Positions 1 through 64,000 of a DNA stretch of 64,000 nt are shown piece after piece. The position numbers and the translations under genes are program-made. Under the pieces are notes generated by a model, which did not search any database, was not told the DNA's origin, and saw nothing but the letters and a program-made list of their open reading frames with translations. Origin of the DNA: a bacterium (GTDB lineage Bacteria > Electryoneota > JAOADG01); NCBI GenBank assembly GCA_963681965.1, contig OY820579.1:1280001-1344000 (forward strand), in the 5' to 3' direction. Position 1 is the stretch's first letter. Each line of letters opens with the position of its first letter.

Positions 1-236
1 TGATAGCATTATGGTTAATGGAATTAGTGTTTATTGTGACACTTTGCATGTTAAATATGTTAAGCGTATCAATAGCTATTATTACAATCCAAATCATCAG
101 GGACCACTGCCTTTTGATTCAACACGATGGTCTTGGAATCATCGGTATTTTGACACTTTAGGAATTGATTATGAAAGATTTGTGTCGAATTTTCACATTC
201 TTGAAAGAAAACGTATTTCTACTAATGATATGAATG

Positions 237-1454
237 GAAACCTCTGAAAAAATCACTTTTGTATCACTCTCTTTTGCCTCATCAGTCTGATTTCGACGAT
301 TTTCGAAATGAATTGCAAATTTTAGTGTAATTGGGGTCGATTTTGGTTGGATTTTTTGATGATTTTCGGTGATTTCTGCTGCTTGGGCAGAGTTCACTCT
401 CCGATTTATCGTTTTTCAGGTTACCAGCACCAGTTTGCAGGCCCGTTTCAAGTTCACTGCCATGGCGGTAAAGTAGACTTGTGTCAGATTCCGTTCGATA
501 CCGTAATAGCGCAAACGCGCGAGGTGTCCCCACCGCTTCAAGTCGTTCATCTTGGCTTCGATCCGGCTTCGGATCCGTGAGTTGGATCGATTGCGGCATC
601 GCTCATGTTCCGTCAAGCGACGATTGCGTCTTGCCTTGTGAAGAATGCCGTCGTACCAGTGGCGGGCGTGAATCAAGTTGCGGTGTGCCGTCGAATCGTA
701 CGCCTTGTCGGCAAACACGCCACCGGTGTCGTCGGGAAGCAATGCCTCGAACACCTGCGAGTCGTGAACAATATTCGATGTCAAGTCGACTGCTTCGATC
801 AGCTCGCTTTCATGATCCATCGAAACATGCACTTTCATCCCGTCGACCGGTTTATCTTTGCGGACCGTGATGGTTACATCGGGGTCGACCGGAGTACCGT
901 CGGCACGGGTGGAGCCCGCAGTCGTGGCACCCTTGACCAATGTCGCGTCGACCAGTGTACAACTGCGAACGAATAGACCGAACGAAGCCAACTGACGGTT
1001 CAATTCATTGAACAATTCCTTCTCGTAACGAAAGTCGCGCAACCGTTGACGGAACCGAACCAGGGTCGAATCGTCCAACAGATAATCGCGAACGGTAAAA
1101 CCGATAAACCGTTCGAAGCTGCGTCGGTCGTGGATCTCCTGCACCACTTGTACATCCGACAGACCGTACCATTGTTCCAACAGCAACGCTTTGAACAACA
1201 TCAACGGCGGGATCGGGGGGCGACCGCGGGTGCCGCGGTACATCCGCATTAGCAGCGACTCGATCGGACGAAAATCGATCAACCGATCGATCTCATCAAG
1301 CATGCTCTTCTTGTGACGGCGACACTGATCGTCTAGTTCACCGAAGGTAATCCATTCGCGGGTAGAGGGAACGAGGGACATTGTAAACTCCGTTATAGGC
1401 TCTAACGGCAATACGAGATAATCATCAAAAACGTGGGATTAAATCAGAGGTTTC
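237..1454 (-). mobile_element. IS5-family insertion sequence, 1218 bp
   Basis: Perfect 11-bp terminal IRs GAAACCTCTGA (237-247) / TCAGAGGTTTC (1444-1454), flanked by direct repeat GAATG (232-236, 1455-1459); encodes a single transposase. Confidence 0.92.
416..1411 (-). CDS. IS5-family DDE transposase
   Basis: GRPPIPPLMLFKALLLEQWYGLSD (DUF772-like), LVDATLV, VFADKAYD, RSRIEAK..LKR motifs. Start may be the ATG at 1381. Confidence 0.92.
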   Translation of the reverse strand: MPLEPITEFTMSLVPSTREWITFGELDDQCRRHKKSMLDEIDRLIDFRPIESLLMRMYRGTRGRPPIPPLMLFKALLLEQWYGLSDVQVVQEIHDRRSFERFIGFTVRDYLLDDSTLVRFRQRLRDFRYEKELFNELNRQLASFGLFVRSCTLVDATLVKGATTAGSTRADGTPVDPDVTITVRKDKPVDGMKVHVSMDHESELIEAVDLTSNIVHDSQVFEALLPDDTGGVFADKAYDSTAHRNLIHARHWYDGILHKARRNRRLTEHERCRNRSNSRIRSRIEAKMNDLKRWGHLARLRYYGIERNLTQVYFTAMAVNLKRACKLVLVT

Positions 1455-1655
1455 GAATGCTGTTCTTGATCCTGATGACTACAAAAACGATTCAATTAAT
1501 GCAGTTATTTGCGATTTTATGCGTCGCGCAATTTTGCAAGAATATGTTTGGTACTCTCCAATTGGAGTTGCTACAAAAGACTCATTAAGGTGATCTAGCC
1601 CCCGAAAGTAGTACCACTCTCTATGTCAGAGTAGTACCTTTTATGGGAGGTTTTC

Positions 1656-1931
1656 ATGCGTGGAGTGAAGCGAACTGCGGAGCAGATTATCCCGATGCTT
1701 CGTGAAGCGGAAGTTGAGATTGGGAAGGGGATGAGCGTCCGTGAAGTTTGCCGGAAGTTGGGCATCCAGGAACATACTTACTACCACTGGCGCAAGGAAT
1801 ACGGTGGTTTGAAGCTGGATCAGGCGAAGCGTTTGAAGGAACTGGAACGCGAGAATGGCCGTCTTCGGAAGGTCGTATCTGATCTGACCTTGGACAAAGA
1901 GATCCTGCAGGAGGCTCTCAAGGGAAAATAG
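1656..1931 (+). CDS. IS3 OrfA (HTH)
   Basis: EQII..LRE, VCRKLGI..TYYHWRKEYGG, LKELERENGRLRKVVSDLTLD; GGGAGG RBS upstream. Confidence 0.92.
   Translation: MRGVKRTAEQIIPMLREAEVEIGKGMSVREVCRKLGIQEHTYYHWRKEYGGLKLDQAKRLKELERENGRLRKVVSDLTLDKEILQEALKGK
1922..1928 (+). promoter_or_regulatory. -1 programmed ribosomal frameshift slippery site (G GGA AAA)
   Basis: X XXY YYZ heptamer in the OrfA frame directly before its TAG; the -1 frame reads into OrfB (AAA ATA GTG TGC CCG). Confidence 0.75.
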
Positions 1932-2806
1932 TGTGCCCGGCGAAGCGTCGCGAGACTGCGCTTACTGTTCGCCATTCGCTGGGCATTGATCGGGTCTCGG
2001 AACGACGGGTCTGTACGGTTCTTTGCGAACCACGAACGAGTCACCGGTATGCACCGCTTCGTCGTGCCGACGAAGGCCCGTTGGTCTCGCTGGTGGTATT
2101 TCTGGCTTGCCAGTATGGCGGGTATGGCTACCGGATCGTAACGGCGATGATCCGTAACATCGGCTGGCGGGTAAACCACAAACGGGTGGAACGGATCTGG
2201 CGACAGTCCGGACTGAAGGTCCCGAAGAAGCAGAAGAAGCGTCGAAGACTGTGGCTGAATGATGGTTCCTGCATCCGTCTACGTCCGGAACATCCGGATC
2301 ATGTCTGGAGCTTCGACTTTGTCACGTGGCATACGTCGAATGGTCGTTCGTTCAAGATCTTTGCGATCATGGACGAATACACCCGGGAATGCCTTGCGAT
2401 CCTGGTAGCCCGGAAGATCAAGGCGGATGATGTTCTTTGCGTACTGGAAGAACTGTTTGTAGTACGAGGTACACCGATTCATGTTCGTAGTGACAATGGC
2501 CCTGAGTTTACGGCGAATGAGGTACTAGCGTGGCTGCCCCGGGTTGATGTGCAACCCTTGTTTATTACGCCTGGCAGCCCGTGGGAAAACGGATACATCG
2601 AAAGTTTTAACTGTCGGTTGAAACTGTTGCTGAAGGGTGAAATCTTTGATACCATATTGGAAGCAAAGGTGATTATCGAACAATGGCGGCACCATTACAA
2701 TACGATTCGACCGCACAGCTCTTTGGGCTATCTGCCGCCGGCACCGGAAACAGAGTTACCACTCATTCCTGCTCCGCTACGCTACGCAGGAATGAGACCA
2801 GTGTGA
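1931..2806 (+). CDS. IS3 OrfB (rve/DDE catalytic domain)
   Basis: VWSFDFV, SDNGPEF, PGSPWENGYIESFN, YNTIRPHSSLGY. Confidence 0.92.
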   Translation: MCPAKRRETALTVRHSLGIDRVSERRVCTVLCEPRTSHRYAPLRRADEGPLVSLVVFLACQYGGYGYRIVTAMIRNIGWRVNHKRVERIWRQSGLKVPKKQKKRRRLWLNDGSCIRLRPEHPDHVWSFDFVTWHTSNGRSFKIFAIMDEYTRECLAILVARKIKADDVLCVLEELFVVRGTPIHVRSDNGPEFTANEVLAWLPRVDVQPLFITPGSPWENGYIESFNCRLKLLLKGEIFDTILEAKVIIEQWRHHYNTIRPHSSLGYLPPAPETELPLIPAPLRYAGMRPV

Positions 2807-2853
2807 CATAGACACTGGTACAAATAATGGGGGCAGATCATGACGATACAGCA

Positions 2854-3330
2854 TCAACGCTTCGTTAATACTTCAACAACGGCTTTATGTCCATTATATT
2901 TTGCAACATTTAGCGGCGTATCTTCATCGCTAGTTCGAATGTTCGGGTTAGCACCTTTCGACAAAAGAAATTCAACTACTTCCGCATGACCATTCATTGC
3001 CGCCAAGAATAATGGAGTTTGTTCCATGAATCCACTTTTTGCATTCACGTTTGCCCCCTTGGAAACAAGAAATTCAACGACATCTTTACGAGCATTAAAT
3101 GCTGCTGTGTGAAGCGGCGTTTCCTTTGCGGGTGTGTTGATGGAATCAATCTCAGCTCCAGATTCTATGAGAAATTGTACGTAATTTAGTTTTCCATGCT
3201 CAGCCGCCACGTAGAGCGGCGTCCAATTGTCCATATCCTTAGATTTTGCATTCACTAAAGCTGGATTGTTTGTCAGAATTATACGCAGAAGTCCAAAATC
3301 CTGACCTTTTACCGCATCCCATATTTCCAT
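2854..3330 (-). CDS. Ankyrin-repeat protein (about 4 repeats)
   Basis: TPLYVAAEHG, TPLHTAAFNA, TPLFLAAMNGH, TPLNVAKYNGH with GANVN/GANPN turns. Confidence 0.93.
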   Translation of the reverse strand: MEIWDAVKGQDFGLLRIILTNNPALVNAKSKDMDNWTPLYVAAEHGKLNYVQFLIESGAEIDSINTPAKETPLHTAAFNARKDVVEFLVSKGANVNAKSGFMEQTPLFLAAMNGHAEVVEFLLSKGANPNIRTSDEDTPLNVAKYNGHKAVVEVLTKR

Positions 3331-3472
3331 TTTGATGGCCTCGTTTCTGAATGCTCTTGAGATTTGATCGTTTTACTATTAATTGTACAGCCATTCTTCC
3401 GCTTTCCGCATCGATTTGCTTGCGGAATCGGAATAACCTACATAAGAAAAACCGGAATACTCGACTTAGACC

Positions 3473-3703
3473 TCACGCGAGTGATGATTCGATTCTACGC
3501 CGAACCCACTCACAATGACAAGTGCCTTCACAACGACAAATGACACAATCGCCGTCACAATCACCCTTGACACATAGAATGTTCGGTAAGTCCGATTCAA
3601 TCTGCTGAATACTGATTATCTTACAATCGCTTGTATTCGCAAGTGTGGTGGCATAAATCGACGATAAAGAGTAGTCGATCTCATTTTGGTTCGATGATTC
3701 CAT
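3473..3703 (-). CDS. Cys-rich 76-aa peptide, putative RiPP precursor
   Basis: Strong GGAGGT RBS; starts 18 bp after the rSAM stop; 7 Cys in residues 44-64 (CVKGDCDGDCVICRCEGTCHCEW). Confidence 0.7.
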   Translation of the reverse strand: MESSNQNEIDYSLSSIYATTLANTSDCKIISIQQIESDLPNILCVKGDCDGDCVICRCEGTCHCEWVRRRIESSLA

Positions 3704-3721
3704 TTTACCTCCGATACGTAA

Positions 3722-5080
3722 TTAGCCTAAAATAGAATTTGCGTGAAAATAATTAAATTCTGTATTACCATTTGAAATCTCTTTTAAGTAATATTCCATT
3801 AATCCGCGTGCGATCTTGCAATGATCCAATTTTGTGCCATCGTATGCATCTCCGAGTCGCATTGCTTTAACTGGACAACCTCCAGAGCAATGCCATTTTG
3901 CCAAGCAAAGACTGCATTTAGGCATATTGTAAATAGATCGAGCCGTTAAAGGAATTCTAACATCATTCCAAATGTCAAATTTGTTCGTTTCGGAATTATA
4001 TTGTCCGATAAAGAATACTTTTGACATAGGATCTTCAGACATTGAAACCTCTGTACAAGAGGTAACAAAACCTTCAGGCGTAACGTAAAAATTCTCTCCG
4101 ACTGCTCCACAAAATACAGACGACAAGGTTTCTATCCTTATAGCAGAACATAATAATTCAATATTCAGATTAGATGCTATCGAAAGACATTCAATAAACC
4201 TGTCGGTGAATGTTTTAGTATCAGGCATTAGTTCAGGCGATGTACTACATCGTCCACATGCAAACAACGGCTCAAAGTGGACCCTTTTTATCCCTAATGA
4301 ACCAAAGTATTCCAAAATTGATGGCATCAAATCTACTGAGTATGAAGATATTGTAGATCTAATTGTTAATTGAAGCTCACTTTTAACAAAATCTTTGATA
4401 CTATTTTCAATTACTCCGAAAGACATTTTGGAATTACGTGTCGGACGATGATAATTTTGTATATCCTTAGTACCATCAAAAGAAATACTCAAGTGCTGAA
4501 AGTTTGCAATTGTCCAATTTATTTGTCTTTTTGTTAGCAGACCATTTGTGACACCGCTAATAATAACTTGAATACCAGTGAGTTTCTCTTTCTCTCTGCT
4601 ATATTTAATAACTTTCTTCATTAATTCCCATGCTAAAAATGGCTCACCTCCACCCAAAAAACTAATTCTTACTTTTGAGCCGCTCTTTTCCAATGCATTA
4701 GAAAAAATATTATCAATTGCACATTTTGCAATTTGCCATTTCAAATACTTTGATGTAATGCCTGCATTCGCATAGCAATAAATGCACTTTAAATTGCAAT
4801 CAGATGTCGGAAGTAGCGTTAAACTTGTTGGTTTATATTCTGCAGATGAAGATTTTATGTCATCAGGAATTTGATCTAAAGAATTAATAATACCCAAATT
4901 TTCTAACCTTAATAAAATTCTTTTGGTATAATCATCGTTAGGTAATGTTTTATTTGAATTTACAAGTTGCAACAAAGCTACAACTTCCTCATTTACTTTG
5001 AGTACGAGACGTAGAAGAGGAGCGTAAATTATGAAACAATCCTCGTACGGAAGTACATACATTTCATTTATCACATTCAT
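3722..5080 (-). CDS. Radical SAM/SPASM protein with probable N-terminal RRE (PqqD-like) domain
   Basis: CNLKCIYC, FLGGGEP, TNG, ISFDG motifs; SPASM Cys pattern FCGA..TSC..CSLCLAKWHCSGGCP..HC; N-terminal beta-strands and helices ending LENLGII. Start moved to ATG 5080 from the TTG at 5206 in the ORF track. Confidence 0.92.
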   Translation of the reverse strand: MNVINEMYVLPYEDCFIIYAPLLRLVLKVNEEVVALLQLVNSNKTLPNDDYTKRILLRLENLGIINSLDQIPDDIKSSSAEYKPTSLTLLPTSDCNLKCIYCYANAGITSKYLKWQIAKCAIDNIFSNALEKSGSKVRISFLGGGEPFLAWELMKKVIKYSREKEKLTGIQVIISGVTNGLLTKRQINWTIANFQHLSISFDGTKDIQNYHRPTRNSKMSFGVIENSIKDFVKSELQLTIRSTISSYSVDLMPSILEYFGSLGIKRVHFEPLFACGRCSTSPELMPDTKTFTDRFIECLSIASNLNIELLCSAIRIETLSSVFCGAVGENFYVTPEGFVTSCTEVSMSEDPMSKVFFIGQYNSETNKFDIWNDVRIPLTARSIYNMPKCSLCLAKWHCSGGCPVKAMRLGDAYDGTKLDHCKIARGLMEYYLKEISNGNTEFNYFHANSILG

Positions 5081-5225
5081 GAGTTTCCAACTCGTTAATT
5101 GTACAACCACGTTTCTGCTTTCCGCAATGCTTTGTTTGTGGAATCGAAATGACCCACTAGAAATCTGACAGCAAACGCAACGAAAACTTCGTTGGTATTT
5201 TGCCAAAAATCCGCTTGGACAAAGC

Positions 5226-5423
5226 TCAATCCTTTAAGTATACTTTTTCGTGGTGAGATTTATCATGGCTACCACATTCGGGACATTTTTCTCCACCATT
5301 ACTGCCATGACATTCATGGCAATATTTTTCACCACACTTTTCACATTTATAGATCCAAAAATGCGAAGTAGATAATCCGGCTTTACCTGAATGTCCACAA
5401 CGTGGGCAAGAATCTTGCGACAT
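5226..5423 (-). CDS. Small zinc-finger protein (4 CxxC, 65 aa)
   Basis: CPRC, CEKC, CHEC, CPEC; AGAGGAG RBS before ATG 5423. Confidence 0.75.
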   Translation of the reverse strand: MSQDSCPRCGHSGKAGLSTSHFWIYKCEKCGEKYCHECHGSNGGEKCPECGSHDKSHHEKVYLKD

Positions 5424-5521
5424 ATTTTCTCCTCTTTTCGATATTTGGGGCACTGGCCGTTCTTGTTAACCAGTTGCCTACTTTAACTTGTACCTCTTAC
5501 CAATGAGTGTCGAGGTCCCCA

Positions 5522-5758
5522 ATGGAGTGTATCCATTGTCAACAATTGGATCAAGTCCGATTGAAAGGTTCCTGTACTTTGAAGAGCGGCGATGTTACGA
5601 ACATGTATATCTGCAAACGCTGCCACAAAACCTTCTGTGACCGCACTGGAACTGCGTTGTATCATTGTCAGCTTTCGAAACAGGATGCCGCTTCGAAACT
5701 TGCTGGTAAGCAAAAAAAAGGTCGCGCAACACACAACGAAGATCTTAGTGAAATATAA
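5522..5758 (+). pseudogene. IS1/IS1595-like transposase zinc-ribbon fragment
   Basis: CIHC...YICKRCHKTFCDRTGTALYH pattern; GAGGT RBS; no DDE domain follows. Confidence 0.55.
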
Positions 5759-5794
5759 TTGTTCCCATGGGATGGTGCTGCGAAATTGGGAAAT

Positions 5795-5824
5795 AAAAAA
5801 GCCCAACGCAATCAAGCACCGGGC
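5795..5824 (-). terminator. Intrinsic terminator after small ORF
   Basis: Minus strand GCCCGGTGC-TTGATT-GCGTTGGGC followed by TTTTTT. Confidence 0.65.
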
Positions 5825-5826
5825 AT

Positions 5827-5913
5827 TCACCAGTTGAGACGAAGCACTTCCACACCGTCAGGATCATCGAACGGGATCTTTAACCAATCGTGGTAGTTTT
5901 CTGGAATCTTCAT
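5827..5913 (-). CDS. Possible 28-aa small protein (MKIPENYHDWLKIPFDDPDGVEVLRLNW)
   Basis: Purine-rich sequence (GGAAAAGAAGAAAG) before the ATG; terminator directly after the stop. Confidence 0.35.
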   Translation of the reverse strand: MKIPENYHDWLKIPFDDPDGVEVLRLNW

Positions 5914-6083
5914 CGTCTTTCTTCTTTTCCAACTTTCCAAGATAACTCTTTTGAGTTTTGCAAACAACTCTCCTCTCTTGGTCAAACTAAGAGGAGCGGG
6001 TAGTTCATTCCGACTCTGTTTCCAGTATTCGTTCAACACGCCCTACCCGCAAACCCGCACTGAACGCAGTCATCTTTTTCGGC

Positions 6084-6101
6084 GTAGCGGGGTTATGATT
6101 T
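6084..6101 (-). repeat. Degenerate duplicate of tRNA-fMet 3' end (att-like)
   Basis: GTAGCGGGGTTATGATTT (6084-6101) versus GTAGCGGGGGTAGGATTT (6157-6174): 16/18 identical. Confidence 0.7.
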
Positions 6102-6117
6102 ACATCACAAATAACGC

Positions 6118-6152
6118 AAAAAAGACCTACTGTTTTAGTAGGTCTTCTTTTT
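6118..6152 (-). terminator. Intrinsic terminator downstream of tRNA
   Basis: AGACCTAC/GTAGGTCT hairpin flanked by A and T runs. Confidence 0.75.
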
Positions 6153-6157
6153 GAGTG

Positions 6158-6231
<74 letters not shown>

Positions 6232-6316
6232 TCAGTGATATTGCTATCAGCCTTGCAATATATGCAAGTTCCTCAATCAAATGCAAATAATCGCCGTAAA
6301 CCTAGATTGTACAACG

Positions 6317-7858
<1,542 letters not shown>

Positions 7859-10375
7859 TTACCAGCCTGCTGCTCGGAATGAAGACCAAATCAATCCAAT
7901 CGCTTTAACCTTAATCAACCAATACCACAAACTAAATCCAATACCGCCAAGCATCAGAATGAGCAAAATTGTCGCCGCTCGAGCGGTATTTCGGAATGCG
8001 ATTAAAATAGCTGCTGCACTTCGGTAAAGACTCCAGACGATGAATACACCACTCACAAATAACCAGCCACCGCTGATGGATCGTTCCGACAGAGGACCAA
8101 CCAGCAGCAACGTCAAAGGCAGCAACAGCATGTGATTGGCGAAGCCCCAAGTCAAATAAGATAGCGCTTTGGCGACACCCATCCGTTGTCTGGTAAACAT
8201 GGATACGAGCGAGAGTAGAATCGCAAATAGTGAACCGATCACGGTGAAGAAGATAAAAAAGAAGGCAATCGATCCCGGTGGATTCCAAATAATTCGATTT
8301 GCCCACACTTTCACCACCGGTGAACCAAGTAGTGTAGTAATAAATAAGTCGAAGGTGTAATTGTGCCGTAGACCATAGGTCGTGGCAGCTCCCAATACCG
8401 CTGCGATCAGCGAAATCAGAATCCCGACGACTACTGTTTCACCGAATTGGAAGTATCGCCCTTCGCGAACATCGGTAAAAAATCCACCCGGATGAAGCAT
8501 ACTGCGAATGACGTGCGATCGTAATACTTTATTTTGTCCGATCGAGACGGCAAATAACATCAACACGATCAAACCACCGATAATGAAACTGGTAGCATTC
8601 GATGTCTGAGCGATACCGACGGGTGCCGGTTTAACGGTGATTCCGTTAAGATAATCCCTAAGTGTTACAAAGGTCGTTCGCTCATTGCGCTGAAAGGTTA
8701 CCACACCGACAGGAAGCGTAAAGGGGGCGTTATCGGGAGTCCGATTGAGTAACGGGTAATGCGTTTGATAATCGACCAATCCGCCTAAAACGAAACCGGC
8801 ACATGCGCGAACCGATTCCTGATTGAGCGATTTAACCAATGAAAGCGATTGACGTAATTCTGCCGCCGGATCGCTTCCCTTCTGCGGTAACGGATCCAAA
8901 ATGATGCCAACAATACCAGCTAACAGGGGACCGTTGCATTGTGGAAAAGCGACAGTCTCAGCGTTTAAACTGGGAAGTCGTTCCCAAATTTGAAAATCGG
9001 CGATGCGTTCGTTCACTGGAGCTGGAGTCGATAAATAAACCCAGTGTCCGCAATCGCGACGGATCTTCGTGAATAAATTTCCGAATTCCTCTTCTAATCC
9101 TTTGACCGGAAATCCGTAACCTGTTCCAACTGCGAGCAGTGACGGGTGATTGCCTTCCCGCTGTGTGAATTGGAGCAAAACCGACGCGATATATTGCCGG
9201 AATTCGTCACGTTCAAGAATATGTCGCGGGGGTACAGTGACGGGAGCATCGACCAACAACCACAGACCATAACGATCGGCAAGTCTCAATAAGTAGGGGT
9301 GCGGCGCATTACCCGTAATACGCAATGCATTCAAGCCCAAAGCTTTTGCCGACAAAATATCGCGTTCGAGTTGATATGCAGTAGCCGACCAACCGGTCGC
9401 GGAGAATTCTTCGACATAGGTTGCTGCTGCAATTCGAATCGGGATACCGGAATGAGTCGCAAATCCTGTTGCGGTAATACGAATATCTTGGAAACCGACA
9501 AATTCAGTTACTTCGTGTAATAGTTGATCTTGATCGTACAGTCGAACCGAGATCCGGTATAAATTCGGCTGGATCGGACTCCAAGTTTGAACGTTGGGAA
9601 TATTGTAAGCAATCGTTCCTTGTTTGATGGAACGAGTCGGTACTTCAATATCGACTTGATTTGTTGCGATGATTTCATCGGAAGAATATGGTGTTAAACT
9701 CCAGCGCAGTTGCAGGTTGGCTGGGAAGCCTGCAGGGAGGGTATAAGAGGGCAACGGTTTGGCATCGCGAACTAAATAACCGATTTGCAGTCGTCCACCA
9801 CCGGGAGTAGCTTCGGCTTTGAGATTCAACGACTCGATTCGGCGTAGTGGTAGCGCCAATAAATACACATCCCGGTAGATTCCGGAATATCGTTTTGGCG
9901 AGAAAAAGCCCGCAGCGAGCGGAAAATCTTCGGGACGAGTAATTTCCGGCGATAGCTCAACCTCAATTGTATTGTCGGTATCGTAACGGAGTTGATTGGG
10001 CGGTACATCGATCACCAGAGCATCGGATCCCCGACCCAAAGCCAGAAATTCACCATTTAATGCAACCGATGCATCCTGTCCAATCCCCAGAAAAACTACT
10101 CGAAATTGGCTATTTGCCAAGCGGGATGGAACATGAAAGACGCGGGAGAGTTTAATCCGGTCGGTGCTTTCGGTACAAAATGGAACACGTACTGAGGAGG
10201 CGTTACTACCACTGATAATTTGCCAGTCACCATTCAGTGAAACCAATTTTGTGCTGTCGTTTGTCCCATCGATACCTAATTTCGCATCGAATGGACGAGG
10301 ATCGCCCAATTTGAATTCTTGAGCGAACCCGATCGATGTAATTAAGAACAGCAGAATGATAAGTATTTTTTTCAT
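7859..10375 (-). CDS. GH2-like sugar-binding/TIM-barrel protein with signal peptide and C-terminal multi-TM domain
   Basis: SLNGDW, YSGIYRDVYL, WSPIQPNLY, GLNALR, LADRYGLW, NHPS motifs; several hydrophobic helices at the C-terminus. Confidence 0.8.
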   Translation of the reverse strand: MKKILIILLFLITSIGFAQEFKLGDPRPFDAKLGIDGTNDSTKLVSLNGDWQIISGSNASSVRVPFCTESTDRIKLSRVFHVPSRLANSQFRVVFLGIGQDASVALNGEFLALGRGSDALVIDVPPNQLRYDTDNTIEVELSPEITRPEDFPLAAGFFSPKRYSGIYRDVYLLALPLRRIESLNLKAEATPGGGRLQIGYLVRDAKPLPSYTLPAGFPANLQLRWSLTPYSSDEIIATNQVDIEVPTRSIKQGTIAYNIPNVQTWSPIQPNLYRISVRLYDQDQLLHEVTEFVGFQDIRITATGFATHSGIPIRIAAATYVEEFSATGWSATAYQLERDILSAKALGLNALRITGNAPHPYLLRLADRYGLWLLVDAPVTVPPRHILERDEFRQYIASVLLQFTQREGNHPSLLAVGTGYGFPVKGLEEEFGNLFTKIRRDCGHWVYLSTPAPVNERIADFQIWERLPSLNAETVAFPQCNGPLLAGIVGIILDPLPQKGSDPAAELRQSLSLVKSLNQESVRACAGFVLGGLVDYQTHYPLLNRTPDNAPFTLPVGVVTFQRNERTTFVTLRDYLNGITVKPAPVGIAQTSNATSFIIGGLIVLMLFAVSIGQNKVLRSHVIRSMLHPGGFFTDVREGRYFQFGETVVVGILISLIAAVLGAATTYGLRHNYTFDLFITTLLGSPVVKVWANRIIWNPPGSIAFFFIFFTVIGSLFAILLSLVSMFTRQRMGVAKALSYLTWGFANHMLLLPLTLLLVGPLSERSISGGWLFVSGVFIVWSLYRSAAAILIAFRNTARAATILLILMLGGIGFSLWYWLIKVKAIGLIWSSFRAAGW

Positions 10376-10500
10376 GCAAGTATGTATCGTGAAGAGTCCA
10401 AATATGAAATAAGTCGATCCTGACCTATAAAACCAGCGTTAACATGGAGCGACTATTAACCGTAATTGATGTTCCGATTTTCATCAGCGAATGAATTAAG

Positions 10501-11409
10501 CTAGGATATTAGCCACAGTACTACAACTCCGACAATTATTCGGTACCATCCGAATGGCGACAATCCACCGCGTTGTAAATATCGGACAAATCCTTTTACT
10601 GCAAGGGCTGCAACGATCGCACTTACAATCATTCCGACGGTAAAGACCCCGGGGCTGGCATGGTGAAACACCTCTTTATAGCTCTTAGCCAACTCGTAGA
10701 GTGTTGCCGCAATGATCGTAGGTAATGCCAAGAGAAACGAATATTCGGCTGCTGCAGACAATGATAAGCCCGCAAGTAAAGCACCCAAGATCGTTGTCAT
10801 CGAGCGCGAAGTACCCGGCCAAAGCGAGGCAATCTGGGCAATTCCGATAATCAGAGCAATTCGCCAACTCATTTGCGAGATTTCAAGTCCACTGATTCCG
10901 TGTTTTCGACGGTGATGCCACTCCAGCACAATCATCAAAACGCCGCCAACAATCAATGCTCCAGCAATTGCAGTCGGATTGAAGAGCTTTTCCTTGATTG
11001 CGTGATGAAAGAGCAATCCGACAAATGCGGCAGGACAAAAACTGATAATCAAATTAATCAATAATTTACGACCAGAAGATGCAGCATGAAAGACACCGTT
11101 CCACATCTCGCCGACACGTTTGCGATAGAGACCAATAATTGCTAATATCGCTGCACCTTGGATCACAATATTGAATGAATCGACAGCATCCTTGGCATCT
11201 TTCGAATCCATCTGCAACCAATACGAAGTCAATTCCAAATGCCCAGTACTGGATACTGGCAAAAACTCCGTTAAGCCTTCGACAATTCCCAAGATGATGG
11301 ATTCGGAATAAGTAAATTGATAGGGTGCTTTTGTCGAATCGCTCGGAACAGCTTGCGCTGCCCATTGAAATGAAAGCAATACAATGAATATGAAGAGGAG
11401 CTTTTTCAT
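10501..11409 (-). CDS. uppP: Undecaprenyl-diphosphate phosphatase
   Basis: GIVEGLTEFLPVSSTGHL, IQGAAI, PGTSRS, AAEYSFLL. Confidence 0.95.
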   Translation of the reverse strand: MKKLLFIFIVLLSFQWAAQAVPSDSTKAPYQFTYSESIILGIVEGLTEFLPVSSTGHLELTSYWLQMDSKDAKDAVDSFNIVIQGAAILAIIGLYRKRVGEMWNGVFHAASSGRKLLINLIISFCPAAFVGLLFHHAIKEKLFNPTAIAGALIVGGVLMIVLEWHHRRKHGISGLEISQMSWRIALIIGIAQIASLWPGTSRSMTTILGALLAGLSLSAAAEYSFLLALPTIIAATLYELAKSYKEVFHHASPGVFTVGMIVSAIVAALAVKGFVRYLQRGGLSPFGWYRIIVGVVVLWLIS

Positions 11410-11437
11410 TGAAACCCTTATAGCAGTGATCATTTAA

Positions 11438-13027
11438 TTATTCCCATTCTACGGTAGCTGGGGGTTTTGATGTGATATCGTACACTACCCGATTCACTTG
11501 CCGAACTTCGTTGGTGATCCGGTTTGCGACACGCGCCAGAAATTCCCAAGTGAACCGCGAGAAATCCGCCGTCATAAAGTCGGAAGTATTGACACTGCGT
11601 ATCGCAATCGTTCGCTCATAAGTTCGGTAGTCGCCCTGGACCCCGACCGAGCGGATTGGCAATAAAACCACGAATGCTTGCGATACCTCTTGGTACAACT
11701 CGTCGCGGCGAAGCTCTTCGATGAAAATTGCATCGCATTCGCGTAGTATTTCGAGTCCATCCGGTTCGATTGCGCCAAGATATCGCACCGCCAAACCCGG
11801 TCCCGGAAAGGGGTGGCGATCGACAAGATGCGATGGCAGACCAAGTGCACGACCCACGTTGCGGACTTCATCCTTGAACAACTCCCGCAACGGTTCAAGC
11901 AGTGGAAATGGCAGTAATTCCGGTAAACCACCGACGTTATGATGTGATTTAATCGTTGCCGATGGACCGCGTACCGGTGAACTCTCGATTACATCCGGGT
12001 AGAGCGTACCCTGTGCCAGATAACCAATATTATCGTATTGTTTCGCAGCTTCGGTAAATACTTCGATGAATACGCGACCGATAATTTTTCGCTTGGTTTC
12101 CGGATCCGTCACGCCTGCTAATTGACTCAAAAATTCATCTTGGGCATTGATCCGTTGAATCGAAAGACCTAGTTCGCGAAATGCCGTTTCTACCTGATCT
12201 CCTTCGTTCTTACGCAATAAACCGTTGTCGACGAAGATGGGGAGGACGCGATCACCGATCGCTTTACCCAGTAATGCGGCGGTAACGGAAGAATCGACAC
12301 CGCCGGAAAGCCCTAAAAGTACTTTTTTATTGCCGATACGATCTTTCAAGGTCTTCGTCGCACTATGGATGAATGCCTCGGCATTCCATCCCCCTTTGGC
12401 ACCACAAATCCGATAGAGAAAATTCTGCAGAATTTTCGAACCTAATGGAGTATGTGTGACTTCGGGATGAAATTGTACGCCAAATCGCTTTTGGTCGCGG
12501 TTTTCCACCACGCAATGGGTAGTATTGCCGCTGCTTGCCACGCTTTGATACCCGGATGGGAGTGCTAAAATCCGGTCACCGTGCGACATCCATACTTCGA
12601 ATTTATCAGGTAACTCCTGTAGCAATTCGGATGAGGCTGTGCTTTCGACAAATGCGCGTCCGAACTCCCGCTGAGGACAGGATTCAACCTGCCCGCCGCT
12701 CTGCTGTGCCAGCGTTTGCAAGCCGTAACAGATACCCAGCATCGGAATATCCCATGACAATACCGAGGCGTCGAGCGCTGGTGCGCCGGGATCGTAGACC
12801 GACGAGGGTCCGCCAGATAGAATCAATCCGGCAGGTTTGTGCGCTTCTAGTTCCGCGCGCGTATGATTGTGACGTACAATCTCGGAAAAGACACCAAGTT
12901 CGCGAATACGCCGCGCAATCAGTTGGGTATACTGAGATCCAAAATCGAGCACCAGAATCCGCTCATTTGGTTTGGCAATCGCTTGGATATGGTCGGTTGA
13001 GTTCGAGTTCAAGGGGGTCGCTTTCAT
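11438..13027 (-). CDS. guaA: GMP synthase (glutamine-hydrolysing)
   Basis: LDFGSQYTQLIARR, GICYG, QFHPE, SGGVDS, IKSHHNVGG, KPPATVEWE. Confidence 0.98.
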   Translation of the reverse strand: MKATPLNSNSTDHIQAIAKPNERILVLDFGSQYTQLIARRIRELGVFSEIVRHNHTRAELEAHKPAGLILSGGPSSVYDPGAPALDASVLSWDIPMLGICYGLQTLAQQSGGQVESCPQREFGRAFVESTASSELLQELPDKFEVWMSHGDRILALPSGYQSVASSGNTTHCVVENRDQKRFGVQFHPEVTHTPLGSKILQNFLYRICGAKGGWNAEAFIHSATKTLKDRIGNKKVLLGLSGGVDSSVTAALLGKAIGDRVLPIFVDNGLLRKNEGDQVETAFRELGLSIQRINAQDEFLSQLAGVTDPETKRKIIGRVFIEVFTEAAKQYDNIGYLAQGTLYPDVIESSPVRGPSATIKSHHNVGGLPELLPFPLLEPLRELFKDEVRNVGRALGLPSHLVDRHPFPGPGLAVRYLGAIEPDGLEILRECDAIFIEELRRDELYQEVSQAFVVLLPIRSVGVQGDYRTYERTIAIRSVNTSDFMTADFSRFTWEFLARVANRITNEVRQVNRVVYDITSKPPATVEWE

Positions 13028-13179
13028 TAGCTATTCGATGAGACACAATCTAAAGAGAGGAAAGCGGGAATGAAAGCGGCAACAAGAAATCTACCCGGTG
13101 AATCTAGCGGGTAAGATTTACTCAATACTTATGCGAAATTACTCCAAATTTGTTGCGTAGATATTTGAATATTAATAAT

Positions 13180-15249
13180 TTATTTGATTAATACCAGTTT
13201 CCGCGATTGAAATGCCTTCCCGGTTTGCATCCGAATAAAATAAACTCCAGATGGTAATTCCTTACAATTCAAAGTAATACGATGGAATCCCGCTTGTTCG
13301 ATGCGATTTACCAAAGTACGAATTTCTCGTCCTTCCAAATTGAATAGCTTCAGTCGAACCAGCGATCCAGTAAACAAATTGTAGGAAATCTGTGTAATTC
13401 CATTGAATGGATTTGGATAGTTAGGGAATAATTCAAATTGATCGGGGCAGGAAGCCCTCGTTTCCGAGATTTGATTGGTACCGTCGTTGTAATACCGGAG
13501 AATGCTTGCTTGTTCGCCAGCAATCCACCCATGTTGTGGATCGGGAAATGTCATTCCCGATAATCTTCGATCCATCGCGATCGTTTCTCTCGTCCAATTT
13601 TCGCCGCCATTGATCGTATGCAGAAGGATGCCGGAATCGCCGCAAATCCACGTTTCATTCGCACCAAATGCGATGACTCGACGCAGCGAATTTTCGGTAT
13701 TGCTGGTCAGGGCAACCCAATTCTGCCCTCCATTCGTCGTCCTCAGTAGTCGACCCAACTCACCTACGGTCCAACCATGGATCGAATCGCCGAAAGATAC
13801 ACTATATAGATCGTATGGTGTACCGCTCCGTTGTGACGTCCAGTTCAAACCACCATCAGTCGTATGAAGAATTGTTCCATAGGAACCCGTGACCCATCCA
13901 TGACTCGAATCAGTCATCGCAATTGCGAACCGGTGGTGTAACGAACCACTATTCTGCGACTGCCAACTGTTACCGCTATCGGCTGTGTGTAGAATTGTCC
14001 CGTTCCAACCGACAATCCAACCATTTCGAGGATCACTAAAGGTGATTTGTTCCAGTCTGTTCACTGTTCTGGAGTATACCACCGCCCAAAGATCGCCACC
14101 ATCGGTAGTGCGCGCGATAAAACCGGAATCGCAAACGATCCAGCCGTGTGTCGTATCGGTGAAGAGTACATTATTCAACCCGGTAGCGATGCCATCAGCT
14201 TGAGTAACCCAACTTTTACCGCCATTTCTTGTCCGGAGAACAGTTCCCAGCGAATCGATCGTCCAGCCATTCAGCGTATCGCAGAACGAGATACCTGAAA
14301 AATTGGGTATAGTATAGAAAGACCAAGGATACCAATTCAGACCATCGATTGATCGCAGTTGGATGCCATTTTGACCCAATATTCGATCGTTACAATTTCG
14401 ATAAAGATTTCGATCAGTTCCCGAAGCAAGTGGTTCCCATACATCGACATTCGAGTGCAAAATGGTTCCGGAATCGCCCACCGCAATATTTCCCCAATCC
14501 CCCCAATTCAAATTCTGAGAAGTAGAAGAATACATCGGTTGCCAACGACTTCCCGGGTCGAAGATGGTCAAGATGGTTCCAAAGTCGCCAAAAGCGACAG
14601 CACCGTAACCATTGATTCCAGCCGAGACACAGTTCAATCGATTGGTGGTACCGCTATTTTGTCGCGTCCAGTTAACACCGCTATTCGAAGAAAAGAGAAT
14701 GATGCCGGAATCTCCTACAATCCATCCTTGTGCTAGCGAAACGCTCTGTAACAAACTAATTGATTTCAAATTCGCTATCGTGCCACTGGTTTGTCGCGAC
14801 CAGATGATGCCGTCGGTAGCAGACGTCAGGATCGTGCCTGAGTCGCCGACGATCCAAGCCGATCGACCATGAAAAATAATGTCGGTGAGATCAACTGTCG
14901 TGTTACATTCAATCTGAATCCAGTTACGGTCGTTAACACAATTTAAAATTGTGCCATGATCGCCAATCACCCACTCGCAATTTTCGGAGATTCGGTTTAA
15001 ATCGAATTGCGTCGGAACTGTTTGTCCAAACCAGGTAGCACCGGAATCGTTTGTTCGCAGTATTCTACCGTTGTGACCAACTGCCAATCCGTGTCGATTG
15101 CTAAGGATACGTAAGTCGTTAAATTCGGTTCCAGCTTCACTGTTTAAAAAAGAATTTTGCCATAACCAATTTTGAGCAAATGCGAATGGAACAAAAATGA
15201 GGCACACAAAAAGCGAGGGTATCAGGAGTTTACGTACTCGAAACATCAT
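13180..15249 (-). CDS. Secreted YCF48/BNR-repeat beta-propeller protein with T9SS-type C-terminal domain
   Basis: Signal peptide; many GW(I/V)VG..G.IL.T.DGG..W repeats; C-terminal NYPNPFN...LPSGVYFIRM..KLVLIK. Confidence 0.9.
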   Translation of the reverse strand: MMFRVRKLLIPSLFVCLIFVPFAFAQNWLWQNSFLNSEAGTEFNDLRILSNRHGLAVGHNGRILRTNDSGATWFGQTVPTQFDLNRISENCEWVIGDHGTILNCVNDRNWIQIECNTTVDLTDIIFHGRSAWIVGDSGTILTSATDGIIWSRQTSGTIANLKSISLLQSVSLAQGWIVGDSGIILFSSNSGVNWTRQNSGTTNRLNCVSAGINGYGAVAFGDFGTILTIFDPGSRWQPMYSSTSQNLNWGDWGNIAVGDSGTILHSNVDVWEPLASGTDRNLYRNCNDRILGQNGIQLRSIDGLNWYPWSFYTIPNFSGISFCDTLNGWTIDSLGTVLRTRNGGKSWVTQADGIATGLNNVLFTDTTHGWIVCDSGFIARTTDGGDLWAVVYSRTVNRLEQITFSDPRNGWIVGWNGTILHTADSGNSWQSQNSGSLHHRFAIAMTDSSHGWVTGSYGTILHTTDGGLNWTSQRSGTPYDLYSVSFGDSIHGWTVGELGRLLRTTNGGQNWVALTSNTENSLRRVIAFGANETWICGDSGILLHTINGGENWTRETIAMDRRLSGMTFPDPQHGWIAGEQASILRYYNDGTNQISETRASCPDQFELFPNYPNPFNGITQISYNLFTGSLVRLKLFNLEGREIRTLVNRIEQAGFHRITLNCKELPSGVYFIRMQTGKAFQSRKLVLIK

Positions 15250-15362
15250 TGCCTCCACATCTCATCGGTACTCGTAATGTAATTTCGAATCGAGGTAATT
15301 AAAAGGTGTTAGTTATTCATTTGTAAATATCTATTAAATAAGCGCAAGATGTCAAGATTTAA

Positions 15363-16706
15363 TTAGATACACTCTTTGATTCTTTCCCCTCGCCAGAAAT
15401 CGACTGATACCTGGTTTTCAGATTTGTTCTTGAGATCTTCATCGGCGCGGTATATAAAAGTCATTGTCATCTGCTTCATCGAACTGAAGCCTCGATCTTT
15501 TGCTTTCATAATGACCGGAAGATAGGTTCCAGTGTTTAAATAGCATTGTATCGAACCATCGGTTTGAGTACTGAACACGGTTGATTTGGCGGCGTGAGTA
15601 TGCCCGTAAATCACATATTGAAGGTCGGGATTGGCAATAAATTCACTACGTGCACCTTGCTCAAATTTGTCGCCTTCTCTGGCAATTCTATCATACTTTT
15701 CTTTAATATCGTCGATGATTTTTGTGATCTGCAAAATCTGATTGAATGATGAATTCTTGATCGCATCGAGCAATAGTTCGATTGTATCGATAAAATCCCG
15801 GTTGAAAATGAGCAGACTGGTATTCATTTGATCCCATTTTTTCGCCAATTCCGTGTTAAGAAAATTCTCGACTGCGCGTTTTGCAGCATTGATGATGTCT
15901 GTTTTCACTGTCGACGATAGATTTCCACGATTGATCCAAGTCAGCCATTCGAGAATTAACGTCATGGGGCGAACATTATTGACTTGTGTTAGGAGTTTCA
16001 TCGTCGCTTGATCAATACTGGGATATTTACTGCATTCGAAAATCAGTCCGCTCATGATCTCCGATGTGACTACCTCACCAATCGTTTGAACACAGTTTAT
16101 CCGCGCATCGAAGCGATTGGTATAGTTTTCCTTCAGTACTTTTTTTCCAAATTCAAATCCGTAGCAGACATCATCCCATTCATGACCGTGACGACATAAA
16201 ACCTTGTAGTTGGGTTCAAGATATTCGGATCGAAATTCAAGCGTCACACCGGTGGGTAATGCGTCAATCAGGATCTGTTTCAGCGATTCGAAATTGTAAA
16301 ATGCACGATCATGATTTCCGATTACATAGATCACTTGAAGCGGAAGTTCTAAGCTTGATAACATACCAATTTCATTGAAAAATCTTTTACACTCTTCGGT
16401 CTGAAGGATGTTTTTCAAGATCGTCTGGTAGTGCCCTTCAATGATGCTATTCTTTGAATTCATGGCAGTAGTTGGATCCAGCTCGCCATTCCATGGGCGA
16501 TCTAAGCGAGGAACATTTCTTTGCCAGTGAATCGTCCGAGCTAAATCGAAGATATCACCGAGTAAAACAATCTTGATTTCTTTTACTGATTTACTGATGG
16601 CTTTTTGTTGAATCGATTTGAAAAGATATTCCGAATATGCTGACGAGGATACATTTGTAGAGGTAGAACCATCGGAAAAATGTAAATCGCTTACCACAGC
16701 AATCAT
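15363..16706 (-). CDS. Calcineurin-like metallophosphoesterase
   Basis: SDLH, GDIFD, GNHD, HGH, GHTH, NTGT motifs; GGAG RBS before ATG 16706. Confidence 0.88.
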   Translation of the reverse strand: MIAVVSDLHFSDGSTSTNVSSSAYSEYLFKSIQQKAISKSVKEIKIVLLGDIFDLARTIHWQRNVPRLDRPWNGELDPTTAMNSKNSIIEGHYQTILKNILQTEECKRFFNEIGMLSSLELPLQVIYVIGNHDRAFYNFESLKQILIDALPTGVTLEFRSEYLEPNYKVLCRHGHEWDDVCYGFEFGKKVLKENYTNRFDARINCVQTIGEVVTSEIMSGLIFECSKYPSIDQATMKLLTQVNNVRPMTLILEWLTWINRGNLSSTVKTDIINAAKRAVENFLNTELAKKWDQMNTSLLIFNRDFIDTIELLLDAIKNSSFNQILQITKIIDDIKEKYDRIAREGDKFEQGARSEFIANPDLQYVIYGHTHAAKSTVFSTQTDGSIQCYLNTGTYLPVIMKAKDRGFSSMKQMTMTFIYRADEDLKNKSENQVSVDFWRGERIKECI

Positions 16707-16745
16707 AACAATCTCCAATATTCACTTCAGATGAACTTTTATGAG

Positions 16746-17207
16746 CTACAAACGCAACATGCGGTCGATTTCCAGTCGTTTATTTAATTCCCACAACGCT
16801 GTTCGATTGGAATCCCAGTGGAATTTTCGATAGATCAGATCGTAACTACCCCAAACCAATGCATCGTGTTCCGATGAAATTATTAATTCGATGCCGGAAC
16901 AATCGATGGCGAATGAATACTCGGGAATCACGATTATATCGGCAGACCATAATTCACTTTCAGGAAAAATCGATGCCGGAATCGAGGCGCGATTGTCTAG
17001 CTGGTAGAATCTCAATAGTTCTGAAACACCAATCTCTTCTCTGCTCTCGCGAATAGCGGCTTCGGCAGGTGTCTCGTCGTCCTCACCACCTCCGGCGACG
17101 CCTTGCCAGACTTGACGCTCGGAACGTCTCAACGCACAAAACTCATAATTTCGAATTCCAATCATCCGGAATGGCAATACTAGAACTTGAAATGGTGCAC
17201 GCGCCAT
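16746..17207 (-). CDS. NUDIX hydrolase (NudB-like)
   Basis: WQGVAGGGEDDETPAEAAIRESREEIG Nudix box; SSEH motif. Confidence 0.9.
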   Translation of the reverse strand: MARAPFQVLVLPFRMIGIRNYEFCALRRSERQVWQGVAGGGEDDETPAEAAIRESREEIGVSELLRFYQLDNRASIPASIFPESELWSADIIVIPEYSFAIDCSGIELIISSEHDALVWGSYDLIYRKFHWDSNRTALWELNKRLEIDRMLRL

Positions 17208-17333
17208 TTTCCCTCTTAATTTTATGTGATCGAAACCAATCATTGATCAAATCTAACAAGGATCGTTGGTTTTATAAGCTGATTTATATTAGTAAAATTA
17301 ATACTCTATTGCAATATATTGTTATTGCAAACA

Positions 17334-17361
17334 AAAAAAGACGAACCTTCCGGTTCGCCTT
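17334..17361 (-). terminator. Intrinsic terminator of the prfA-prmC-rnr-tauE-like operon
   Basis: Minus strand AGGCGAACC-GGAA-GGTTCGTCT followed by a T run. Confidence 0.75.
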
Positions 17362-17383
17362 AATTTCACTCTGTCTGTAGATG

Positions 17384-17746
17384 TCAATGCTTGAAAAAGA
17401 TCTTGATCCCTACCACTACTAACACGATACCGAAGATCTTCTCGATTACATTTGCCGGAAGATTGTTGGCTAGCTTCCCGCCGAAATAGCCCCCGAATGC
17501 AAATCCCAATGCAAGAAATGCGGCGACTTTCAAGTCAACATTTCCGTGTTTGTAATATTGCATGACAGCGAAAATTCCTACCGGAGGAATCATCATCGCC
17601 AGCGAAGTGCCTTGTGCCTGCTGCTGACTGAAATGAAATAGAATCACTAGAATTGGCACCAGTAAGATTCCACCGCCGATTCCAATCAACCCACTGACGA
17701 CACCCACCAGTATTCCGGTGACAATCAAAAGTGACCATTGTGGCAT
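17384..17746 (-). CDS. Half-size TauE/SafE (TSUP) family membrane protein
   Basis: SGLIGIGGGILLVP, AQGTSL; about 4 TM helices. Confidence 0.88.
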   Translation of the reverse strand: MPQWSLLIVTGILVGVVSGLIGIGGGILLVPILVILFHFSQQQAQGTSLAMMIPPVGIFAVMQYYKHGNVDLKVAAFLALGFAFGGYFGGKLANNLPANVIEKIFGIVLVVVGIKIFFKH

Positions 17747-17787
17747 TATTCCTCCCGACTCTCAAATCAAATGTACGAAAAAAAACA

Positions 17788-20256
17788 CTATCGTCGACTG
17801 GATCGCTTCACGACTCTTGGTGTCGCCTTCTTCTCTTTCTTGGTCTTCTTCGATTTACTATTCTCGTTTGTTTTCGGTGTGAATTTTGAATGCGAACTCG
17901 GCACGATCGTCGATTTCAAATGTTGTACTGGACTGCTTTGCGATTCGAGAAAAGCTTCAAAGCGATGTCGGCGTTGATCGACACGATCGATCGTGATCCG
18001 AATTCGATCGCCTAGTTTGATCGAGACTACACCGTTGCGACTGCGCAATTCGTGATGCCGGGGATTGAAAATCAAATATCCTTCGCCAAGTCGATCCACC
18101 GGAATAAACGTTTGAGCTAAAGTATCGATTAATTCTACATGGATTCCACGCGGTTTCACTGCAACGACAATTGCATCAAGCGACTTTCCAATGAATGTCT
18201 CAATGTACTCAACTTGTTTCCATTTGATCCCTTCGCGCTCGGCACCGGTAGCCGCGCGCTCACGATCGGAACAGTGTTTACAGAGATCTTCCAGGATCTC
18301 CTGATAATTCTCAGGAATTTTTCGACGCTTTCGCTCAATCAAATGGTCGATCAACAACCGATGTACCATAATGTCGGGATAACGCCGGATTGGACTAGTG
18401 AAATGCGTGTAATCCGCAAATCCTAAACCGAAATGTCCGACATTGTTGGTGGAATATTCCGCCCGCATCATACTGCGAATCGCCAAGTCCATCAATACTG
18501 GTGTCTCGGGATGACCGAGCAACGAATGTACGAACCGCTGGAAGTCTTTCGAATTGTCCGCTAAACCACCGGTCCACTCATAGCCCAAGTCTTCTGCTAG
18601 AAAAATAAATTCGTCGAGACGAGCATCATCCGGTTTTTCATGAATTCGATATACAAACGGTAATTTGTGTTTGGTCTGAATATGGAATTGTTCAGTAACA
18701 GTGCGATTCGCCAGCAGCATCCACTCTTCAATAATCCGATAACTCTCGATTGACGGTCGAGGAGTAATCGAGGAAGGTTTGCCGTCGGGTGCTAATTCTA
18801 TCTCAACTTCAGCGGTTTCAAATTCGATGCCGCCGCGATCTAACCTCTCAGATCGTAATTTTCTGGCAAACCATCGTAACCCTGTCAATCGTGCTTCCCA
18901 TGGATTCGAAATTCCGGCTTTTATGCGTGGAATCCATCGGTCAGGTGCACCGCGCTTACGATCGTACTCGTCGAGTATCTGTTGCACTTCTTCGTAATTG
19001 AATCGATGACGCGATTTTATCCATGATCGAACGATTTTAGTTTCGCGAATATCCCCGTCGGATGTCAACCAGAATAGCGCCGAAACCGCGCGACGTTTTT
19101 CATTAGGACGGAGAGAACAAATATCCCCAGTCAAGCGTTCCGGAAGCATCGACGATGCCCCTTGCGGCAAATAAACCGAGGTGGCACGAAATTTTGCTGC
19201 TTGATCGATTACATCGTCCGATTTTAAATAGTAGGACACATCGGCAATGTGGACCGCAGCAAACCAGCCGTCTTCATCAGGTTCCAGCGTCACAGCATCG
19301 TCGAAATCTTTCGCATTCACCGGATCGATCGTACAACTAACCAAATGAGTAAGATCTTCACGTTCATTGTCTCGAACCGGATCGGGATCGATCGATAGTG
19401 ACTCGGCTGCACTGATGGTTTCGGAATTGAAATTCAACGGAAAACCGTACATTCGCAATAATGTCGCTCGCTCAGTTGCCAATTCACCCGGATACCCAAG
19501 GATATCGACAATACGTCCGCGCATCGTTTCCTGCAACGGGGTATTATCGGGAATCTCTACTTCTACTTGTTGATTGTCTTTCGCTCCGGCAGTTTGTCCA
19601 CCGGCAATCACGATTCTGCGAACTCCAGCGAGCGATTCCGGAATTACATATCCACCACCACCGCCACCGACAAACAACCCGATGATAGCGCGTTGAGATT
19701 TTTCCAAAACTCGTTCGACATAAGCTTCAGTGCGACCACCTCGGAATCGTCGAACCTCCGCTAATACTTTATCGCCATTACGAGCAAATCCCATCGATTC
19801 GCGCGGTACATAGAAGTCTTCTTCCGACTCTGTTTCAGTAACAAGGAACCCATACCCTTCGTCTTTGACAATCAATCGTCCGGAAACTAATTCGCGACTT
19901 TGCGATTGGATATAAGCATCCAATTTTTTTCCAGATAGATTATTCCGGTCGTCGATATTGGGATCGGTAAAAACTTTTTTTGGTGGTTTGCTTGTTTTGA
20001 CTGGTTGCGGGGGTTCAACCGTCCGCGATTTCTGTTTGCTGGGAGGTTGATTCTGATGTTTGCGAAGTGCACTATTCAATACGACTTCACTTCCAACCCA
20101 ACTAATTTTTCCCGCATCGTGCAAATCAGCCAGAGCATTGAACAAATTGTGAACGCGTTTTCGGGGAATTCGCAAGGCTTGGACAATAAAGCTTGGTGCA
20201 ATCGGATCGCCGTGCCGTGTTGCCAGAAATTCCAGCACCATCTTGGTTAATTTCAT
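17788..20256 (-). CDS. rnr: Ribonuclease R
   Basis: CSD GYGF, IDPVNAKDFDDA, HIADVS, HFGL, YTHFTSPIRRYPD, S1 domain, basic tail. Confidence 0.95.
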   Translation of the reverse strand: MKLTKMVLEFLATRHGDPIAPSFIVQALRIPRKRVHNLFNALADLHDAGKISWVGSEVVLNSALRKHQNQPPSKQKSRTVEPPQPVKTSKPPKKVFTDPNIDDRNNLSGKKLDAYIQSQSRELVSGRLIVKDEGYGFLVTETESEEDFYVPRESMGFARNGDKVLAEVRRFRGGRTEAYVERVLEKSQRAIIGLFVGGGGGGYVIPESLAGVRRIVIAGGQTAGAKDNQQVEVEIPDNTPLQETMRGRIVDILGYPGELATERATLLRMYGFPLNFNSETISAAESLSIDPDPVRDNEREDLTHLVSCTIDPVNAKDFDDAVTLEPDEDGWFAAVHIADVSYYLKSDDVIDQAAKFRATSVYLPQGASSMLPERLTGDICSLRPNEKRRAVSALFWLTSDGDIRETKIVRSWIKSRHRFNYEEVQQILDEYDRKRGAPDRWIPRIKAGISNPWEARLTGLRWFARKLRSERLDRGGIEFETAEVEIELAPDGKPSSITPRPSIESYRIIEEWMLLANRTVTEQFHIQTKHKLPFVYRIHEKPDDARLDEFIFLAEDLGYEWTGGLADNSKDFQRFVHSLLGHPETPVLMDLAIRSMMRAEYSTNNVGHFGLGFADYTHFTSPIRRYPDIMVHRLLIDHLIERKRRKIPENYQEILEDLCKHCSDRERAATGAEREGIKWKQVEYIETFIGKSLDAIVVAVKPRGIHVELIDTLAQTFIPVDRLGEGYLIFNPRHHELRSRNGVVSIKLGDRIRITIDRVDQRRHRFEAFLESQSSPVQHLKSTIVPSSHSKFTPKTNENSKSKKTKKEKKATPRVVKRSSRR

Positions 20257-21128
20257 TTGAGAATTCCTCCGACAACGCGGGGAAGCCCGGCTAGATCGTT
20301 GCGTACAAATATCGATCGACTAATTGGTGATAGAATATTCTGAATATCGTTCGATTGATCTTTGCCTATTTCAAAAGTAAAAGCTGTTCCCGAACGACCC
20401 CATTCCGGTAATCTCTTCGCAAAACTACGATAAGGATCGAGACCATCTTCGCCGCCGAACAGTGCTTCCGCCGGGTCAAACAACACTTCGGGGGTGAGGG
20501 TATCGCGATCGCGCAATGGGATATAGGGTGGATTGGATACGATGAAATCGAACTTGGGTGATTCCGCCGATAGTTGAAATTTTCCTGCTCGGAGTTGTTG
20601 CAAAGAAAGTTGATCGGTAATTCCGAGTTGATCGGCAATTGATTTTGTCGTGGATATCGCAGTATCGCTGCAATCGATTCCTACTGCCGACGATTCTTGC
20701 CACTGTTTCAATAACGAACAACAAATTACACCACTCCCGACACCAATCTCTAGAAATCGTCTGGGAGCAATTTGTTCCGGGAATAATTCTAATGGAAGTT
20801 TTGCGACCCAATCGACCCACTCTTCGGTTTCCGGTCGTGGGATAAATACCCCTTCGCTAACGGGAAAACGACTGCCGAGAAAATCTACTCCACCAAGTAA
20901 CCATTGAAGTGGATGATGAAGAGTGCGTCGTTTTAACCAATCACGCATCGTTAGCAGATTGGAGTCCGATATCGGTTGATCGAAACGGAGATAGACTTCC
21001 AATCGTTTACAGTCAAGGATCGTAGCGAGCATATCTTCCAGCTCGCGACGAGCATCGGCAGAAGGAATTTGATTCGCTTTCGCTAAATATTCCTGTCCCG
21101 ATAACAGCACATCGCGAACGGTTTTCAC
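20253..21128 (-). CDS. prmC: Release factor glutamine methyltransferase
   Basis: [21 protein letters not shown]; overlaps prfA. Confidence 0.96.
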
Positions 21129-22222
21129 GAGGACTGCTTTGCTAATCGCGCCATTCGCTCCGAACGGTCGGCTAATACCAACGCATTCAACATTTCATCG
21201 ATGTCGCCTGCAAGAAATTCGGGAATATTAAAAATTGTCAAATTGATCCGGTGATCGGTCACGCGGCTTTGAGGAAAATTATAGGTTCGGATCTTTGCCG
21301 ATCGATCGCCGGTAGAAACCATGGCACGGCGAACTGCGGCTTCTTTCTGTTCTTTTTCTTGCAGTGCCCGGTCGAATAGGCGGGTGCGGAGAATCTGCAT
21401 AGCACGTGCGCGATTCTTGATTTGCGATCGCTCGTCGCTGCAGGTCACTACTAAACCAGTAGGAAGGTGGGTAACGCGAACTGCCGAATCGGTCATATTT
21501 ACGTGTTGTCCACCGGCGCCACTAGCTCGGTACGTATCGATTCGCAGTTCTTTTTCGTCAATCGTGACATCGACTTCTTCGGCTGCCGGAAGCACTGCCA
21601 CACTGGCAGCGCTGGTGTGAATTCGACCCGAAGCCTCGGTTGCCGGAACGCGCTGGACACGGTGAACGCCGGATTCATATTTCATTTGCCCATAGGCGCC
21701 ATCGCCGGAGATTGCAATAACTGCTTCTTTCACACCGCCTAGTTCACCTTCGGACATTGAGAGTGGTTCCCACTTGTAGCGTTTTCGCTCGACCCAGCGT
21801 TGATACATCCGGAGCAAATCCGCGGCAAAAAGCGCAGCTTCGTCGCCACCGGTGCCGGCGCGGATTTCCAAAACGGCGTCGCGATCGTCGTCGGGATCGC
21901 GCGGTACCAACAGCGGTTTCAAAGTATCCCAAACTTGTGGTAGTGCGGTCTCAGCTTCGCTCAATTCTGTTTGTGCGAGTTCCTTCAATTCATCGTCGCC
22001 ACTATCGAGTAACTCTTTCGCTTCGTCAATCTGTTGTTCGATCTTTTCCAGTTGAGAATAGAGTTCTACTAGTGGTTGTAATCGACGTCGCTCGCGCGAT
22101 AATTCGCGAAGTTGTCGTTGATCGGTCAATACTTCAGAGGTTGCAAGCAATTGCTCTAATTCCGCAAATCGGTTGCGCAACGTTTCTAAATGCGATCTTA
22201 CATCGGGGGTGATTTCGTCCAT
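21125..22222 (-). CDS. prfA: Peptide chain release factor 1
   Basis: [19 protein letters not shown] (PxT), [16 protein letters not shown]. Confidence 0.98.
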
Positions 22223-22596
22223 CTGATTAAATTCTTCTTTATTTTATTGGAATCCACAATATATATCAAGAAACTGACAATTTCTGTATCAGCCAGTTCG
22301 AAAGGTAAGTACAGAGATCACAACATACCGAACAAGGGAAATATGAACAGAGACTATTATTCGATATGAATTTTCCCAATATCGCTAAATTGACTGAAAT
22401 ACTGTAAAGATATAACGTATTTGTCATAGTGATGTTATATATACTATTAATAATAAATGTTGTATAAGTAATGATCGTTGTGTTATGAAAAAAAAGACCT
22501 CGAAGTGACCGTATAAATTAAAAATTCTGGTAAAATCTGCCCGATAACAAATCTGATGCGTTATATTATACCTGACACAAATATCGATAGGATGAA

Positions 22597-24162
22597 ATGA
22601 CGGCAATCTTCCGACTCTGGTTTCCTCGCTACATGCTTGCCAATGTGTATGCAGTCATCTTGACTTCGCCGTTACTGTTCGGTGGTCTCGATATGCCGTT
22701 CGGGATGCCCGGTTTCACTCGCGCGATTGCTATCGGCTTTGCTTTTTCTGCACTAATCATGATGTTGGTCGATATCGGTGGTACGACATTTTATCTGCGT
22801 CACCGAAAACTTTCGCAATTCAATTCCGCGTTACTTGAAGAATTTCCGCTCTTCACCATCTATCGCTCAATGACAGTCCATTGGCTCGGTTTCTGTATTC
22901 CACTTTCGATTTTCTGGCAACAAGCTTATCATCGACTGGGATTGCCGATTATCGGAGTCGATCAAATTTACTTCATCGTCGTATCGCTGCTAACATCGTA
23001 TATCCATGCTATCCTCGAATACTATTTTGTGGTCACGCAACTCGAACCGAAATGCCTCGGGTTCCGACCTCCGGATTTCGAACGGAAAGTGAAGCGAATA
23101 TCGCTCGCCGATAAAATCTCGCGAATCACTCTCTTTGTCGGTGTTATTCCGCTGACGTTGCTCTCGTTCACGCTATATTTGAAACTAGCCCACGCACGTC
23201 AACTCAACATTCCGATCGACTTGTTGATCCGGCAAATTTCGATTTGGTCCTTCGCATACGTGATGTTGGCGGTTGCAATCTCGCTATTGCTCGTTCGGAT
23301 GCTTGCTCGCGATATTGCCATCGGTTCCTGGCGTCTTACCGAAGGTTTCGAACGACTGGCTGCCGGCGATACGACTCACCGATTGGAAGTTGCCACTGCC
23401 GACGAATTCGAAAGTCTTGCCGATAGCTTCAATAAACTGGTAACCGAACTGGAATCGAAAGACACGATCTATCGCGAATTCGGTAGACATGTCGATCCAT
23501 CTATCCGCGACGAACTACTATCCGGTAGATTGCGACCGGAAGGTGAACTCCGGCAAGCGGTGATCTTATTTTGCGATATTGCCGATTTTACAATTTTATC
23601 CGAACAGATCAAACCGACCGAATTGATCTCGTACATGAATGACTTGCTCAATCGATTGGTCATTAATATTACCAATCATAAAGGAACGATCAATAAGTTT
23701 CTCGGAGATGCGATTTTAGCCTTTTGGAATGTCTCGCTAGACGGTGAAAGTGTCGAGCGTAATGCTATCCACTGTGCCATTGAAATGCAGGAAGAAGTCG
23801 CCCGGTTTAACGCCGATCATCAGCAATGGCGCGAGGCATACACACCACCGATACCACCGTTACGTCTCGGAATCGGAGTACATTCCGGTTCAATGATTGC
23901 TGGAACGATCGGTAGTGAACAGCGGCGGGAATATTCAATTTTTGGATCGAATGTTAATTTAGCTGCGCGATTACAGCAGCAAACCCGGCAGGTTAGATGT
24001 AATATCCTGATTAGTGAAACGATTTTCGACGATGTGCAACAGCAAATGGTATCGGCTCAGGAAGTAATATTCATTCCAATGGGACATGTCGCAATGAAAG
24101 GCTTCGCCGATCCCCAGAAAATATTCGGGGTCGTGAAACGACCCCCGGAATTACATGATTAA
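22597..24162 (+). CDS. Membrane-bound class III adenylate cyclase with HAMP domain
   Basis: About 6 TM helices, HAMP (DEFESLADSFN), LFCDIADFT, KFLGD, GSNVNLAARLQ. Confidence 0.9.
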   Translation: MTAIFRLWFPRYMLANVYAVILTSPLLFGGLDMPFGMPGFTRAIAIGFAFSALIMMLVDIGGTTFYLRHRKLSQFNSALLEEFPLFTIYRSMTVHWLGFCIPLSIFWQQAYHRLGLPIIGVDQIYFIVVSLLTSYIHAILEYYFVVTQLEPKCLGFRPPDFERKVKRISLADKISRITLFVGVIPLTLLSFTLYLKLAHARQLNIPIDLLIRQISIWSFAYVMLAVAISLLLVRMLARDIAIGSWRLTEGFERLAAGDTTHRLEVATADEFESLADSFNKLVTELESKDTIYREFGRHVDPSIRDELLSGRLRPEGELRQAVILFCDIADFTILSEQIKPTELISYMNDLLNRLVINITNHKGTINKFLGDAILAFWNVSLDGESVERNAIHCAIEMQEEVARFNADHQQWREAYTPPIPPLRLGIGVHSGSMIAGTIGSEQRREYSIFGSNVNLAARLQQQTRQVRCNILISETIFDDVQQQMVSAQEVIFIPMGHVAMKGFADPQKIFGVVKRPPELHD

Positions 24163-24256
24163 TGTTCGAGAATACTACTGAGTTACTTTTCAGTGAAGAA
24201 TTGAACCCTTCGAATACTCATATCCTCAGAAATCCACCCCTCACTCCCGTTTGAAA

Positions 24257-25861
24257 TTAATTGCTCGGATGTTTGACTGAGTAGACGTTAACCAACGGTT
24301 TCTTGCTGGAATAAACCAGACGATCGATCGGTATATTCGATGGTACATAGTTGTAGTAATCGAAGTAGTATTGCGCTGAATCGGCAATCCATTGAATATC
24401 CTTGACGCCGTTTCGTCGGTAATCTTCGAAGTATCGATCAGAAAGCGGAATTTTCCGCGCAACACCGGAGTCGGGTTCGATAAACAATCCGTAGCTTCGG
24501 GAATGAAGAAGAAATGCCAACTGTCCGGTGTTGATCCGATTGTTGCCGACGAAATTACCTTGAACATTTTTTTCTTTCAGCGCCGATACAACCGCAGAAT
24601 AATCGGTTATATTTCTGCGTCCTTTGATAAAAAATATCCCTAGCCCTGCGGCTGCATTTATGAAGGCAAAACACAATAACAGATTCAAAATGGTCTTCCG
24701 GTCGGAAAGTTCTTGCGCCAGTAAAGCGAGCAAAATGACCATCAAGTAGACATCGATTTGAATATATCGGAATGAGAGCTGGAAAATTAAATGAGCACCC
24801 ATGTGAATCACAATAAATGACAGCAACAGAAAGAGCGCGTAATGTTGTCGATATCGCGAATGCCGACAATAACGAAATAGAAATAAAATCAAGACAATCG
24901 GTAGTAAGACACCAGTGAACAAAAACTCTTTGGTAAAAATCTGTGCATTGATTTTAATTTTCGAAATAATCGTTCGCAAGCTACTTGGTTTGGCTTTCGG
25001 AACACTGACCTGTGAACCTGTTGCGAAATTGTAATGCATGTAATTTGTCGGATCTTCCCAATAGTCCCACGCGACAGCACTCGGTGGTGCTGTCATCATC
25101 ATAAAGCGATGGGTATGATTGCACCCTTTATTTGTGGCAAGTAAGACATTGATCGGTCCGGCACTACTGAGATTGAAAATGCCGTATTTCGCATAAATGA
25201 TTCCCATCCACCCGATCGATAAAAATAGGAAAATACTAAGAGTGATCGCGATCTCTTTTAGCGAACGCTTCGTAACGATCGAATGGATGAACAGTACGAT
25301 TAAATGGAATAAAACGATGTAAAACGCAATTGCTTTAGCGAAATAGGCTAGGAACGCAACAGCGCCCAACAAGACAAATTGGATTACCGACTTTGAAGAT
25401 TGAAATTCGATTAAAATTAAAATATAGAGCAGGAGACATACAGCATTTAACAGGTCGGGTGTGACGCCATTGTAAACAAAAATAGTTATCAACGGAATCA
25501 GAACGATGGAAATGAAATTGACGATTTTTTCGGTCAAAGCCAATTTGATCAAAATCCGCCGAATCACCCAAAGAGTTACAAGTCCTAGCAGACCCTGAAC
25601 GATATAGCCAACAAACAAACTGTTTTCATTGAGGAATAAAAACGGTGCAACAATAATAGGATATAGAGGTGACCAATAAGCGCTAAAGCCGTTGGAGAAA
25701 TCTAAGTGAGACAATTTTCGGGCAAGTGAAAGATATCCGCCGGAATCATATCCCCATTGCCATCTCATCGTAAAAAACAGTCCGATGATTGTAATTGCCA
25801 AACCGAAAAAAATCGATAGCTGCAAGATTTTTGAGCGGTTGGTCTGCGATTTGTCGTTCAT
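24257..25861 (-). CDS. Multi-TM GT-C-fold glycosyltransferase (ArnT/PMT-like)
   Basis: YDSGGY after TM1, YWSPLYP, TPDLL, YFAK; many TM helices. Confidence 0.7.
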   Translation of the reverse strand: MNDKSQTNRSKILQLSIFFGLAITIIGLFFTMRWQWGYDSGGYLSLARKLSHLDFSNGFSAYWSPLYPIIVAPFLFLNENSLFVGYIVQGLLGLVTLWVIRRILIKLALTEKIVNFISIVLIPLITIFVYNGVTPDLLNAVCLLLYILILIEFQSSKSVIQFVLLGAVAFLAYFAKAIAFYIVLFHLIVLFIHSIVTKRSLKEIAITLSIFLFLSIGWMGIIYAKYGIFNLSSAGPINVLLATNKGCNHTHRFMMMTAPPSAVAWDYWEDPTNYMHYNFATGSQVSVPKAKPSSLRTIISKIKINAQIFTKEFLFTGVLLPIVLILFLFRYCRHSRYRQHYALFLLLSFIVIHMGAHLIFQLSFRYIQIDVYLMVILLALLAQELSDRKTILNLLLCFAFINAAAGLGIFFIKGRRNITDYSAVVSALKEKNVQGNFVGNNRINTGQLAFLLHSRSYGLFIEPDSGVARKIPLSDRYFEDYRRNGVKDIQWIADSAQYYFDYYNYVPSNIPIDRLVYSSKKPLVNVYSVKHPSN

Positions 25862-25888
25862 TGGATAGACTCCTAGGGAGGATCGTAA

Positions 25889-26935
25889 TCAAGATTTTGG
25901 ATTTTTCTCCATGCGCTTGAGATATAAAACGCCGCCCCACATCGCCCAGAGATAGACCGTCATTCGCATGTACAATGCGATCGCAGCGCCCATACCGCCC
26001 AGATTTAACCGGATAAAGATTTCCGATGTGACCGATTCGCCAATTCCCAATCCACCAAGTGTCAACGGGATCAGATTCGAAACGGTAGAAAGTGGAACAA
26101 CAATGAAGGGTACCCAAATCGGGATATCGACGGAGAGCGCCAAAGCCGCAAAATAAAATAATAGTGCGTTGACAATGGCATTAATCAATGAAACAGAGTA
26201 AATCGGAATCATGTGACTTCGGTTTTCGCGATATGCCTCGACCACCGAAGAATAGGATGTACGAAAACGGGTCGGTACGAGTGGATACATCAACTTGCTG
26301 ATCCGTCTCGAGAAGAAAACCGCAACCATCAAGAACATACCGACTAACAGCACGCCAAAGAATAGCCAATTCATCCACGTGATTGTTTCAGTCGGGTCTA
26401 CTAGAAAAGTATGGCGGTAAATTAATACGACCACACCAATAACCAGCATGCTGTGAAATCCGATGACCCGATCAAGCAATACCGATGATACCGCAGACAT
26501 GCGACCGGCTTGTTTTCCCGAAATTAAATTGTAACCACGCGAAACGTCGCCACCGATTCCACCCGGAGTGAATATCGCGAAGAACATTCCAATCCAAGTC
26601 CACCGTAAGGTTTGGCTCACCGGAATTTTTGTGCCAACATTTCGGAGCAACAAGTTCCACCGCCACGATGCAAAGAAAATGCAACCGAATCCAGCGATGA
26701 AACTCAAGACGATCCAAATCAATCGATCGGTAGAGAAAGCGGTAGATAGGATTTCGAAATCGATTCGTTTCGTGGCAATTAACCACCAGAAAACGCCCAC
26801 TGTGGTTGCCAACTTGACGATTTGAAACAATCGCTTTTTAAGTTGCGACTTCGATTCGGGTTTGGTGGTTTCGCTCAAGATCGGTTCGGTCCTGTTGTCG
26901 TTGAAAAGTAACTTACTTAAACGATCGGATTGCAT
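25889..26935 (-). CDS. Lysylphosphatidylglycerol-synthase TM (flippase-like) protein
   Basis: RWNLLL, PGGIGGD, LDRVIG, PLTLGGLGIGE. Confidence 0.88.
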   Translation of the reverse strand: MQSDRLSKLLFNDNRTEPILSETTKPESKSQLKKRLFQIVKLATTVGVFWWLIATKRIDFEILSTAFSTDRLIWIVLSFIAGFGCIFFASWRWNLLLRNVGTKIPVSQTLRWTWIGMFFAIFTPGGIGGDVSRGYNLISGKQAGRMSAVSSVLLDRVIGFHSMLVIGVVVLIYRHTFLVDPTETITWMNWLFFGVLLVGMFLMVAVFFSRRISKLMYPLVPTRFRTSYSSVVEAYRENRSHMIPIYSVSLINAIVNALLFYFAALALSVDIPIWVPFIVVPLSTVSNLIPLTLGGLGIGESVTSEIFIRLNLGGMGAAIALYMRMTVYLWAMWGGVLYLKRMEKNPKS

Positions 26936-28010
26936 CGATCGTAAAGTCGATCGCTTCAGTTGTGAGATATTGTTGAACGGGAAGACTCAAAATGCGATCG
27001 GACTGTCGTTCGCATTCCGGGAAATCGCCCTTTTTGTACCCAGTACTGGATGCCGCAGGTTGCAAGTGAATCGGTATCGGATAATGGACCTTTGTGTCGA
27101 TTCCCTTATCAGCTAGATATTTCTGCAATTCGTTACGACGATCGTGCAGAATCACGAAGAGATGGTACACCGCATGAATATTCTGCTCGGGAACCGGTAA
27201 GACCAACCCCGAAATACCCACCAATCCTTTACGGTAGCGCTCGGCATTACTGCGACGCGTATTGTTCCAATCCGTCAAGTGGGGAAGTTTTACGCGAATT
27301 AAAGCTGCCTGTAAGGAATCCAACCGGACATTGTAGGACCAGAATTCGCATGTGTCGCGATCGCGTAAGCCGTGGTTGCGCGCCTTGCGGAACCATTCTG
27401 CCATCGTGGCATCGTTGGTGATAATCGCACCGCCGTCGCCGCAGGCATTCAGATTCTTCAACGGGTGAAGACTGATACAGCCGACATCGCCCCAGAGCCC
27501 AACATGACGATTTTCGTACGAGGCGCCGATCGCTTGCGCACAATCTTCAATCACACGAAGATTATGACGTTTTGCCACAGCAAGTATTTCCGCCATCTTT
27601 GCCGGTCGACCGGTCAAATGCACAACGATAATCGCTTTGGTCTTCGGAGTGATTCTTCGCTCAACATCGACCGGATCCAAGTTGTAATCATCACCGACAT
27701 CGGCGAACCGAATGGTCGCACCAGCCAACCAGATACTCGATGCCGAGGCTAAAAATGAATTCGGCGCTGTGATCACTTCATCGCCGGTTCCGATTCCGAA
27801 ATATTTCAACGCCAAGACCAATGCATCGGTACACGAGTGCAGCGATATCGCATGTTTGGCACCGGTAAATGCGGCTAGTTCGGTTTCCAGTTTCTCGACT
27901 TCTTCACCGAGAATAAACTGACCCGACCGCAATACTTTTTCGGTAGCAGCCAATAGATCTGGCATCAATTCATTGTGTTGATGCGGTAAATCGATAAATG
28001 GAACGCGCAT
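26913..28010 (-). CDS. DegT/DnrJ/EryC1/StrS sugar aminotransferase
   Basis: VHLTG, EDCAQAIGA, SLHPLKNL, GDGG, RLDSLQAA. Confidence 0.95.
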   Translation of the reverse strand: MRVPFIDLPHQHNELMPDLLAATEKVLRSGQFILGEEVEKLETELAAFTGAKHAISLHSCTDALVLALKYFGIGTGDEVITAPNSFLASASSIWLAGATIRFADVGDDYNLDPVDVERRITPKTKAIIVVHLTGRPAKMAEILAVAKRHNLRVIEDCAQAIGASYENRHVGLWGDVGCISLHPLKNLNACGDGGAIITNDATMAEWFRKARNHGLRDRDTCEFWSYNVRLDSLQAALIRVKLPHLTDWNNTRRSNAERYRKGLVGISGLVLPVPEQNIHAVYHLFVILHDRRNELQKYLADKGIDTKVHYPIPIHLQPAASSTGYKKGDFPECERQSDRILSLPVQQYLTTEAIDFTIDAIRSFK

Positions 28011-28029
28011 TGAATTTCTCCCTGACCAG

Positions 28030-29022
28030 CTATTGTACGTTCAATGCTTGCATATGCTTCACATTGTAATAACGCGTATCGTCTAAGTTGGGGAACTTGC
28101 CTGTTTCCAATGCGTCTTTCAACGATTGCACTGCTGCATCAAGTGAGAAATGTGGTTCCCAGTTCAATTCGCGTTTAATTTTTTCGCCGGATGTATGGTA
28201 GCTGCGATTGTCCCTCGTTTGAGTAATTTCCATTTCGACATTATCGAACATCCCGGCAACCAATCGCGCCATCGTACCCACCGAATAGTTTTCGTTCCGG
28301 ACGTTCCAGACTTTACCACTAAGGAATTCGGGATCCTTATCGAGCAACAACGCATACAATTCAATCATATCGTCGATTGTCAGACTCGGACGGAGTTGAT
28401 CGCCACCGTCGATACGCAAATGTCGATGACGCCATGCCTGCAGCGTAAAAATATTCACCGTTAAGTCGAGTCGCTGACGTGGACTATAACCGCATAACGT
28501 ACCGGGATGTAAAACCACCGGCGCGATCCCCTTATCTTTCAGCGCAAGAACATACGGCATCGTTTCCGATTTGTATTTTCCGTAAAGTGTCAACGGTTCA
28601 TGCTTGTCTTCTTCAGTGACGTTCGGATTTTCTTTCAACCCGTATACCGAGGAACTACCGGCGTAAATGAATCGAGCCAGTGGTTTCTTAGCCGCTTCTT
28701 CAACGTACATTAACACCGCATCGAGACTAACTGCTTTGGTCAATGTCGGATTTAAATCTGCCGATGGATCGTTGGAAATGCATGCCAGGTGAATGACGTC
28801 GGTGGCGCCTTCCAAACTTTTTTGCACCAGTTTGCGGTCGCGAAGGTCGCCTTTCACAATTTCCAAATTGGGATTACTGCGAACTGAATCGAGTACGTCA
28901 TCGCCGAACCAAAAAGTATCGACCACTCGAACACGATGACCTTTTTCCAATAGCATCGGAACAAGCCGAGCGCCTACATATCCGGCACCGCCGGGAATTA
29001 CTACTAAATCGTTCTTATTCAT
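28030..29022 (-). CDS. NAD-dependent epimerase/dehydratase (extended SDR)
   Basis: GGAGYVG, HLACISND, SSSVYG, YGKYK; start moved to ATG 29022. Confidence 0.92.
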   Translation of the reverse strand: MNKNDLVVIPGGAGYVGARLVPMLLEKGHRVRVVDTFWFGDDVLDSVRSNPNLEIVKGDLRDRKLVQKSLEGATDVIHLACISNDPSADLNPTLTKAVSLDAVLMYVEEAAKKPLARFIYAGSSSVYGLKENPNVTEEDKHEPLTLYGKYKSETMPYVLALKDKGIAPVVLHPGTLCGYSPRQRLDLTVNIFTLQAWRHRHLRIDGGDQLRPSLTIDDMIELYALLLDKDPEFLSGKVWNVRNENYSVGTMARLVAGMFDNVEMEITQTRDNRSYHTSGEKIKRELNWEPHFSLDAAVQSLKDALETGKFPNLDDTRYYNVKHMQALNVQ

Positions 29023-29057
29023 TTGAATGCCTTGATAATTCCTACTAGTAGCAGTTA

Positions 29058-29966
29058 CTATAGCAACTGACTCTTCATGTTTTCGATAGCCTCGTGACGT
29101 TCCAGCAATTTCTTTGCTGCTTTTAACGTCGGAGGAGAAATAAACCTGCCGTCGACAATAACAATTCCAGTACCCTTTTGAGTTGCGATTTCCGCTTCCC
29201 TCACGAACGTTTTTGCTTCTGCCACATCTTCCGGAGAAGGAGTATAAATTTCGTGAACGATATCGACCTGCTTGGGTGACATGATACACATACCGCTCAT
29301 CCCGATGTCGCGACCGTAGTTAGCAAATGCGCGCAGGGCGTCCATATCGTGGACTCTGACGAATGGCGTGTCGATCGCCTCCAAACCTGCTGCTCGAGCG
29401 GCTAAGGCGATCTGTACCCGAGGGGTATGTAAACTCATTTCGTTAACATTGTGGCGACCTTGTTGTTCGGCGAGGAAATCTTCGCAACCGAACAATAAGG
29501 CACAAGCACGATTCGATGCTTTTGAAAGTGCTTGAGCGTTCAAGATCCCTTCCGGTGTCTCGATCAATACGATCAGCGAGAAATGACCGATCGGTAATCC
29601 CAGCATCATCTCTTTCAATCGAAGTTGGGCATCGAAATTGGTAATATCAGTAACCGTCGCTGTCATCGGATAGACAAACCCGTTAAGCTCTTCACAACTG
29701 ACGGCATCGAGATCGAGTAGCGTGTATCCGGTATCGAGTGGATTGATACGAACGAAAACCGGCTTTTTTCGATACATACCCGAGGTTAGAATTTTACGGA
29801 TTTTAGTGCGCGCTTCCGCTTTATTCGGCTCCGGAACGGCGTCCTCTAAATCGAGTACAACGGCATCGGTGGCTGAATGAACGGCTTTTTCGGCTAACGC
29901 TTCGTTATGTCCGGGTGCAAACAGAAGTGATCGGAAAACCCACGGACCTTTATACGGCTTAGACAT
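29058..29966 (-). CDS. CitE-like acyl-CoA lyase (HpcH/HpaI aldolase/citrate lyase family)
   Basis: RSLLFAPG, LDLEDAV, VRIN, LIETPEG, FGCEDF, AIDTP. Confidence 0.92.
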   Translation of the reverse strand: MSKPYKGPWVFRSLLFAPGHNEALAEKAVHSATDAVVLDLEDAVPEPNKAEARTKIRKILTSGMYRKKPVFVRINPLDTGYTLLDLDAVSCEELNGFVYPMTATVTDITNFDAQLRLKEMMLGLPIGHFSLIVLIETPEGILNAQALSKASNRACALLFGCEDFLAEQQGRHNVNEMSLHTPRVQIALAARAAGLEAIDTPFVRVHDMDALRAFANYGRDIGMSGMCIMSPKQVDIVHEIYTPSPEDVAEAKTFVREAEIATQKGTGIVIVDGRFISPPTLKAAKKLLERHEAIENMKSQLL

Positions 29967-30444
29967 TGAGATTCCTCCGGGATGGAATTAAAACCTTGCG
30001 GCGAAATGTTAAAACTAATTCGTCATTTTGGTTATACGCTTTCGTTTCAACATATAATACACCGCGATCTGGTTTTTTCGTCGAAGGAGTGATGGTCAGT
30101 ACTTCGGTTTCGGCGCGGAGCGTGTCGTGAATGAATACTGGACCATTGTGAACGATGCGTTCGTATTCCAGATTGGCAATTGCGGTACCGGAGATCTCCG
30201 GTACTGTCATCCCGACGATCAAGCTCAATACGTATGGACCAGCGACTAGTATCTGCTTGTGCTGATGTGCTTTGACGTATTCAATGTCGTTGTGCACTGG
30301 ATGGTGATTCATCGTCAACAAGCAAAACAGATTGTTGTCGCTTTCGGTAATCGTTTTATGAGGCCAGTGATGAAACACCTGACCCACGAAAAAATCTTCC
30401 AGATGCCGATGGTAAGCGAGATTTTCTTCAGATTCTTTGCTCAT
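29959..30444 (-). CDS. MaoC-family (hot-dog) hydratase/dehydratase
   Basis: KTITESDNNLFCLLTMNHHPVH, IANL, PVFIHDTL. Confidence 0.92.
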   Translation of the reverse strand: MSKESEENLAYHRHLEDFFVGQVFHHWPHKTITESDNNLFCLLTMNHHPVHNDIEYVKAHQHKQILVAGPYVLSLIVGMTVPEISGTAIANLEYERIVHNGPVFIHDTLRAETEVLTITPSTKKPDRGVLYVETKAYNQNDELVLTFRRKVLIPSRRNLNV

Positions 30445-30474
30445 ATTCGACTCACAAAAAGAGTTAGATGCGTA

Positions 30475-31149
30475 TTATTGACGGTATTTTTCGCTATCGC
30501 CAATAATTTTCGCGGGATTGCCCACGGCAATTTTTCCGTCGGGAACATCGTTCAGTACGACAGCACCCGATCCGACCAAAGCGCGATATCCAATCCGCAC
30601 TTTTTCGCGCAAGGTTGCATTCGTTCCAATATGTGCGCTTTCGCAAACTAAAACATTAGCGCCTAATACGGCATTAGCAGCCACAACTGAAAAATCTTCC
30701 ATGTGGGCATCGTGACCGACGAAGCCGCCGCCGTATACATGACAGAAATTGCCGATCTGAGCACCAAATGAGCAGTTTGCCAGTGGGGCGATGAGAACAC
30801 CGTGACCGATTGATTCAGCCATACCCGTATATGCCAGGGGATGGATTAAATTCGGGAAAATATCCAATGGCAAACCCATCTTCTTCACCCGTTCAGCGCG
30901 TGCCGGACCCATTTTCTGGTTATGGAGAGCAAACACCAATTGATATCCCTTTTGCGCGAAATCCGGAGCTTCATCGGTGCGACCTACGACCGGATATTTT
31001 CCAATCAATCCACCGATATCGGTACCGTCATTCAAAAAACCGGCAATTTCCCAAGTCGGTTTGATCTTATTCAATTCTTCGGCAATCGATATGGCGATTT
31101 GTCCGCCACCATTGCCACCCATCACGACCAATTTTGGTAAACTACTCAT
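30475..31149 (-). CDS. NeuD/PglD-family sugar acyltransferase (hexapeptide repeats)
   Basis: AGFLND, PNLIHP, VGHDA, VGSGAVV..DVP, VGNPAK. Confidence 0.9.
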   Translation of the reverse strand: MSSLPKLVVMGGNGGGQIAISIAEELNKIKPTWEIAGFLNDGTDIGGLIGKYPVVGRTDEAPDFAQKGYQLVFALHNQKMGPARAERVKKMGLPLDIFPNLIHPLAYTGMAESIGHGVLIAPLANCSFGAQIGNFCHVYGGGFVGHDAHMEDFSVVAANAVLGANVLVCESAHIGTNATLREKVRIGYRALVGSGAVVLNDVPDGKIAVGNPAKIIGDSEKYRQ

Positions 31150-31181
31150 CTTTCGACATTCTCCGAATCGATAGGTTGAGG

Positions 31182-31985
31182 TTAATGCGATTTCGACTTT
31201 TCGTCCAATTTAGCTTTAAACGCTTTGTATTCTTCTTTTAGTTTTGGATATTCTGAACCCGGTCCGAAGATACCCGGTCCTTTGATTTTCCACCAGATCC
31301 CCAGCATCTTGATCACATCCAGAATATTCCGAAGAGGTTTCACTGCTTTGCTCTTGCCACCAATGCGGTCACGCATTCCGAACGGCAATTGCATGTAAGT
31401 GATTCCGCTTAACACCATTCGCACGTAGGTTTCGTACGAACCCAGATAGCCGCTCCGCTTCGATGCTAGACGCCGCATCAATTCGACTGGAGCGACTTTC
31501 ATACCTGCAAGATAAACTACCGTAACATTGAACAGAATCACTAAGTATATCCGCCACAGATACGACAATACCACCCGTTTCTTGCCGCGAACACCTTCGT
31601 TGTTGGGAAATCCGAAAATGACGTCGTACTTCCCGATAAACGGGATGAATGCCAAATACGATGACATCAAAAACTGATTGTCGCCCGGAACAGTGGTGTA
31701 ATAGGTTGTGCGCGCGAGTTCCAACCCTTTCCGCAGGTTGTAAAACTGACCAACGTTTTTCGGATGATGGAATGCTTCGACCCATGCAAACTCTTTTACT
31801 AACTTATCGGCAACGGCTTTGGTGCCATCGGTGCTGCCATCGTTCAGAATCAGAATATTCGCTGTGCAATTGACCGATTCCAGCATCTTGTTGATTTCAA
31901 GAATCGTGTCGCGTAATCCACCCTCTTCATTGAAACAGATTACTAGAAAGGTTAAATCTAGTTTTTCCGGTGGTTGATTGCTCAT
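31182..31985 (-). CDS. GT2 glycosyltransferase (polyprenol-phosphate/Dpm1-like)
   Basis: CFNEE, NDGSTDGT, HPKNVG, PGDNQ, R..GKSK. Confidence 0.88.
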   Translation of the reverse strand: MSNQPPEKLDLTFLVICFNEEGGLRDTILEINKMLESVNCTANILILNDGSTDGTKAVADKLVKEFAWVEAFHHPKNVGQFYNLRKGLELARTTYYTTVPGDNQFLMSSYLAFIPFIGKYDVIFGFPNNEGVRGKKRVVLSYLWRIYLVILFNVTVVYLAGMKVAPVELMRRLASKRSGYLGSYETYVRMVLSGITYMQLPFGMRDRIGGKSKAVKPLRNILDVIKMLGIWWKIKGPGIFGPGSEYPKLKEEYKAFKAKLDEKSKSH

Positions 31986-33502
31986 GCGAGGAGTCCTCTG
32001 ACGGACTTAATCAATGCCGATTTGGTAACGGGTTCTTTGTTACCGATAATCGCGACCGCGAGCGCGCCGACCATATTTCCTAGGAACGGCATAATTTCCG
32101 CGGGAAAGCCCGATCTCCACGCCAGTGCAGTCAAAGTAAATACTGCGTCGCCCGCGCCAACGGTGTCGACGATCTGCGTCGCCAAGGCTGGTGCACGGTG
32201 AAAAGCGCCATTTGAATAGAAGACCGATCCGGATGGTCCAAGTGTCACATTGATTTGACGACAATGGATTGCTTCGGTCAATTTCTCGATCAAGGGATCG
32301 ATTGGACCGACTTTGGTTTGGAATGGAAGGCGTATTTCATTTTCGTCGATTGATAAGAAATCGGCTCGAGCATATCGAGTAATGTAATTGAACCCGAAAT
32401 TACTGCTGTTTGTCTGGGCATTCACACAAATCGGTACGTTTTGTTTGATCGCGAATTCGATGATTTTTGGAGTCAACAATCCGTGACCGAAGTCGCCGAT
32501 AATCAGTAAATCGGCATCGCTTAGCACCGAACGTAAAGTTTCAATGACCTCTTGTTCGAGTTCGGAGTCAATTGGATCGTTCTTCAGAAAACCGACTTCG
32601 AACAGTTTCTGATTGTTCGAAGTTAAAAATCGTCGTTTAGTAACAGTATGACTTTCTTTTCGCACTAAGAGATGAGAACCGATTTTAGAATCTATTTTCG
32701 TGCGAGCAAATGAGTCGTGATCATCACGATCGCCAACTACCGTAATCAATGTTACATTCTTGGCAAATTGCGCAGCATGATTGGCAATTGCCAAGATTCC
32801 ACCGGCATACCGTTCTTCTTTGACATATCGAACGGAAATGATCGGTGCTTTTTCGACACGACCCATCGGAACACAATAGCAATATTCATCGATGATCGTA
32901 TCGCCGAGAACAACAACTTTCAGCTCCGCGAATCGTTCGATCAACGCTTCCAAGTCATCGGAACTATATTCCGATCGGAGTTGTTTTACATAATTTTGAG
33001 CTGTTTCAGGTAACAGCGCAAAATTTTGATTGATCAATTTCGTCGAGCTGAACACGATGTCGTGCGTGTAATACACCTTACCGCCGTAAGCCTCGACGGC
33101 ATCGACTTCGCGTTTAATATTACCGGAAATGTCTTTCGAGTGATCCTCGTATTCACCACCTTTGATGTAAATATTCGGATGCAATTCGGTGATTGTTTCA
33201 ATCGATGTCGGCCATTTATTCAATGCCACATAATGAATCATCCGGAGACTAGCCAGTTGTTCCAAGCGCAGTGCTTCCTTGAACAAGGGTCGACCTGGAC
33301 CCTTGTTAACAAAGCGGTCGGGAGTTACCGTGACGATCAAGACATCTGCTTGTTTTGCCGCTTCTTTGAAATGGCGAACATGTCCCGGGTGAACTAGATC
33401 GAAACAACCGTGGCAAAGTGCCACGGTTTTTCCTTCTTCTTGTAACTTTTCAACTAACTTTTTTAACTCATCGAACTCAACAATCCGTTTTAAAGAAGGC
33501 AT
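31982..33502 (-). CDS. HldE-like bifunctional nucleotidyltransferase / PfkB sugar kinase (transferase domain N-terminal)
   Basis: HGCFDLVHPGH, YIKGGEY, SST; C-terminal GDTIIDEY, DFGHG, VDTVGAGD. Confidence 0.9.
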   Translation of the reverse strand: MPSLKRIVEFDELKKLVEKLQEEGKTVALCHGCFDLVHPGHVRHFKEAAKQADVLIVTVTPDRFVNKGPGRPLFKEALRLEQLASLRMIHYVALNKWPTSIETITELHPNIYIKGGEYEDHSKDISGNIKREVDAVEAYGGKVYYTHDIVFSSTKLINQNFALLPETAQNYVKQLRSEYSSDDLEALIERFAELKVVVLGDTIIDEYCYCVPMGRVEKAPIISVRYVKEERYAGGILAIANHAAQFAKNVTLITVVGDRDDHDSFARTKIDSKIGSHLLVRKESHTVTKRRFLTSNNQKLFEVGFLKNDPIDSELEQEVIETLRSVLSDADLLIIGDFGHGLLTPKIIEFAIKQNVPICVNAQTNSSNFGFNYITRYARADFLSIDENEIRLPFQTKVGPIDPLIEKLTEAIHCRQINVTLGPSGSVFYSNGAFHRAPALATQIVDTVGAGDAVFTLTALAWRSGFPAEIMPFLGNMVGALAVAIIGNKEPVTKSALIKSVRGLLA

Positions 33503-33536
33503 TTGTCAATCCTTATAATTCTACTAATATCCGTTG

Positions 33537-33565
33537 AATATAATCCCAACCCCTAAGCATGTCAA
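33537..33565 (-). promoter_or_regulatory. Sigma70-type promoter for the sugar operon
   Basis: TTGACA-N17-TATATT about 35 bp upstream of the ATG at 33502. Confidence 0.7.
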
Positions 33566-33709
33566 GGATTTAAAACAATAATAGTACTACCAAGCCCGTG
33601 TTAATTATTCGTTTCGAACTTGGTCGTACTACTCGGAAGAATGAACATCCAATCGCTACACCGGTTTGAATACTAGGTGAAAAGGGTCCGTTGGATCGGT
33701 GCTTGTCGA

Positions 33710-34318
33710 TCAGTTTGTCTCGGAATTTTTTTCAATAATCCGATCGATCCAATAGTGAAGCAAGGCAGCGTGAGCAGATTCGACAAAACCATAACTGAGA
33801 TCGGGAACAAAAATTGCCAGATCGCTAAGGACTTTTAACTTGTTGTCTGGTTTGAAGCCAGTGAATGATGTCACGAAAACGCCGATTTCGCGTGCTTTTT
33901 CGGCAGCTTTCACGACATTGGGAGAATTTCCGGAACTACTGATTCCAACTAGCATATCACCTGGTTTACTGAACATTTCCAGTGGCGCGGAAAATACTTG
34001 ATCGTACGATAAGTCGTTCGATAGTGCAGTGACCTGACTGATATCGAAGAAAGTCGAAGCACGGACTTTACCATTCTTCCAAAAGTCAAGTGCATAGTGG
34101 CTTGCCATTGCAGCGCTGGCGCCATTTCCGCAAAAATAGATCGTTCCTCCAGCTTTTTTGACCTTAAACGTTTCTACCAGTAGTTCATTAAAGCCCTGTT
34201 GAAGCGAAGATATCGAAGATGCTCGGCTGGTAATCACAGTCTCGGAAAGCTTATTGGATAAGTGTTGCAACCAGTTTTCGATTTGAAGCATTGGAACTCC
34301 GTCGAATAATGAATTCAA
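33710..34318 (-). CDS. gmhA: SIS-domain phosphoheptose isomerase-like protein
   Basis: CGNGASAAMASH, TALSND, ISSSGNSPN, YGFVESAH. Start may be ATG 34291. Confidence 0.85.
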   Translation of the reverse strand: MNSLFDGVPMLQIENWLQHLSNKLSETVITSRASSISSLQQGFNELLVETFKVKKAGGTIYFCGNGASAAMASHYALDFWKNGKVRASTFFDISQVTALSNDLSYDQVFSAPLEMFSKPGDMLVGISSSGNSPNVVKAAEKAREIGVFVTSFTGFKPDNKLKVLSDLAIFVPDLSYGFVESAHAALLHYWIDRIIEKNSETN

Positions 34319-34530
34319 TATATTACTAGAAGCTACATTCGCAAAGTTAAAGCGATGAATGTGAACAGTGATACGAGAGCTAAATCACATCGATTTAATT
34401 GTGATTGAGTAGAAATTCACCAGTAAATACAATGATTGATTAGAATTAAATCGATACGTTTGTCTAGTCATGGATAGACAAAAAATCAATTTCTGACTGT
34501 TGGTAGATCTGAAATCAGATCGATTTCTTA

Positions 34531-34562
34531 CAAGAAAGGGCGGAACTTTCGCTCCACCCTTT
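34531..34562 (-). terminator. Intrinsic terminator after ahcY
   Basis: Minus strand AGGGTGGAGC-GAAA-GTTCCGCCCT followed by TTCTT. Confidence 0.7.
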
Positions 34563-34591
34563 GATTCTGATCGGTAAAAATCGATTATGGA

Positions 34592-35854
34592 TCAGGTGCC
34601 TTCTTGCCATGCGGCGAGATATTCGACTTGTTCCGGAGTTAAGATGTCGATCGTGATGCCCATCGACTTCAACTTCAGAGTTGAAATCCAATTCTCGATA
34701 TCAACCGGGACATCGTGAACTTTCGGGGTGAGCTTGCTGGAATTGTTCTTGATAAATTCCGCCGATAGTGCTTGAGTTGAGAAGCTCATATCCATCACAG
34801 AAGCGGGATGACCTTCTGCTGCGCCAAGGTTGACCAAGCGACCTTCCGCCAATAAGTGCAAACGTCGACCGTCTTCCATCACATAAGTATCTACAAAACG
34901 ACGAGTTGGAATTTTTTCTTTCGCCATCTTTTCCAAACCAATAATGTCAATTTCGATATCGAAGTGACCAGAATTCGCCATGATCGCACCGTGCTTCATT
35001 ACAGCATAATGTTCCGGACGGAGCACATGCTTGTTACCAGTCAAGGTGCAGAAGACATCGCCAATCTTGGCAGCTTCCGACATCGGCATCACCATGAAAC
35101 CGTCCATCGCCGCTTCAATTGCTTTGATTGGGTCGATTTCGGTGACGATAACATTCGCGCCCATGCCCTTCATACGTACCGCAAAACCGCGACCGCACCA
35201 GCCGTAACCTGCGACCACCACAAATTTTCCGGCGATCAAGACATCCGAGGCGCGAATAATACCATCGACTGTGCTTTGTCCAGTACCGTAGCGGTTATCG
35301 AATAAATTCTTGGTTTTAGCGTCATTTACTGCAATTACAGGATACTTCAGAGCGTTATCTTTTGCCATTGCCTTGAGACGGATCACTCCGGTAGTGGTTT
35401 CTTCACAACCACCGGAAATCTTGGCTGCTAATTCCGGATATTCTTTGTGAATCAAAGAAACTAGATCGCAACCATCATCCATCGTTTGGTTTGGATTGAA
35501 TGCAATTGCTGCATGTAAATGCTTGAAATACGACGCATTATCTTCACCTTTGATCGCCATGGTCGGAATATCGAATTCTTTGACCAATGCCGCTGCCACA
35601 TCGTCTTGCGTCGACAATGGATTCGAGGCGACTAGAAATACTTCGGCACCGCCTGTTTTCAGGGTTCGAACCAAATTCGCGGTTTCGGCGGTTACGTGGA
35701 GGCAGCAAGCAATGCGAGAGCCTTTCAGTGGCTGCTCTTTCGCAAATCGTTCACGTAATTGTAACAATACGGGCATGTCTTGTTCAGCCCAGAGAATACG
35801 TCGCTTACCTTCGGTGGCAAGACCGAGATCGCGAACATCGTATAAATCTGTCAT
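34592..35854 (-). CDS. ahcY: S-adenosylhomocysteine hydrolase
   Basis: CLHVTAET, SNPLSTQD, EETTTG, FDNRYGTGQS, GYGWCGRG, GRLVNL, GHP. Confidence 0.98.
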   Translation of the reverse strand: MTDLYDVRDLGLATEGKRRILWAEQDMPVLLQLRERFAKEQPLKGSRIACCLHVTAETANLVRTLKTGGAEVFLVASNPLSTQDDVAAALVKEFDIPTMAIKGEDNASYFKHLHAAIAFNPNQTMDDGCDLVSLIHKEYPELAAKISGGCEETTTGVIRLKAMAKDNALKYPVIAVNDAKTKNLFDNRYGTGQSTVDGIIRASDVLIAGKFVVVAGYGWCGRGFAVRMKGMGANVIVTEIDPIKAIEAAMDGFMVMPMSEAAKIGDVFCTLTGNKHVLRPEHYAVMKHGAIMANSGHFDIEIDIIGLEKMAKEKIPTRRFVDTYVMEDGRRLHLLAEGRLVNLGAAEGHPASVMDMSFSTQALSAEFIKNNSSKLTPKVHDVPVDIENWISTLKLKSMGITIDILTPEQVEYLAAWQEGT

Positions 35855-36041
35855 GATGAAAGTGTAACTTTCTGCGGAATATGGGTCATCATCCCGAACC
35901 GGACCGCACAGAATCGGGACGGCAACTCTTCACCCGCGGCTTTTTGAGCCGATGAGAGATAGGTGTTGAGTTGGTGCCTGTCCACGACGGTACGGGCGAC
36001 TGACCGACGGGGCTTGAATGGGTTGTAGTAATAAGCGGATT

Positions 36042-36070
36042 AGTATACAATGTAAAAAACCGGATTGCAA
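36042..36070 (-). promoter_or_regulatory. Sigma70-type promoter of ahcY
   Basis: TTGCAA-N17-TATACT (spacer ends in TG), about 190 bp upstream of the ATG. Confidence 0.7.
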
Positions 36071-36329
36071 GAGCTGTTTATCCCACGAGTGAAAATATGA
36101 ATTCTTACCGACCGGATCTCGAAATTGAACTATCTAACACACAATAATTAATTAACAATACATAGCTTGTTTTCATGAAATTAGATGACAACGCCTCTCT
36201 AAGGAGGTGGAATCGAGAGATTTGTGAATTAGATTGGGTTCGAGGTCGTAAATCTCGACCATTCGTGTTGTTAATCGGGTTTGATGTTTGTATTTTTGCG
36301 AAATATCACTATGGAGGATATAAATACCG

Positions 36330-37043
36330 ATGGCGACAGGGTCGCGCGGCATGAGTACCCGCGTTATTTTGCTTCCAGGCATGCTCGGCACGATTGCCAA
36401 TGATTGGAAGCCCCACTTTGAAGCCATTCTCGATGCAGGTTTCGAACCGGTCGGAATCGACTGGCCCGGCCATGGCAACGAAGATGCCGACCTCGAAGCA
36501 TTCACGTTGCAATCTCTGGTCGACCATGTTTTGGCTAGAATCGACACAATCACCGATGAGCCAGTATTAATCTGGGGTTATGACCTCGGAGGATATGTTG
36601 CGCTCGAAATTGAGCGACAGCTCCCCGGACGTTGTTCGGCAATCTGGATGCATGCAACGAAGTTCTTTTGGAACGACGACGAGATTGATGCATTTCATGC
36701 CAATAACGATCTGGCAACAATGTCTTCGCACCGCAAAGAGACGTTGGTAAAGATCCACGGCGATCGATGGCAGAAATTGTTGCAGGTTAATCTGGATCTT
36801 TTCGAGGAAATCATCGAATTCGGTTTGACGCTCGACGATTTAGAAGGAATTCGATTACCGGTATTGGTTTCAACCGGCAATCAAGATGAATTTGTTCCGA
36901 CGGAAGACATCGAGCAGTTGGCAGATGAGTTGATTGCGGGAGAACCATCCATTATTCCCGGTGTTCGGCATCCACTGCATTCGACGCGATCGTCGCTGAT
37001 TATTCCGGTAGCGGAAGAATTTTCGCGTCGTGTATTGGTGTGA
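36330..37043 (+). CDS. Alpha/beta-fold hydrolase
   Basis: LLPGMLG, DWPGHG, GYDLGG elbow, GNQDEFV, late His (VRHP). Confidence 0.85.
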   Translation: MATGSRGMSTRVILLPGMLGTIANDWKPHFEAILDAGFEPVGIDWPGHGNEDADLEAFTLQSLVDHVLARIDTITDEPVLIWGYDLGGYVALEIERQLPGRCSAIWMHATKFFWNDDEIDAFHANNDLATMSSHRKETLVKIHGDRWQKLLQVNLDLFEEIIEFGLTLDDLEGIRLPVLVSTGNQDEFVPTEDIEQLADELIAGEPSIIPGVRHPLHSTRSSLIIPVAEEFSRRVLV

Positions 37044-37719
37044 TGAGTCACCGCGCTATGATCGCGAAGAGCTAAAACAGCGAATAAAACTGTTTGACGG
37101 CGATGCTCCCAGAGAAATTGATCTGGATGCAACGCCGTTTGTTGTATCGCTGTGTCGGGAATTTCAAGTTGGGGTTTCATCGCACTTAATCGGAAATTCA
37201 CCGTACAAAGTTGCCAATACGATTTTTTTGGATTTTACCGTCGTTCCCGAACGTCAGAATTGGGCTTTCTGCCATGAATTGGCGCATCTTCTTCTCGGTC
37301 ACGACAATTTAACTACCCCCTCGCTTGCAGAAGAAAATGCGACGAACCATTTAGCCGCCGAACTACTCCTACCGCGTGAACAATTCGGTCTGATTGCGAA
37401 TCAACCATTGAGTCAATTGAAGAACGAATTTCCGCATGCTTCATGGGAAGCGATTCTTCGTCGGAAATTACAATTTGTTTCGGGAATTGGCACGATCTTC
37501 GATGAAGGAAAAATGACCTTTCGCAGTGCCTCTCCAGGGTTATCTTGTCCGCATCAACCACTACCCGATGAATGGCAAACCGCACGAGACGCATTCAATC
37601 AAGCGCAGTCGCTCCAGCGACTTTATAATGCGCTGAAAGTCAATGCCGATTATGTCGATACCGGAAATGGAATACGACGTGTGTTGTTGTGGACAGAGAG
37701 TTTGGAACAATGGGATTAA
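37030..37719 (+). CDS. ImmA/IrrE-family metallopeptidase
   Basis: RQNWAFCHELAHLLLGH...EENATNHLAAELLLP. Confidence 0.85.
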   Translation: MYWCDESPRYDREELKQRIKLFDGDAPREIDLDATPFVVSLCREFQVGVSSHLIGNSPYKVANTIFLDFTVVPERQNWAFCHELAHLLLGHDNLTTPSLAEENATNHLAAELLLPREQFGLIANQPLSQLKNEFPHASWEAILRRKLQFVSGIGTIFDEGKMTFRSASPGLSCPHQPLPDEWQTARDAFNQAQSLQRLYNALKVNADYVDTGNGIRRVLLWTESLEQWD

Positions 37720-37749
37720 GTAGTGAGTCACTTAATTGGTGGGAATCAG

Positions 37750-39192
37750 TTATTTCTTCCAGTTACTTGGTAACGGTAGTAGATCTTGTTCGATTCCCGC
37801 ATTTTGTAGCTGCTCAATCAGGTGTTTCAATTCCAAAGATCGAAATTGATGTGGATTGATGTTGTTCGCCTCGAACAGCGCTACGATTTTTCGAAAATTT
37901 TCGATCGCAGCTTCGAACTGATGATCGGAGAGTACCCAAAATGTTTCGGAGAACAATAACGACAACTGGTATTGGAATGCTTGATTCAGTCCGACTTTCT
38001 GTTGTAGCTCAGTGAGGTATTGGTTTGCAGATGGATCGAGAACGTCGCGTAACACAATCACTAAACGCGACAAGAGGTTGATATGTGTATAAGTATCGTT
38101 ATCATTGTCGATATTAATCAAAGCATCCCGGTAGTGTCCAATTGCCTCGATCTTTTCACTAGTCAATTCGTGCACCATTCCCATCTTGAAAACGACACTC
38201 GCAGCATATGAGTCAAGATGAATGGATTCGGCAGCTTCGCGCGTGATAAAATAATGATTAATCGCCGCCGAATAATTCCCTGCGAAAAACTCGATATCTC
38301 CGAGTAAATGATGGACATTGACTTTTGTGCGGATACTTTCCGTTTTACGGTAGAGATCAATCCCTTCTTCAACAATTAAACGTGCTTCGTCCAATCTTCC
38401 GAGATTGCGATAGACCTGTCCCAAAGTTATTATTGCAGTACCTGTTATACTCGGTAAATCGGTCGATCGAGCGATTGCCAATGCGTCTAATGCATGTTGT
38501 TCTGCTCGGTCGAATTGTTGAAGTTGGATGAATGCATCGGCTAGTCGAGCATTCGCATATGCCGTTTCTTTTTTTAGCTGATGGCTGTTGGCAACGTTCA
38601 GTGACTCTTGCAAAGCAGTTATCCCGACGTTGATATTGCCCATTCCAATGACCGCTTGCGCATAATCGGAGAGATGAGACGACAACATTCGGGCATCGCC
38701 GGTTTCTCGATCGAGTTCGATTGCCTCCAACATCATTTGGCTACCTTTAACCAAATCGGTCCGCTCGATAGCCATCCCCGCGAGATTTCCTAAAACAACT
38801 GATGCACCGGGTTTTAAATCGATTGATCGAAAAATCGTCAATGCCTCAAGCAGTGCTTCTTCAGCTTCTGATGCATACCCTTGCCCGCGATAAAGATTGG
38901 ACATATTGCACAGAGTTGCGGCAATCTGACGCGGTTGCCCGATAATTCGAGCGAGATTCAGCGATTCGTGGTACAATTCAAAAGCACGATTAGATTCGCC
39001 GGAAGATAGTTCAACACTGGCGAGATCGTTTAATGCGCGGGCAAGTTCCATACTATTTTCTTCAATCCGGGCACGAGCGATTAAAGTCTGGAATTGATCT
39101 CTTGCAGCGCCGAGATTGTCGTTGATCCAGAGCTTGTGTGCAGATTGATAAAGCGCATCTAGCGATTGGGAATTATTTGATTCTGTGCTCAT
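37750..39192 (-). CDS. Tetratricopeptide-repeat protein
   Basis: Repeated A..L.NL(A/G)..Y...G....A......AL.I.R units. Confidence 0.85.
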   Translation of the reverse strand: MSTESNNSQSLDALYQSAHKLWINDNLGAARDQFQTLIARARIEENSMELARALNDLASVELSSGESNRAFELYHESLNLARIIGQPRQIAATLCNMSNLYRGQGYASEAEEALLEALTIFRSIDLKPGASVVLGNLAGMAIERTDLVKGSQMMLEAIELDRETGDARMLSSHLSDYAQAVIGMGNINVGITALQESLNVANSHQLKKETAYANARLADAFIQLQQFDRAEQHALDALAIARSTDLPSITGTAIITLGQVYRNLGRLDEARLIVEEGIDLYRKTESIRTKVNVHHLLGDIEFFAGNYSAAINHYFITREAAESIHLDSYAASVVFKMGMVHELTSEKIEAIGHYRDALINIDNDNDTYTHINLLSRLVIVLRDVLDPSANQYLTELQQKVGLNQAFQYQLSLLFSETFWVLSDHQFEAAIENFRKIVALFEANNINPHQFRSLELKHLIEQLQNAGIEQDLLPLPSNWKK

Positions 39193-39336
39193 TGAAGAAG
39201 TTTCACCCGATTAAATCGAAACAAGATAATCTGAATTTATTCAATATTCGAGTTACATCAGTATCTGAGGCATTCCGATTTCTTAATCGGTCAATATTTA
39301 TCATTATTTGTATTGAAATTATTTGCATTACGTGGT

Positions 39337-40221
39337 TTATTTCAGTCGAAGCGAGGCGACCTCGATTGCAACAGGAGATGAGTCGATTCCAATCCAATTT
39401 CGACCTAATTTCCTGGCGACTATACATGTAGTTCCGCTGCCACAGCAAGGATCGAGGATGATACTTTCAGGTTCCGACCAACCGAGAATTATTCGCTCTA
39501 GAAGCGCTTCCGGTTTTTGAGTTGGATATCCCGAACGTTCGATTGCCATCGGATTGAGTGCCGGGATTTCCCAGACATCGCTTGGTAGTTTGGTCGTGTT
39601 ATCAGGATCGATCCGGGCACCTTTCGGGTTTTGAGCACGAAGTAGAGCTTTTTCGGCACGGGGTTCGGGGATTCGTTCCGGGTGAAAAATCGATCCGGTT
39701 TTTGACTTGGAGTACCAGAAGATGATATCGTGCTTTTTTGCTAGAACACGTTTCCCGGCACCACCAGTGGAATATCGCCAAACAATCTCATTCCGAAAAT
39801 GACCATATCCAAAGAGATAATCGCAGATTACTTTTAAGTAATGACTCATCGTCGGGTCACAATGAAGGAATAGGTTGCCTCGATCCGAAATTCTTTCATG
39901 ACAATGGGCAATTCGAATCGCCAAATGAGTTAGATAAGTGATTGCGGATTTTGGGATTATGTTATCATTCCAGCTTATGAACAAGGATGTCAATCGCGGA
40001 GCGATTTGCGTGAGTGCAATCTGTTCCGACGAAAGATCGGTATCATGCCACACATCCGAAAAACCAATTTCACTCGGCGTTAATCTTGCCGATTGGGTTT
40101 TAAAGACTCGTTGAGTATAAAATGGCGGGTCGAGATATACTAGATCGAATTTGATGCTTGAGCCAGTTAATGCAAGCTGGTTGAAAAAATCGAGGTTGTC
40201 GCTGTGGATTAATTGATTCAT
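39337..40221 (-). CDS. Site-specific amino-methyltransferase (N6A/N4C, beta class)
   Basis: YLDPPF, FRNEIVW, YPTQKPEALLERII, LDPCCGSGTT. Confidence 0.93.
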   Translation of the reverse strand: MNQLIHSDNLDFFNQLALTGSSIKFDLVYLDPPFYTQRVFKTQSARLTPSEIGFSDVWHDTDLSSEQIALTQIAPRLTSLFISWNDNIIPKSAITYLTHLAIRIAHCHERISDRGNLFLHCDPTMSHYLKVICDYLFGYGHFRNEIVWRYSTGGAGKRVLAKKHDIIFWYSKSKTGSIFHPERIPEPRAEKALLRAQNPKGARIDPDNTTKLPSDVWEIPALNPMAIERSGYPTQKPEALLERIILGWSEPESIILDPCCGSGTTCIVARKLGRNWIGIDSSPVAIEVASLRLK

Positions 40222-40922
40222 TACAATTCTTTAAGTTAACATCGCACTGTCACAGGCGAATAGAATAATTTACTACGTTTTCAGGCGGAGACAATGCGAT
40301 TAGATCTTTATTGTAAACTGTGATCTTAAATTTGGTTTAAATCTTAGTTCAAGTCCTGATTTCATCAGTGAGAATCGGTTGTGATTTCACAATCGCATTT
40401 CATTTCGATTTTTTCGTTTTTCGTCGACTTCTCAAAGAATTTGAGTAGTATACACAATTATGTGCAGATTATTGCGATATTTATCTAAAAAGAAGCAATA
40501 ATCAAATCAAAACCACATACATTCGTAGATTTAGGAAGTTGTGATTACATTTCCGAATTGCTATCTTCGAGATGGTGTTTTGGATTGATCCGCTTAGTTG
40601 ATTGCAATCAGATTGAATCATTGCCGTTTAAGACACGTTTTAATCTGGTGGAATTAAGGTGCATCAAATAAGTTAAATTGATGTCGCGTAATCTAAATGA
40701 GCGAATTGCCAGTTTTACCTGTTCGAGAGAAGAGTTGACGCGGCGCATACTTCGGGATTGCATTTTATCGTATTTTATTCATCGAAGTAACGAACACCTC
40801 AATTAAATTCGTCAATAAAGCGAATTTCTAGTTTTTCTTGTGGTATTTATGTGAAGTCGTACGAGCGTGGAGATAATTTTAATGTGTTGTGAAATAGTAT
40901 TATCGATGGTCTGGAGCGTTAA

Positions 40923-42203
40923 ATGAATGTAATAGAGAACAAGAGCAATAAAAAAAAGGTACAGTTATTCTGGTCCGCAATTTTTAGTATTTATCTCTTT
41001 ATTCTCCTTTTCGTTGGTCGATTTGAAGCAATGACTTTTTCGATAAATAAAATATTGAGTCCACTCTTTGTGCTTATTATTACATTAGTCTTTTTTAAAC
41101 AAATCTATCACTTGCCAATGGAAATGGCTTATTTCGCTGCGTTTGTTGCTTGGTGTGCAACGGGTATCGTTGTTTACATGATTCCTCAATTTTTCTGGCA
41201 ACAATATTTTAGAATAATCGGTGTCTTTTTTCTAACCCTCATTGTCGTACTAATTGTTTCGAGATTTGGAGAAATTAAATACCCTCTGCTGGCAATTTTT
41301 CTAGTAGCAATGGCTTTCCGGTTCCACAGTTTTTTAACTGGATCAGTTTTAGGTCTCGAAAATAGCTCCGAAGCCATCCGAGAGCGAGGTCTAATCGGTA
41401 ATGCAAATGGTTTCGGATTCATTATGTTTACCGGAATTATTAGTATTTTCTACTTCTGGCGAACATCGAAAATGTTTTCGAAAACAATGATAATAATCGG
41501 GATGATTCCCCTTAGTACGGGCATTTTATTATCTGCTTCCCGAAAATCATTTATGACCTTGTTACTTTTCTTTGCGTTGTGGCTCTGGTTTTGCGCTCGA
41601 AAAATGCTCCTCAGAAACAAGTACTATTTCATTCTCAGTGTGTTGTTGATCATTGGCGCCTATCAAGGGACTGGGTATGTCTTGCAAAATACTTACTTAG
41701 GTGTCCGTCTTTCGAAAATGCAAGAAGATGAAGGGTATTTAGGTCAAACCCGCATGAAACTCTATCGTGAAGGGTTTGATATGGTTAAAAAATATCCAAT
41801 CACAGGGGTTGGTCTCGGTAACTATGGATACCATGCATCAAAACAAACCTATGCTCACTCCGATGTCATGGAAGTCTGGTCTACAACTGGTTCGATTGGA
41901 TTGATTCTCTACGTTTCGATGTACATTATGCTTTGGATAAGGATGAATCGGTTGTTAAGAATGAATCTTGATGAAGAACAGCGCTATACGATCAACTTTT
42001 GGAAGGTGCTGATTGTCTCATTTATCATTTTGGGAATCGGAAGACCGAATTTCTCAGATTACATCTTAATGACATTTATGGGGTTAATCATCGGATATGT
42101 TCGATATGTCGAGATCGAAGTACGTAGGAGGATCGCCGCAAAACGCTTTCAATACGAGAACCGTCCCCAACTATCAACAGCAGGTGTACTAAGTAATGCG
42201 TAA
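40923..42203 (+). CDS. O-antigen ligase/polymerase (Wzy_C) family protein
   Basis: Many TM helices; GNANGFG, SASRK, PITGVGLGNY, YAHS. Confidence 0.85.
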   Translation: MNVIENKSNKKKVQLFWSAIFSIYLFILLFVGRFEAMTFSINKILSPLFVLIITLVFFKQIYHLPMEMAYFAAFVAWCATGIVVYMIPQFFWQQYFRIIGVFFLTLIVVLIVSRFGEIKYPLLAIFLVAMAFRFHSFLTGSVLGLENSSEAIRERGLIGNANGFGFIMFTGIISIFYFWRTSKMFSKTMIIIGMIPLSTGILLSASRKSFMTLLLFFALWLWFCARKMLLRNKYYFILSVLLIIGAYQGTGYVLQNTYLGVRLSKMQEDEGYLGQTRMKLYREGFDMVKKYPITGVGLGNYGYHASKQTYAHSDVMEVWSTTGSIGLILYVSMYIMLWIRMNRLLRMNLDEEQRYTINFWKVLIVSFIILGIGRPNFSDYILMTFMGLIIGYVRYVEIEVRRRIAAKRFQYENRPQLSTAGVLSNA

Positions 42204-42230
42204 CCGCGATTTACTTCGATATTCGAGGGA

Positions 42231-43394
42231 ATGTACCGAATGACAATTAAGCAGTATTCACCGGATCATTTAACAGTTTGTCATATTAGTAGTATGCATC
42301 CGGTAGACGACGATCGAATTTTTCAGCGCGCTTGTTTTGGTTTGACGAAGATCGGTTGCAAGGTTACTTATCTTGTGACAAATCCCAAATCGGAAACTAT
42401 CCTTGGGGTAGATATTGTCGCATTAACTCCCAGAATCGGTTGGAAACGCCGACTATTTAGCTCGTATGAAGCCTATCGAAAAGGCCGCAAAATTCCGGCC
42501 GATATATATCATTTTCACGATCCCGATCTATTACCTTGGATGTTTTTACTCGCAATTCAAGGAAAACCTGTTGTTTATGATATTCACGAAAACTATCTTG
42601 ACCGATTTACGCGATTCCCATTAACTAAAGTAACCTCTAAGATTTTCAAGCTAGTCGAGAATTTCATCGTTAAAAGGCTTGCCGGTGCAATCACTGTATC
42701 AGATTCTTTGGCTAAATATTATTTACCTGTCGCAAAACGGCACTGTATTGTTCGAAATGTGGTAAGTTTAGCCCGATTGCAGATGGTCAATCTCGATGTT
42801 CCGAAATCCCCAGTTCCATTAATCTACACTTCCGGTATCATCAACGATCGACGGAATTGTCGACAATCGATCGAAGCAATGCCCTACTTGCTTAAACGCG
42901 TCCCCAATGCTCAATTGATGTTTGCCGGATTTTTCGATCCCGACGATTACGCAGAAACCTTAATGAATCTGGCAAAAAAACTGGGCGTCGCCGATCATCT
43001 AATTCTCGGCGAACCAATGCCGTGGCTAGAGAATTTTCAACGGACAATCCGAGCGCACATCGGATTGGTTGTTATGGAAGACACACTTAACGCTAGAGTA
43101 GCACTGTCGAATCGGGTATTTGAATATATGTATTGCAAGATACCCGTGGTTGCCGACGATCAACCCGAATTTCGAAAGCTAATCGAAGAGACTGAATGTG
43201 GTATCCTCACGAATTCTTGCGATCCTGAAAGGTATGCCAACGATATTGCAAACCTTATTGAAAATCCACAACTTGCTGCCAAATTGGGGGCAAACGGAAA
43301 TAAAGCAATTACGACCAAATACAATATGGAACATGAATTGGAAAATATGATGGAGTTTTATCGTCAGATTTTAACCGATGCGGGAAAGAAATAA
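42231..43394 (+). CDS. GT4 glycosyltransferase
   Basis: HPVDDDRIF, YHFHDP, YDIHE, NRVFEYM...PVV. Confidence 0.92.
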   Translation: MYRMTIKQYSPDHLTVCHISSMHPVDDDRIFQRACFGLTKIGCKVTYLVTNPKSETILGVDIVALTPRIGWKRRLFSSYEAYRKGRKIPADIYHFHDPDLLPWMFLLAIQGKPVVYDIHENYLDRFTRFPLTKVTSKIFKLVENFIVKRLAGAITVSDSLAKYYLPVAKRHCIVRNVVSLARLQMVNLDVPKSPVPLIYTSGIINDRRNCRQSIEAMPYLLKRVPNAQLMFAGFFDPDDYAETLMNLAKKLGVADHLILGEPMPWLENFQRTIRAHIGLVVMEDTLNARVALSNRVFEYMYCKIPVVADDQPEFRKLIEETECGILTNSCDPERYANDIANLIENPQLAAKLGANGNKAITTKYNMEHELENMMEFYRQILTDAGKK

Positions 43395-43443
43395 TTTGCT
43401 GCTGGCTCGCATTGCTGGGTTCGACATTTCAGAGGATTAATGA

Positions 43444-44568
43444 ATGAATAGTCTATTCAACTGGGTGGCAAAAAATAAGAATCTTCGAAAAGCTGTTCCA
43501 CCTTGGCTTCGGCGGTTAGCGCGAAAATCTTCGGTAATTTATCGCTACAATCAATTTCAATGGCGCGCTGACAATCCGTATTATGGAACTCCGACCGAGT
43601 GGCACTACACCGGATCAACCGGAAAAAGAATCGGTATTGTTTTCAGTTTGCAACATGACCATCGGAATTTCATGGCAGCTTGTCAGGAAATGGGCATCTC
43701 GTACGAAGTAGTTGACATTTTTTGCGATGACTGGATCGAAAAGATAAAGCAAAGCAATTGCGAGGTCTTTGTTGCCTGGCCTACTGTAGCAACGACCTTA
43801 TGGAAAGAAATCTTCGACGAACGTATTTATACGTTAGTTAACTTCCTTGGAAAAAAAGTTTATCCTACACTTCCCGAATTCTGGGCATACGAAAGTAAGC
43901 GTCGCGAGCGGGATTGGTTTGTTATTCACAATATCGAACATCCCACGACATGGGTATTTACCGACGAAGATGAAGCATTGAACTTTGTGGAAAAATGCGA
44001 TCTGCCAATCGTTTTTAAAACCAATACTGGCGCCAGCTCCAAAGGGGTTTTAATTCTTCGCGATCGAAGTAAAATTAGAAAACTTGTTCAAAAGACCTTT
44101 AAATATGGGTTTGTTGTTGAGCGAGGAGATCCACGCGATCGACAATGGGGAGTAGTCATTTTTCAACAATACTTACCCAATGCGAAAGAATGGCGGATGG
44201 TCAGAATCGGCGATGCATATTTTTGCAGAATTAAAGGGAAAGCCGGCGATTTCCACAGTGGTTCCGGATCGCTCATTTGGGGCGATCCGCCACGATACCT
44301 CTTGGATCGAATCCGTAAAATCACGACCGACGCTGGTTACACTAGCATGAACATCGACTTCTTCGAAACCGAAGACGGTAAGTTTGTGGTGAATGAAATG
44401 CACACTGTTTTCGGTGGAAATCCGGTCTGTGGAAATGAAAAAATGAAGGGACGATTCCTGTACAATCAGGAAACCGACCAGTGGAATTTCGAGCCCGGTG
44501 ATTTCTACCGCAACGCTTGCGCAAATGCGCGAATAGAATATGTGCTTCAAACGATGCTCAAAGACTAA
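43444..44568 (+). CDS. RimK-like ATP-grasp protein
   Basis: PIVFKTNTGASSKGV, FQQYL, EWR, IDFF, VNEM. Confidence 0.8.
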   Translation: MNSLFNWVAKNKNLRKAVPPWLRRLARKSSVIYRYNQFQWRADNPYYGTPTEWHYTGSTGKRIGIVFSLQHDHRNFMAACQEMGISYEVVDIFCDDWIEKIKQSNCEVFVAWPTVATTLWKEIFDERIYTLVNFLGKKVYPTLPEFWAYESKRRERDWFVIHNIEHPTTWVFTDEDEALNFVEKCDLPIVFKTNTGASSKGVLILRDRSKIRKLVQKTFKYGFVVERGDPRDRQWGVVIFQQYLPNAKEWRMVRIGDAYFCRIKGKAGDFHSGSGSLIWGDPPRYLLDRIRKITTDAGYTSMNIDFFETEDGKFVVNEMHTVFGGNPVCGNEKMKGRFLYNQETDQWNFEPGDFYRNACANARIEYVLQTMLKD

Positions 44569-44631
44569 TCCAATTGATAAGTTCTGTCTTGTTGAGAATA
44601 CTATCATCCAGCAAGTTGTAGTGTCGCGACA

Positions 44632-45894
44632 GTGATTCGCAGATCAAGTGAGATAACAACGAAAGAACGGCAACGACTAAAAGTCCTCTTATTGGTAAAC
44701 GGTTTTCCAACCGAGGATTCACCGTCGCGCGGTGTTTTCAATCTGCGTGCTGCGAAAAGTCTCAAACCGTTAGTTGACCTAAAAGTGCTCCAAATTCGGT
44801 ATTGGCGTCCGGGACGAAAAATCTTTTCCATAGTACCCATCGACGATATCGAACGCGGCATCCTTACTGTACCGGTGATACCACCGATCGGATATACCCC
44901 CCTCGATCACTCTACTTACGCGCTTGGTCTGCGCACCTTCCGGTTTTTCGGCTCGCGAATTCTGAAACAATGGCTGGCGGAATGCGATATCATTCATTCG
45001 GTTGGAGCGCAAGAATCCAGTGTTATTGGTAGCTATTGGGCAAAATGCAGTGGTAAACATCACGTTGCGCAAGCGATTGGAACCGATGTCAATTCCGATT
45101 TCAAATTTATGCATCGTTGGTCTACTGTAATTGGTTGGGATAAGTGGGTCCAGGGTGTGTCCTGCAATAGCGCCGCACTTGCAACTGAATTCTTTAAATA
45201 TTATCCGAATGTACCCAATGTCCGAGCGATATACCGCGGAGTTGATGTCGAACAATTCCGACCCGATGGTGACAAATGGGGGCCGTTGGCGCAGATCGAC
45301 CATCCCACCCGCTATTTGTATCTAGGTGGATTGCCAAGCTACAATCCCGAATTCGGTGCGAATATGAAGGGTGGTGTCAATCTAATGGATGCATGGAAAC
45401 AAGCCGAATCTGACGACCGAACGAAACAAACCACCTTGTTATTCGCTGGTCCGAAAGCCGATTGCGAGCAGTCGCGGCAATGGCATCTAACGCTGAAACA
45501 TCCGGAACGAGTCTTCATAACGAATTCAATACATCCAAGCAATTTATCAAAATTGTACCGGTCGGTCGATGTCGTTATTGTCCCGAGTATGGCAGAAGGA
45601 ACGCCAAATGTCGCATTAGAAGCATCTTCTTCAGGATGCGCAGTAATCGGAAGCGATGCCGGAGGTACCCCTGAGATCGTCGAACATGGCAAAACTGGAC
45701 TTATATATCCTAGGGGAGATGCTATACAACTTCGCGAAATACTTCTAGCCTACTCCGATAATTTCGACGCGATCAGCCAAATGGGAAAAGCCGCCCGTGA
45801 CAGAATGGTACAGCATTTTAACAAAGATAACTTTGCCCGAATGATCTTGGAACTCTATTACGATGCAATGAAGCTCCCATTACCCGTCAAGTAA
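44632..45894 (+). CDS. GT4 glycosyltransferase
   Basis: RGVDVEQFRP, MKGG, PSMAEGTPNVALEA, SDAGGTPEIV. Confidence 0.92.
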   Translation: MIRRSSEITTKERQRLKVLLLVNGFPTEDSPSRGVFNLRAAKSLKPLVDLKVLQIRYWRPGRKIFSIVPIDDIERGILTVPVIPPIGYTPLDHSTYALGLRTFRFFGSRILKQWLAECDIIHSVGAQESSVIGSYWAKCSGKHHVAQAIGTDVNSDFKFMHRWSTVIGWDKWVQGVSCNSAALATEFFKYYPNVPNVRAIYRGVDVEQFRPDGDKWGPLAQIDHPTRYLYLGGLPSYNPEFGANMKGGVNLMDAWKQAESDDRTKQTTLLFAGPKADCEQSRQWHLTLKHPERVFITNSIHPSNLSKLYRSVDVVIVPSMAEGTPNVALEASSSGCAVIGSDAGGTPEIVEHGKTGLIYPRGDAIQLREILLAYSDNFDAISQMGKAARDRMVQHFNKDNFARMILELYYDAMKLPLPVK

Positions 45895-46144
45895 GAATTG
45901 TACGTACTTCCTTCAATAAAAAAGAATACTAATCTTACCCGATTGTTTCCATATTGAATCCCTATTTCCATTCTCAATTTAGAATCCTGTAAATTTCGAG
46001 GCATTCTGTTAGGATTATGTGTATATTAATTGAAACGATTGATTGGGTGACTGCATCGTAACTGCAGATTGGTCGATCAATCGGAGTAAACTTCACTACA
46101 TTCGGTTCATCTGTTCTCGATACCGAAATTATTCGAGATCAATC

Positions 46145-46864
46145 ATGGTTTTCGATCAATCAGAATTCGATATCCGCTGCGAGTGGGGTAGCCACGGTGC
46201 ACGCGAGCTGGCACCAATCAGCGATGCAGTGATTATCGTCGACTTGATGTCGTTTTCGACATCGGTTTCGATCGCGATCGCTCGCGGTGCGCATGTCATA
46301 CCATTCCGCCGCAATGACCCCACAAAATTTAGTTTCGCCAAATCGCAAAATGCCGAATTGGCAAAATCGCGTGGTTCCGGACCCTATTCACTCTCTCCGG
46401 CATCCATCCAAATGATCCCATCTGGAACAAGATTGGTGTTGCCCTCACCGAACGGTTCGGCGATTTCACTCTCAACCGGAATGACGCCAACATTTGCCGG
46501 ATGTTTAAGAAATGCCAAAGCCGTGGCTCTGGCAGCCCAAAAGTACGGACCGAAGATTGCGGTGATTCCAGCCGGAGAACGCTGGAGTGACGACGATAGT
46601 ATGAGACCGGCATTCGAGGACTTAATCGGTGCAGGTGCTATTATACAACACTTGACCGGTCGATTGTCGCCAGATGCTTTCGCGGCTGTGGCAGCATATC
46701 GTGCTGTAGAAATGAATATTTTTGAAGTATTGATGCAGTGCAGTTCCGGAAAAGAGTTGATCGAGCGAGGTTATGAAAGCGATTTGGAACTGATCGCGGA
46801 TCTGGATGCCGATACTAAAGCGCCTGTGTTAAGAGATGGTATGTATGTGTCGGCGAATCCCTAA
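46145..46864 (+). CDS. 2-phosphosulfolactate phosphatase (ComB) family
   Basis: IVDLMSFST, SLSP, SPNGS, GCLRNA, AGERW, EDLIGAG. Confidence 0.88.
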   Translation: MVFDQSEFDIRCEWGSHGARELAPISDAVIIVDLMSFSTSVSIAIARGAHVIPFRRNDPTKFSFAKSQNAELAKSRGSGPYSLSPASIQMIPSGTRLVLPSPNGSAISLSTGMTPTFAGCLRNAKAVALAAQKYGPKIAVIPAGERWSDDDSMRPAFEDLIGAGAIIQHLTGRLSPDAFAAVAAYRAVEMNIFEVLMQCSSGKELIERGYESDLELIADLDADTKAPVLRDGMYVSANP

Positions 46865-46904
46865 CCTAAGTCGATCCGGTTCAAGAATATCATCGGACAA
46901 AACG

Positions 46905-46931
46905 AAAAAGACGCACAATCGTGCGTCTTTT
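46905..46931. terminator. Bidirectional intrinsic terminator
   Basis: AAAAAGACGCAC-AATC-GTGCGTCTTTT between convergent genes. Confidence 0.8.
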
Positions 46932-46952
46932 CAGTTGGATTGGATAATTGGT

Positions 46953-48176
46953 TTATTCGTATCGTAACGCTTCAATCGGATTTGAGGCAGACGCTTTTTG
47001 TGCGGGATAGATCCCGAAAAAGATCCCGACTGCTGCAGAGAATCCGACTGCGATTGCAACCGATTGCGGCGATACGAAAACGACCCACCCGGCAAATTTC
47101 GAGATGATATTTGCTGCAAGAATACCGAGCATCACACCGATAAAACCACCAGCGATCGACAAAGAACTTGCTTCCAACAAAAATTGAGTTCGGATCGCAC
47201 TTCGACGCGCACCCAGCGCCATCCTCAACCCGATTTCGCGCGTTCGTTCCGCGACACTGACCAACATAATATTCATAATCCCGATACCACCGACTATCAA
47301 TGATATTCCGGCGATCGAACCCAGCAAAATGCTTAAAACACCACTAGTTGATCCGGCTAATTGTTGAATATCGGTTTGCGATCGAAGCGAGTACGGCGAC
47401 GATTCTGAACTTGGAACCCGATGCCGTTGCCGAAGTAAAGCATCGACATCCTCGGAAACTTGAGTGATCGCTTTGTCGTTGGCGGCTGAAATCATCATCC
47501 CGCGAATATGATCGTCGTGCGATAATCGGCGCATAACGGTGGTGTACGGGGCGAGAATGATGTCGTCCTGATCCTGACCCATTACATTTTGACCCTTTTT
47601 GTCAAGGACCCCGATAACTTTAAAAGGTATCTTTTTGATTCGAATGGTCTGACCCACTGGATCGTTGCCGTCGGGGAACAATTGATCGACGATTGTCTGA
47701 CCGATTAGGCATATTTTCGCTTGATTTCGTACATCGGAAGCGGTGAAGTTATCGCCCGATACGACTGTCCATTCGCGAATTGCGAGAAAATATTCATTGG
47801 CTCCTTGAATCTGCGTCTGCCAGTTGAGTGCTCCTGCAACAATTTGACCACCCGCGCGGGTTTGAGGGGTAACGAGCGAAACATTCGGAACTTCGTTTAA
47901 AATTGCATCGCAATCTTCCGCATCAATCGAAAAAGTACCCGATCCCGCGCCACCGGAAAAGCCGCGAAAATTGCCACCACCTGGAAAAACCATAATCACA
48001 GAGCTTCCCAGCGAAGCAATTTGATCGGCGACTTGTTTTTGTGCACCGGCACCAACTGCACCCATCGCTACGACAGCACCAACGCCGATAATAATGCCCA
48101 AAGCAGTCAAAAATGCTCGCATGCGATTCCGATTGAGGGCTCGGACTGCTTCTTGAATGATATAGAATAAAGCCAT
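46953..48176 (-). CDS. MacB/FtsX-family ABC permease (no NBD)
   Basis: RAFLTALGIIIGV, GGIGIMNIMLVSVAERTREIGLRMALGA, PIEALRYE. Confidence 0.93.
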   Translation of the reverse strand: MALFYIIQEAVRALNRNRMRAFLTALGIIIGVGAVVAMGAVGAGAQKQVADQIASLGSSVIMVFPGGGNFRGFSGGAGSGTFSIDAEDCDAILNEVPNVSLVTPQTRAGGQIVAGALNWQTQIQGANEYFLAIREWTVVSGDNFTASDVRNQAKICLIGQTIVDQLFPDGNDPVGQTIRIKKIPFKVIGVLDKKGQNVMGQDQDDIILAPYTTVMRRLSHDDHIRGMMISAANDKAITQVSEDVDALLRQRHRVPSSESSPYSLRSQTDIQQLAGSTSGVLSILLGSIAGISLIVGGIGIMNIMLVSVAERTREIGLRMALGARRSAIRTQFLLEASSLSIAGGFIGVMLGILAANIISKFAGWVVFVSPQSVAIAVGFSAAVGIFFGIYPAQKASASNPIEALRYE

Positions 48177-48240
48177 AATGTTAATCACTCGCTTAAACGC
48201 CAATTTCACTAGCGATTCATTCGCGATACAATTGAATATT

Positions 48241-49491
48241 TTAATGTCCGCTTCGACCGCCACCCGCTGGTGGACCACCCGGACCGCCCGGACCGCCCGG
48301 TCCGCCAGCTCGACTCATGGGATTCAATGGATTAGTACCTTGCGAAGCAGTTGCTTGCTCACTCGCAGTCAGCGTGCCGATTACAATCGAGTCACCTTCT
48401 GCTAATCCTTCAGTCACTTCGATTTCGGATGAAGTTGTCAAACCTACGCGAATCGGTTTCTTGAAGAGGACATTTTTTGGATCAGCCATGTAAACCGTTG
48501 CCCGAGTTGGATCGTTCCGCTCGCGAACTCGTTTTTGAGTAGTGGATTGTTGAGAATTTGTCGAATTAGTTGGCTGTTTATCTGCCGTCGGTCGAAAGCG
48601 CGTTGCCGATGCTGCGATCTTCAAGACACTTTCTATTCGAGCTGTTTCGATTGATACTGTTGCAGTCAAGCCCGGCATCAATTTTCCAGTCCGATTTTCC
48701 ACTCCAATAACGACGGTATAAGTAACGACATTCGAATTTACTTGAGGTGCTAGTCGAACTTGTTCGACTTGTCCCCGAAATGTCACATCTGGAAACGCAT
48801 CAACAGTAAAAGTAGCAGGATTACCTGTGGCAATTTGTCCGATATCCGCTTCATCGACCGATGCCATAAGTCGCATTTTTCCCAAATCTTGCGCAATTGT
48901 GAAGATTGTCGGTGCACTCATACTTGCCGCAACAGTTTGACCGACATCGACATTTCGGGAAATAACGATACCGTCGATCGGGCTGTTGATGTGGGCGTAG
49001 TTTAGGTTCGTTCGAGTTCGGGTTAACCCAGCGCGAGCTGCGGACACATTGGCTTGAGCTGTTTCGTAATCGGCAAGCGCACGATCGTAATCGACTGGAG
49101 CAATTAATTTACTGTTCGCAAGCGACTCGGCGCGCAAGAAATCGCGTTTGGTTGCATTAAAATTCGCAATCGCCTTCGCTAGATTGGCTTCCGATTCATC
49201 GACTTGAGTGGCAAGAAACGTGGTGTCGAGTAACGCCAATTTCTGCCCTTTTCGGACAACATCGTTAAAATCGGCATATAGAGCCGCTATTGTTCCACTC
49301 ACTTGAGATCCAACAGTTACCGTCGTAACTGCTTCCAAGTCGCCAGTTGCATTAACGGTTCGAACAATATCGCCCCGATTCACCCTAGTGTAACGGTAAT
49401 GAACTTGGCCATTGCTTTTTTTCTGAAAGACGAAAAAGAGCGATACACCGATTGCTAACACGATAACAGAAAGAATAATCCAGCGTTTCAT
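48241..49491 (-). CDS. MacA-like periplasmic adaptor subunit
   Basis: VGSQVSG, SPIDGIVISRNVDVGQTVAAS, VDEADIG, LMPGLTA. Confidence 0.93.
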   Translation of the reverse strand: MKRWIILSVIVLAIGVSLFFVFQKKSNGQVHYRYTRVNRGDIVRTVNATGDLEAVTTVTVGSQVSGTIAALYADFNDVVRKGQKLALLDTTFLATQVDESEANLAKAIANFNATKRDFLRAESLANSKLIAPVDYDRALADYETAQANVSAARAGLTRTRTNLNYAHINSPIDGIVISRNVDVGQTVAASMSAPTIFTIAQDLGKMRLMASVDEADIGQIATGNPATFTVDAFPDVTFRGQVEQVRLAPQVNSNVVTYTVVIGVENRTGKLMPGLTATVSIETARIESVLKIAASATRFRPTADKQPTNSTNSQQSTTQKRVRERNDPTRATVYMADPKNVLFKKPIRVGLTTSSEIEVTEGLAEGDSIVIGTLTASEQATASQGTNPLNPMSRAGGPGGPGGPGGPPAGGGRSGH

Positions 49492-49897
49492 GAGAAAATC
49501 CTGAGAAGGAAATGAAGTTGATCTAGTGCTCGCAAATTAGATAGTCAAAACTCGAGATCCGTTTAATCGGCGAGAAAGAATCGGAAGGAGTTGTGAATCC
49601 ATACATCAATGATTGAGTTGAAGTTACCTAGACCGAAACAATCAACCAATACGATTCGCTAAGCAAAGTGTTGATCGTTCGGTTGATAAATATACGCTCA
49701 ACAATCGAAATATGTTTCATTATGCAAGCACTAGTAAAAATCGCTACTTGGGTCACTGAAGCTGAGGGTTGCCTCAGACTGTGGAATTTCGTAGCTTTAC
49801 CTGAATTTGAAACCTGCCTGCGGACACCGCTGCAGTTCGAACATCACTCAAAGTGCATCATGGTATGGCATTTTCTCCACAAATGAAAGGAAAGCCG

Positions 49898-51907
49898 ATG
49901 AAAGCGTACTTCCGCTGGGGATTCATCGCTGTGATCGGGATCGCACTCCTTCTAGCGATTTCCGGATGTAGTACTAAGAAGAAAATCGAAGTAAAACCGA
50001 TGGCGATCAAAACCGTCACCGTGATTACTCCTCCCGGAGCATTACCTGATGTACCTGCAGAAAAAGGTGGTGCCGGATTTGAAAAGATCGCTGTCGCCCA
50101 AGGCTGGAAAACACTTGGTGAAGACGAATACCCTTCCGCGTTAGACACGACTGCGAAAAAGGGGGGTAGCATCCGATACGCAATGACGGAATTCCCCACG
50201 AATCTCCGACATGAGGGCAAAGATGCCAATACCACTTTGAATCGAATGCTCGCTGGTATGTGCTACGAGTCGCTGCTCGGTACCAATATGCTCCAACAGT
50301 ATGTACCCGGACTCGCAAGCCATTGGAAAATCTCCGAAGACAAAATGACGTTTGAATTTCGTATCGATCCTCGAACGCGGTGGTCCGATGGAACCCGCGT
50401 GACTTCGGAAGACGTGATCGCGACTTGGAAACTAGCTGTCGACCCCGGTTTGATTGATGCCTACAGTAACCAACTGTATACCAAGTATGACGAACCCGTT
50501 GCCGAAGGTCCATACATGGTCAAGGTTCACACAACTGAACTGAATTGGCGTCATTTCCTTTATTTTGCTGCATCCCTGTCGATTCTTCCGGCGAAAGAGC
50601 TGAATCAACTTGAGGGTCCGTTCTATTCCGATTGGAAAAAGACCGCCAAAAAGGGTGAGAAATCCCCACGAACCAAGGGCTCTGATTACTTGAACAAATA
50701 CCAGTTCAAGATGTTCATGGGTTCAGGTGTGTATGTAATTCAACCCGAAGACATTATCAAGGATGTTTCGATCACCCTAACGCGCCGGTCCGACTATTGG
50801 GATCAAGAATCGAAGGGAACCAAGTACGGTGCCAATTTCGATAAAATCAAATTCCTGGTTGTCAAAGACGAACGCTTGACTTTTGAAAAATTCAAGAAAG
50901 GTGAGATCGACATGTATTATGTCGGTCGGGCACAGTGGTGGAAAGAGGAATTCGAATTTGACCACATCAAGCGCGGTCTGATCCAGAAACGCAAAGTGTA
51001 TAATTACAATGCCCAAGGCGTGAACGGATTTGCTTTCAACATGCGGCGCGAACCGTTCAACGATCTCCGAATTCGAAAAGCGACTGCTATGTTGGTGAAC
51101 CGTCCGAAGCTGATCGAAAAGTTATTCTTTAGCGAATATCTCCCGCTCGATAGCTATTACCCGTCGACGGTATATGCCAACCCCAACGATCTGAAGATTA
51201 AATTCGATCCCGAAACCGCTCAAAACCTTCTTGCCGAAGCGGGCTGGAACAAACGGGACAAAGATGGCGTCCTGTTGAAGAATGGCAAACGGTTTGAATT
51301 GGATCTGATGTTTACTAAAGGCGAAGAACGATTCTTGACCGTTATTCAGGAAGATCTTCAAAAAGCCGGTATTAAAATCAATTTGAAGGAAACGACCGGT
51401 GCCACCGCGTTTTCGATGATTAATGAACGTAAATTTGACCTTTACTTCATGAATTGGGGTGGTTTGTCGATTCCGAATCCCGAATCGAGCATGCGTTCCA
51501 ATACCGCAGATTCGATGTATACCACCAATCTTCCCGGTATCAAGGATAAACGAATTGATCAACTGTGCGATGAATACAACATTTGTTTCGATTTACCGCG
51601 ACGAATCCAGATCATTCGCGAAATCGATTCGATTGCTTGCTCGCAGGTAACCTATGCATTCGGTTGGTATGGTCCCTTTAACCGAATCGCATTCTGGAAT
51701 AAATTTAATATGCCGCCTTGGATCCTTTCTCGAACCGGCGATTTCTTCGATGCGATGTCGCTATGGTCGTACAACCCGGAGAAAGCAGCGGAAATTGAAG
51801 CCGCTCTAAAAGATCCAAGCAAGAAACTCCCCGTCGGAGAGACCGAGAACAAGTACTGGATCGAGTGGACGAAGCAGAACGAAAAACTGTTATCCAGTTC
51901 GCTGTAA
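49898..51907 (+). CDS. ABC peptide-binding lipoprotein, family 5 (YejA-like)
   Basis: Lipobox LAISGC; KKGG, RWSDG..VTSEDV, FNMRREPFNDLRIRKA. Confidence 0.9.
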   Translation: MKAYFRWGFIAVIGIALLLAISGCSTKKKIEVKPMAIKTVTVITPPGALPDVPAEKGGAGFEKIAVAQGWKTLGEDEYPSALDTTAKKGGSIRYAMTEFPTNLRHEGKDANTTLNRMLAGMCYESLLGTNMLQQYVPGLASHWKISEDKMTFEFRIDPRTRWSDGTRVTSEDVIATWKLAVDPGLIDAYSNQLYTKYDEPVAEGPYMVKVHTTELNWRHFLYFAASLSILPAKELNQLEGPFYSDWKKTAKKGEKSPRTKGSDYLNKYQFKMFMGSGVYVIQPEDIIKDVSITLTRRSDYWDQESKGTKYGANFDKIKFLVVKDERLTFEKFKKGEIDMYYVGRAQWWKEEFEFDHIKRGLIQKRKVYNYNAQGVNGFAFNMRREPFNDLRIRKATAMLVNRPKLIEKLFFSEYLPLDSYYPSTVYANPNDLKIKFDPETAQNLLAEAGWNKRDKDGVLLKNGKRFELDLMFTKGEERFLTVIQEDLQKAGIKINLKETTGATAFSMINERKFDLYFMNWGGLSIPNPESSMRSNTADSMYTTNLPGIKDKRIDQLCDEYNICFDLPRRIQIIREIDSIACSQVTYAFGWYGPFNRIAFWNKFNMPPWILSRTGDFFDAMSLWSYNPEKAAEIEAALKDPSKKLPVGETENKYWIEWTKQNEKLLSSSL

Positions 51908-51915
51908 ATCTTTTA

Positions 51916-51963
51916 TGTTGGGAAAAAGAAGGCAGGGACGCCTCGTTCCTGCTTTCCCCAACA
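51916..51963 (+). promoter_or_regulatory. Stem-loop between binding-protein and permease genes
   Basis: GTTGGG..GGCAGGGACG-CCT-CGTTCCTGCT..CCCAAC; such hairpins commonly stabilise or attenuate ABC operon mRNA. Confidence 0.5.
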
Positions 51964-52071
51964 CCATACGTAGTTCAAAGAGCGGCGATTGGAGTGCTTC
52001 GATCAATTCAGTGATCATTCCAACTTTCCCGCTTGGCTGTGTATCCAACTGACCCATAGTAAGAGACGCCT

Positions 52072-53115
52072 ATGTCAAGCATGACGACGTATTTCATCCG
52101 ACGATTACTGCTAGTTATTCCCACTTTTCTCGGAATCACTGTGATCAGCTTTTGCATCATGCAAATCGTTCCTGGCGGTCCGTTGGAGCAGGAGATCATG
52201 AAGATCCGCTCGCAAGGAATGATGGGTGGAGAAACCCAAGGCGCATCAGGTCGTACCGGATCGACCCAAATTCCCGAAGAAGTGTTGAATGAAATGAAGA
52301 AATTCTACGGTTTCGATAAACCGATTCCGCTTCGCTATGCAACATGGCTCTGGAACATTCTCCATTTGGATCTGGGTCGCAGTTATGTCTACGGTGAACC
52401 GGTATGGGATGTAATCAAGTCGCGGTTCCCGGTTTCGATTTATTTCGGTCTGATTGGTTTTACGATCTCTTACACGGTCTGTGTCCCGTTGGGAGTCTGG
52501 AAGGCAGTGAAACACGGGAGCTCTTTCGACTTCCTTAGTTCATCACTGGTCTTTCTTGGCTATTCCTTACCCGGATGGGCATTAGGCGCAATCTTACTGG
52601 TTTTGCTCGGCGGCGGCAGCTTTTGGGACGTCTTCCCGTTGGGAGGTTTCCGAAGTGAAGGATGGGCGGATCTGCCAGTGTGGGATAAAATAATCGATCA
52701 GGTCTATCATACTATTCTTCCAATAATGGCGATGACTGTTGGCTCGTTCGCAACTTTGACCGTATTGATGAAGAATGGTTTGATGGAGCAGCTCGGACAA
52801 GATTACGTTCGTACGGCTTTTGCGAAGGGGCTTTCGGAAAAACGAGTCATCTTCCTACACGCATTACGCAATAGCTTGATCCCTATCGCGACCACGATCG
52901 GTGGAATGATCGGTATCATTCTCTCCGGCAGTTACTTGATTGAACTAACGTTCAATATCAATGGCTTTGGTTTGCTCGGTTTTACCAGCATGGTGAATCG
53001 GGATTATCCGATCGTTCTGGGCGAATTGGTCATCGGAACCTTGATCGGTTTAATCGGGGCGATCATTTCGGACATGGTTCTCGCAATGGTCGATCCGCGA
53101 ATTCGTTTCCGATAG
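52072..53115 (+). CDS. ABC peptide permease (YejB/OppB-like)
   Basis: YFIRRLLLVIPT, VPGGP, YGFDKP, DYVRTAFAKGL, RDYP, DPRIRF. Confidence 0.93.
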   Translation: MSSMTTYFIRRLLLVIPTFLGITVISFCIMQIVPGGPLEQEIMKIRSQGMMGGETQGASGRTGSTQIPEEVLNEMKKFYGFDKPIPLRYATWLWNILHLDLGRSYVYGEPVWDVIKSRFPVSIYFGLIGFTISYTVCVPLGVWKAVKHGSSFDFLSSSLVFLGYSLPGWALGAILLVLLGGGSFWDVFPLGGFRSEGWADLPVWDKIIDQVYHTILPIMAMTVGSFATLTVLMKNGLMEQLGQDYVRTAFAKGLSEKRVIFLHALRNSLIPIATTIGGMIGIILSGSYLIELTFNINGFGLLGFTSMVNRDYPIVLGELVIGTLIGLIGAIISDMVLAMVDPRIRFR

Positions 53116-53208
53116 AATTAACAGCACGAGGTGATCGATCGAGCTGATGGAACAGATCCGATCGAATGCCTTGAACGAAATAGCTTTCAATACCCATAGG
53201 GTTTCACG

Positions 53209-54309
53209 ATGAGTGTACAGACCAAACCGACGGTCAGTGTCGGCACCGAAGAGATTGCATCCGGTCAGGAAATTGCATCGATTTCGCTCTTCCGAAAACG
53301 GTTGAAGAAATTCCGGTCGCTCAAGCGGGGCTACTACAGCTTTTTACTGATCGCAACTGCCTATGTTATGAGCTTTTTCCTGATGTTTCTGGTGAACAGC
53401 AAAGCGCTTGTGGTGCATTATAACGGCAGTACGTATTTCCCGGTCTTCAAATATTATCCGAAGGAAACGTTCGGTCAACCGGGGTATGGTGAAACGAATT
53501 ACCGTCAACTGAAGAAAGAATTTGCTCAGAGCGGAGCGGGAAATTGGGAGATTCTGCCCCCTTACCCATACGATCCCATTGAAAGCTTACTGGATGAATT
53601 GGAAGGAACACCACCGCATCCCCCATCGTCGCAACACTGGATGGGAACCGATGATCGAGGTCGCGATGTGCTGGCACGAATGGCGTATGGGTTCAGAATT
53701 TCGATCTCCTTTGCTTTATTACTTGTCCTCTTTGATTATATATTGGGTATTTCTGCAGGTGCTTGTCTCGGGTTTTATAGCGGAAAGATCGACTTGTTCG
53801 GTCAACGCTTAATGGAACTCTGGGGTGCCTTCGGCGGAATTTACATGCTGATTATTTTGACATCGATTTTCCGTCCGAACTTCTTCTTTCTAGTGTTTTT
53901 CCTTTCGGCATGGGCATGGATGGGAATTTCATATTACATCCGCAGTGAGTTCTATCGCGAGAAAGCCAAAGACTACGTTTCTGCCGCTATCGCGATGGGT
54001 GCAACCGATCGTCAGATTATTTTCAAACACATTCTCCCCAATGCGCTAACGCCGATTATCAGCTTTGGACCATTCGCCATCGTTGGCGGTATCGGTACGC
54101 TAGTATCACTCGATTATCTCGGTTTCGGTCTTCCACCACCAACTCCGTCATGGGGACAAATGGTGTCGGTCGGACTACAGAATATCGAAAAGTGGTGGCT
54201 GGTGCTGTTCCCGTTGGGAACCGAGTTCGTCACACTGTTGTTGGTAGTTTTCATTGGTGAAGCGATCCGTAATGCATTCGATCCGCGCGAGTATTCGAGG
54301 TTGAGATGA
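53209..54309 (+). CDS. ABC peptide permease (YejE/OppC-like)
   Basis: HWMGTDDRGRDVLAR, HILPNAL, LDYLGFGLP, GEAIRNAFDP. Confidence 0.93.
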   Translation: MSVQTKPTVSVGTEEIASGQEIASISLFRKRLKKFRSLKRGYYSFLLIATAYVMSFFLMFLVNSKALVVHYNGSTYFPVFKYYPKETFGQPGYGETNYRQLKKEFAQSGAGNWEILPPYPYDPIESLLDELEGTPPHPPSSQHWMGTDDRGRDVLARMAYGFRISISFALLLVLFDYILGISAGACLGFYSGKIDLFGQRLMELWGAFGGIYMLIILTSIFRPNFFFLVFFLSAWAWMGISYYIRSEFYREKAKDYVSAAIAMGATDRQIIFKHILPNALTPIISFGPFAIVGGIGTLVSLDYLGFGLPPPTPSWGQMVSVGLQNIEKWWLVLFPLGTEFVTLLLVVFIGEAIRNAFDPREYSRLR

Positions 54310-55343
54310 CAGAAATTGCTCAAAAGGTCCTACTGGATATTCGCGACCTGAAAACTTATTTCTATATCGAGAAACAAGCCGCTCCTGCCGTCGATGGTGT
54401 TACTTTCCAAATTATGGAAGGTGAAGTCTTTGGGTTGGTCGGCGAATCGGGATCGGGAAAAAGTGTAACGGCGCAGAGCATTATGCGGTTAATCCCGGAT
54501 CCCCCGGGAAAAATTGTCAACGGCGAAATCCTGTTGCGTGGTGTCGATTTGTTGAAATTGCCGTTGACTGAAATGCGCAAATATCGCGGCAAAGAAATCG
54601 GAATGATTTTTCAGGAACCGATGACTTCGCTAAACCCGGTTTACACCATTGGTTACCAGTTGCGCGAAGTGGTGATTGCCCACGAAAATATGACGAAAGA
54701 TCAAGCGAACGACCTCGTTGCTGCTGTTTTGGATCAAGTGGGAATCTCAGATGCCAAGAAACGCTTGGAAGATTTTCCGCATCAATTTTCCGGTGGTATG
54801 CGGCAACGTGTGATGATCGCAATGGCACTCGCCTGCAATCCATCGTTACTGATCGCCGATGAACCGACGACTGCACTGGATGTTACTATCCAAGCGCAAA
54901 TTCTCGAATTGATGTTGTCGGAAAAAGCGAAACGAAAAGAAGCTGCGATTCTGCTGATCACCCACGATTTGGCAGTGATTGCCGAAACTTGTCAGCGAGT
55001 TGCCGTGATGTATGGCGGGATGATTCAAGAAATCGCACCGGTATTCGAGCTATTTGAAAATCCATCACACCCTTATACACGTGGTTTGATGGGCTCTTTG
55101 CCTTCGCCGAAAACGAAACATCGTTCGAAGTTAATGACCATCCCCGGAACGGTTCCCTCGATTTTCGAACTACCCAAAGGGTGTAAATTCTGTACCCGGT
55201 GCACCGAGAAAATTCCGATTTGCGATTCGGTCGAACCACCATTGCATAAAGTCGCCGACGGACATTGGTCGCGTTGTCATTTAGTCGATCCGTACAAGGG
55301 CGCGCATGTGGCAGACAAAGCCAGAGCCGCAGCCGGGAAATGA
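54306..55343 (+). CDS. Oligopeptide ABC ATPase (OppD-like)
   Basis: [27 protein letters not shown]-terminal Cys cluster. Confidence 0.95.
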
Positions 55344-55351
55344 GGTAGATC

Positions 55352-56356
55352 GTGAGCAATGAATTATTACTATCGGTGAAAGATCTGAAGGTCTACTTCC
55401 CAATTTTCGGCGGTATTTTTTATAAAAAACAGGGTGAAGTAAAAGCCGTAGACGGCGTGTCGTTCGACATGTTTCGCGCGGAAACCTTGGGTCTTGTGGG
55501 CGAATCCGGTTGTGGTAAATCGACTACCGGTCGCGCCATTATCAATGTGCTTCGGTTCATTTCTCCCGACGTTCATCTTGGTGGGGAGATCAACCTAAAC
55601 GAAAAAGGTCAAGGATTTGTCAATCTTCTTGCTTTGAAAAAAGACGAAATGCGTCCTTATCGCAGCCGAATTCAAATGGTTTTTCAAGATCCTTACAGTT
55701 CACTGAACCCACGTATGACCGTCAAGCAGATCGTCGAAGAACCACTGAAAATCCATACGAACCTAACCAGTGTCGAACGCGATGAACGGGTAGCATGGTT
55801 GTTGAGTAAAGTCGGATTGCGACCGGAACAGGCGCGTCGTTATCCCCATGAATTCTCCGGTGGGCAACGACAGCGTATCGGCGTTGCACGATCATTGGCG
55901 ACCAATCCTGAAATCATTATCGCCGATGAACCGGTTTCGGCACTGGACGTGTCAATTCAAGCGCAGGTTCTAAATCTGTTACTGGAATTGCAAGAAGAAT
56001 TTAAATTAACCTACTTATTTATTGCCCACGATTTGTCGGTAGTTCAGCATATCAGCCATCGTATCGCAGTAATGTATCTCGGTAATATTGTCGAAATTGG
56101 CACTTCGCAACAAATTTTCTTCGAACCGAAGCATCCGTATTCGAAGGCATTGATCAGTGCCGTTCCGCTACCTGAACCACAAAAGACTCGTCCTACCCGA
56201 CAAGTGTTAGTTGGCGATGTCCCGACACCGTTGGCGAAACCATCCGGTTGCGGATTCCGTACGCGCTGTCCGATTGCCAAACCCGATTGTGCACAACGCA
56301 TACCCGATCTTTTGGATAAAGGAAATGGGCAACTAGTTGCTTGTCCGTATGCTTGA
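55352..56356 (+). CDS. Oligopeptide ABC ATPase (OppF-like)
   Basis: [27 protein letters not shown]-terminal Cys cluster. Confidence 0.95.
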
Positions 56357-56373
56357 TCTATCGGATGAAATTG

Positions 56374-56408
56374 AAAAGCCGCACTGTGTGTCAGTGCGGC
56401 TTTTTTTT
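56374..56408. terminator. Bidirectional intrinsic terminator
   Basis: AAAAGCCGCACTG-TGTGT-CAGTGCGGCTTTTTTTT. Confidence 0.85.
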
Positions 56409-56409
56409 A

Positions 56410-57855
56410 TTAGAATCGATTGGATTTGCTTCTGCCGATTTGATCGAAGTTGTAGATATTTTGAATGACCTCCATTTCGGATATTCCGGGAGTGAGGAAA
56501 GGCACTACCCGATCGAATGAGTCGGTATTTCCAATCCAAGCACGAACCAGATAGTACATCGATTTGCTGTGACGAATCACCGATTGATGCACGTAGGTCA
56601 AACTGTCCTGATGATAAGTTGCACCAAGAAAATTCCAATAGGGTGAGCTGTATGTGTTTTTGAAATAAACTAAATACCTCTGAACATCTATGGGATTTCC
56701 CAAAGCAGTTTGAGACACTCTGGTCCATGACAATCGAACATCTTCACCAGCGGCATTCGCTTGCAGTGATGTCGCTCGCGGTGGATCGGGCGCGCTCTGG
56801 ACATCGATGTAGAATGTATCGCGTGCAACTTGATTGCTGTCATCGGTTGCAGTGACAATGAACGCTGTCACACCGCTACGATTGGCTACTGGATCAAGAT
56901 TCAACCACCGGCCATTCATGATACCTGTGGCTGATTGTCCATCGACAAATACGCAATAACGTAAAGAGTCACCACGAACCAAATCGTTATCCGAGAAGAT
57001 CGTATCCAGTCGAATCAACATATAAGGGAAATTCATCGGAAGTGAATAATCTGGTATTGGATGCTGAACGAAGGGTTTGTAGTTACCTGCAAGGGTAATA
57101 GTATCGACTTTAACAATCGACCATTTACCGAAAGCATCCTTAGCACGAATATACAAGTGGTGTTCACCGAGTGAATACTCCGATAAATCCACCGTAAAGT
57201 TTACTGTGGGTTGCGAACTGCTACTAACTGGAATCGCTAGTCCCAAACCTAATCCGGGATCGTCATCGAGATAATACTCAATTCCAACGATATCGGGTAC
57301 AGTCGGTATCGGTACATCGGCAATAACGTGAATCTTCTTTGAATAAGGTATGCTCCATATACCGTCGGCGTTTCGCGATCGAACGTAAAGCGTATGGAAA
57401 CCCGGCGAAAGTCCGGTTACATCGACAGTCAGAGTTTGATTGAGCACCGGTGAGTAATTAGCAAACTCATTGATTACTCCGTTTCCGATTCCAGGATCGA
57501 GATCGAAAAAATATTCTATCGCGTTAGTATTCGGTGACGCTACGATTGGTTCGGTGAATACATGAATCGTTTTAACAAACGGTATTGACCATCGACCGCT
57601 ATTATCGCGGGCACGGATATACAGTCGATGGAATCCTGATGTTAATCCGGATGTATTGACGGAGAGCGTCGCTGATATTTGTTGACCGTAATAGTAGGAA
57701 ACCATTGTTCCGTTTCCTAGACCGGGATCGGTGTCGAAGAAATATTCAAACCACCAATAATCCTGAGCAAAGCAATTTGAAACAGTAATGGAAAAAAAGC
57801 ATAGAATCACTGCCGCAACCGCAAATCCAGGAGATCTGGTAATAATCATAATCAC
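56410..57855 (-). CDS. Secreted protein with three EY(F/Y)xDxDPG Ig-like repeats and C-terminal beta-sandwich domains
   Basis: Signal peptide; repeats EYFFDTDPGLGNG, EYFFDLDPGIGNG, EYYLDDDPGLGLG, each followed by G.H.LY(I/V)R..(D/N)..G.WS. Confidence 0.8.
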   Translation of the reverse strand: MIMIITRSPGFAVAAVILCFFSITVSNCFAQDYWWFEYFFDTDPGLGNGTMVSYYYGQQISATLSVNTSGLTSGFHRLYIRARDNSGRWSIPFVKTIHVFTEPIVASPNTNAIEYFFDLDPGIGNGVINEFANYSPVLNQTLTVDVTGLSPGFHTLYVRSRNADGIWSIPYSKKIHVIADVPIPTVPDIVGIEYYLDDDPGLGLGLAIPVSSSSQPTVNFTVDLSEYSLGEHHLYIRAKDAFGKWSIVKVDTITLAGNYKPFVQHPIPDYSLPMNFPYMLIRLDTIFSDNDLVRGDSLRYCVFVDGQSATGIMNGRWLNLDPVANRSGVTAFIVTATDDSNQVARDTFYIDVQSAPDPPRATSLQANAAGEDVRLSWTRVSQTALGNPIDVQRYLVYFKNTYSSPYWNFLGATYHQDSLTYVHQSVIRHSKSMYYLVRAWIGNTDSFDRVVPFLTPGISEMEVIQNIYNFDQIGRSKSNRF

Positions 57856-57885
57856 TCCTTTTGTTGTTGGTTCGATTTCGATTGC

Positions 57886-58893
57886 TTACGGATGCGATGT
57901 TGCTTGAATCGTAATGCTCAGTCCACTGGTCGGTGTCGCGTGACTGTAGCTCGAGTAACTACTGATGCTTGGGATCGGAGGCATTCCCGAATTGACATAC
58001 GGATTCGCACCGCCAAATGCACCACAAGCAGTACCGTCCGTACCCGCTGAATTGGCAACTGAAGTTGGATTCAATCGATATTGATTCTCGGGGTGAGTCC
58101 CGCCTTCGATCAGGCTGACACGCGAGAGATTGGAGATATTATTGTTGGCACTGCCGATATTTTCGGAACTGACATTGTTATATAAGTTGGCTGCAGTAGC
58201 GATCGTAACGGGTGCCATAATAACATTATTGAAAATGTTACCATTGGATAAGAGGCAAGACGATCCAACGATGATATTATTATAGACGGCAGCATTGCCA
58301 TCGGGGGGGACACTTATTGATTGTAAAATATTGTTGCGGATAATCGTACCACTACCATATGCAAAGATGTAGGCACTAGGAATACTGCCGTCAAAGTAGC
58401 ATTGTTCAACAATTCCACCGACACCGGTTTCCAAGCTGCGACTAACTGACATGATGAATTTACATCGTCGAAATGTGACATTGTTGGCTTCAATTATCCA
58501 AATGGTAGAAGAAGTATTGAAAAAATATGTCTCGATGACAAATCCTTCGATAACAGTTCCACTGGCTTCTGGATAAATCAGCATCTGATAAATTTTCGCT
58601 ACGTTAGTATCGGCTTGAGTACCGCTGGAATTTGTCAGAAAATATCCCGGACCGATCCAAACCAATCGCTTGGTCAAAGTAAGCGGATTGTCGCCATCCT
58701 GATAGACATTTGCGTTCCCTTTGACGTAAACTGTATCACCGATATTGGCTGCAGTATGCGCTTCAGGTAGAGTATGATAGACGTTTCTGGAATTGTTGCT
58801 GTAATCGGGATCGACAAATAAAATAGCAGCACTCGCAGTACCGACCAGAAAGGACAGACAGGCGGTCAATAAACACAGTCGACAAAAGTTCAT
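57886..58893 (-). CDS. Secreted right-handed beta-helix protein
   Basis: Signal peptide; TL.EA..AA..GDTVYV, IGPGYFL, IRNNI/VYNNII/IFNNVI repeats, G.DGT.CGAFGG..PY. Confidence 0.8.
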   Translation of the reverse strand: MNFCRLCLLTACLSFLVGTASAAILFVDPDYSNNSRNVYHTLPEAHTAANIGDTVYVKGNANVYQDGDNPLTLTKRLVWIGPGYFLTNSSGTQADTNVAKIYQMLIYPEASGTVIEGFVIETYFFNTSSTIWIIEANNVTFRRCKFIMSVSRSLETGVGGIVEQCYFDGSIPSAYIFAYGSGTIIRNNILQSISVPPDGNAAVYNNIIVGSSCLLSNGNIFNNVIMAPVTIATAANLYNNVSSENIGSANNNISNLSRVSLIEGGTHPENQYRLNPTSVANSAGTDGTACGAFGGANPYVNSGMPPIPSISSYSSYSHATPTSGLSITIQATSHP

Positions 58894-59180
58894 AGCGATT
58901 CCTTTCGATTTATGAACCTGATGTTAGGAGAATTTAGCGCCGATCAGAGTTAGCAGAGTGGATTTTTTTAAAAGAAAACCAGACAAAAATGTGAACCAAC
59001 TAACAATATAGTCGAAGAGTGAAAAATTAGGAATTAATTTTAACATCAATAACAAATTTTGTGTGCGAAAAGTCACATAGTATCTTAAGATAGTTATTAC
59101 TATCGCACTGAGAAACCTTTTTCCGGTGATTCAAGTTCTAATTCTGACGTTATCACTCAATTTAATTTTTTGGAACAGCT

Positions 59181-60221
59181 ATGGACATGGAACAAATCAT
59201 TCTCGGAAATCCCGTCGAGCATTGGTTGACGACATTTGGCGCAACCATCGTTTTTTGGCTCGCACTCCAATTCATCAAATATATCACCGTTAAAAAAGTC
59301 GGTAAGCTCGCTGAAAAAACCGAAACAAAACTTGATGATCTTGCCATTACACTGCTCGATAAAACAAGATTTTATTTTCTGATTTTCGTAGCCTTCTATT
59401 ATTCGTCGAAATTGCTGGTCATCCCACCGCGTTTCCTTCTCTTCTGGCAACACTCGATCATTGTTGCAATTGCCCTTCAAGTGGTGGTTTGGGGCAACGC
59501 GACGATCGAATTTGTGTTCGGAAAAGATAGCAAAATCATCAGTAAAGAAGCGACCAATTCCGCTAGTTACGGAGTATTGGGGTTTGTTTCCCGATTGGTA
59601 ATGTGGAGCACGGTACTACTGATCACCTTGAGTAATCTTGGGGTGAATATCACTGCGATCGTAACCGGTCTTGGTGTCGGCGGTATTGCTGTTGCCTTGG
59701 CGGCGCAAAAAATTCTCGGTGATATTTTTAGCTCATTCATCATCGTACTCGACAAACCGTTCGAAATCGGCGACTTTATCGTAATTGGCGAATTTCAAGG
59801 CACTGTCGAGAAAGTGGGAATCAAAACCACGCGTTTCCGAAGCCTCACCGGCGAACAAATTATCATGCCCAATTCGGTTGTAATCGATTCGAAGCTACGC
59901 AACTTTAAACGAATGGAAGAGCGCCGTGTATCGTTCAAGATCAACGTCGAGTATGGTACACCGAGCGATAAATTGGAACAGATTCCCAAACTAGTCGAGG
60001 AAATACTTGCTTCGACACAACAAACCCGTTTTGTCTTTTCCGCTTTTCGCGAATTTACCGACTTCTCACTGATTTTCGAGACAGTATATTTCGTGGAGAG
60101 TTCAGACTATAATCTTTACTTGAATGTCCAAGAAAAAATCAACCTGGCGATCTACAAGAAATTTGCCGATTTGGGTATTCGCTTTGCCGTGCCAGTACGA
60201 AGAATGTTGACAGATAATTGA
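59181..60221 (+). CDS. Small-conductance mechanosensitive channel (MscS family)
   Basis: GLGVGGIAVALAAQ, DKPFEIGDFI, GTVEKVGIKTT, MPNS. Confidence 0.95.
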   Translation: MDMEQIILGNPVEHWLTTFGATIVFWLALQFIKYITVKKVGKLAEKTETKLDDLAITLLDKTRFYFLIFVAFYYSSKLLVIPPRFLLFWQHSIIVAIALQVVVWGNATIEFVFGKDSKIISKEATNSASYGVLGFVSRLVMWSTVLLITLSNLGVNITAIVTGLGVGGIAVALAAQKILGDIFSSFIIVLDKPFEIGDFIVIGEFQGTVEKVGIKTTRFRSLTGEQIIMPNSVVIDSKLRNFKRMEERRVSFKINVEYGTPSDKLEQIPKLVEEILASTQQTRFVFSAFREFTDFSLIFETVYFVESSDYNLYLNVQEKINLAIYKKFADLGIRFAVPVRRMLTDN

Positions 60222-60249
60222 GTAGATGAAAATAATTTTCTAATAAAAT

Positions 60250-60274
60250 AGCGGTCGCAAGACCGCTTTTTTTT
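60250..60274 (+). terminator. Intrinsic terminator
   Basis: AGCGGTC-GCAA-GACCGCT followed by a T run. Confidence 0.8.
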
Positions 60275-61328
60275 ATTGTCGATTGCTCAGAAATTGAAGT
60301 CCCCACCTTGCGTAATCTGCGACCATCTCCGAAGTATCAGTCGAAAGCAATTTGAGGGCTTCGCGCGCTTCGGACGATCCCCAATTTGTCAAAGCGATTG
60401 CGACATTACGCAGAATGATTTCGAAACCTGCCAATTCAACGGGTGTATCACGAAATCGGTCATGGAAATCTGTCGGAGACATCTCTACCAGATCCAATAG
60501 TAGAGGTGAATATCGATCGTCAGTCTCAAAATTCTCATTTGCTGCTTGGACCGCACTGTTGAATGGACAGCACAGTTGACATTCGTCGCATTTAAAAATC
60601 CAGTTTTTCATGAGCGGACGCAATTTGACTGGAATCGACTCTTTATCCAATGTCGAAAGGTAGCTGATACACTTGCGGGCATCCAGAACATGAGGCGACG
60701 GAAATGCTTGAGTAGGGCATCGGTCAAGGCATAAATGACATGCTCCGCATCGATTTTCGGAGTTAGGATCGGAGATCGAGGTGGAAGCGAGATTGGCAGT
60801 CGTAATAATTTCGCCAAGCAAAAAATAGGATCCTTGACCCGGAACGATCAAGCAATTGTTCTTGCCGAAAAATCCGATTCCGGCTTGTACTGCGATCGCG
60901 CGCTCTAAAATTGAACCGGTATCGACGTAAGCTTTAGACTTCGTTCCGAAATTTTGATCCATGATCCGGGACAATTCTTTCAATCTAGGCAACATTGTGT
61001 CGTGATAATCTCGACGATGCGCGTACAGCGCGATTTGTCCGCGCGTCGGATCGGAACGATAGTGCGGTGGCGGGATTGGGATCGAATAACTCATCGCGAC
61101 GGATATGAACGATTGAGCGCCCGGAAGAATGGTTCGCGGATTGAATCGTCGATTTCTACCGCGTTGTAGATAATGCATCGATCCATAATAATTATTTGCT
61201 AGCCACTGATCGTAATAACCAATTGTCGCCGGTGGCGACTGAATGGGTGTGAATCCAATCCCATCGAATCCGAGTAGTTGAGCGGTTGATTGTAACCACT
61301 CGGTAATCGAAGTATTATTCGGTGTCAT
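60273..61328 (-). CDS. queG: Epoxyqueuosine reductase
   Basis: GSMHYL, RDYH, YVDTG..LER, GKNN, CGACHLCLDRCPT, RKCISYL, CDECQLCCPFN, HEAT-like tail. Confidence 0.9.
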   Translation of the reverse strand: MTPNNTSITEWLQSTAQLLGFDGIGFTPIQSPPATIGYYDQWLANNYYGSMHYLQRGRNRRFNPRTILPGAQSFISVAMSYSIPIPPPHYRSDPTRGQIALYAHRRDYHDTMLPRLKELSRIMDQNFGTKSKAYVDTGSILERAIAVQAGIGFFGKNNCLIVPGQGSYFLLGEIITTANLASTSISDPNSENRCGACHLCLDRCPTQAFPSPHVLDARKCISYLSTLDKESIPVKLRPLMKNWIFKCDECQLCCPFNSAVQAANENFETDDRYSPLLLDLVEMSPTDFHDRFRDTPVELAGFEIILRNVAIALTNWGSSEAREALKLLSTDTSEMVADYARWGLQFLSNRQ

Positions 61329-62568
61329 TGGGCATCTGAGGTGTTGGTTGAGGCTGGGGTGGATATTGAATTCGATTGAAATGAAGCGCTTGAAGCGCTA
61401 GATCCAACGCGTCTTGGATCACTTTACTCGATTCCTGGTTGCCTTGCTCGCGCGTCTCTTGCAGTCGAGTCAGCATGGTTCGTACAAACTTCGCTTCGGT
61501 AGTTTTACCTTCGGAAAGTGATACCATGTCCCAAGGAGATTCCGTTTCGTCAATCCATTCACAGAACGCACAGATATCGGAAAGTGTTGTTTGAGGTGGT
61601 TTCCGAAGCTCACCGAAAGCACGTCCAGTTACGGTAATGCGGACGATATCGGTTCGAGTACATCCTAATGCGTTTAATTGCTGTAATACTTCGGTAAGCA
61701 ATTCGGATTCAGTTGCTTTAATCGGAATAGAAACTGAGAAGATACGTGTTGGATCTAATCGGATCCGGCACCAATTGTCAGGTGTAACGCCACCGGATTC
61801 GATATCTAGTAGTAAGATGCCCGTTTCGCCCAGATCGGAGCGGCGAAGTACTCCTAATGATCCGGAATAAGCCGCTTTCATCTTTCCGGATTTACTCCAA
61901 TACTCTTTACCGCGGTGATAGTGTCCAAGTGCGACATAATCGTAATTCGATTGCTCGATCTCACTTTCTGTGATCGGTGCCGTTCTGGTTTGACCCGATG
62001 GAACATCGCCCAAACTGCCATGAATGCAAATCAACTCGATCGGTTTTATGCCGCGTTTAGGTAAATCGGAAAATGGTGAGATCGATTGTACTGCATGAGA
62101 AATGAAAGATTTCGAACAGACACTGAATCGATCAAACTCAAGTCGTTGCCACTGATCGCCAGCTAAGACAATCGGTAATGATTGATCGATTTTCGCACTC
62201 CGAATCGAAAGGCGACGATTGTACTGCGAGAGTGCATCAAGAGGATCATGATTGCCGGCAGCAATAATTACCGGAATGGGAGCAAACATGGCGATTGCCG
62301 ACATCGTTCGCTCGACTTCTTCGATTTCGACGTCTCGATTCTGAAACAAGTCGCCTGGTAGTAGTACTACATCGACATGACAGCGATGTGCGATCTCAGG
62401 AAGTTGTTCGACATATTCCAACATCCGACTTCGACGCAGCAATTTTTTCCCTTGTCCAATTGAAAAATCGCCACCAATATGCCAATCGGACGATTGCAGC
62501 ACGCGAACACATCCGTCTTGGGGTTGGGTACGAAATTTTTCGGGAATTGTGTCGATAATATCAGTCAT
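61315..62568 (-). CDS. SbcD/Mre11/YhaO-like DNA repair nuclease
   Basis: SDWHIG, GDLF, GNHD, HGS, LGHYH, YSGS; ATGA overlap with the upstream ATPase gene. Confidence 0.88.
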   Translation of the reverse strand: MTDIIDTIPEKFRTQPQDGCVRVLQSSDWHIGGDFSIGQGKKLLRRSRMLEYVEQLPEIAHRCHVDVVLLPGDLFQNRDVEIEEVERTMSAIAMFAPIPVIIAAGNHDPLDALSQYNRRLSIRSAKIDQSLPIVLAGDQWQRLEFDRFSVCSKSFISHAVQSISPFSDLPKRGIKPIELICIHGSLGDVPSGQTRTAPITESEIEQSNYDYVALGHYHRGKEYWSKSGKMKAAYSGSLGVLRRSDLGETGILLLDIESGGVTPDNWCRIRLDPTRIFSVSIPIKATESELLTEVLQQLNALGCTRTDIVRITVTGRAFGELRKPPQTTLSDICAFCEWIDETESPWDMVSLSEGKTTEAKFVRTMLTRLQETREQGNQESSKVIQDALDLALQALHFNRIQYPPQPQPTPQMPNDTE

Positions 62569-63998
62569 GACGGTCGCTTGCTGCTTTCCTTTTGTTCCAA
62601 TTGTAACGGTAACCACGCGATTTTGACGTTTTTATCATCAACCCATTTACGATGTCGAAGTTCGTGACAAGTTAGAATGATGATCTGTCGTTTGGTCGAC
62701 TCTGCTAGTAATAAATCCATTCCGGAATAAAATCGAACGTCGTCGGAGCTAGCAAAAGGTTCATCGCAGATAATCGGTAACGTCGAAGTCCCGCTAAGAA
62801 AATCAATCAATGCCAATCGTAGCGAAAGATAAATTTGATCGCGAGCACCCACTGATAGTGCCAATAATTCCTCTTCATTCAGCAATCGCCCATCAAGTAG
62901 TTGTGCTTTGACACTTAAATCAGTCCCAAAATGAATCGATTTTACCGAACCCTGAAATTGATCGATATAGCGATCGGCAATATTATTGAGCTGTTTCGAC
63001 CACTCGCGATGCGTCTCTTCCGAAAGTGATCGAAGTACATCGATCGCCAATCTGGTTGCGGTTTCGTAATGACGTGTCTGGTCTAAAGCATTATCAAGTT
63101 CATGTAACTTACTTTGAAGCGTACCAATTTGACTCCAGCGACGTTGAAAATCAATCAGTAATTGATTTAAATCGGAGCGTTCAGCCTCAAGTTCGCGATG
63201 CTCATTTTCGATTTTGATAAGGGTCGATCCGGGGTTGTCGAGATCGAATTCGGGAAATCCAATATTCTCGGACGATCGGTCCATCGATTGTTCGAGAGCA
63301 TGTAGTCGCTGTTTCAGATGAGCAAGTTTCATCGGTTCGATCAACTGTTCCGATAATTTAGTGTACTCGGCTTTTAACGTATTCCATTCGAGTTTATGTC
63401 GACAAGCCGCAGCATACCAATCGCGTTGCTGATCCAATGGTAACGATGAATTCGCGCCAGCTTTCAGTAGTTGATTGGACAGTTCCTTTTCAATTTCCAC
63501 AACCCGATGCTGACGATCTTCATATTCAGCTTCTTTGGCGATTCGTTGTCGACGAATCCGGTTCAACTCATCCTGTTCTATCAAACATTTATCGATGTAG
63601 CGAAGGGATTCGTCGATCACATTAATCGACAGATCGGTAGGATCGATCGATTTACCAAGTTCGCGAAGATTTCGCGAAATATCGGATAGTGCGAGTTGCT
63701 GTCGATCAGAAATTTCTTGCTCACGTTGACGAAGATTAATCCATTCCAGAAAAGTACTTTTCGCTCCGTTGCGTTTCTGTAGTGCAATCACTAACTCTTT
63801 ATTACCGACAACGCCAACTTGTTTACCTAACGTTTCCAACTTCATATTGAAATTGCGGTAGTCTGTTTCGAGTTCGGAGAGGTTCCGATCATTTTCATCG
63901 ATTCTTACTTGCATGTCCTCAATCGTCACGCGATTGCGTGTAGAAGTACTCAGTCGAGACCGATAGTTGACGATCGAGAATGCAAATCCTGCAACTGC
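62565..63998 (-). CDS. SbcC/Rad50/YhaN-like coiled-coil ATPase, C-terminal part (continues past the window edge)
   Basis: Coiled coil; signature LSVGARDQIYLSLRLA; Walker B IICDEPF; LTCH. Frame stays open to the right edge. Confidence 0.88.
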   Translation of the reverse strand, partial: AVAGFAFSIVNYRSRLSTSTRNRVTIEDMQVRIDENDRNLSELETDYRNFNMKLETLGKQVGVVGNKELVIALQKRNGAKSTFLEWINLRQREQEISDRQQLALSDISRNLRELGKSIDPTDLSINVIDESLRYIDKCLIEQDELNRIRRQRIAKEAEYEDRQHRVVEIEKELSNQLLKAGANSSLPLDQQRDWYAAACRHKLEWNTLKAEYTKLSEQLIEPMKLAHLKQRLHALEQSMDRSSENIGFPEFDLDNPGSTLIKIENEHRELEAERSDLNQLLIDFQRRWSQIGTLQSKLHELDNALDQTRHYETATRLAIDVLRSLSEETHREWSKQLNNIADRYIDQFQGSVKSIHFGTDLSVKAQLLDGRLLNEEELLALSVGARDQIYLSLRLALIDFLSGTSTLPIICDEPFASSDDVRFYSGMDLLLAESTKRQIIILTCHELRHRKWVDDKNVKIAWLPLQLEQKESSKRPS

Positions 63999-64000
63999 TA

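What the first reader, a model, noticed from the sequence alone, without database searches (positions are those of the whole stretch)
3473..5080. Candidate RiPP system: RRE-radical SAM-SPASM enzyme plus a Cys-rich precursor with an unfamiliar core
Seen: a 452-aa rSAM (CxxxCxxC) with a 7-Cys SPASM pattern and an N-terminal ~60-aa segment shaped like an RRE. It is followed 18 bp later by a 76-aa ORF with a GGAGGT RBS, a Ser/Thr/acidic leader-like half and the core C44-VKGD-C49-DGD-C53-VI-C56-R-C58-EGT-C62-H-C64-EW, then a RRRIESSLA follower. Established: RRE-rSAM-SPASM enzymes (CteB, PapB, AlbA) form Cys-to-carbon thioethers on adjacent peptides, and PapB uses Cx3D. Here C44-D48 is Cx3D and there are two CxCE motifs. 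Inference: a ranthipeptide/sactipeptide-like family whose Cys spacing does not match SCIFF or freyrasin as I recall them. No transporter or peptidase is adjacent, so the product may stay intracellular. The locus is visibly AT-rich and lies in the tRNA-linked accessory region.
Basis: partly seen in the sequence, partly recalled or inferred. Interest (0 to 1): 0.82.

Follow-up and report, generated by a model that had tools for sequence, protein, structure and literature searches.

The report
Radical SAM enzyme with CxKGDC peptide
A radical SAM enzyme and the small peptide gene next to it form a two-gene peptide-modification cassette of an undescribed, rare family, whose peptides all share a Cys-x-Lys-Gly-Asp-Cys motif that is probably cross-linked into small rings.

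Summary
On the minus strand, 3722-5080 encodes a 452-aa radical SAM/SPASM enzyme. A 76-aa Cys-rich ORF (3473-3703) starts 18 nt downstream, behind a GGAGGT.

The pair is a real, co-conserved cassette. About 30 metagenomic enzymes at 41-52% identity form one clade with the window's enzyme (support 100). In 7 of the 8 close loci that hold downstream DNA, a peptide of the same family follows.

Thirty-six peptide clusters share an invariant C-x-K-G-D-C, usually followed by x-x-D. They also share two leader motifs (DYSL, P-I).

A profile built without the window's peptide finds it at E 6e-14.

The enzyme model (pLDDT 90.5) aligns with CteB from residue 4 (Z 33.7). That covers the N-terminal recognition domain. 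A complex model docks the leader there (0.80 against 0.00 for the best control).

No curated family cut-off is met: PapB 141 against 340 bits, SCIFF 128 against 425 bits.

The most likely function is Cys-to-Asp/Glu thioether (ranthipeptide-like) cross-linking at C44-x3-D48, C49-x2-D52 and the two CxCE units. The chemistry is inferred, not shown.

I rate it a new variant of a known kind, of moderate interest. It lies in an AT-rich island beside tRNA-Met and IS elements, with no adjacent protease or exporter.

The parts
3722..5080 (-). Radical SAM/SPASM peptide maturase, 452 aa
   Evidence: ORF. Pfam Radical_SAM and Fer4_12, with a weak SPASM match. NCBIfam best hits are PapB and the SCIFF maturase, both below cut-off. 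AF2 model pLDDT 90.5. Best solved match is CteB: Z 33.7, rmsd 3.9, 395 aligned.
4871..5080 (-). N-terminal RRE-like domain (about residues 1-70)
   Evidence: The model has strands 8-12, 15-20 and 25-29 and helices 31-41 and 50-61. It aligns with CteB from model residue 4, whereas anSME aligns only from residue 83. The leader docks on residues 7-11 and 23-39. Pfam PqqD is not detected at E<=1.
4775..4798 (-). C95-x3-C99-x2-C102 radical SAM cluster motif
   Evidence: Read from the sequence. C95 and C99 are invariant and C102 is present in >=90% of the 35 aligned sequences.
3818..4111 (-). SPASM region with seven invariant Cys (324, 342, 389, 392, 398, 402, 421)
   Evidence: Invariant in 35 of 35 sequences. 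Aligns with the CteB SPASM region.
3707..3712 (-). GGAGGT ribosome-binding site of the peptide gene
   Evidence: the reverse complement of 3704-3721 reads TTACGTATCGGAGGTAAA and is followed by ATG.
3575..3703 (-). Leader part of the precursor (residues 1-43), with the family motifs D10-Y-S-L13 and K28-I-I...
   Evidence: Y11 is present in >=90% of 36 peptides, and the consensus reads DYSLE...PxI...EVES. Peptide residues 8-16 and 18-38 are the confident contacts in the complex model.
3473..3574 (-). Core part (residues 44-76 plus stop): CVKGDCDGDC VICRCEGTCHCEW, then RRRIESSLA
   Evidence: C44, K46, G47, D48 and C49 are invariant in 36 of 36 peptides, and D52 is present in >=90%. The tail after residue 52 varies in the family.
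5226..5453 (-). 75-aa zinc-ribbon-like ORF upstream; not part of the conserved cassette
   Evidence: Only weak Zn-ribbon matches. tblastn found no counterpart next to any homologue; the best hit was E 0.91.
2854..3330 (-). Ankyrin-repeat protein downstream; neighbour only
   Evidence: Pfam Ank families, E 1e-33. Found beside only one other locus (L074), about 3 kb from that enzyme.
6157..6231 (-). tRNA-Met, on one side of the AT-rich island
   Evidence: ARAGORN.
416..2806 (.). Two transposase ORFs (IS5-like 416-1411 minus strand; IS3-like 1656-2806 plus strand), on the other side of the island
   Evidence: ORFs. The IS family names are my reading of the translations and were not run against a library. 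GC is 0.54 here, against 0.39 for 2854-6100.

Best explanation
This is a two-gene RiPP cassette.

Proposed mechanism:
1. The 76-aa peptide is the substrate of the adjacent radical SAM/SPASM enzyme.
2. The enzyme's N-terminal RRE-like domain binds the peptide's leader. The conserved DYSL and P/K-I-I segments pair with strands beta1 and beta3.
3. This threads the C-terminal core into the radical SAM active site.
4. There, 5'-deoxyadenosyl radical chemistry, helped by the two auxiliary SPASM clusters, most likely joins Cys sulfur to a side-chain carbon of a nearby acidic residue. These would be ranthionine-type thioethers, as made by PapB, QhpD and CrpC.

Expected links are C44 to D48 (C-x3-D), C49 to D52 (C-x2-D), and in this organism also C56 to E59 and C62 to E65. 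They would give a chain of small rings.

What is shown:
- co-conservation of the gene pair;
- the domain architecture;
- the invariant motif;
- a model-level leader/RRE interface.

What is inferred:
- that any cross-link forms;
- that it is a thioether;
- which carbon is attacked;
- leader removal, export and biological role.

My odds by step: cognate enzyme-substrate pair about 0.9; thioether of any kind about 0.6; Cys-to-Asp/Glu specifically about 0.45.
For: Enzyme class:
- CX3CX2C plus seven invariant SPASM Cys.
- The best curated profiles are the thioether-forming PapB (141 bits) and the SCIFF maturase (128 bits).
- The best solved relative is CteB, by sequence (E 1e-23) and by fold (Foldseek TM 0.71-0.77; VIA Z 33.7, rmsd 3.9, 395 aligned, model residues 4-437).
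- For homologue P0014, the Atlas lists a PapB-family cluster at rank 10 (score 0.97) and a SCIFF maturase at TM 0.82.

Cognate pair:
- The FastTree of 177 rows puts the window's enzyme in a 31-row clade with support 100. It holds 6 rows with a CxKGDC peptide seen downstream, 2 rows cut by a contig end, and 23 proteins without DNA context.
- 7 of the 8 close loci with downstream DNA carry the peptide. It was not found next to any enzyme outside that clade.
- For 10 enzyme/peptide pairs, the longest-contig length in the enzyme list equals that in the peptide list: 5842, 100096, 24926, 10440, 48743, 35556, 5285, 9895, 10531 and 1928.

Peptide family:
- 36 clusters score E 8e-23 to 8e-9.
- 24 representative clusters score E<=1e-3 among 1.84 billion proteins.
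- C-x-K-G-D-C is invariant in 36 of 36.

Binding:
- ipSAE is 0.80, against 0.00 for the best of 3 controls. That mark was reached by 58 of 80 solved complexes and 2 of 110 mismatched pairs.
- The runs share at least 51% of their contacts, and the partner pLDDT is about 50.
- Contacts are peptide 8-16 and 18-38 with enzyme 7-11, 15-16 and 23-39.

Chemistry by analogy:
- PapB links Cys to Asp/Glu in C-x3-D/E and accepts n = 0-6 (abstract of PMC9413430).
- CrpC (TIGR04463) installs ranthionines, and its substrates' C-X-X-Q/D motif is called suggestive of thioether formation (abstract and section 8 of PMC13692751).
- In 82 unique Cys-rich ORFs beside the wider enzyme family, C-x2-[D/E] occurs 212 times against 87.7 +/- 8.1 in shuffles.
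Against: - There is no biochemical evidence of any kind.
- No curated thioether-maturase model reaches its cut-off, so function is transferred across about 20-23% identity.
- Solved complexes of this kind exist (CteB/CteA, SuiB/SuiA, ChlB/ChlA are in the hit lists). The docking score may therefore reflect likeness rather than this pair, and the core (residues 44 onwards) was not placed with confidence.
- The absolute invariance of K46 and G47 is not explained by a simple Cys-Asp link.
- C-x3-[D/E] is depleted in the wider family's precursors: 51 observed against 85.7 expected. The C44-D48 link therefore has no support from those relatives.
- Two family members lack the motif: P0102 (CQGHC) and P0108 (CSKRDC).
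- An extra conserved Cys (C275, >=90%) has no counterpart in CteB in the alignment. If it completes auxiliary cluster I, the substrate-Cys ligation recalled for CteB would not apply.
- The shuffles ignore that the peptides are related and repetitive, so those z-scores overstate the case.
- Pfam PqqD does not detect the N-terminal domain.
Confidence: 0.6

Rival explanations
1. The enzyme and substrate are paired as above, but the links are sactionines: Cys sulfur bound to the alpha-carbon of an acceptor residue, as in sactipeptides.
For: Sacti- and ranthi-synthases cannot be told apart by overall sequence. PMC10288494 states in passages I read that no SSN threshold groups the known sactisynthases. 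Sactisynthase profiles also match weakly, for example RumMC at 63 bits. SkfB is among the fold hits at Z 22.1.
Against: The best profile and structure matches are to PapB and CteB, not to sactisynthases. That CteB's product was reassigned as a ranthipeptide is my recollection and comes from no call. The conserved acidic residues at fixed spacing from Cys fit the Cys-Asp/Glu side-chain pattern.
Confidence: 0.12
2. The enzyme performs a different radical reaction on the invariant C-x-K-G-D-C segment. Candidates are a carbon-carbon or carbon-nitrogen link involving Lys46, epimerisation, or oxidation of a Cys. The Cys would then serve as metal or disulfide partners.
For: K46 and G47 are as invariant as the Cys and Asp (36 of 36). 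RRE-bearing SPASM enzymes close in fold perform other reactions: TigE makes cyclopropylglycine (Z 27.6), SuiB makes a Lys-Trp link (Z 21.9), and ChlB scores Z 27.4. Other cross-link-forming SPASM maturase profiles (DynA, GrrM/OscB, YhhB; the last two named cyclophane-forming) match at 52-71 bits.
Against: No aromatic residue is conserved inside the invariant segment. The Tyr that follows D52 in most members is Cys in the window and several others. The highest-scoring curated profiles are thioether formers.
Confidence: 0.15
3. The cassette is an inactive passenger of a mobile island, or the peptide's long Cys-rich tail is a degenerate reading, so no defined product is made in this organism.
For: The locus lies in an AT-rich island between IS elements and a tRNA gene. 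The tail after D52 departs from the family consensus ...DYAPG. No RNA run is available to show expression.
Against: Both ORFs are intact, and every invariant residue of the enzyme family and of the peptide family is present. No alternative frame hides the consensus ending. Other members also carry Cys-rich tails: P0106 at 75 aa, P0099, P0101 and P0107. The RBS is good.
Confidence: 0.06
4. The enzyme is an anaerobic sulfatase maturase or another protein-directed SPASM enzyme, and the small ORF is incidental.
For: anSME is the second-best solved fold: Z 29.3, rmsd 2.8, 334 aligned.
Against: TIGR03942 scores 64 bits against a cut-off of 349. anSME lacks the N-terminal domain; its alignment starts at residue 83. 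The ORF lists and family scans of 2854-6300 show no sulfatase. The small ORF is co-conserved with the enzyme clade.
Confidence: 0.02

Closest known systems
CteB / SCIFF system (TIGR03974 maturase with six-Cys peptide; PDB 5WGG, 5WHY)
   Same: The architecture is the same: RRE, radical SAM domain, then a SPASM domain with two auxiliary clusters. CteB is the best solved match over the full length. The layout is also a two-gene cassette. That SCIFF loci lack a dedicated protease or exporter is my recollection, not a call.
   Different: Identity is only 20-23%. TIGR03974 scores 128 bits against a cut-off of 425. The peptide matches no NCBIfam model, SCIFF included, and has a different conserved core (C-x-K-G-D-C-x-x-D). 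The conserved C275 has no CteB counterpart.
PapB / freyrasin (NF047865; Cys-x3-Asp ranthipeptide)
   Same: PapB is the top-scoring curated profile. C44-VKG-D48 is a C-x3-D unit, and PapB also accepts C-x2-D (abstract of PMC9413430).
   Different: The score is 141 bits against a cut-off of 340. The PapB profile matches only residues 85-404, so it does not cover the N-terminal domain. PapA has six C-x3-D/E repeats (abstract), whereas this family has one C-x3-D followed by one C-x2-D.
CrpC / CrpA of Methanococcus voltae (TIGR04463; ranthionines on a Cys-rich protein)
   Same: It is an RRE-radical SAM-SPASM enzyme acting on a neighbouring Cys-rich substrate with C-X-X-Q/D units (PMC13692751, abstract and section 8). 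The window's C49-DG-D52, C56-RC-E59 and C62-HC-E65 are C-x2-acid units of this type.
   Different: TIGR04463 scores 57 bits against a cut-off of 525. CrpA is a large repeat protein, not a 55-76-aa peptide.
Wider uncurated enzyme family (28-40% identity) with CxC[D/E/N/Q]-repeat precursors, in DPANN archaea, Bacteroidota, KSB1, Planctomycetota and others, and on a Methylocystis iwaonis plasmid
   Same: These are the nearest sequence relatives outside the clade. The gene order is the same, with the peptide downstream. C-x2-acid units are enriched. The N-terminal 'YAPL' region is conserved: Y19 and P21 are invariant.
   Different: The precursors are longer (70-146 aa) with other leaders such as KPNDRL or KPNYRI. 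Many loci add a separate PqqD-like protein, a B12-radical SAM enzyme and U32 peptidases. None of these is present at the window or at the five close loci that have flanks. None of the members tested reaches an NCBIfam cut-off, and their peptides match no model.

Membership tests
Radical SAM/SPASM peptide maturase with RRE (the general kind) | CX3CX2C motif and radical SAM fold | tested here: met
   C95/C99/C102. Pfam Radical_SAM scores 42.4 bits against a cut-off of 29.5. Fold matches.
Radical SAM/SPASM peptide maturase with RRE (the general kind) | Seven-Cys SPASM motif for two auxiliary clusters | tested here: met
   C324, C342, C389, C392, C398, C402 and C421 are invariant in 35 of 35. The Pfam SPASM profile itself is below cut-off (15.8 against 21.5).
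Radical SAM/SPASM peptide maturase with RRE (the general kind) | N-terminal RiPP recognition element that binds the leader | tested here: inconclusive
   For: the model shows three strands followed by helices, aligns with CteB from residue 4, and docks the leader at 0.80 against 0.00 for the best control. Against: Pfam PqqD is not detected at E<=1 on residues 1-80. The domain was not folded or searched alone.
Radical SAM/SPASM peptide maturase with RRE (the general kind) | Co-conserved adjacent precursor peptide | tested here: met
   7 of 8 close loci with downstream DNA. The tree clade has support 100. The self-excluded profile scores E 5.8e-14.
Ranthipeptide (class) | Thioether from Cys sulfur to a non-alpha carbon, installed by the radical SAM enzyme | not testable with these tools
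   This needs mass spectrometry or NMR of the modified peptide. Only motif analogy is available.
PapB family (NF047865) | Score at or above the curated cut-off of 340 bits | tested here: not met
   141.2 bits. Six other family members scored 112-154 bits.
SCIFF maturase (TIGR03974) with SCIFF peptide | Enzyme at or above 425 bits, and a peptide matching the SCIFF model | tested here: not met
   128.3 bits for the enzyme. The peptide matched 0 NCBIfam families.
Anaerobic sulfatase maturase (TIGR03942) | Score at or above 349 bits, with a sulfatase substrate | tested here: not met
   64 bits. The ORF lists and family scans of 2854-6300 show no sulfatase.
TIGR04463 (CrpC) and QhpD (TIGR03906) | Score at or above the curated cut-off (525 and 453 bits) | tested here: not met
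   56.8 and 88.3 bits.
CxKGDC precursor family (defined here) | Leader with DYSL and P-I motifs, and a core C-x-K-G-D-C-x-x-D | tested here: met
   The window's peptide has D10-Y-S-L13 and C44-V-K-G-D-C49-D-G-D52. The family's conserved Pro before the Ile is Lys in the window (K28-I29).

The most novel reading that the evidence does not exclude
The absolutely invariant Lys-Gly-Asp between two Cys may not be a mere spacer. The enzyme could make a cross-link type not yet described, for example one involving Lys46. Alternatively, it could make a rigid thioether-framed KGD loop that works as a recognition element. In that reading, the minimal enzyme-plus-peptide cassette would be a mobile conflict or signalling module rather than an antibiotic pathway. 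It repeatedly sits among island-type genes: toxin-antitoxin pairs, a WYL regulator, HNH-HIT, ParB-N/methyltransferase, DUF4238 and IS elements.
Probability: 0.12. Interest if true: 0.8.

Novelty: new variant of a known kind. Interest (0 to 1): 0.55.

Why it matters
Radical SAM/SPASM maturases are a main source of new peptide cross-links. This work defines a compact family consisting of one enzyme clade and one precursor family. The family has an unusually sharp signature: the typical predicted core is the C-terminal 13 residues, CMKGDCNGDYAPG. It appears in no curated model and in none of the paper searches I ran.

Nearly all members come from metagenomes. The window's genome is a single 4.24-Mb contig rated 99.9% complete. 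It therefore offers an intact copy, with its genomic context, for testing the chemistry.

A short core with two adjacent Cys/Asp units would also be a convenient minimal substrate. It could be used to study how such enzymes choose ring size and acceptor carbon.

The link to the much larger CxC[D/E/N/Q]-repeat family points to a common C-x2-acid logic that could be tested across bacteria and archaea.

Tried and rejected
1. Longer TTG start at 5206 (494 aa). Rejected, because the homologues start at the ATG of 5080.

2. Upstream 75-aa zinc-ribbon ORF (5226-5453) as a second precursor or partner. Rejected as part of the conserved unit. tblastn against 159 related loci found nothing better than E 0.91, and the upstream regions of 8 close loci show no counterpart. 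A weak NCBIfam hit (TIGR04165, 20.9 bits against a cut-off of 60) was not pursued.

3. Ankyrin protein as a partner. It matched only in L074, far from that enzyme.

4. A frameshift origin of the Cys-rich tail. No alternative frame holds the consensus ending.

5. Other copies in the genome. The peptide profile finds only this ORF, and the enzyme has one copy plus a weak unrelated radical SAM hit.

6. Presence in relatives. Of 60 other genomes of the phylum, 2 have a match, both at 31% identity. No close orthologue was found in those searched.

7. Plasmids and phages. These hold only distant relatives, at 24-32% identity.

8. Defence-system library. The enzyme matches only the radical SAM core of viperin models. 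I do not read that as membership.

9. Literature.
- The search 'KGDC' plus 'radical SAM' gave one irrelevant paper.
- Six core strings gave 0 papers.
- Three broader searches and one on SPASM/cysteine-rich/U32 showed no description of this family.
- I read abstracts or passages only of PMC9413430, PMC13692751 (abstract and section 8) and PMC10288494 (passages).
- Supplements are closed. The RRE-radical SAM compendium of PMC10288494 and the data sets of PMC13692751 may list members that I could not see.
- The library lacks most subscription papers, so the statement 'not in print' holds only for these searches.

10. No RNA holder was listed for the locus.

11. The binding prediction passed. Its caveat, that it may reflect likeness to solved complexes, is stated under evidence.

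12. L085 lacks the CxKGDC part in the DNA held. A protein with the same leader (P0088) has it. I counted L085 as a miss.

13. Rows dropped before the tree:
- 11 of 159 loci whose match spanned under 380 residues or contained a stop or X;
- 1 duplicate row;
- P-proteins under 400 aa or duplicating a locus.
L057 (46% identity, cut by the contig end) was among those dropped.

I could not test which Cys surround which cluster.
Full report
WHAT IS THERE

On the minus strand, an ORF at 3722-5080 encodes a 452-aa protein. Eighteen nucleotides after its stop codon, behind a GGAGGT, a 76-aa ORF occupies 3473-3703.

The larger protein has three features:
- The radical SAM motif C95-x3-C99-x2-C102.
- Seven further Cys (324, 342, 389, 392, 398, 402, 421) that are invariant in 35 of 35 aligned homologues and follow the SPASM spacing.
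- An N-terminal stretch of about 80 residues before the radical SAM core.

Pfam finds Radical_SAM and Fer4_12, and a sub-threshold SPASM match.

The small ORF reads MESSNQNEIDYSLSSIYATTLANTSDCKIISIQQIESDLPNILCVKGDCDGDCVICRCEGTCHCEWVRRRIESSLA.

IS THE SMALL ORF REAL, AND IS IT THE ENZYME'S PARTNER?

A word-index search with the single peptide found only itself. The way in was the enzyme.

The enzyme has 57 relatives in the 5.8-billion-protein collection. Twenty-eight of them are at 41-52% identity, almost all from metagenomes and all unnamed. I fetched DNA around relatives from GTDB species genomes (278 relatives found, best 80 kept, 79 loci) and from metagenomes (456 or more found, best 80 kept).

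Eleven loci hold an enzyme at 43% identity or more. Eight of them have DNA downstream. In seven of those eight, an ORF follows the enzyme that shares the window peptide's leader motif (D/N-Y-S/T-L) and the core C-x-K-G-D-C. L084 and L089 each carry two copies. L082 and L103 carry the identical peptide, so these seven loci give six different peptide sets. The eighth locus, L085, has the leader but not the core in the DNA held.

The motif does not occur next to any enzyme outside this group. Three C-x-R-G-D-C strings, in L049, L160 and L130, lie thousands of bases from the enzyme.

A profile of nine such peptides then retrieved 36 clusters from the large collection, at E 8e-23 to 8e-9. It also retrieved 24 representative clusters, at E 1e-3 or better, from 1.84 billion proteins read exhaustively.

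For ten enzyme/peptide pairs, the longest-contig length in the enzyme list equals that in the peptide list. This indirectly indicates that they sit on the same contigs.

In the 36-sequence alignment:
- C44, K46, G47, D48 and C49 are invariant.
- Y11, D52 and the terminal P-G are present in at least 90%.

A profile built from the other 35 peptides finds the window's ORF at E 5.8e-14 among the 1247 six-frame ORFs of the window. The next best ORF scores 0.015.

A FastTree of 177 enzymes places the window's enzyme in a clade of 31 rows with support 100. That clade holds all six rows with a visible CxKGDC peptide, two rows cut by contig ends, and 23 proteins without DNA context. Enzyme clade and peptide family therefore travel together.

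WHAT IS CONSERVED AND WHAT IS NOT

The family consensus is ...DYSLE...P-x-I...EVESPEVR-C-M-K-G-D-C-N-G-D-Y-A-P-G.

After the invariant C-x-K-G-D-C-x-x-D the peptides vary:
- Most end with YAPG.
- A subgroup reads C-C-K-D-C-x-G-x-x-x-G-G.
- A few carry longer Cys-rich tails: P0106 (75 aa), P0099, P0101, P0107 and the window.

The window's 'unfamiliar core' is therefore a conserved nine-residue unit followed by a lineage-specific extension (CVICRCEGTCHCEW...). No alternative frame hides a consensus ending, so the tail is not a frameshift artefact. Two members depart from the motif: P0102 (CQGHC) and P0108 (CSKRDC).

THE ENZYME

No NCBIfam model reaches its cut-off. The best scores are:
- PapB, 141 bits against 340.
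- SCIFF maturase, 128 against 425.
- Nif11-type maturase, 115 against 519.
- CefB, 96 against 600.
- QhpD, 88 against 453.
- Anaerobic sulfatase maturase, 64 against 349.
- TIGR04463, 57 against 525.

The same holds for nine other members of the close and wider family. Ten of their peptides match no model.

The best solved relative by sequence is CteB (5WGG, E 1e-23).

An AlphaFold2 model from the 35-sequence alignment has mean pLDDT 90.5. It matches solved structures as follows:
- CteB matches best: Foldseek TM 0.71-0.77, and VIA-align Z 33.7, rmsd 3.9 over 395 residues, spanning model residues 4-437.
- anSME scores Z 29.3 but aligns only from residue 83.
- TigE (Z 27.6), ChlB (27.4), SkfB (22.1) and SuiB (21.9) follow.

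The N-terminal part of the model has three strands (8-12, 15-20, 25-29) followed by helices (31-41, 50-61). That is the layout expected of an RRE. Pfam PqqD does not detect it, so the RRE call rests on structure prediction.

A complex prediction, run with alignments for both chains, scored ipSAE 0.80 in three runs, against 0.00 for the best of three controls.
- That mark was reached by 58 of 80 solved complexes and 2 of 110 mismatched pairs.
- The runs agree in at least 51% of contacts, and the partner pLDDT is about 50.
- The confident contacts are peptide residues 8-16 and 18-38 with enzyme residues 7-11, 15-16 and 23-39. Peptide residues 27-33 run along strand 25-30.
- These are the two conserved leader segments.
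- Because complexes of this kind have been solved, the pass may reflect likeness. It supports binding but does not show it, and the core was not placed.

LIKELY MECHANISM

The nearest characterised enzymes make thioethers from Cys.
- PapB links Cys to Asp or Glu in C-x3-D/E units and tolerates zero to six spacer residues (abstract of PMC9413430).
- CrpC of Methanococcus voltae, a TIGR04463 enzyme, installs ranthionines on a Cys-rich protein. Its authors call the C-X-X-Q/D units of its substrates suggestive of thioether formation (PMC13692751, abstract and section 8).

The family's invariant unit is one C-x3-D (C44...D48) followed directly by one C-x2-D (C49...D52). The window adds C56-R-C-E59 and C62-H-C-E65, which are two more C-x2-acid units.

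The wider enzyme family (28-40% identity) is found in DPANN and other archaea, Bacteroidota, KSB1, Planctomycetota, Chloroflexota and others. By a crude filter, 90 of 148 full-length loci have a Cys-rich ORF downstream, 42 have none by that filter, and 11 are cut by a contig end.

In the 82 distinct cores of those ORFs:
- C-x2-[D/E] occurs 212 times against 87.7 +/- 8.1 in shuffles.
- C-x2-[N/Q] occurs 205 times against 77.6.
- C-x3-[D/E] is depleted, at 51 against 85.7.

These peptides are related and repetitive, so the z-scores overstate the case. The pattern (units of C-x-C-D/E/N/Q) is nonetheless plain to the eye. It is the same unit as the window's two CxCE motifs.

I therefore expect Cys-to-acid side-chain thioethers. 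My odds are about 0.6 that the product holds thioethers at all, and about 0.45 that they are Cys-Asp/Glu links.

Open points:
- K46 and G47 are invariant, which spacing alone does not explain.
- A conserved extra Cys (C275, at least 90%) has no counterpart in CteB in the alignment.

SETTING

The enzyme gene has 33.7% GC. It is the lowest-GC 1.5-kb stretch of the 64-kb window (0.345; mean 0.454, sd 0.032).

The AT-rich stretch 2854-6100 holds:
- an ankyrin-repeat ORF;
- the cassette;
- a 75-aa zinc-ribbon-like ORF;
- two short ORFs without reliable family matches.

It is flanked by two transposase ORFs (416-2806) and by tRNA-Met (6157-6231) followed by guaB. I called the transposase ORFs IS5-like and IS3-like from their translations and did not test this.

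The genome holds one copy of the enzyme and one of the peptide. Among 60 other genomes of the phylum, only two have a match, both at 31% identity. Plasmid and phage collections hold only relatives at 24-32% identity. This fits horizontal acquisition.

Neither the zinc-ribbon ORF nor the ankyrin ORF recurs beside the close homologues. Those homologues also share no protease, exporter or other enzyme. The conserved unit is therefore the two genes alone.

The neighbours of the close loci are varied and often island-type:
- a RelE/Xre pair (L082);
- a WYL regulator (L087);
- a Roc-COR LRR GTPase, an HNH-HIT protein, a ParB-N/MT-A70 protein and DUF2779 (L088);
- DUF4238 (L057);
- YcaO and TfuA (L086).

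With five or six loci this is anecdotal.

COMPARISON AND NOVELTY

The system works like a SCIFF or PapB-type ranthipeptide cassette. It fails the curated membership test of every named family I tested.

Its precursor family matches no NCBIfam model, and its only Pfam match is a chance-level one (DUF6660, 14.2 bits against a cut-off of 27). Searches of 8.1 million open papers and 0.36 million preprints for its core strings returned nothing. Broader searches showed no description. Supplements were closed, so listings in large compendia cannot be excluded.

I rate it a new variant of a known kind: a new enzyme clade with a new precursor family inside the well-known RRE/radical SAM/SPASM scheme. 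The interest is moderate, because many such orphan families exist.

Three things stand out here:
- The core is very short and sharply conserved.
- The cassette has a minimal two-gene form.
- An intact copy lies in a complete genome, whereas nearly all relatives are metagenomic fragments.

LIMITS

- Nothing here shows catalysis, the kind of link, leader removal, export or biological role.
- No RNA run was listed for the locus.
- The Atlas did not hold the window's sequences. A homologue, P0014, gave unnamed radical SAM clusters, a PapB-family cluster at rank 10 and a SCIFF maturase at TM 0.82.

Noticed in passing
L086:23-2289: In one close relative (enzyme 46% identical; the contig ends inside the enzyme gene), a YcaO gene and a TfuA-like gene lie directly upstream. 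This hints that some members combine thioamidation with the radical SAM step.
   Followed up: partly
L082:2388-3837: The closest relative's contig carries a second, paralogous radical SAM gene (440 aa). A different 53-aa Cys-rich ORF sits between it and the CxKGDC-type pair.
   Followed up: partly
L165:5422-5808 (Methylocystis iwaonis plasmid NZ_CP143316.1): An unannotated 128-aa ORF full of CxC[D/E] units follows a gene annotated only as 'radical SAM protein'. That gene is 31% identical to the window's enzyme. The wider family's precursors seem to be missed by routine annotation.
   Followed up: partly
loci L003-L161, wider family: Many loci of the 28-40% identity family share several neighbours, out of 159 loci:
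- an upstream protein of about 155 aa with a weak PqqD match, in four clusters covering 29, 16, 9 and 5 loci;
- a B12-binding radical SAM enzyme (27 loci);
- U32 peptidase-like proteins (18 loci, with a further 291-aa cluster in 13 that was not run against a library);
- a 381-aa protein (22 loci).
This is a larger, apparently undescribed system.
   Followed up: partly
window 5226-5453 (-): This is a 75-aa ORF with four CxxC pairs, which looks like a zinc ribbon. It lies 146 nt upstream of the enzyme on the same strand. It has weak hits only (TIGR04165, 20.9 bits against a cut-off of 60) and is not conserved beside homologues.
   Followed up: yes
window 3722-5080 (-), residue C275: A Cys in the motif EPLFACGRC is conserved in at least 90% of the family. 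The aligned CteB segment has no Cys there. It could be an eighth ligand for the auxiliary clusters.
   Followed up: no
window 5507-5758 (+) and 5827-6039 (-): These are two short ORFs between the cassette and tRNA-Met. The first is Cys-rich, with CxxC pairs. Neither has a reliable Pfam match, and they may be remnants of mobile-element genes.
   Followed up: partly
window 39751-41750: This is a second low-GC stretch of the window (0.359-0.365 in 1.5-kb windows). I did not examine it.
   Followed up: no
window 36570-36839 (-): This ORF holds the string ELRCMHPDC. It gave a chance-level match (E 0.015) to the peptide profile, which I judged to be noise.
   Followed up: partly
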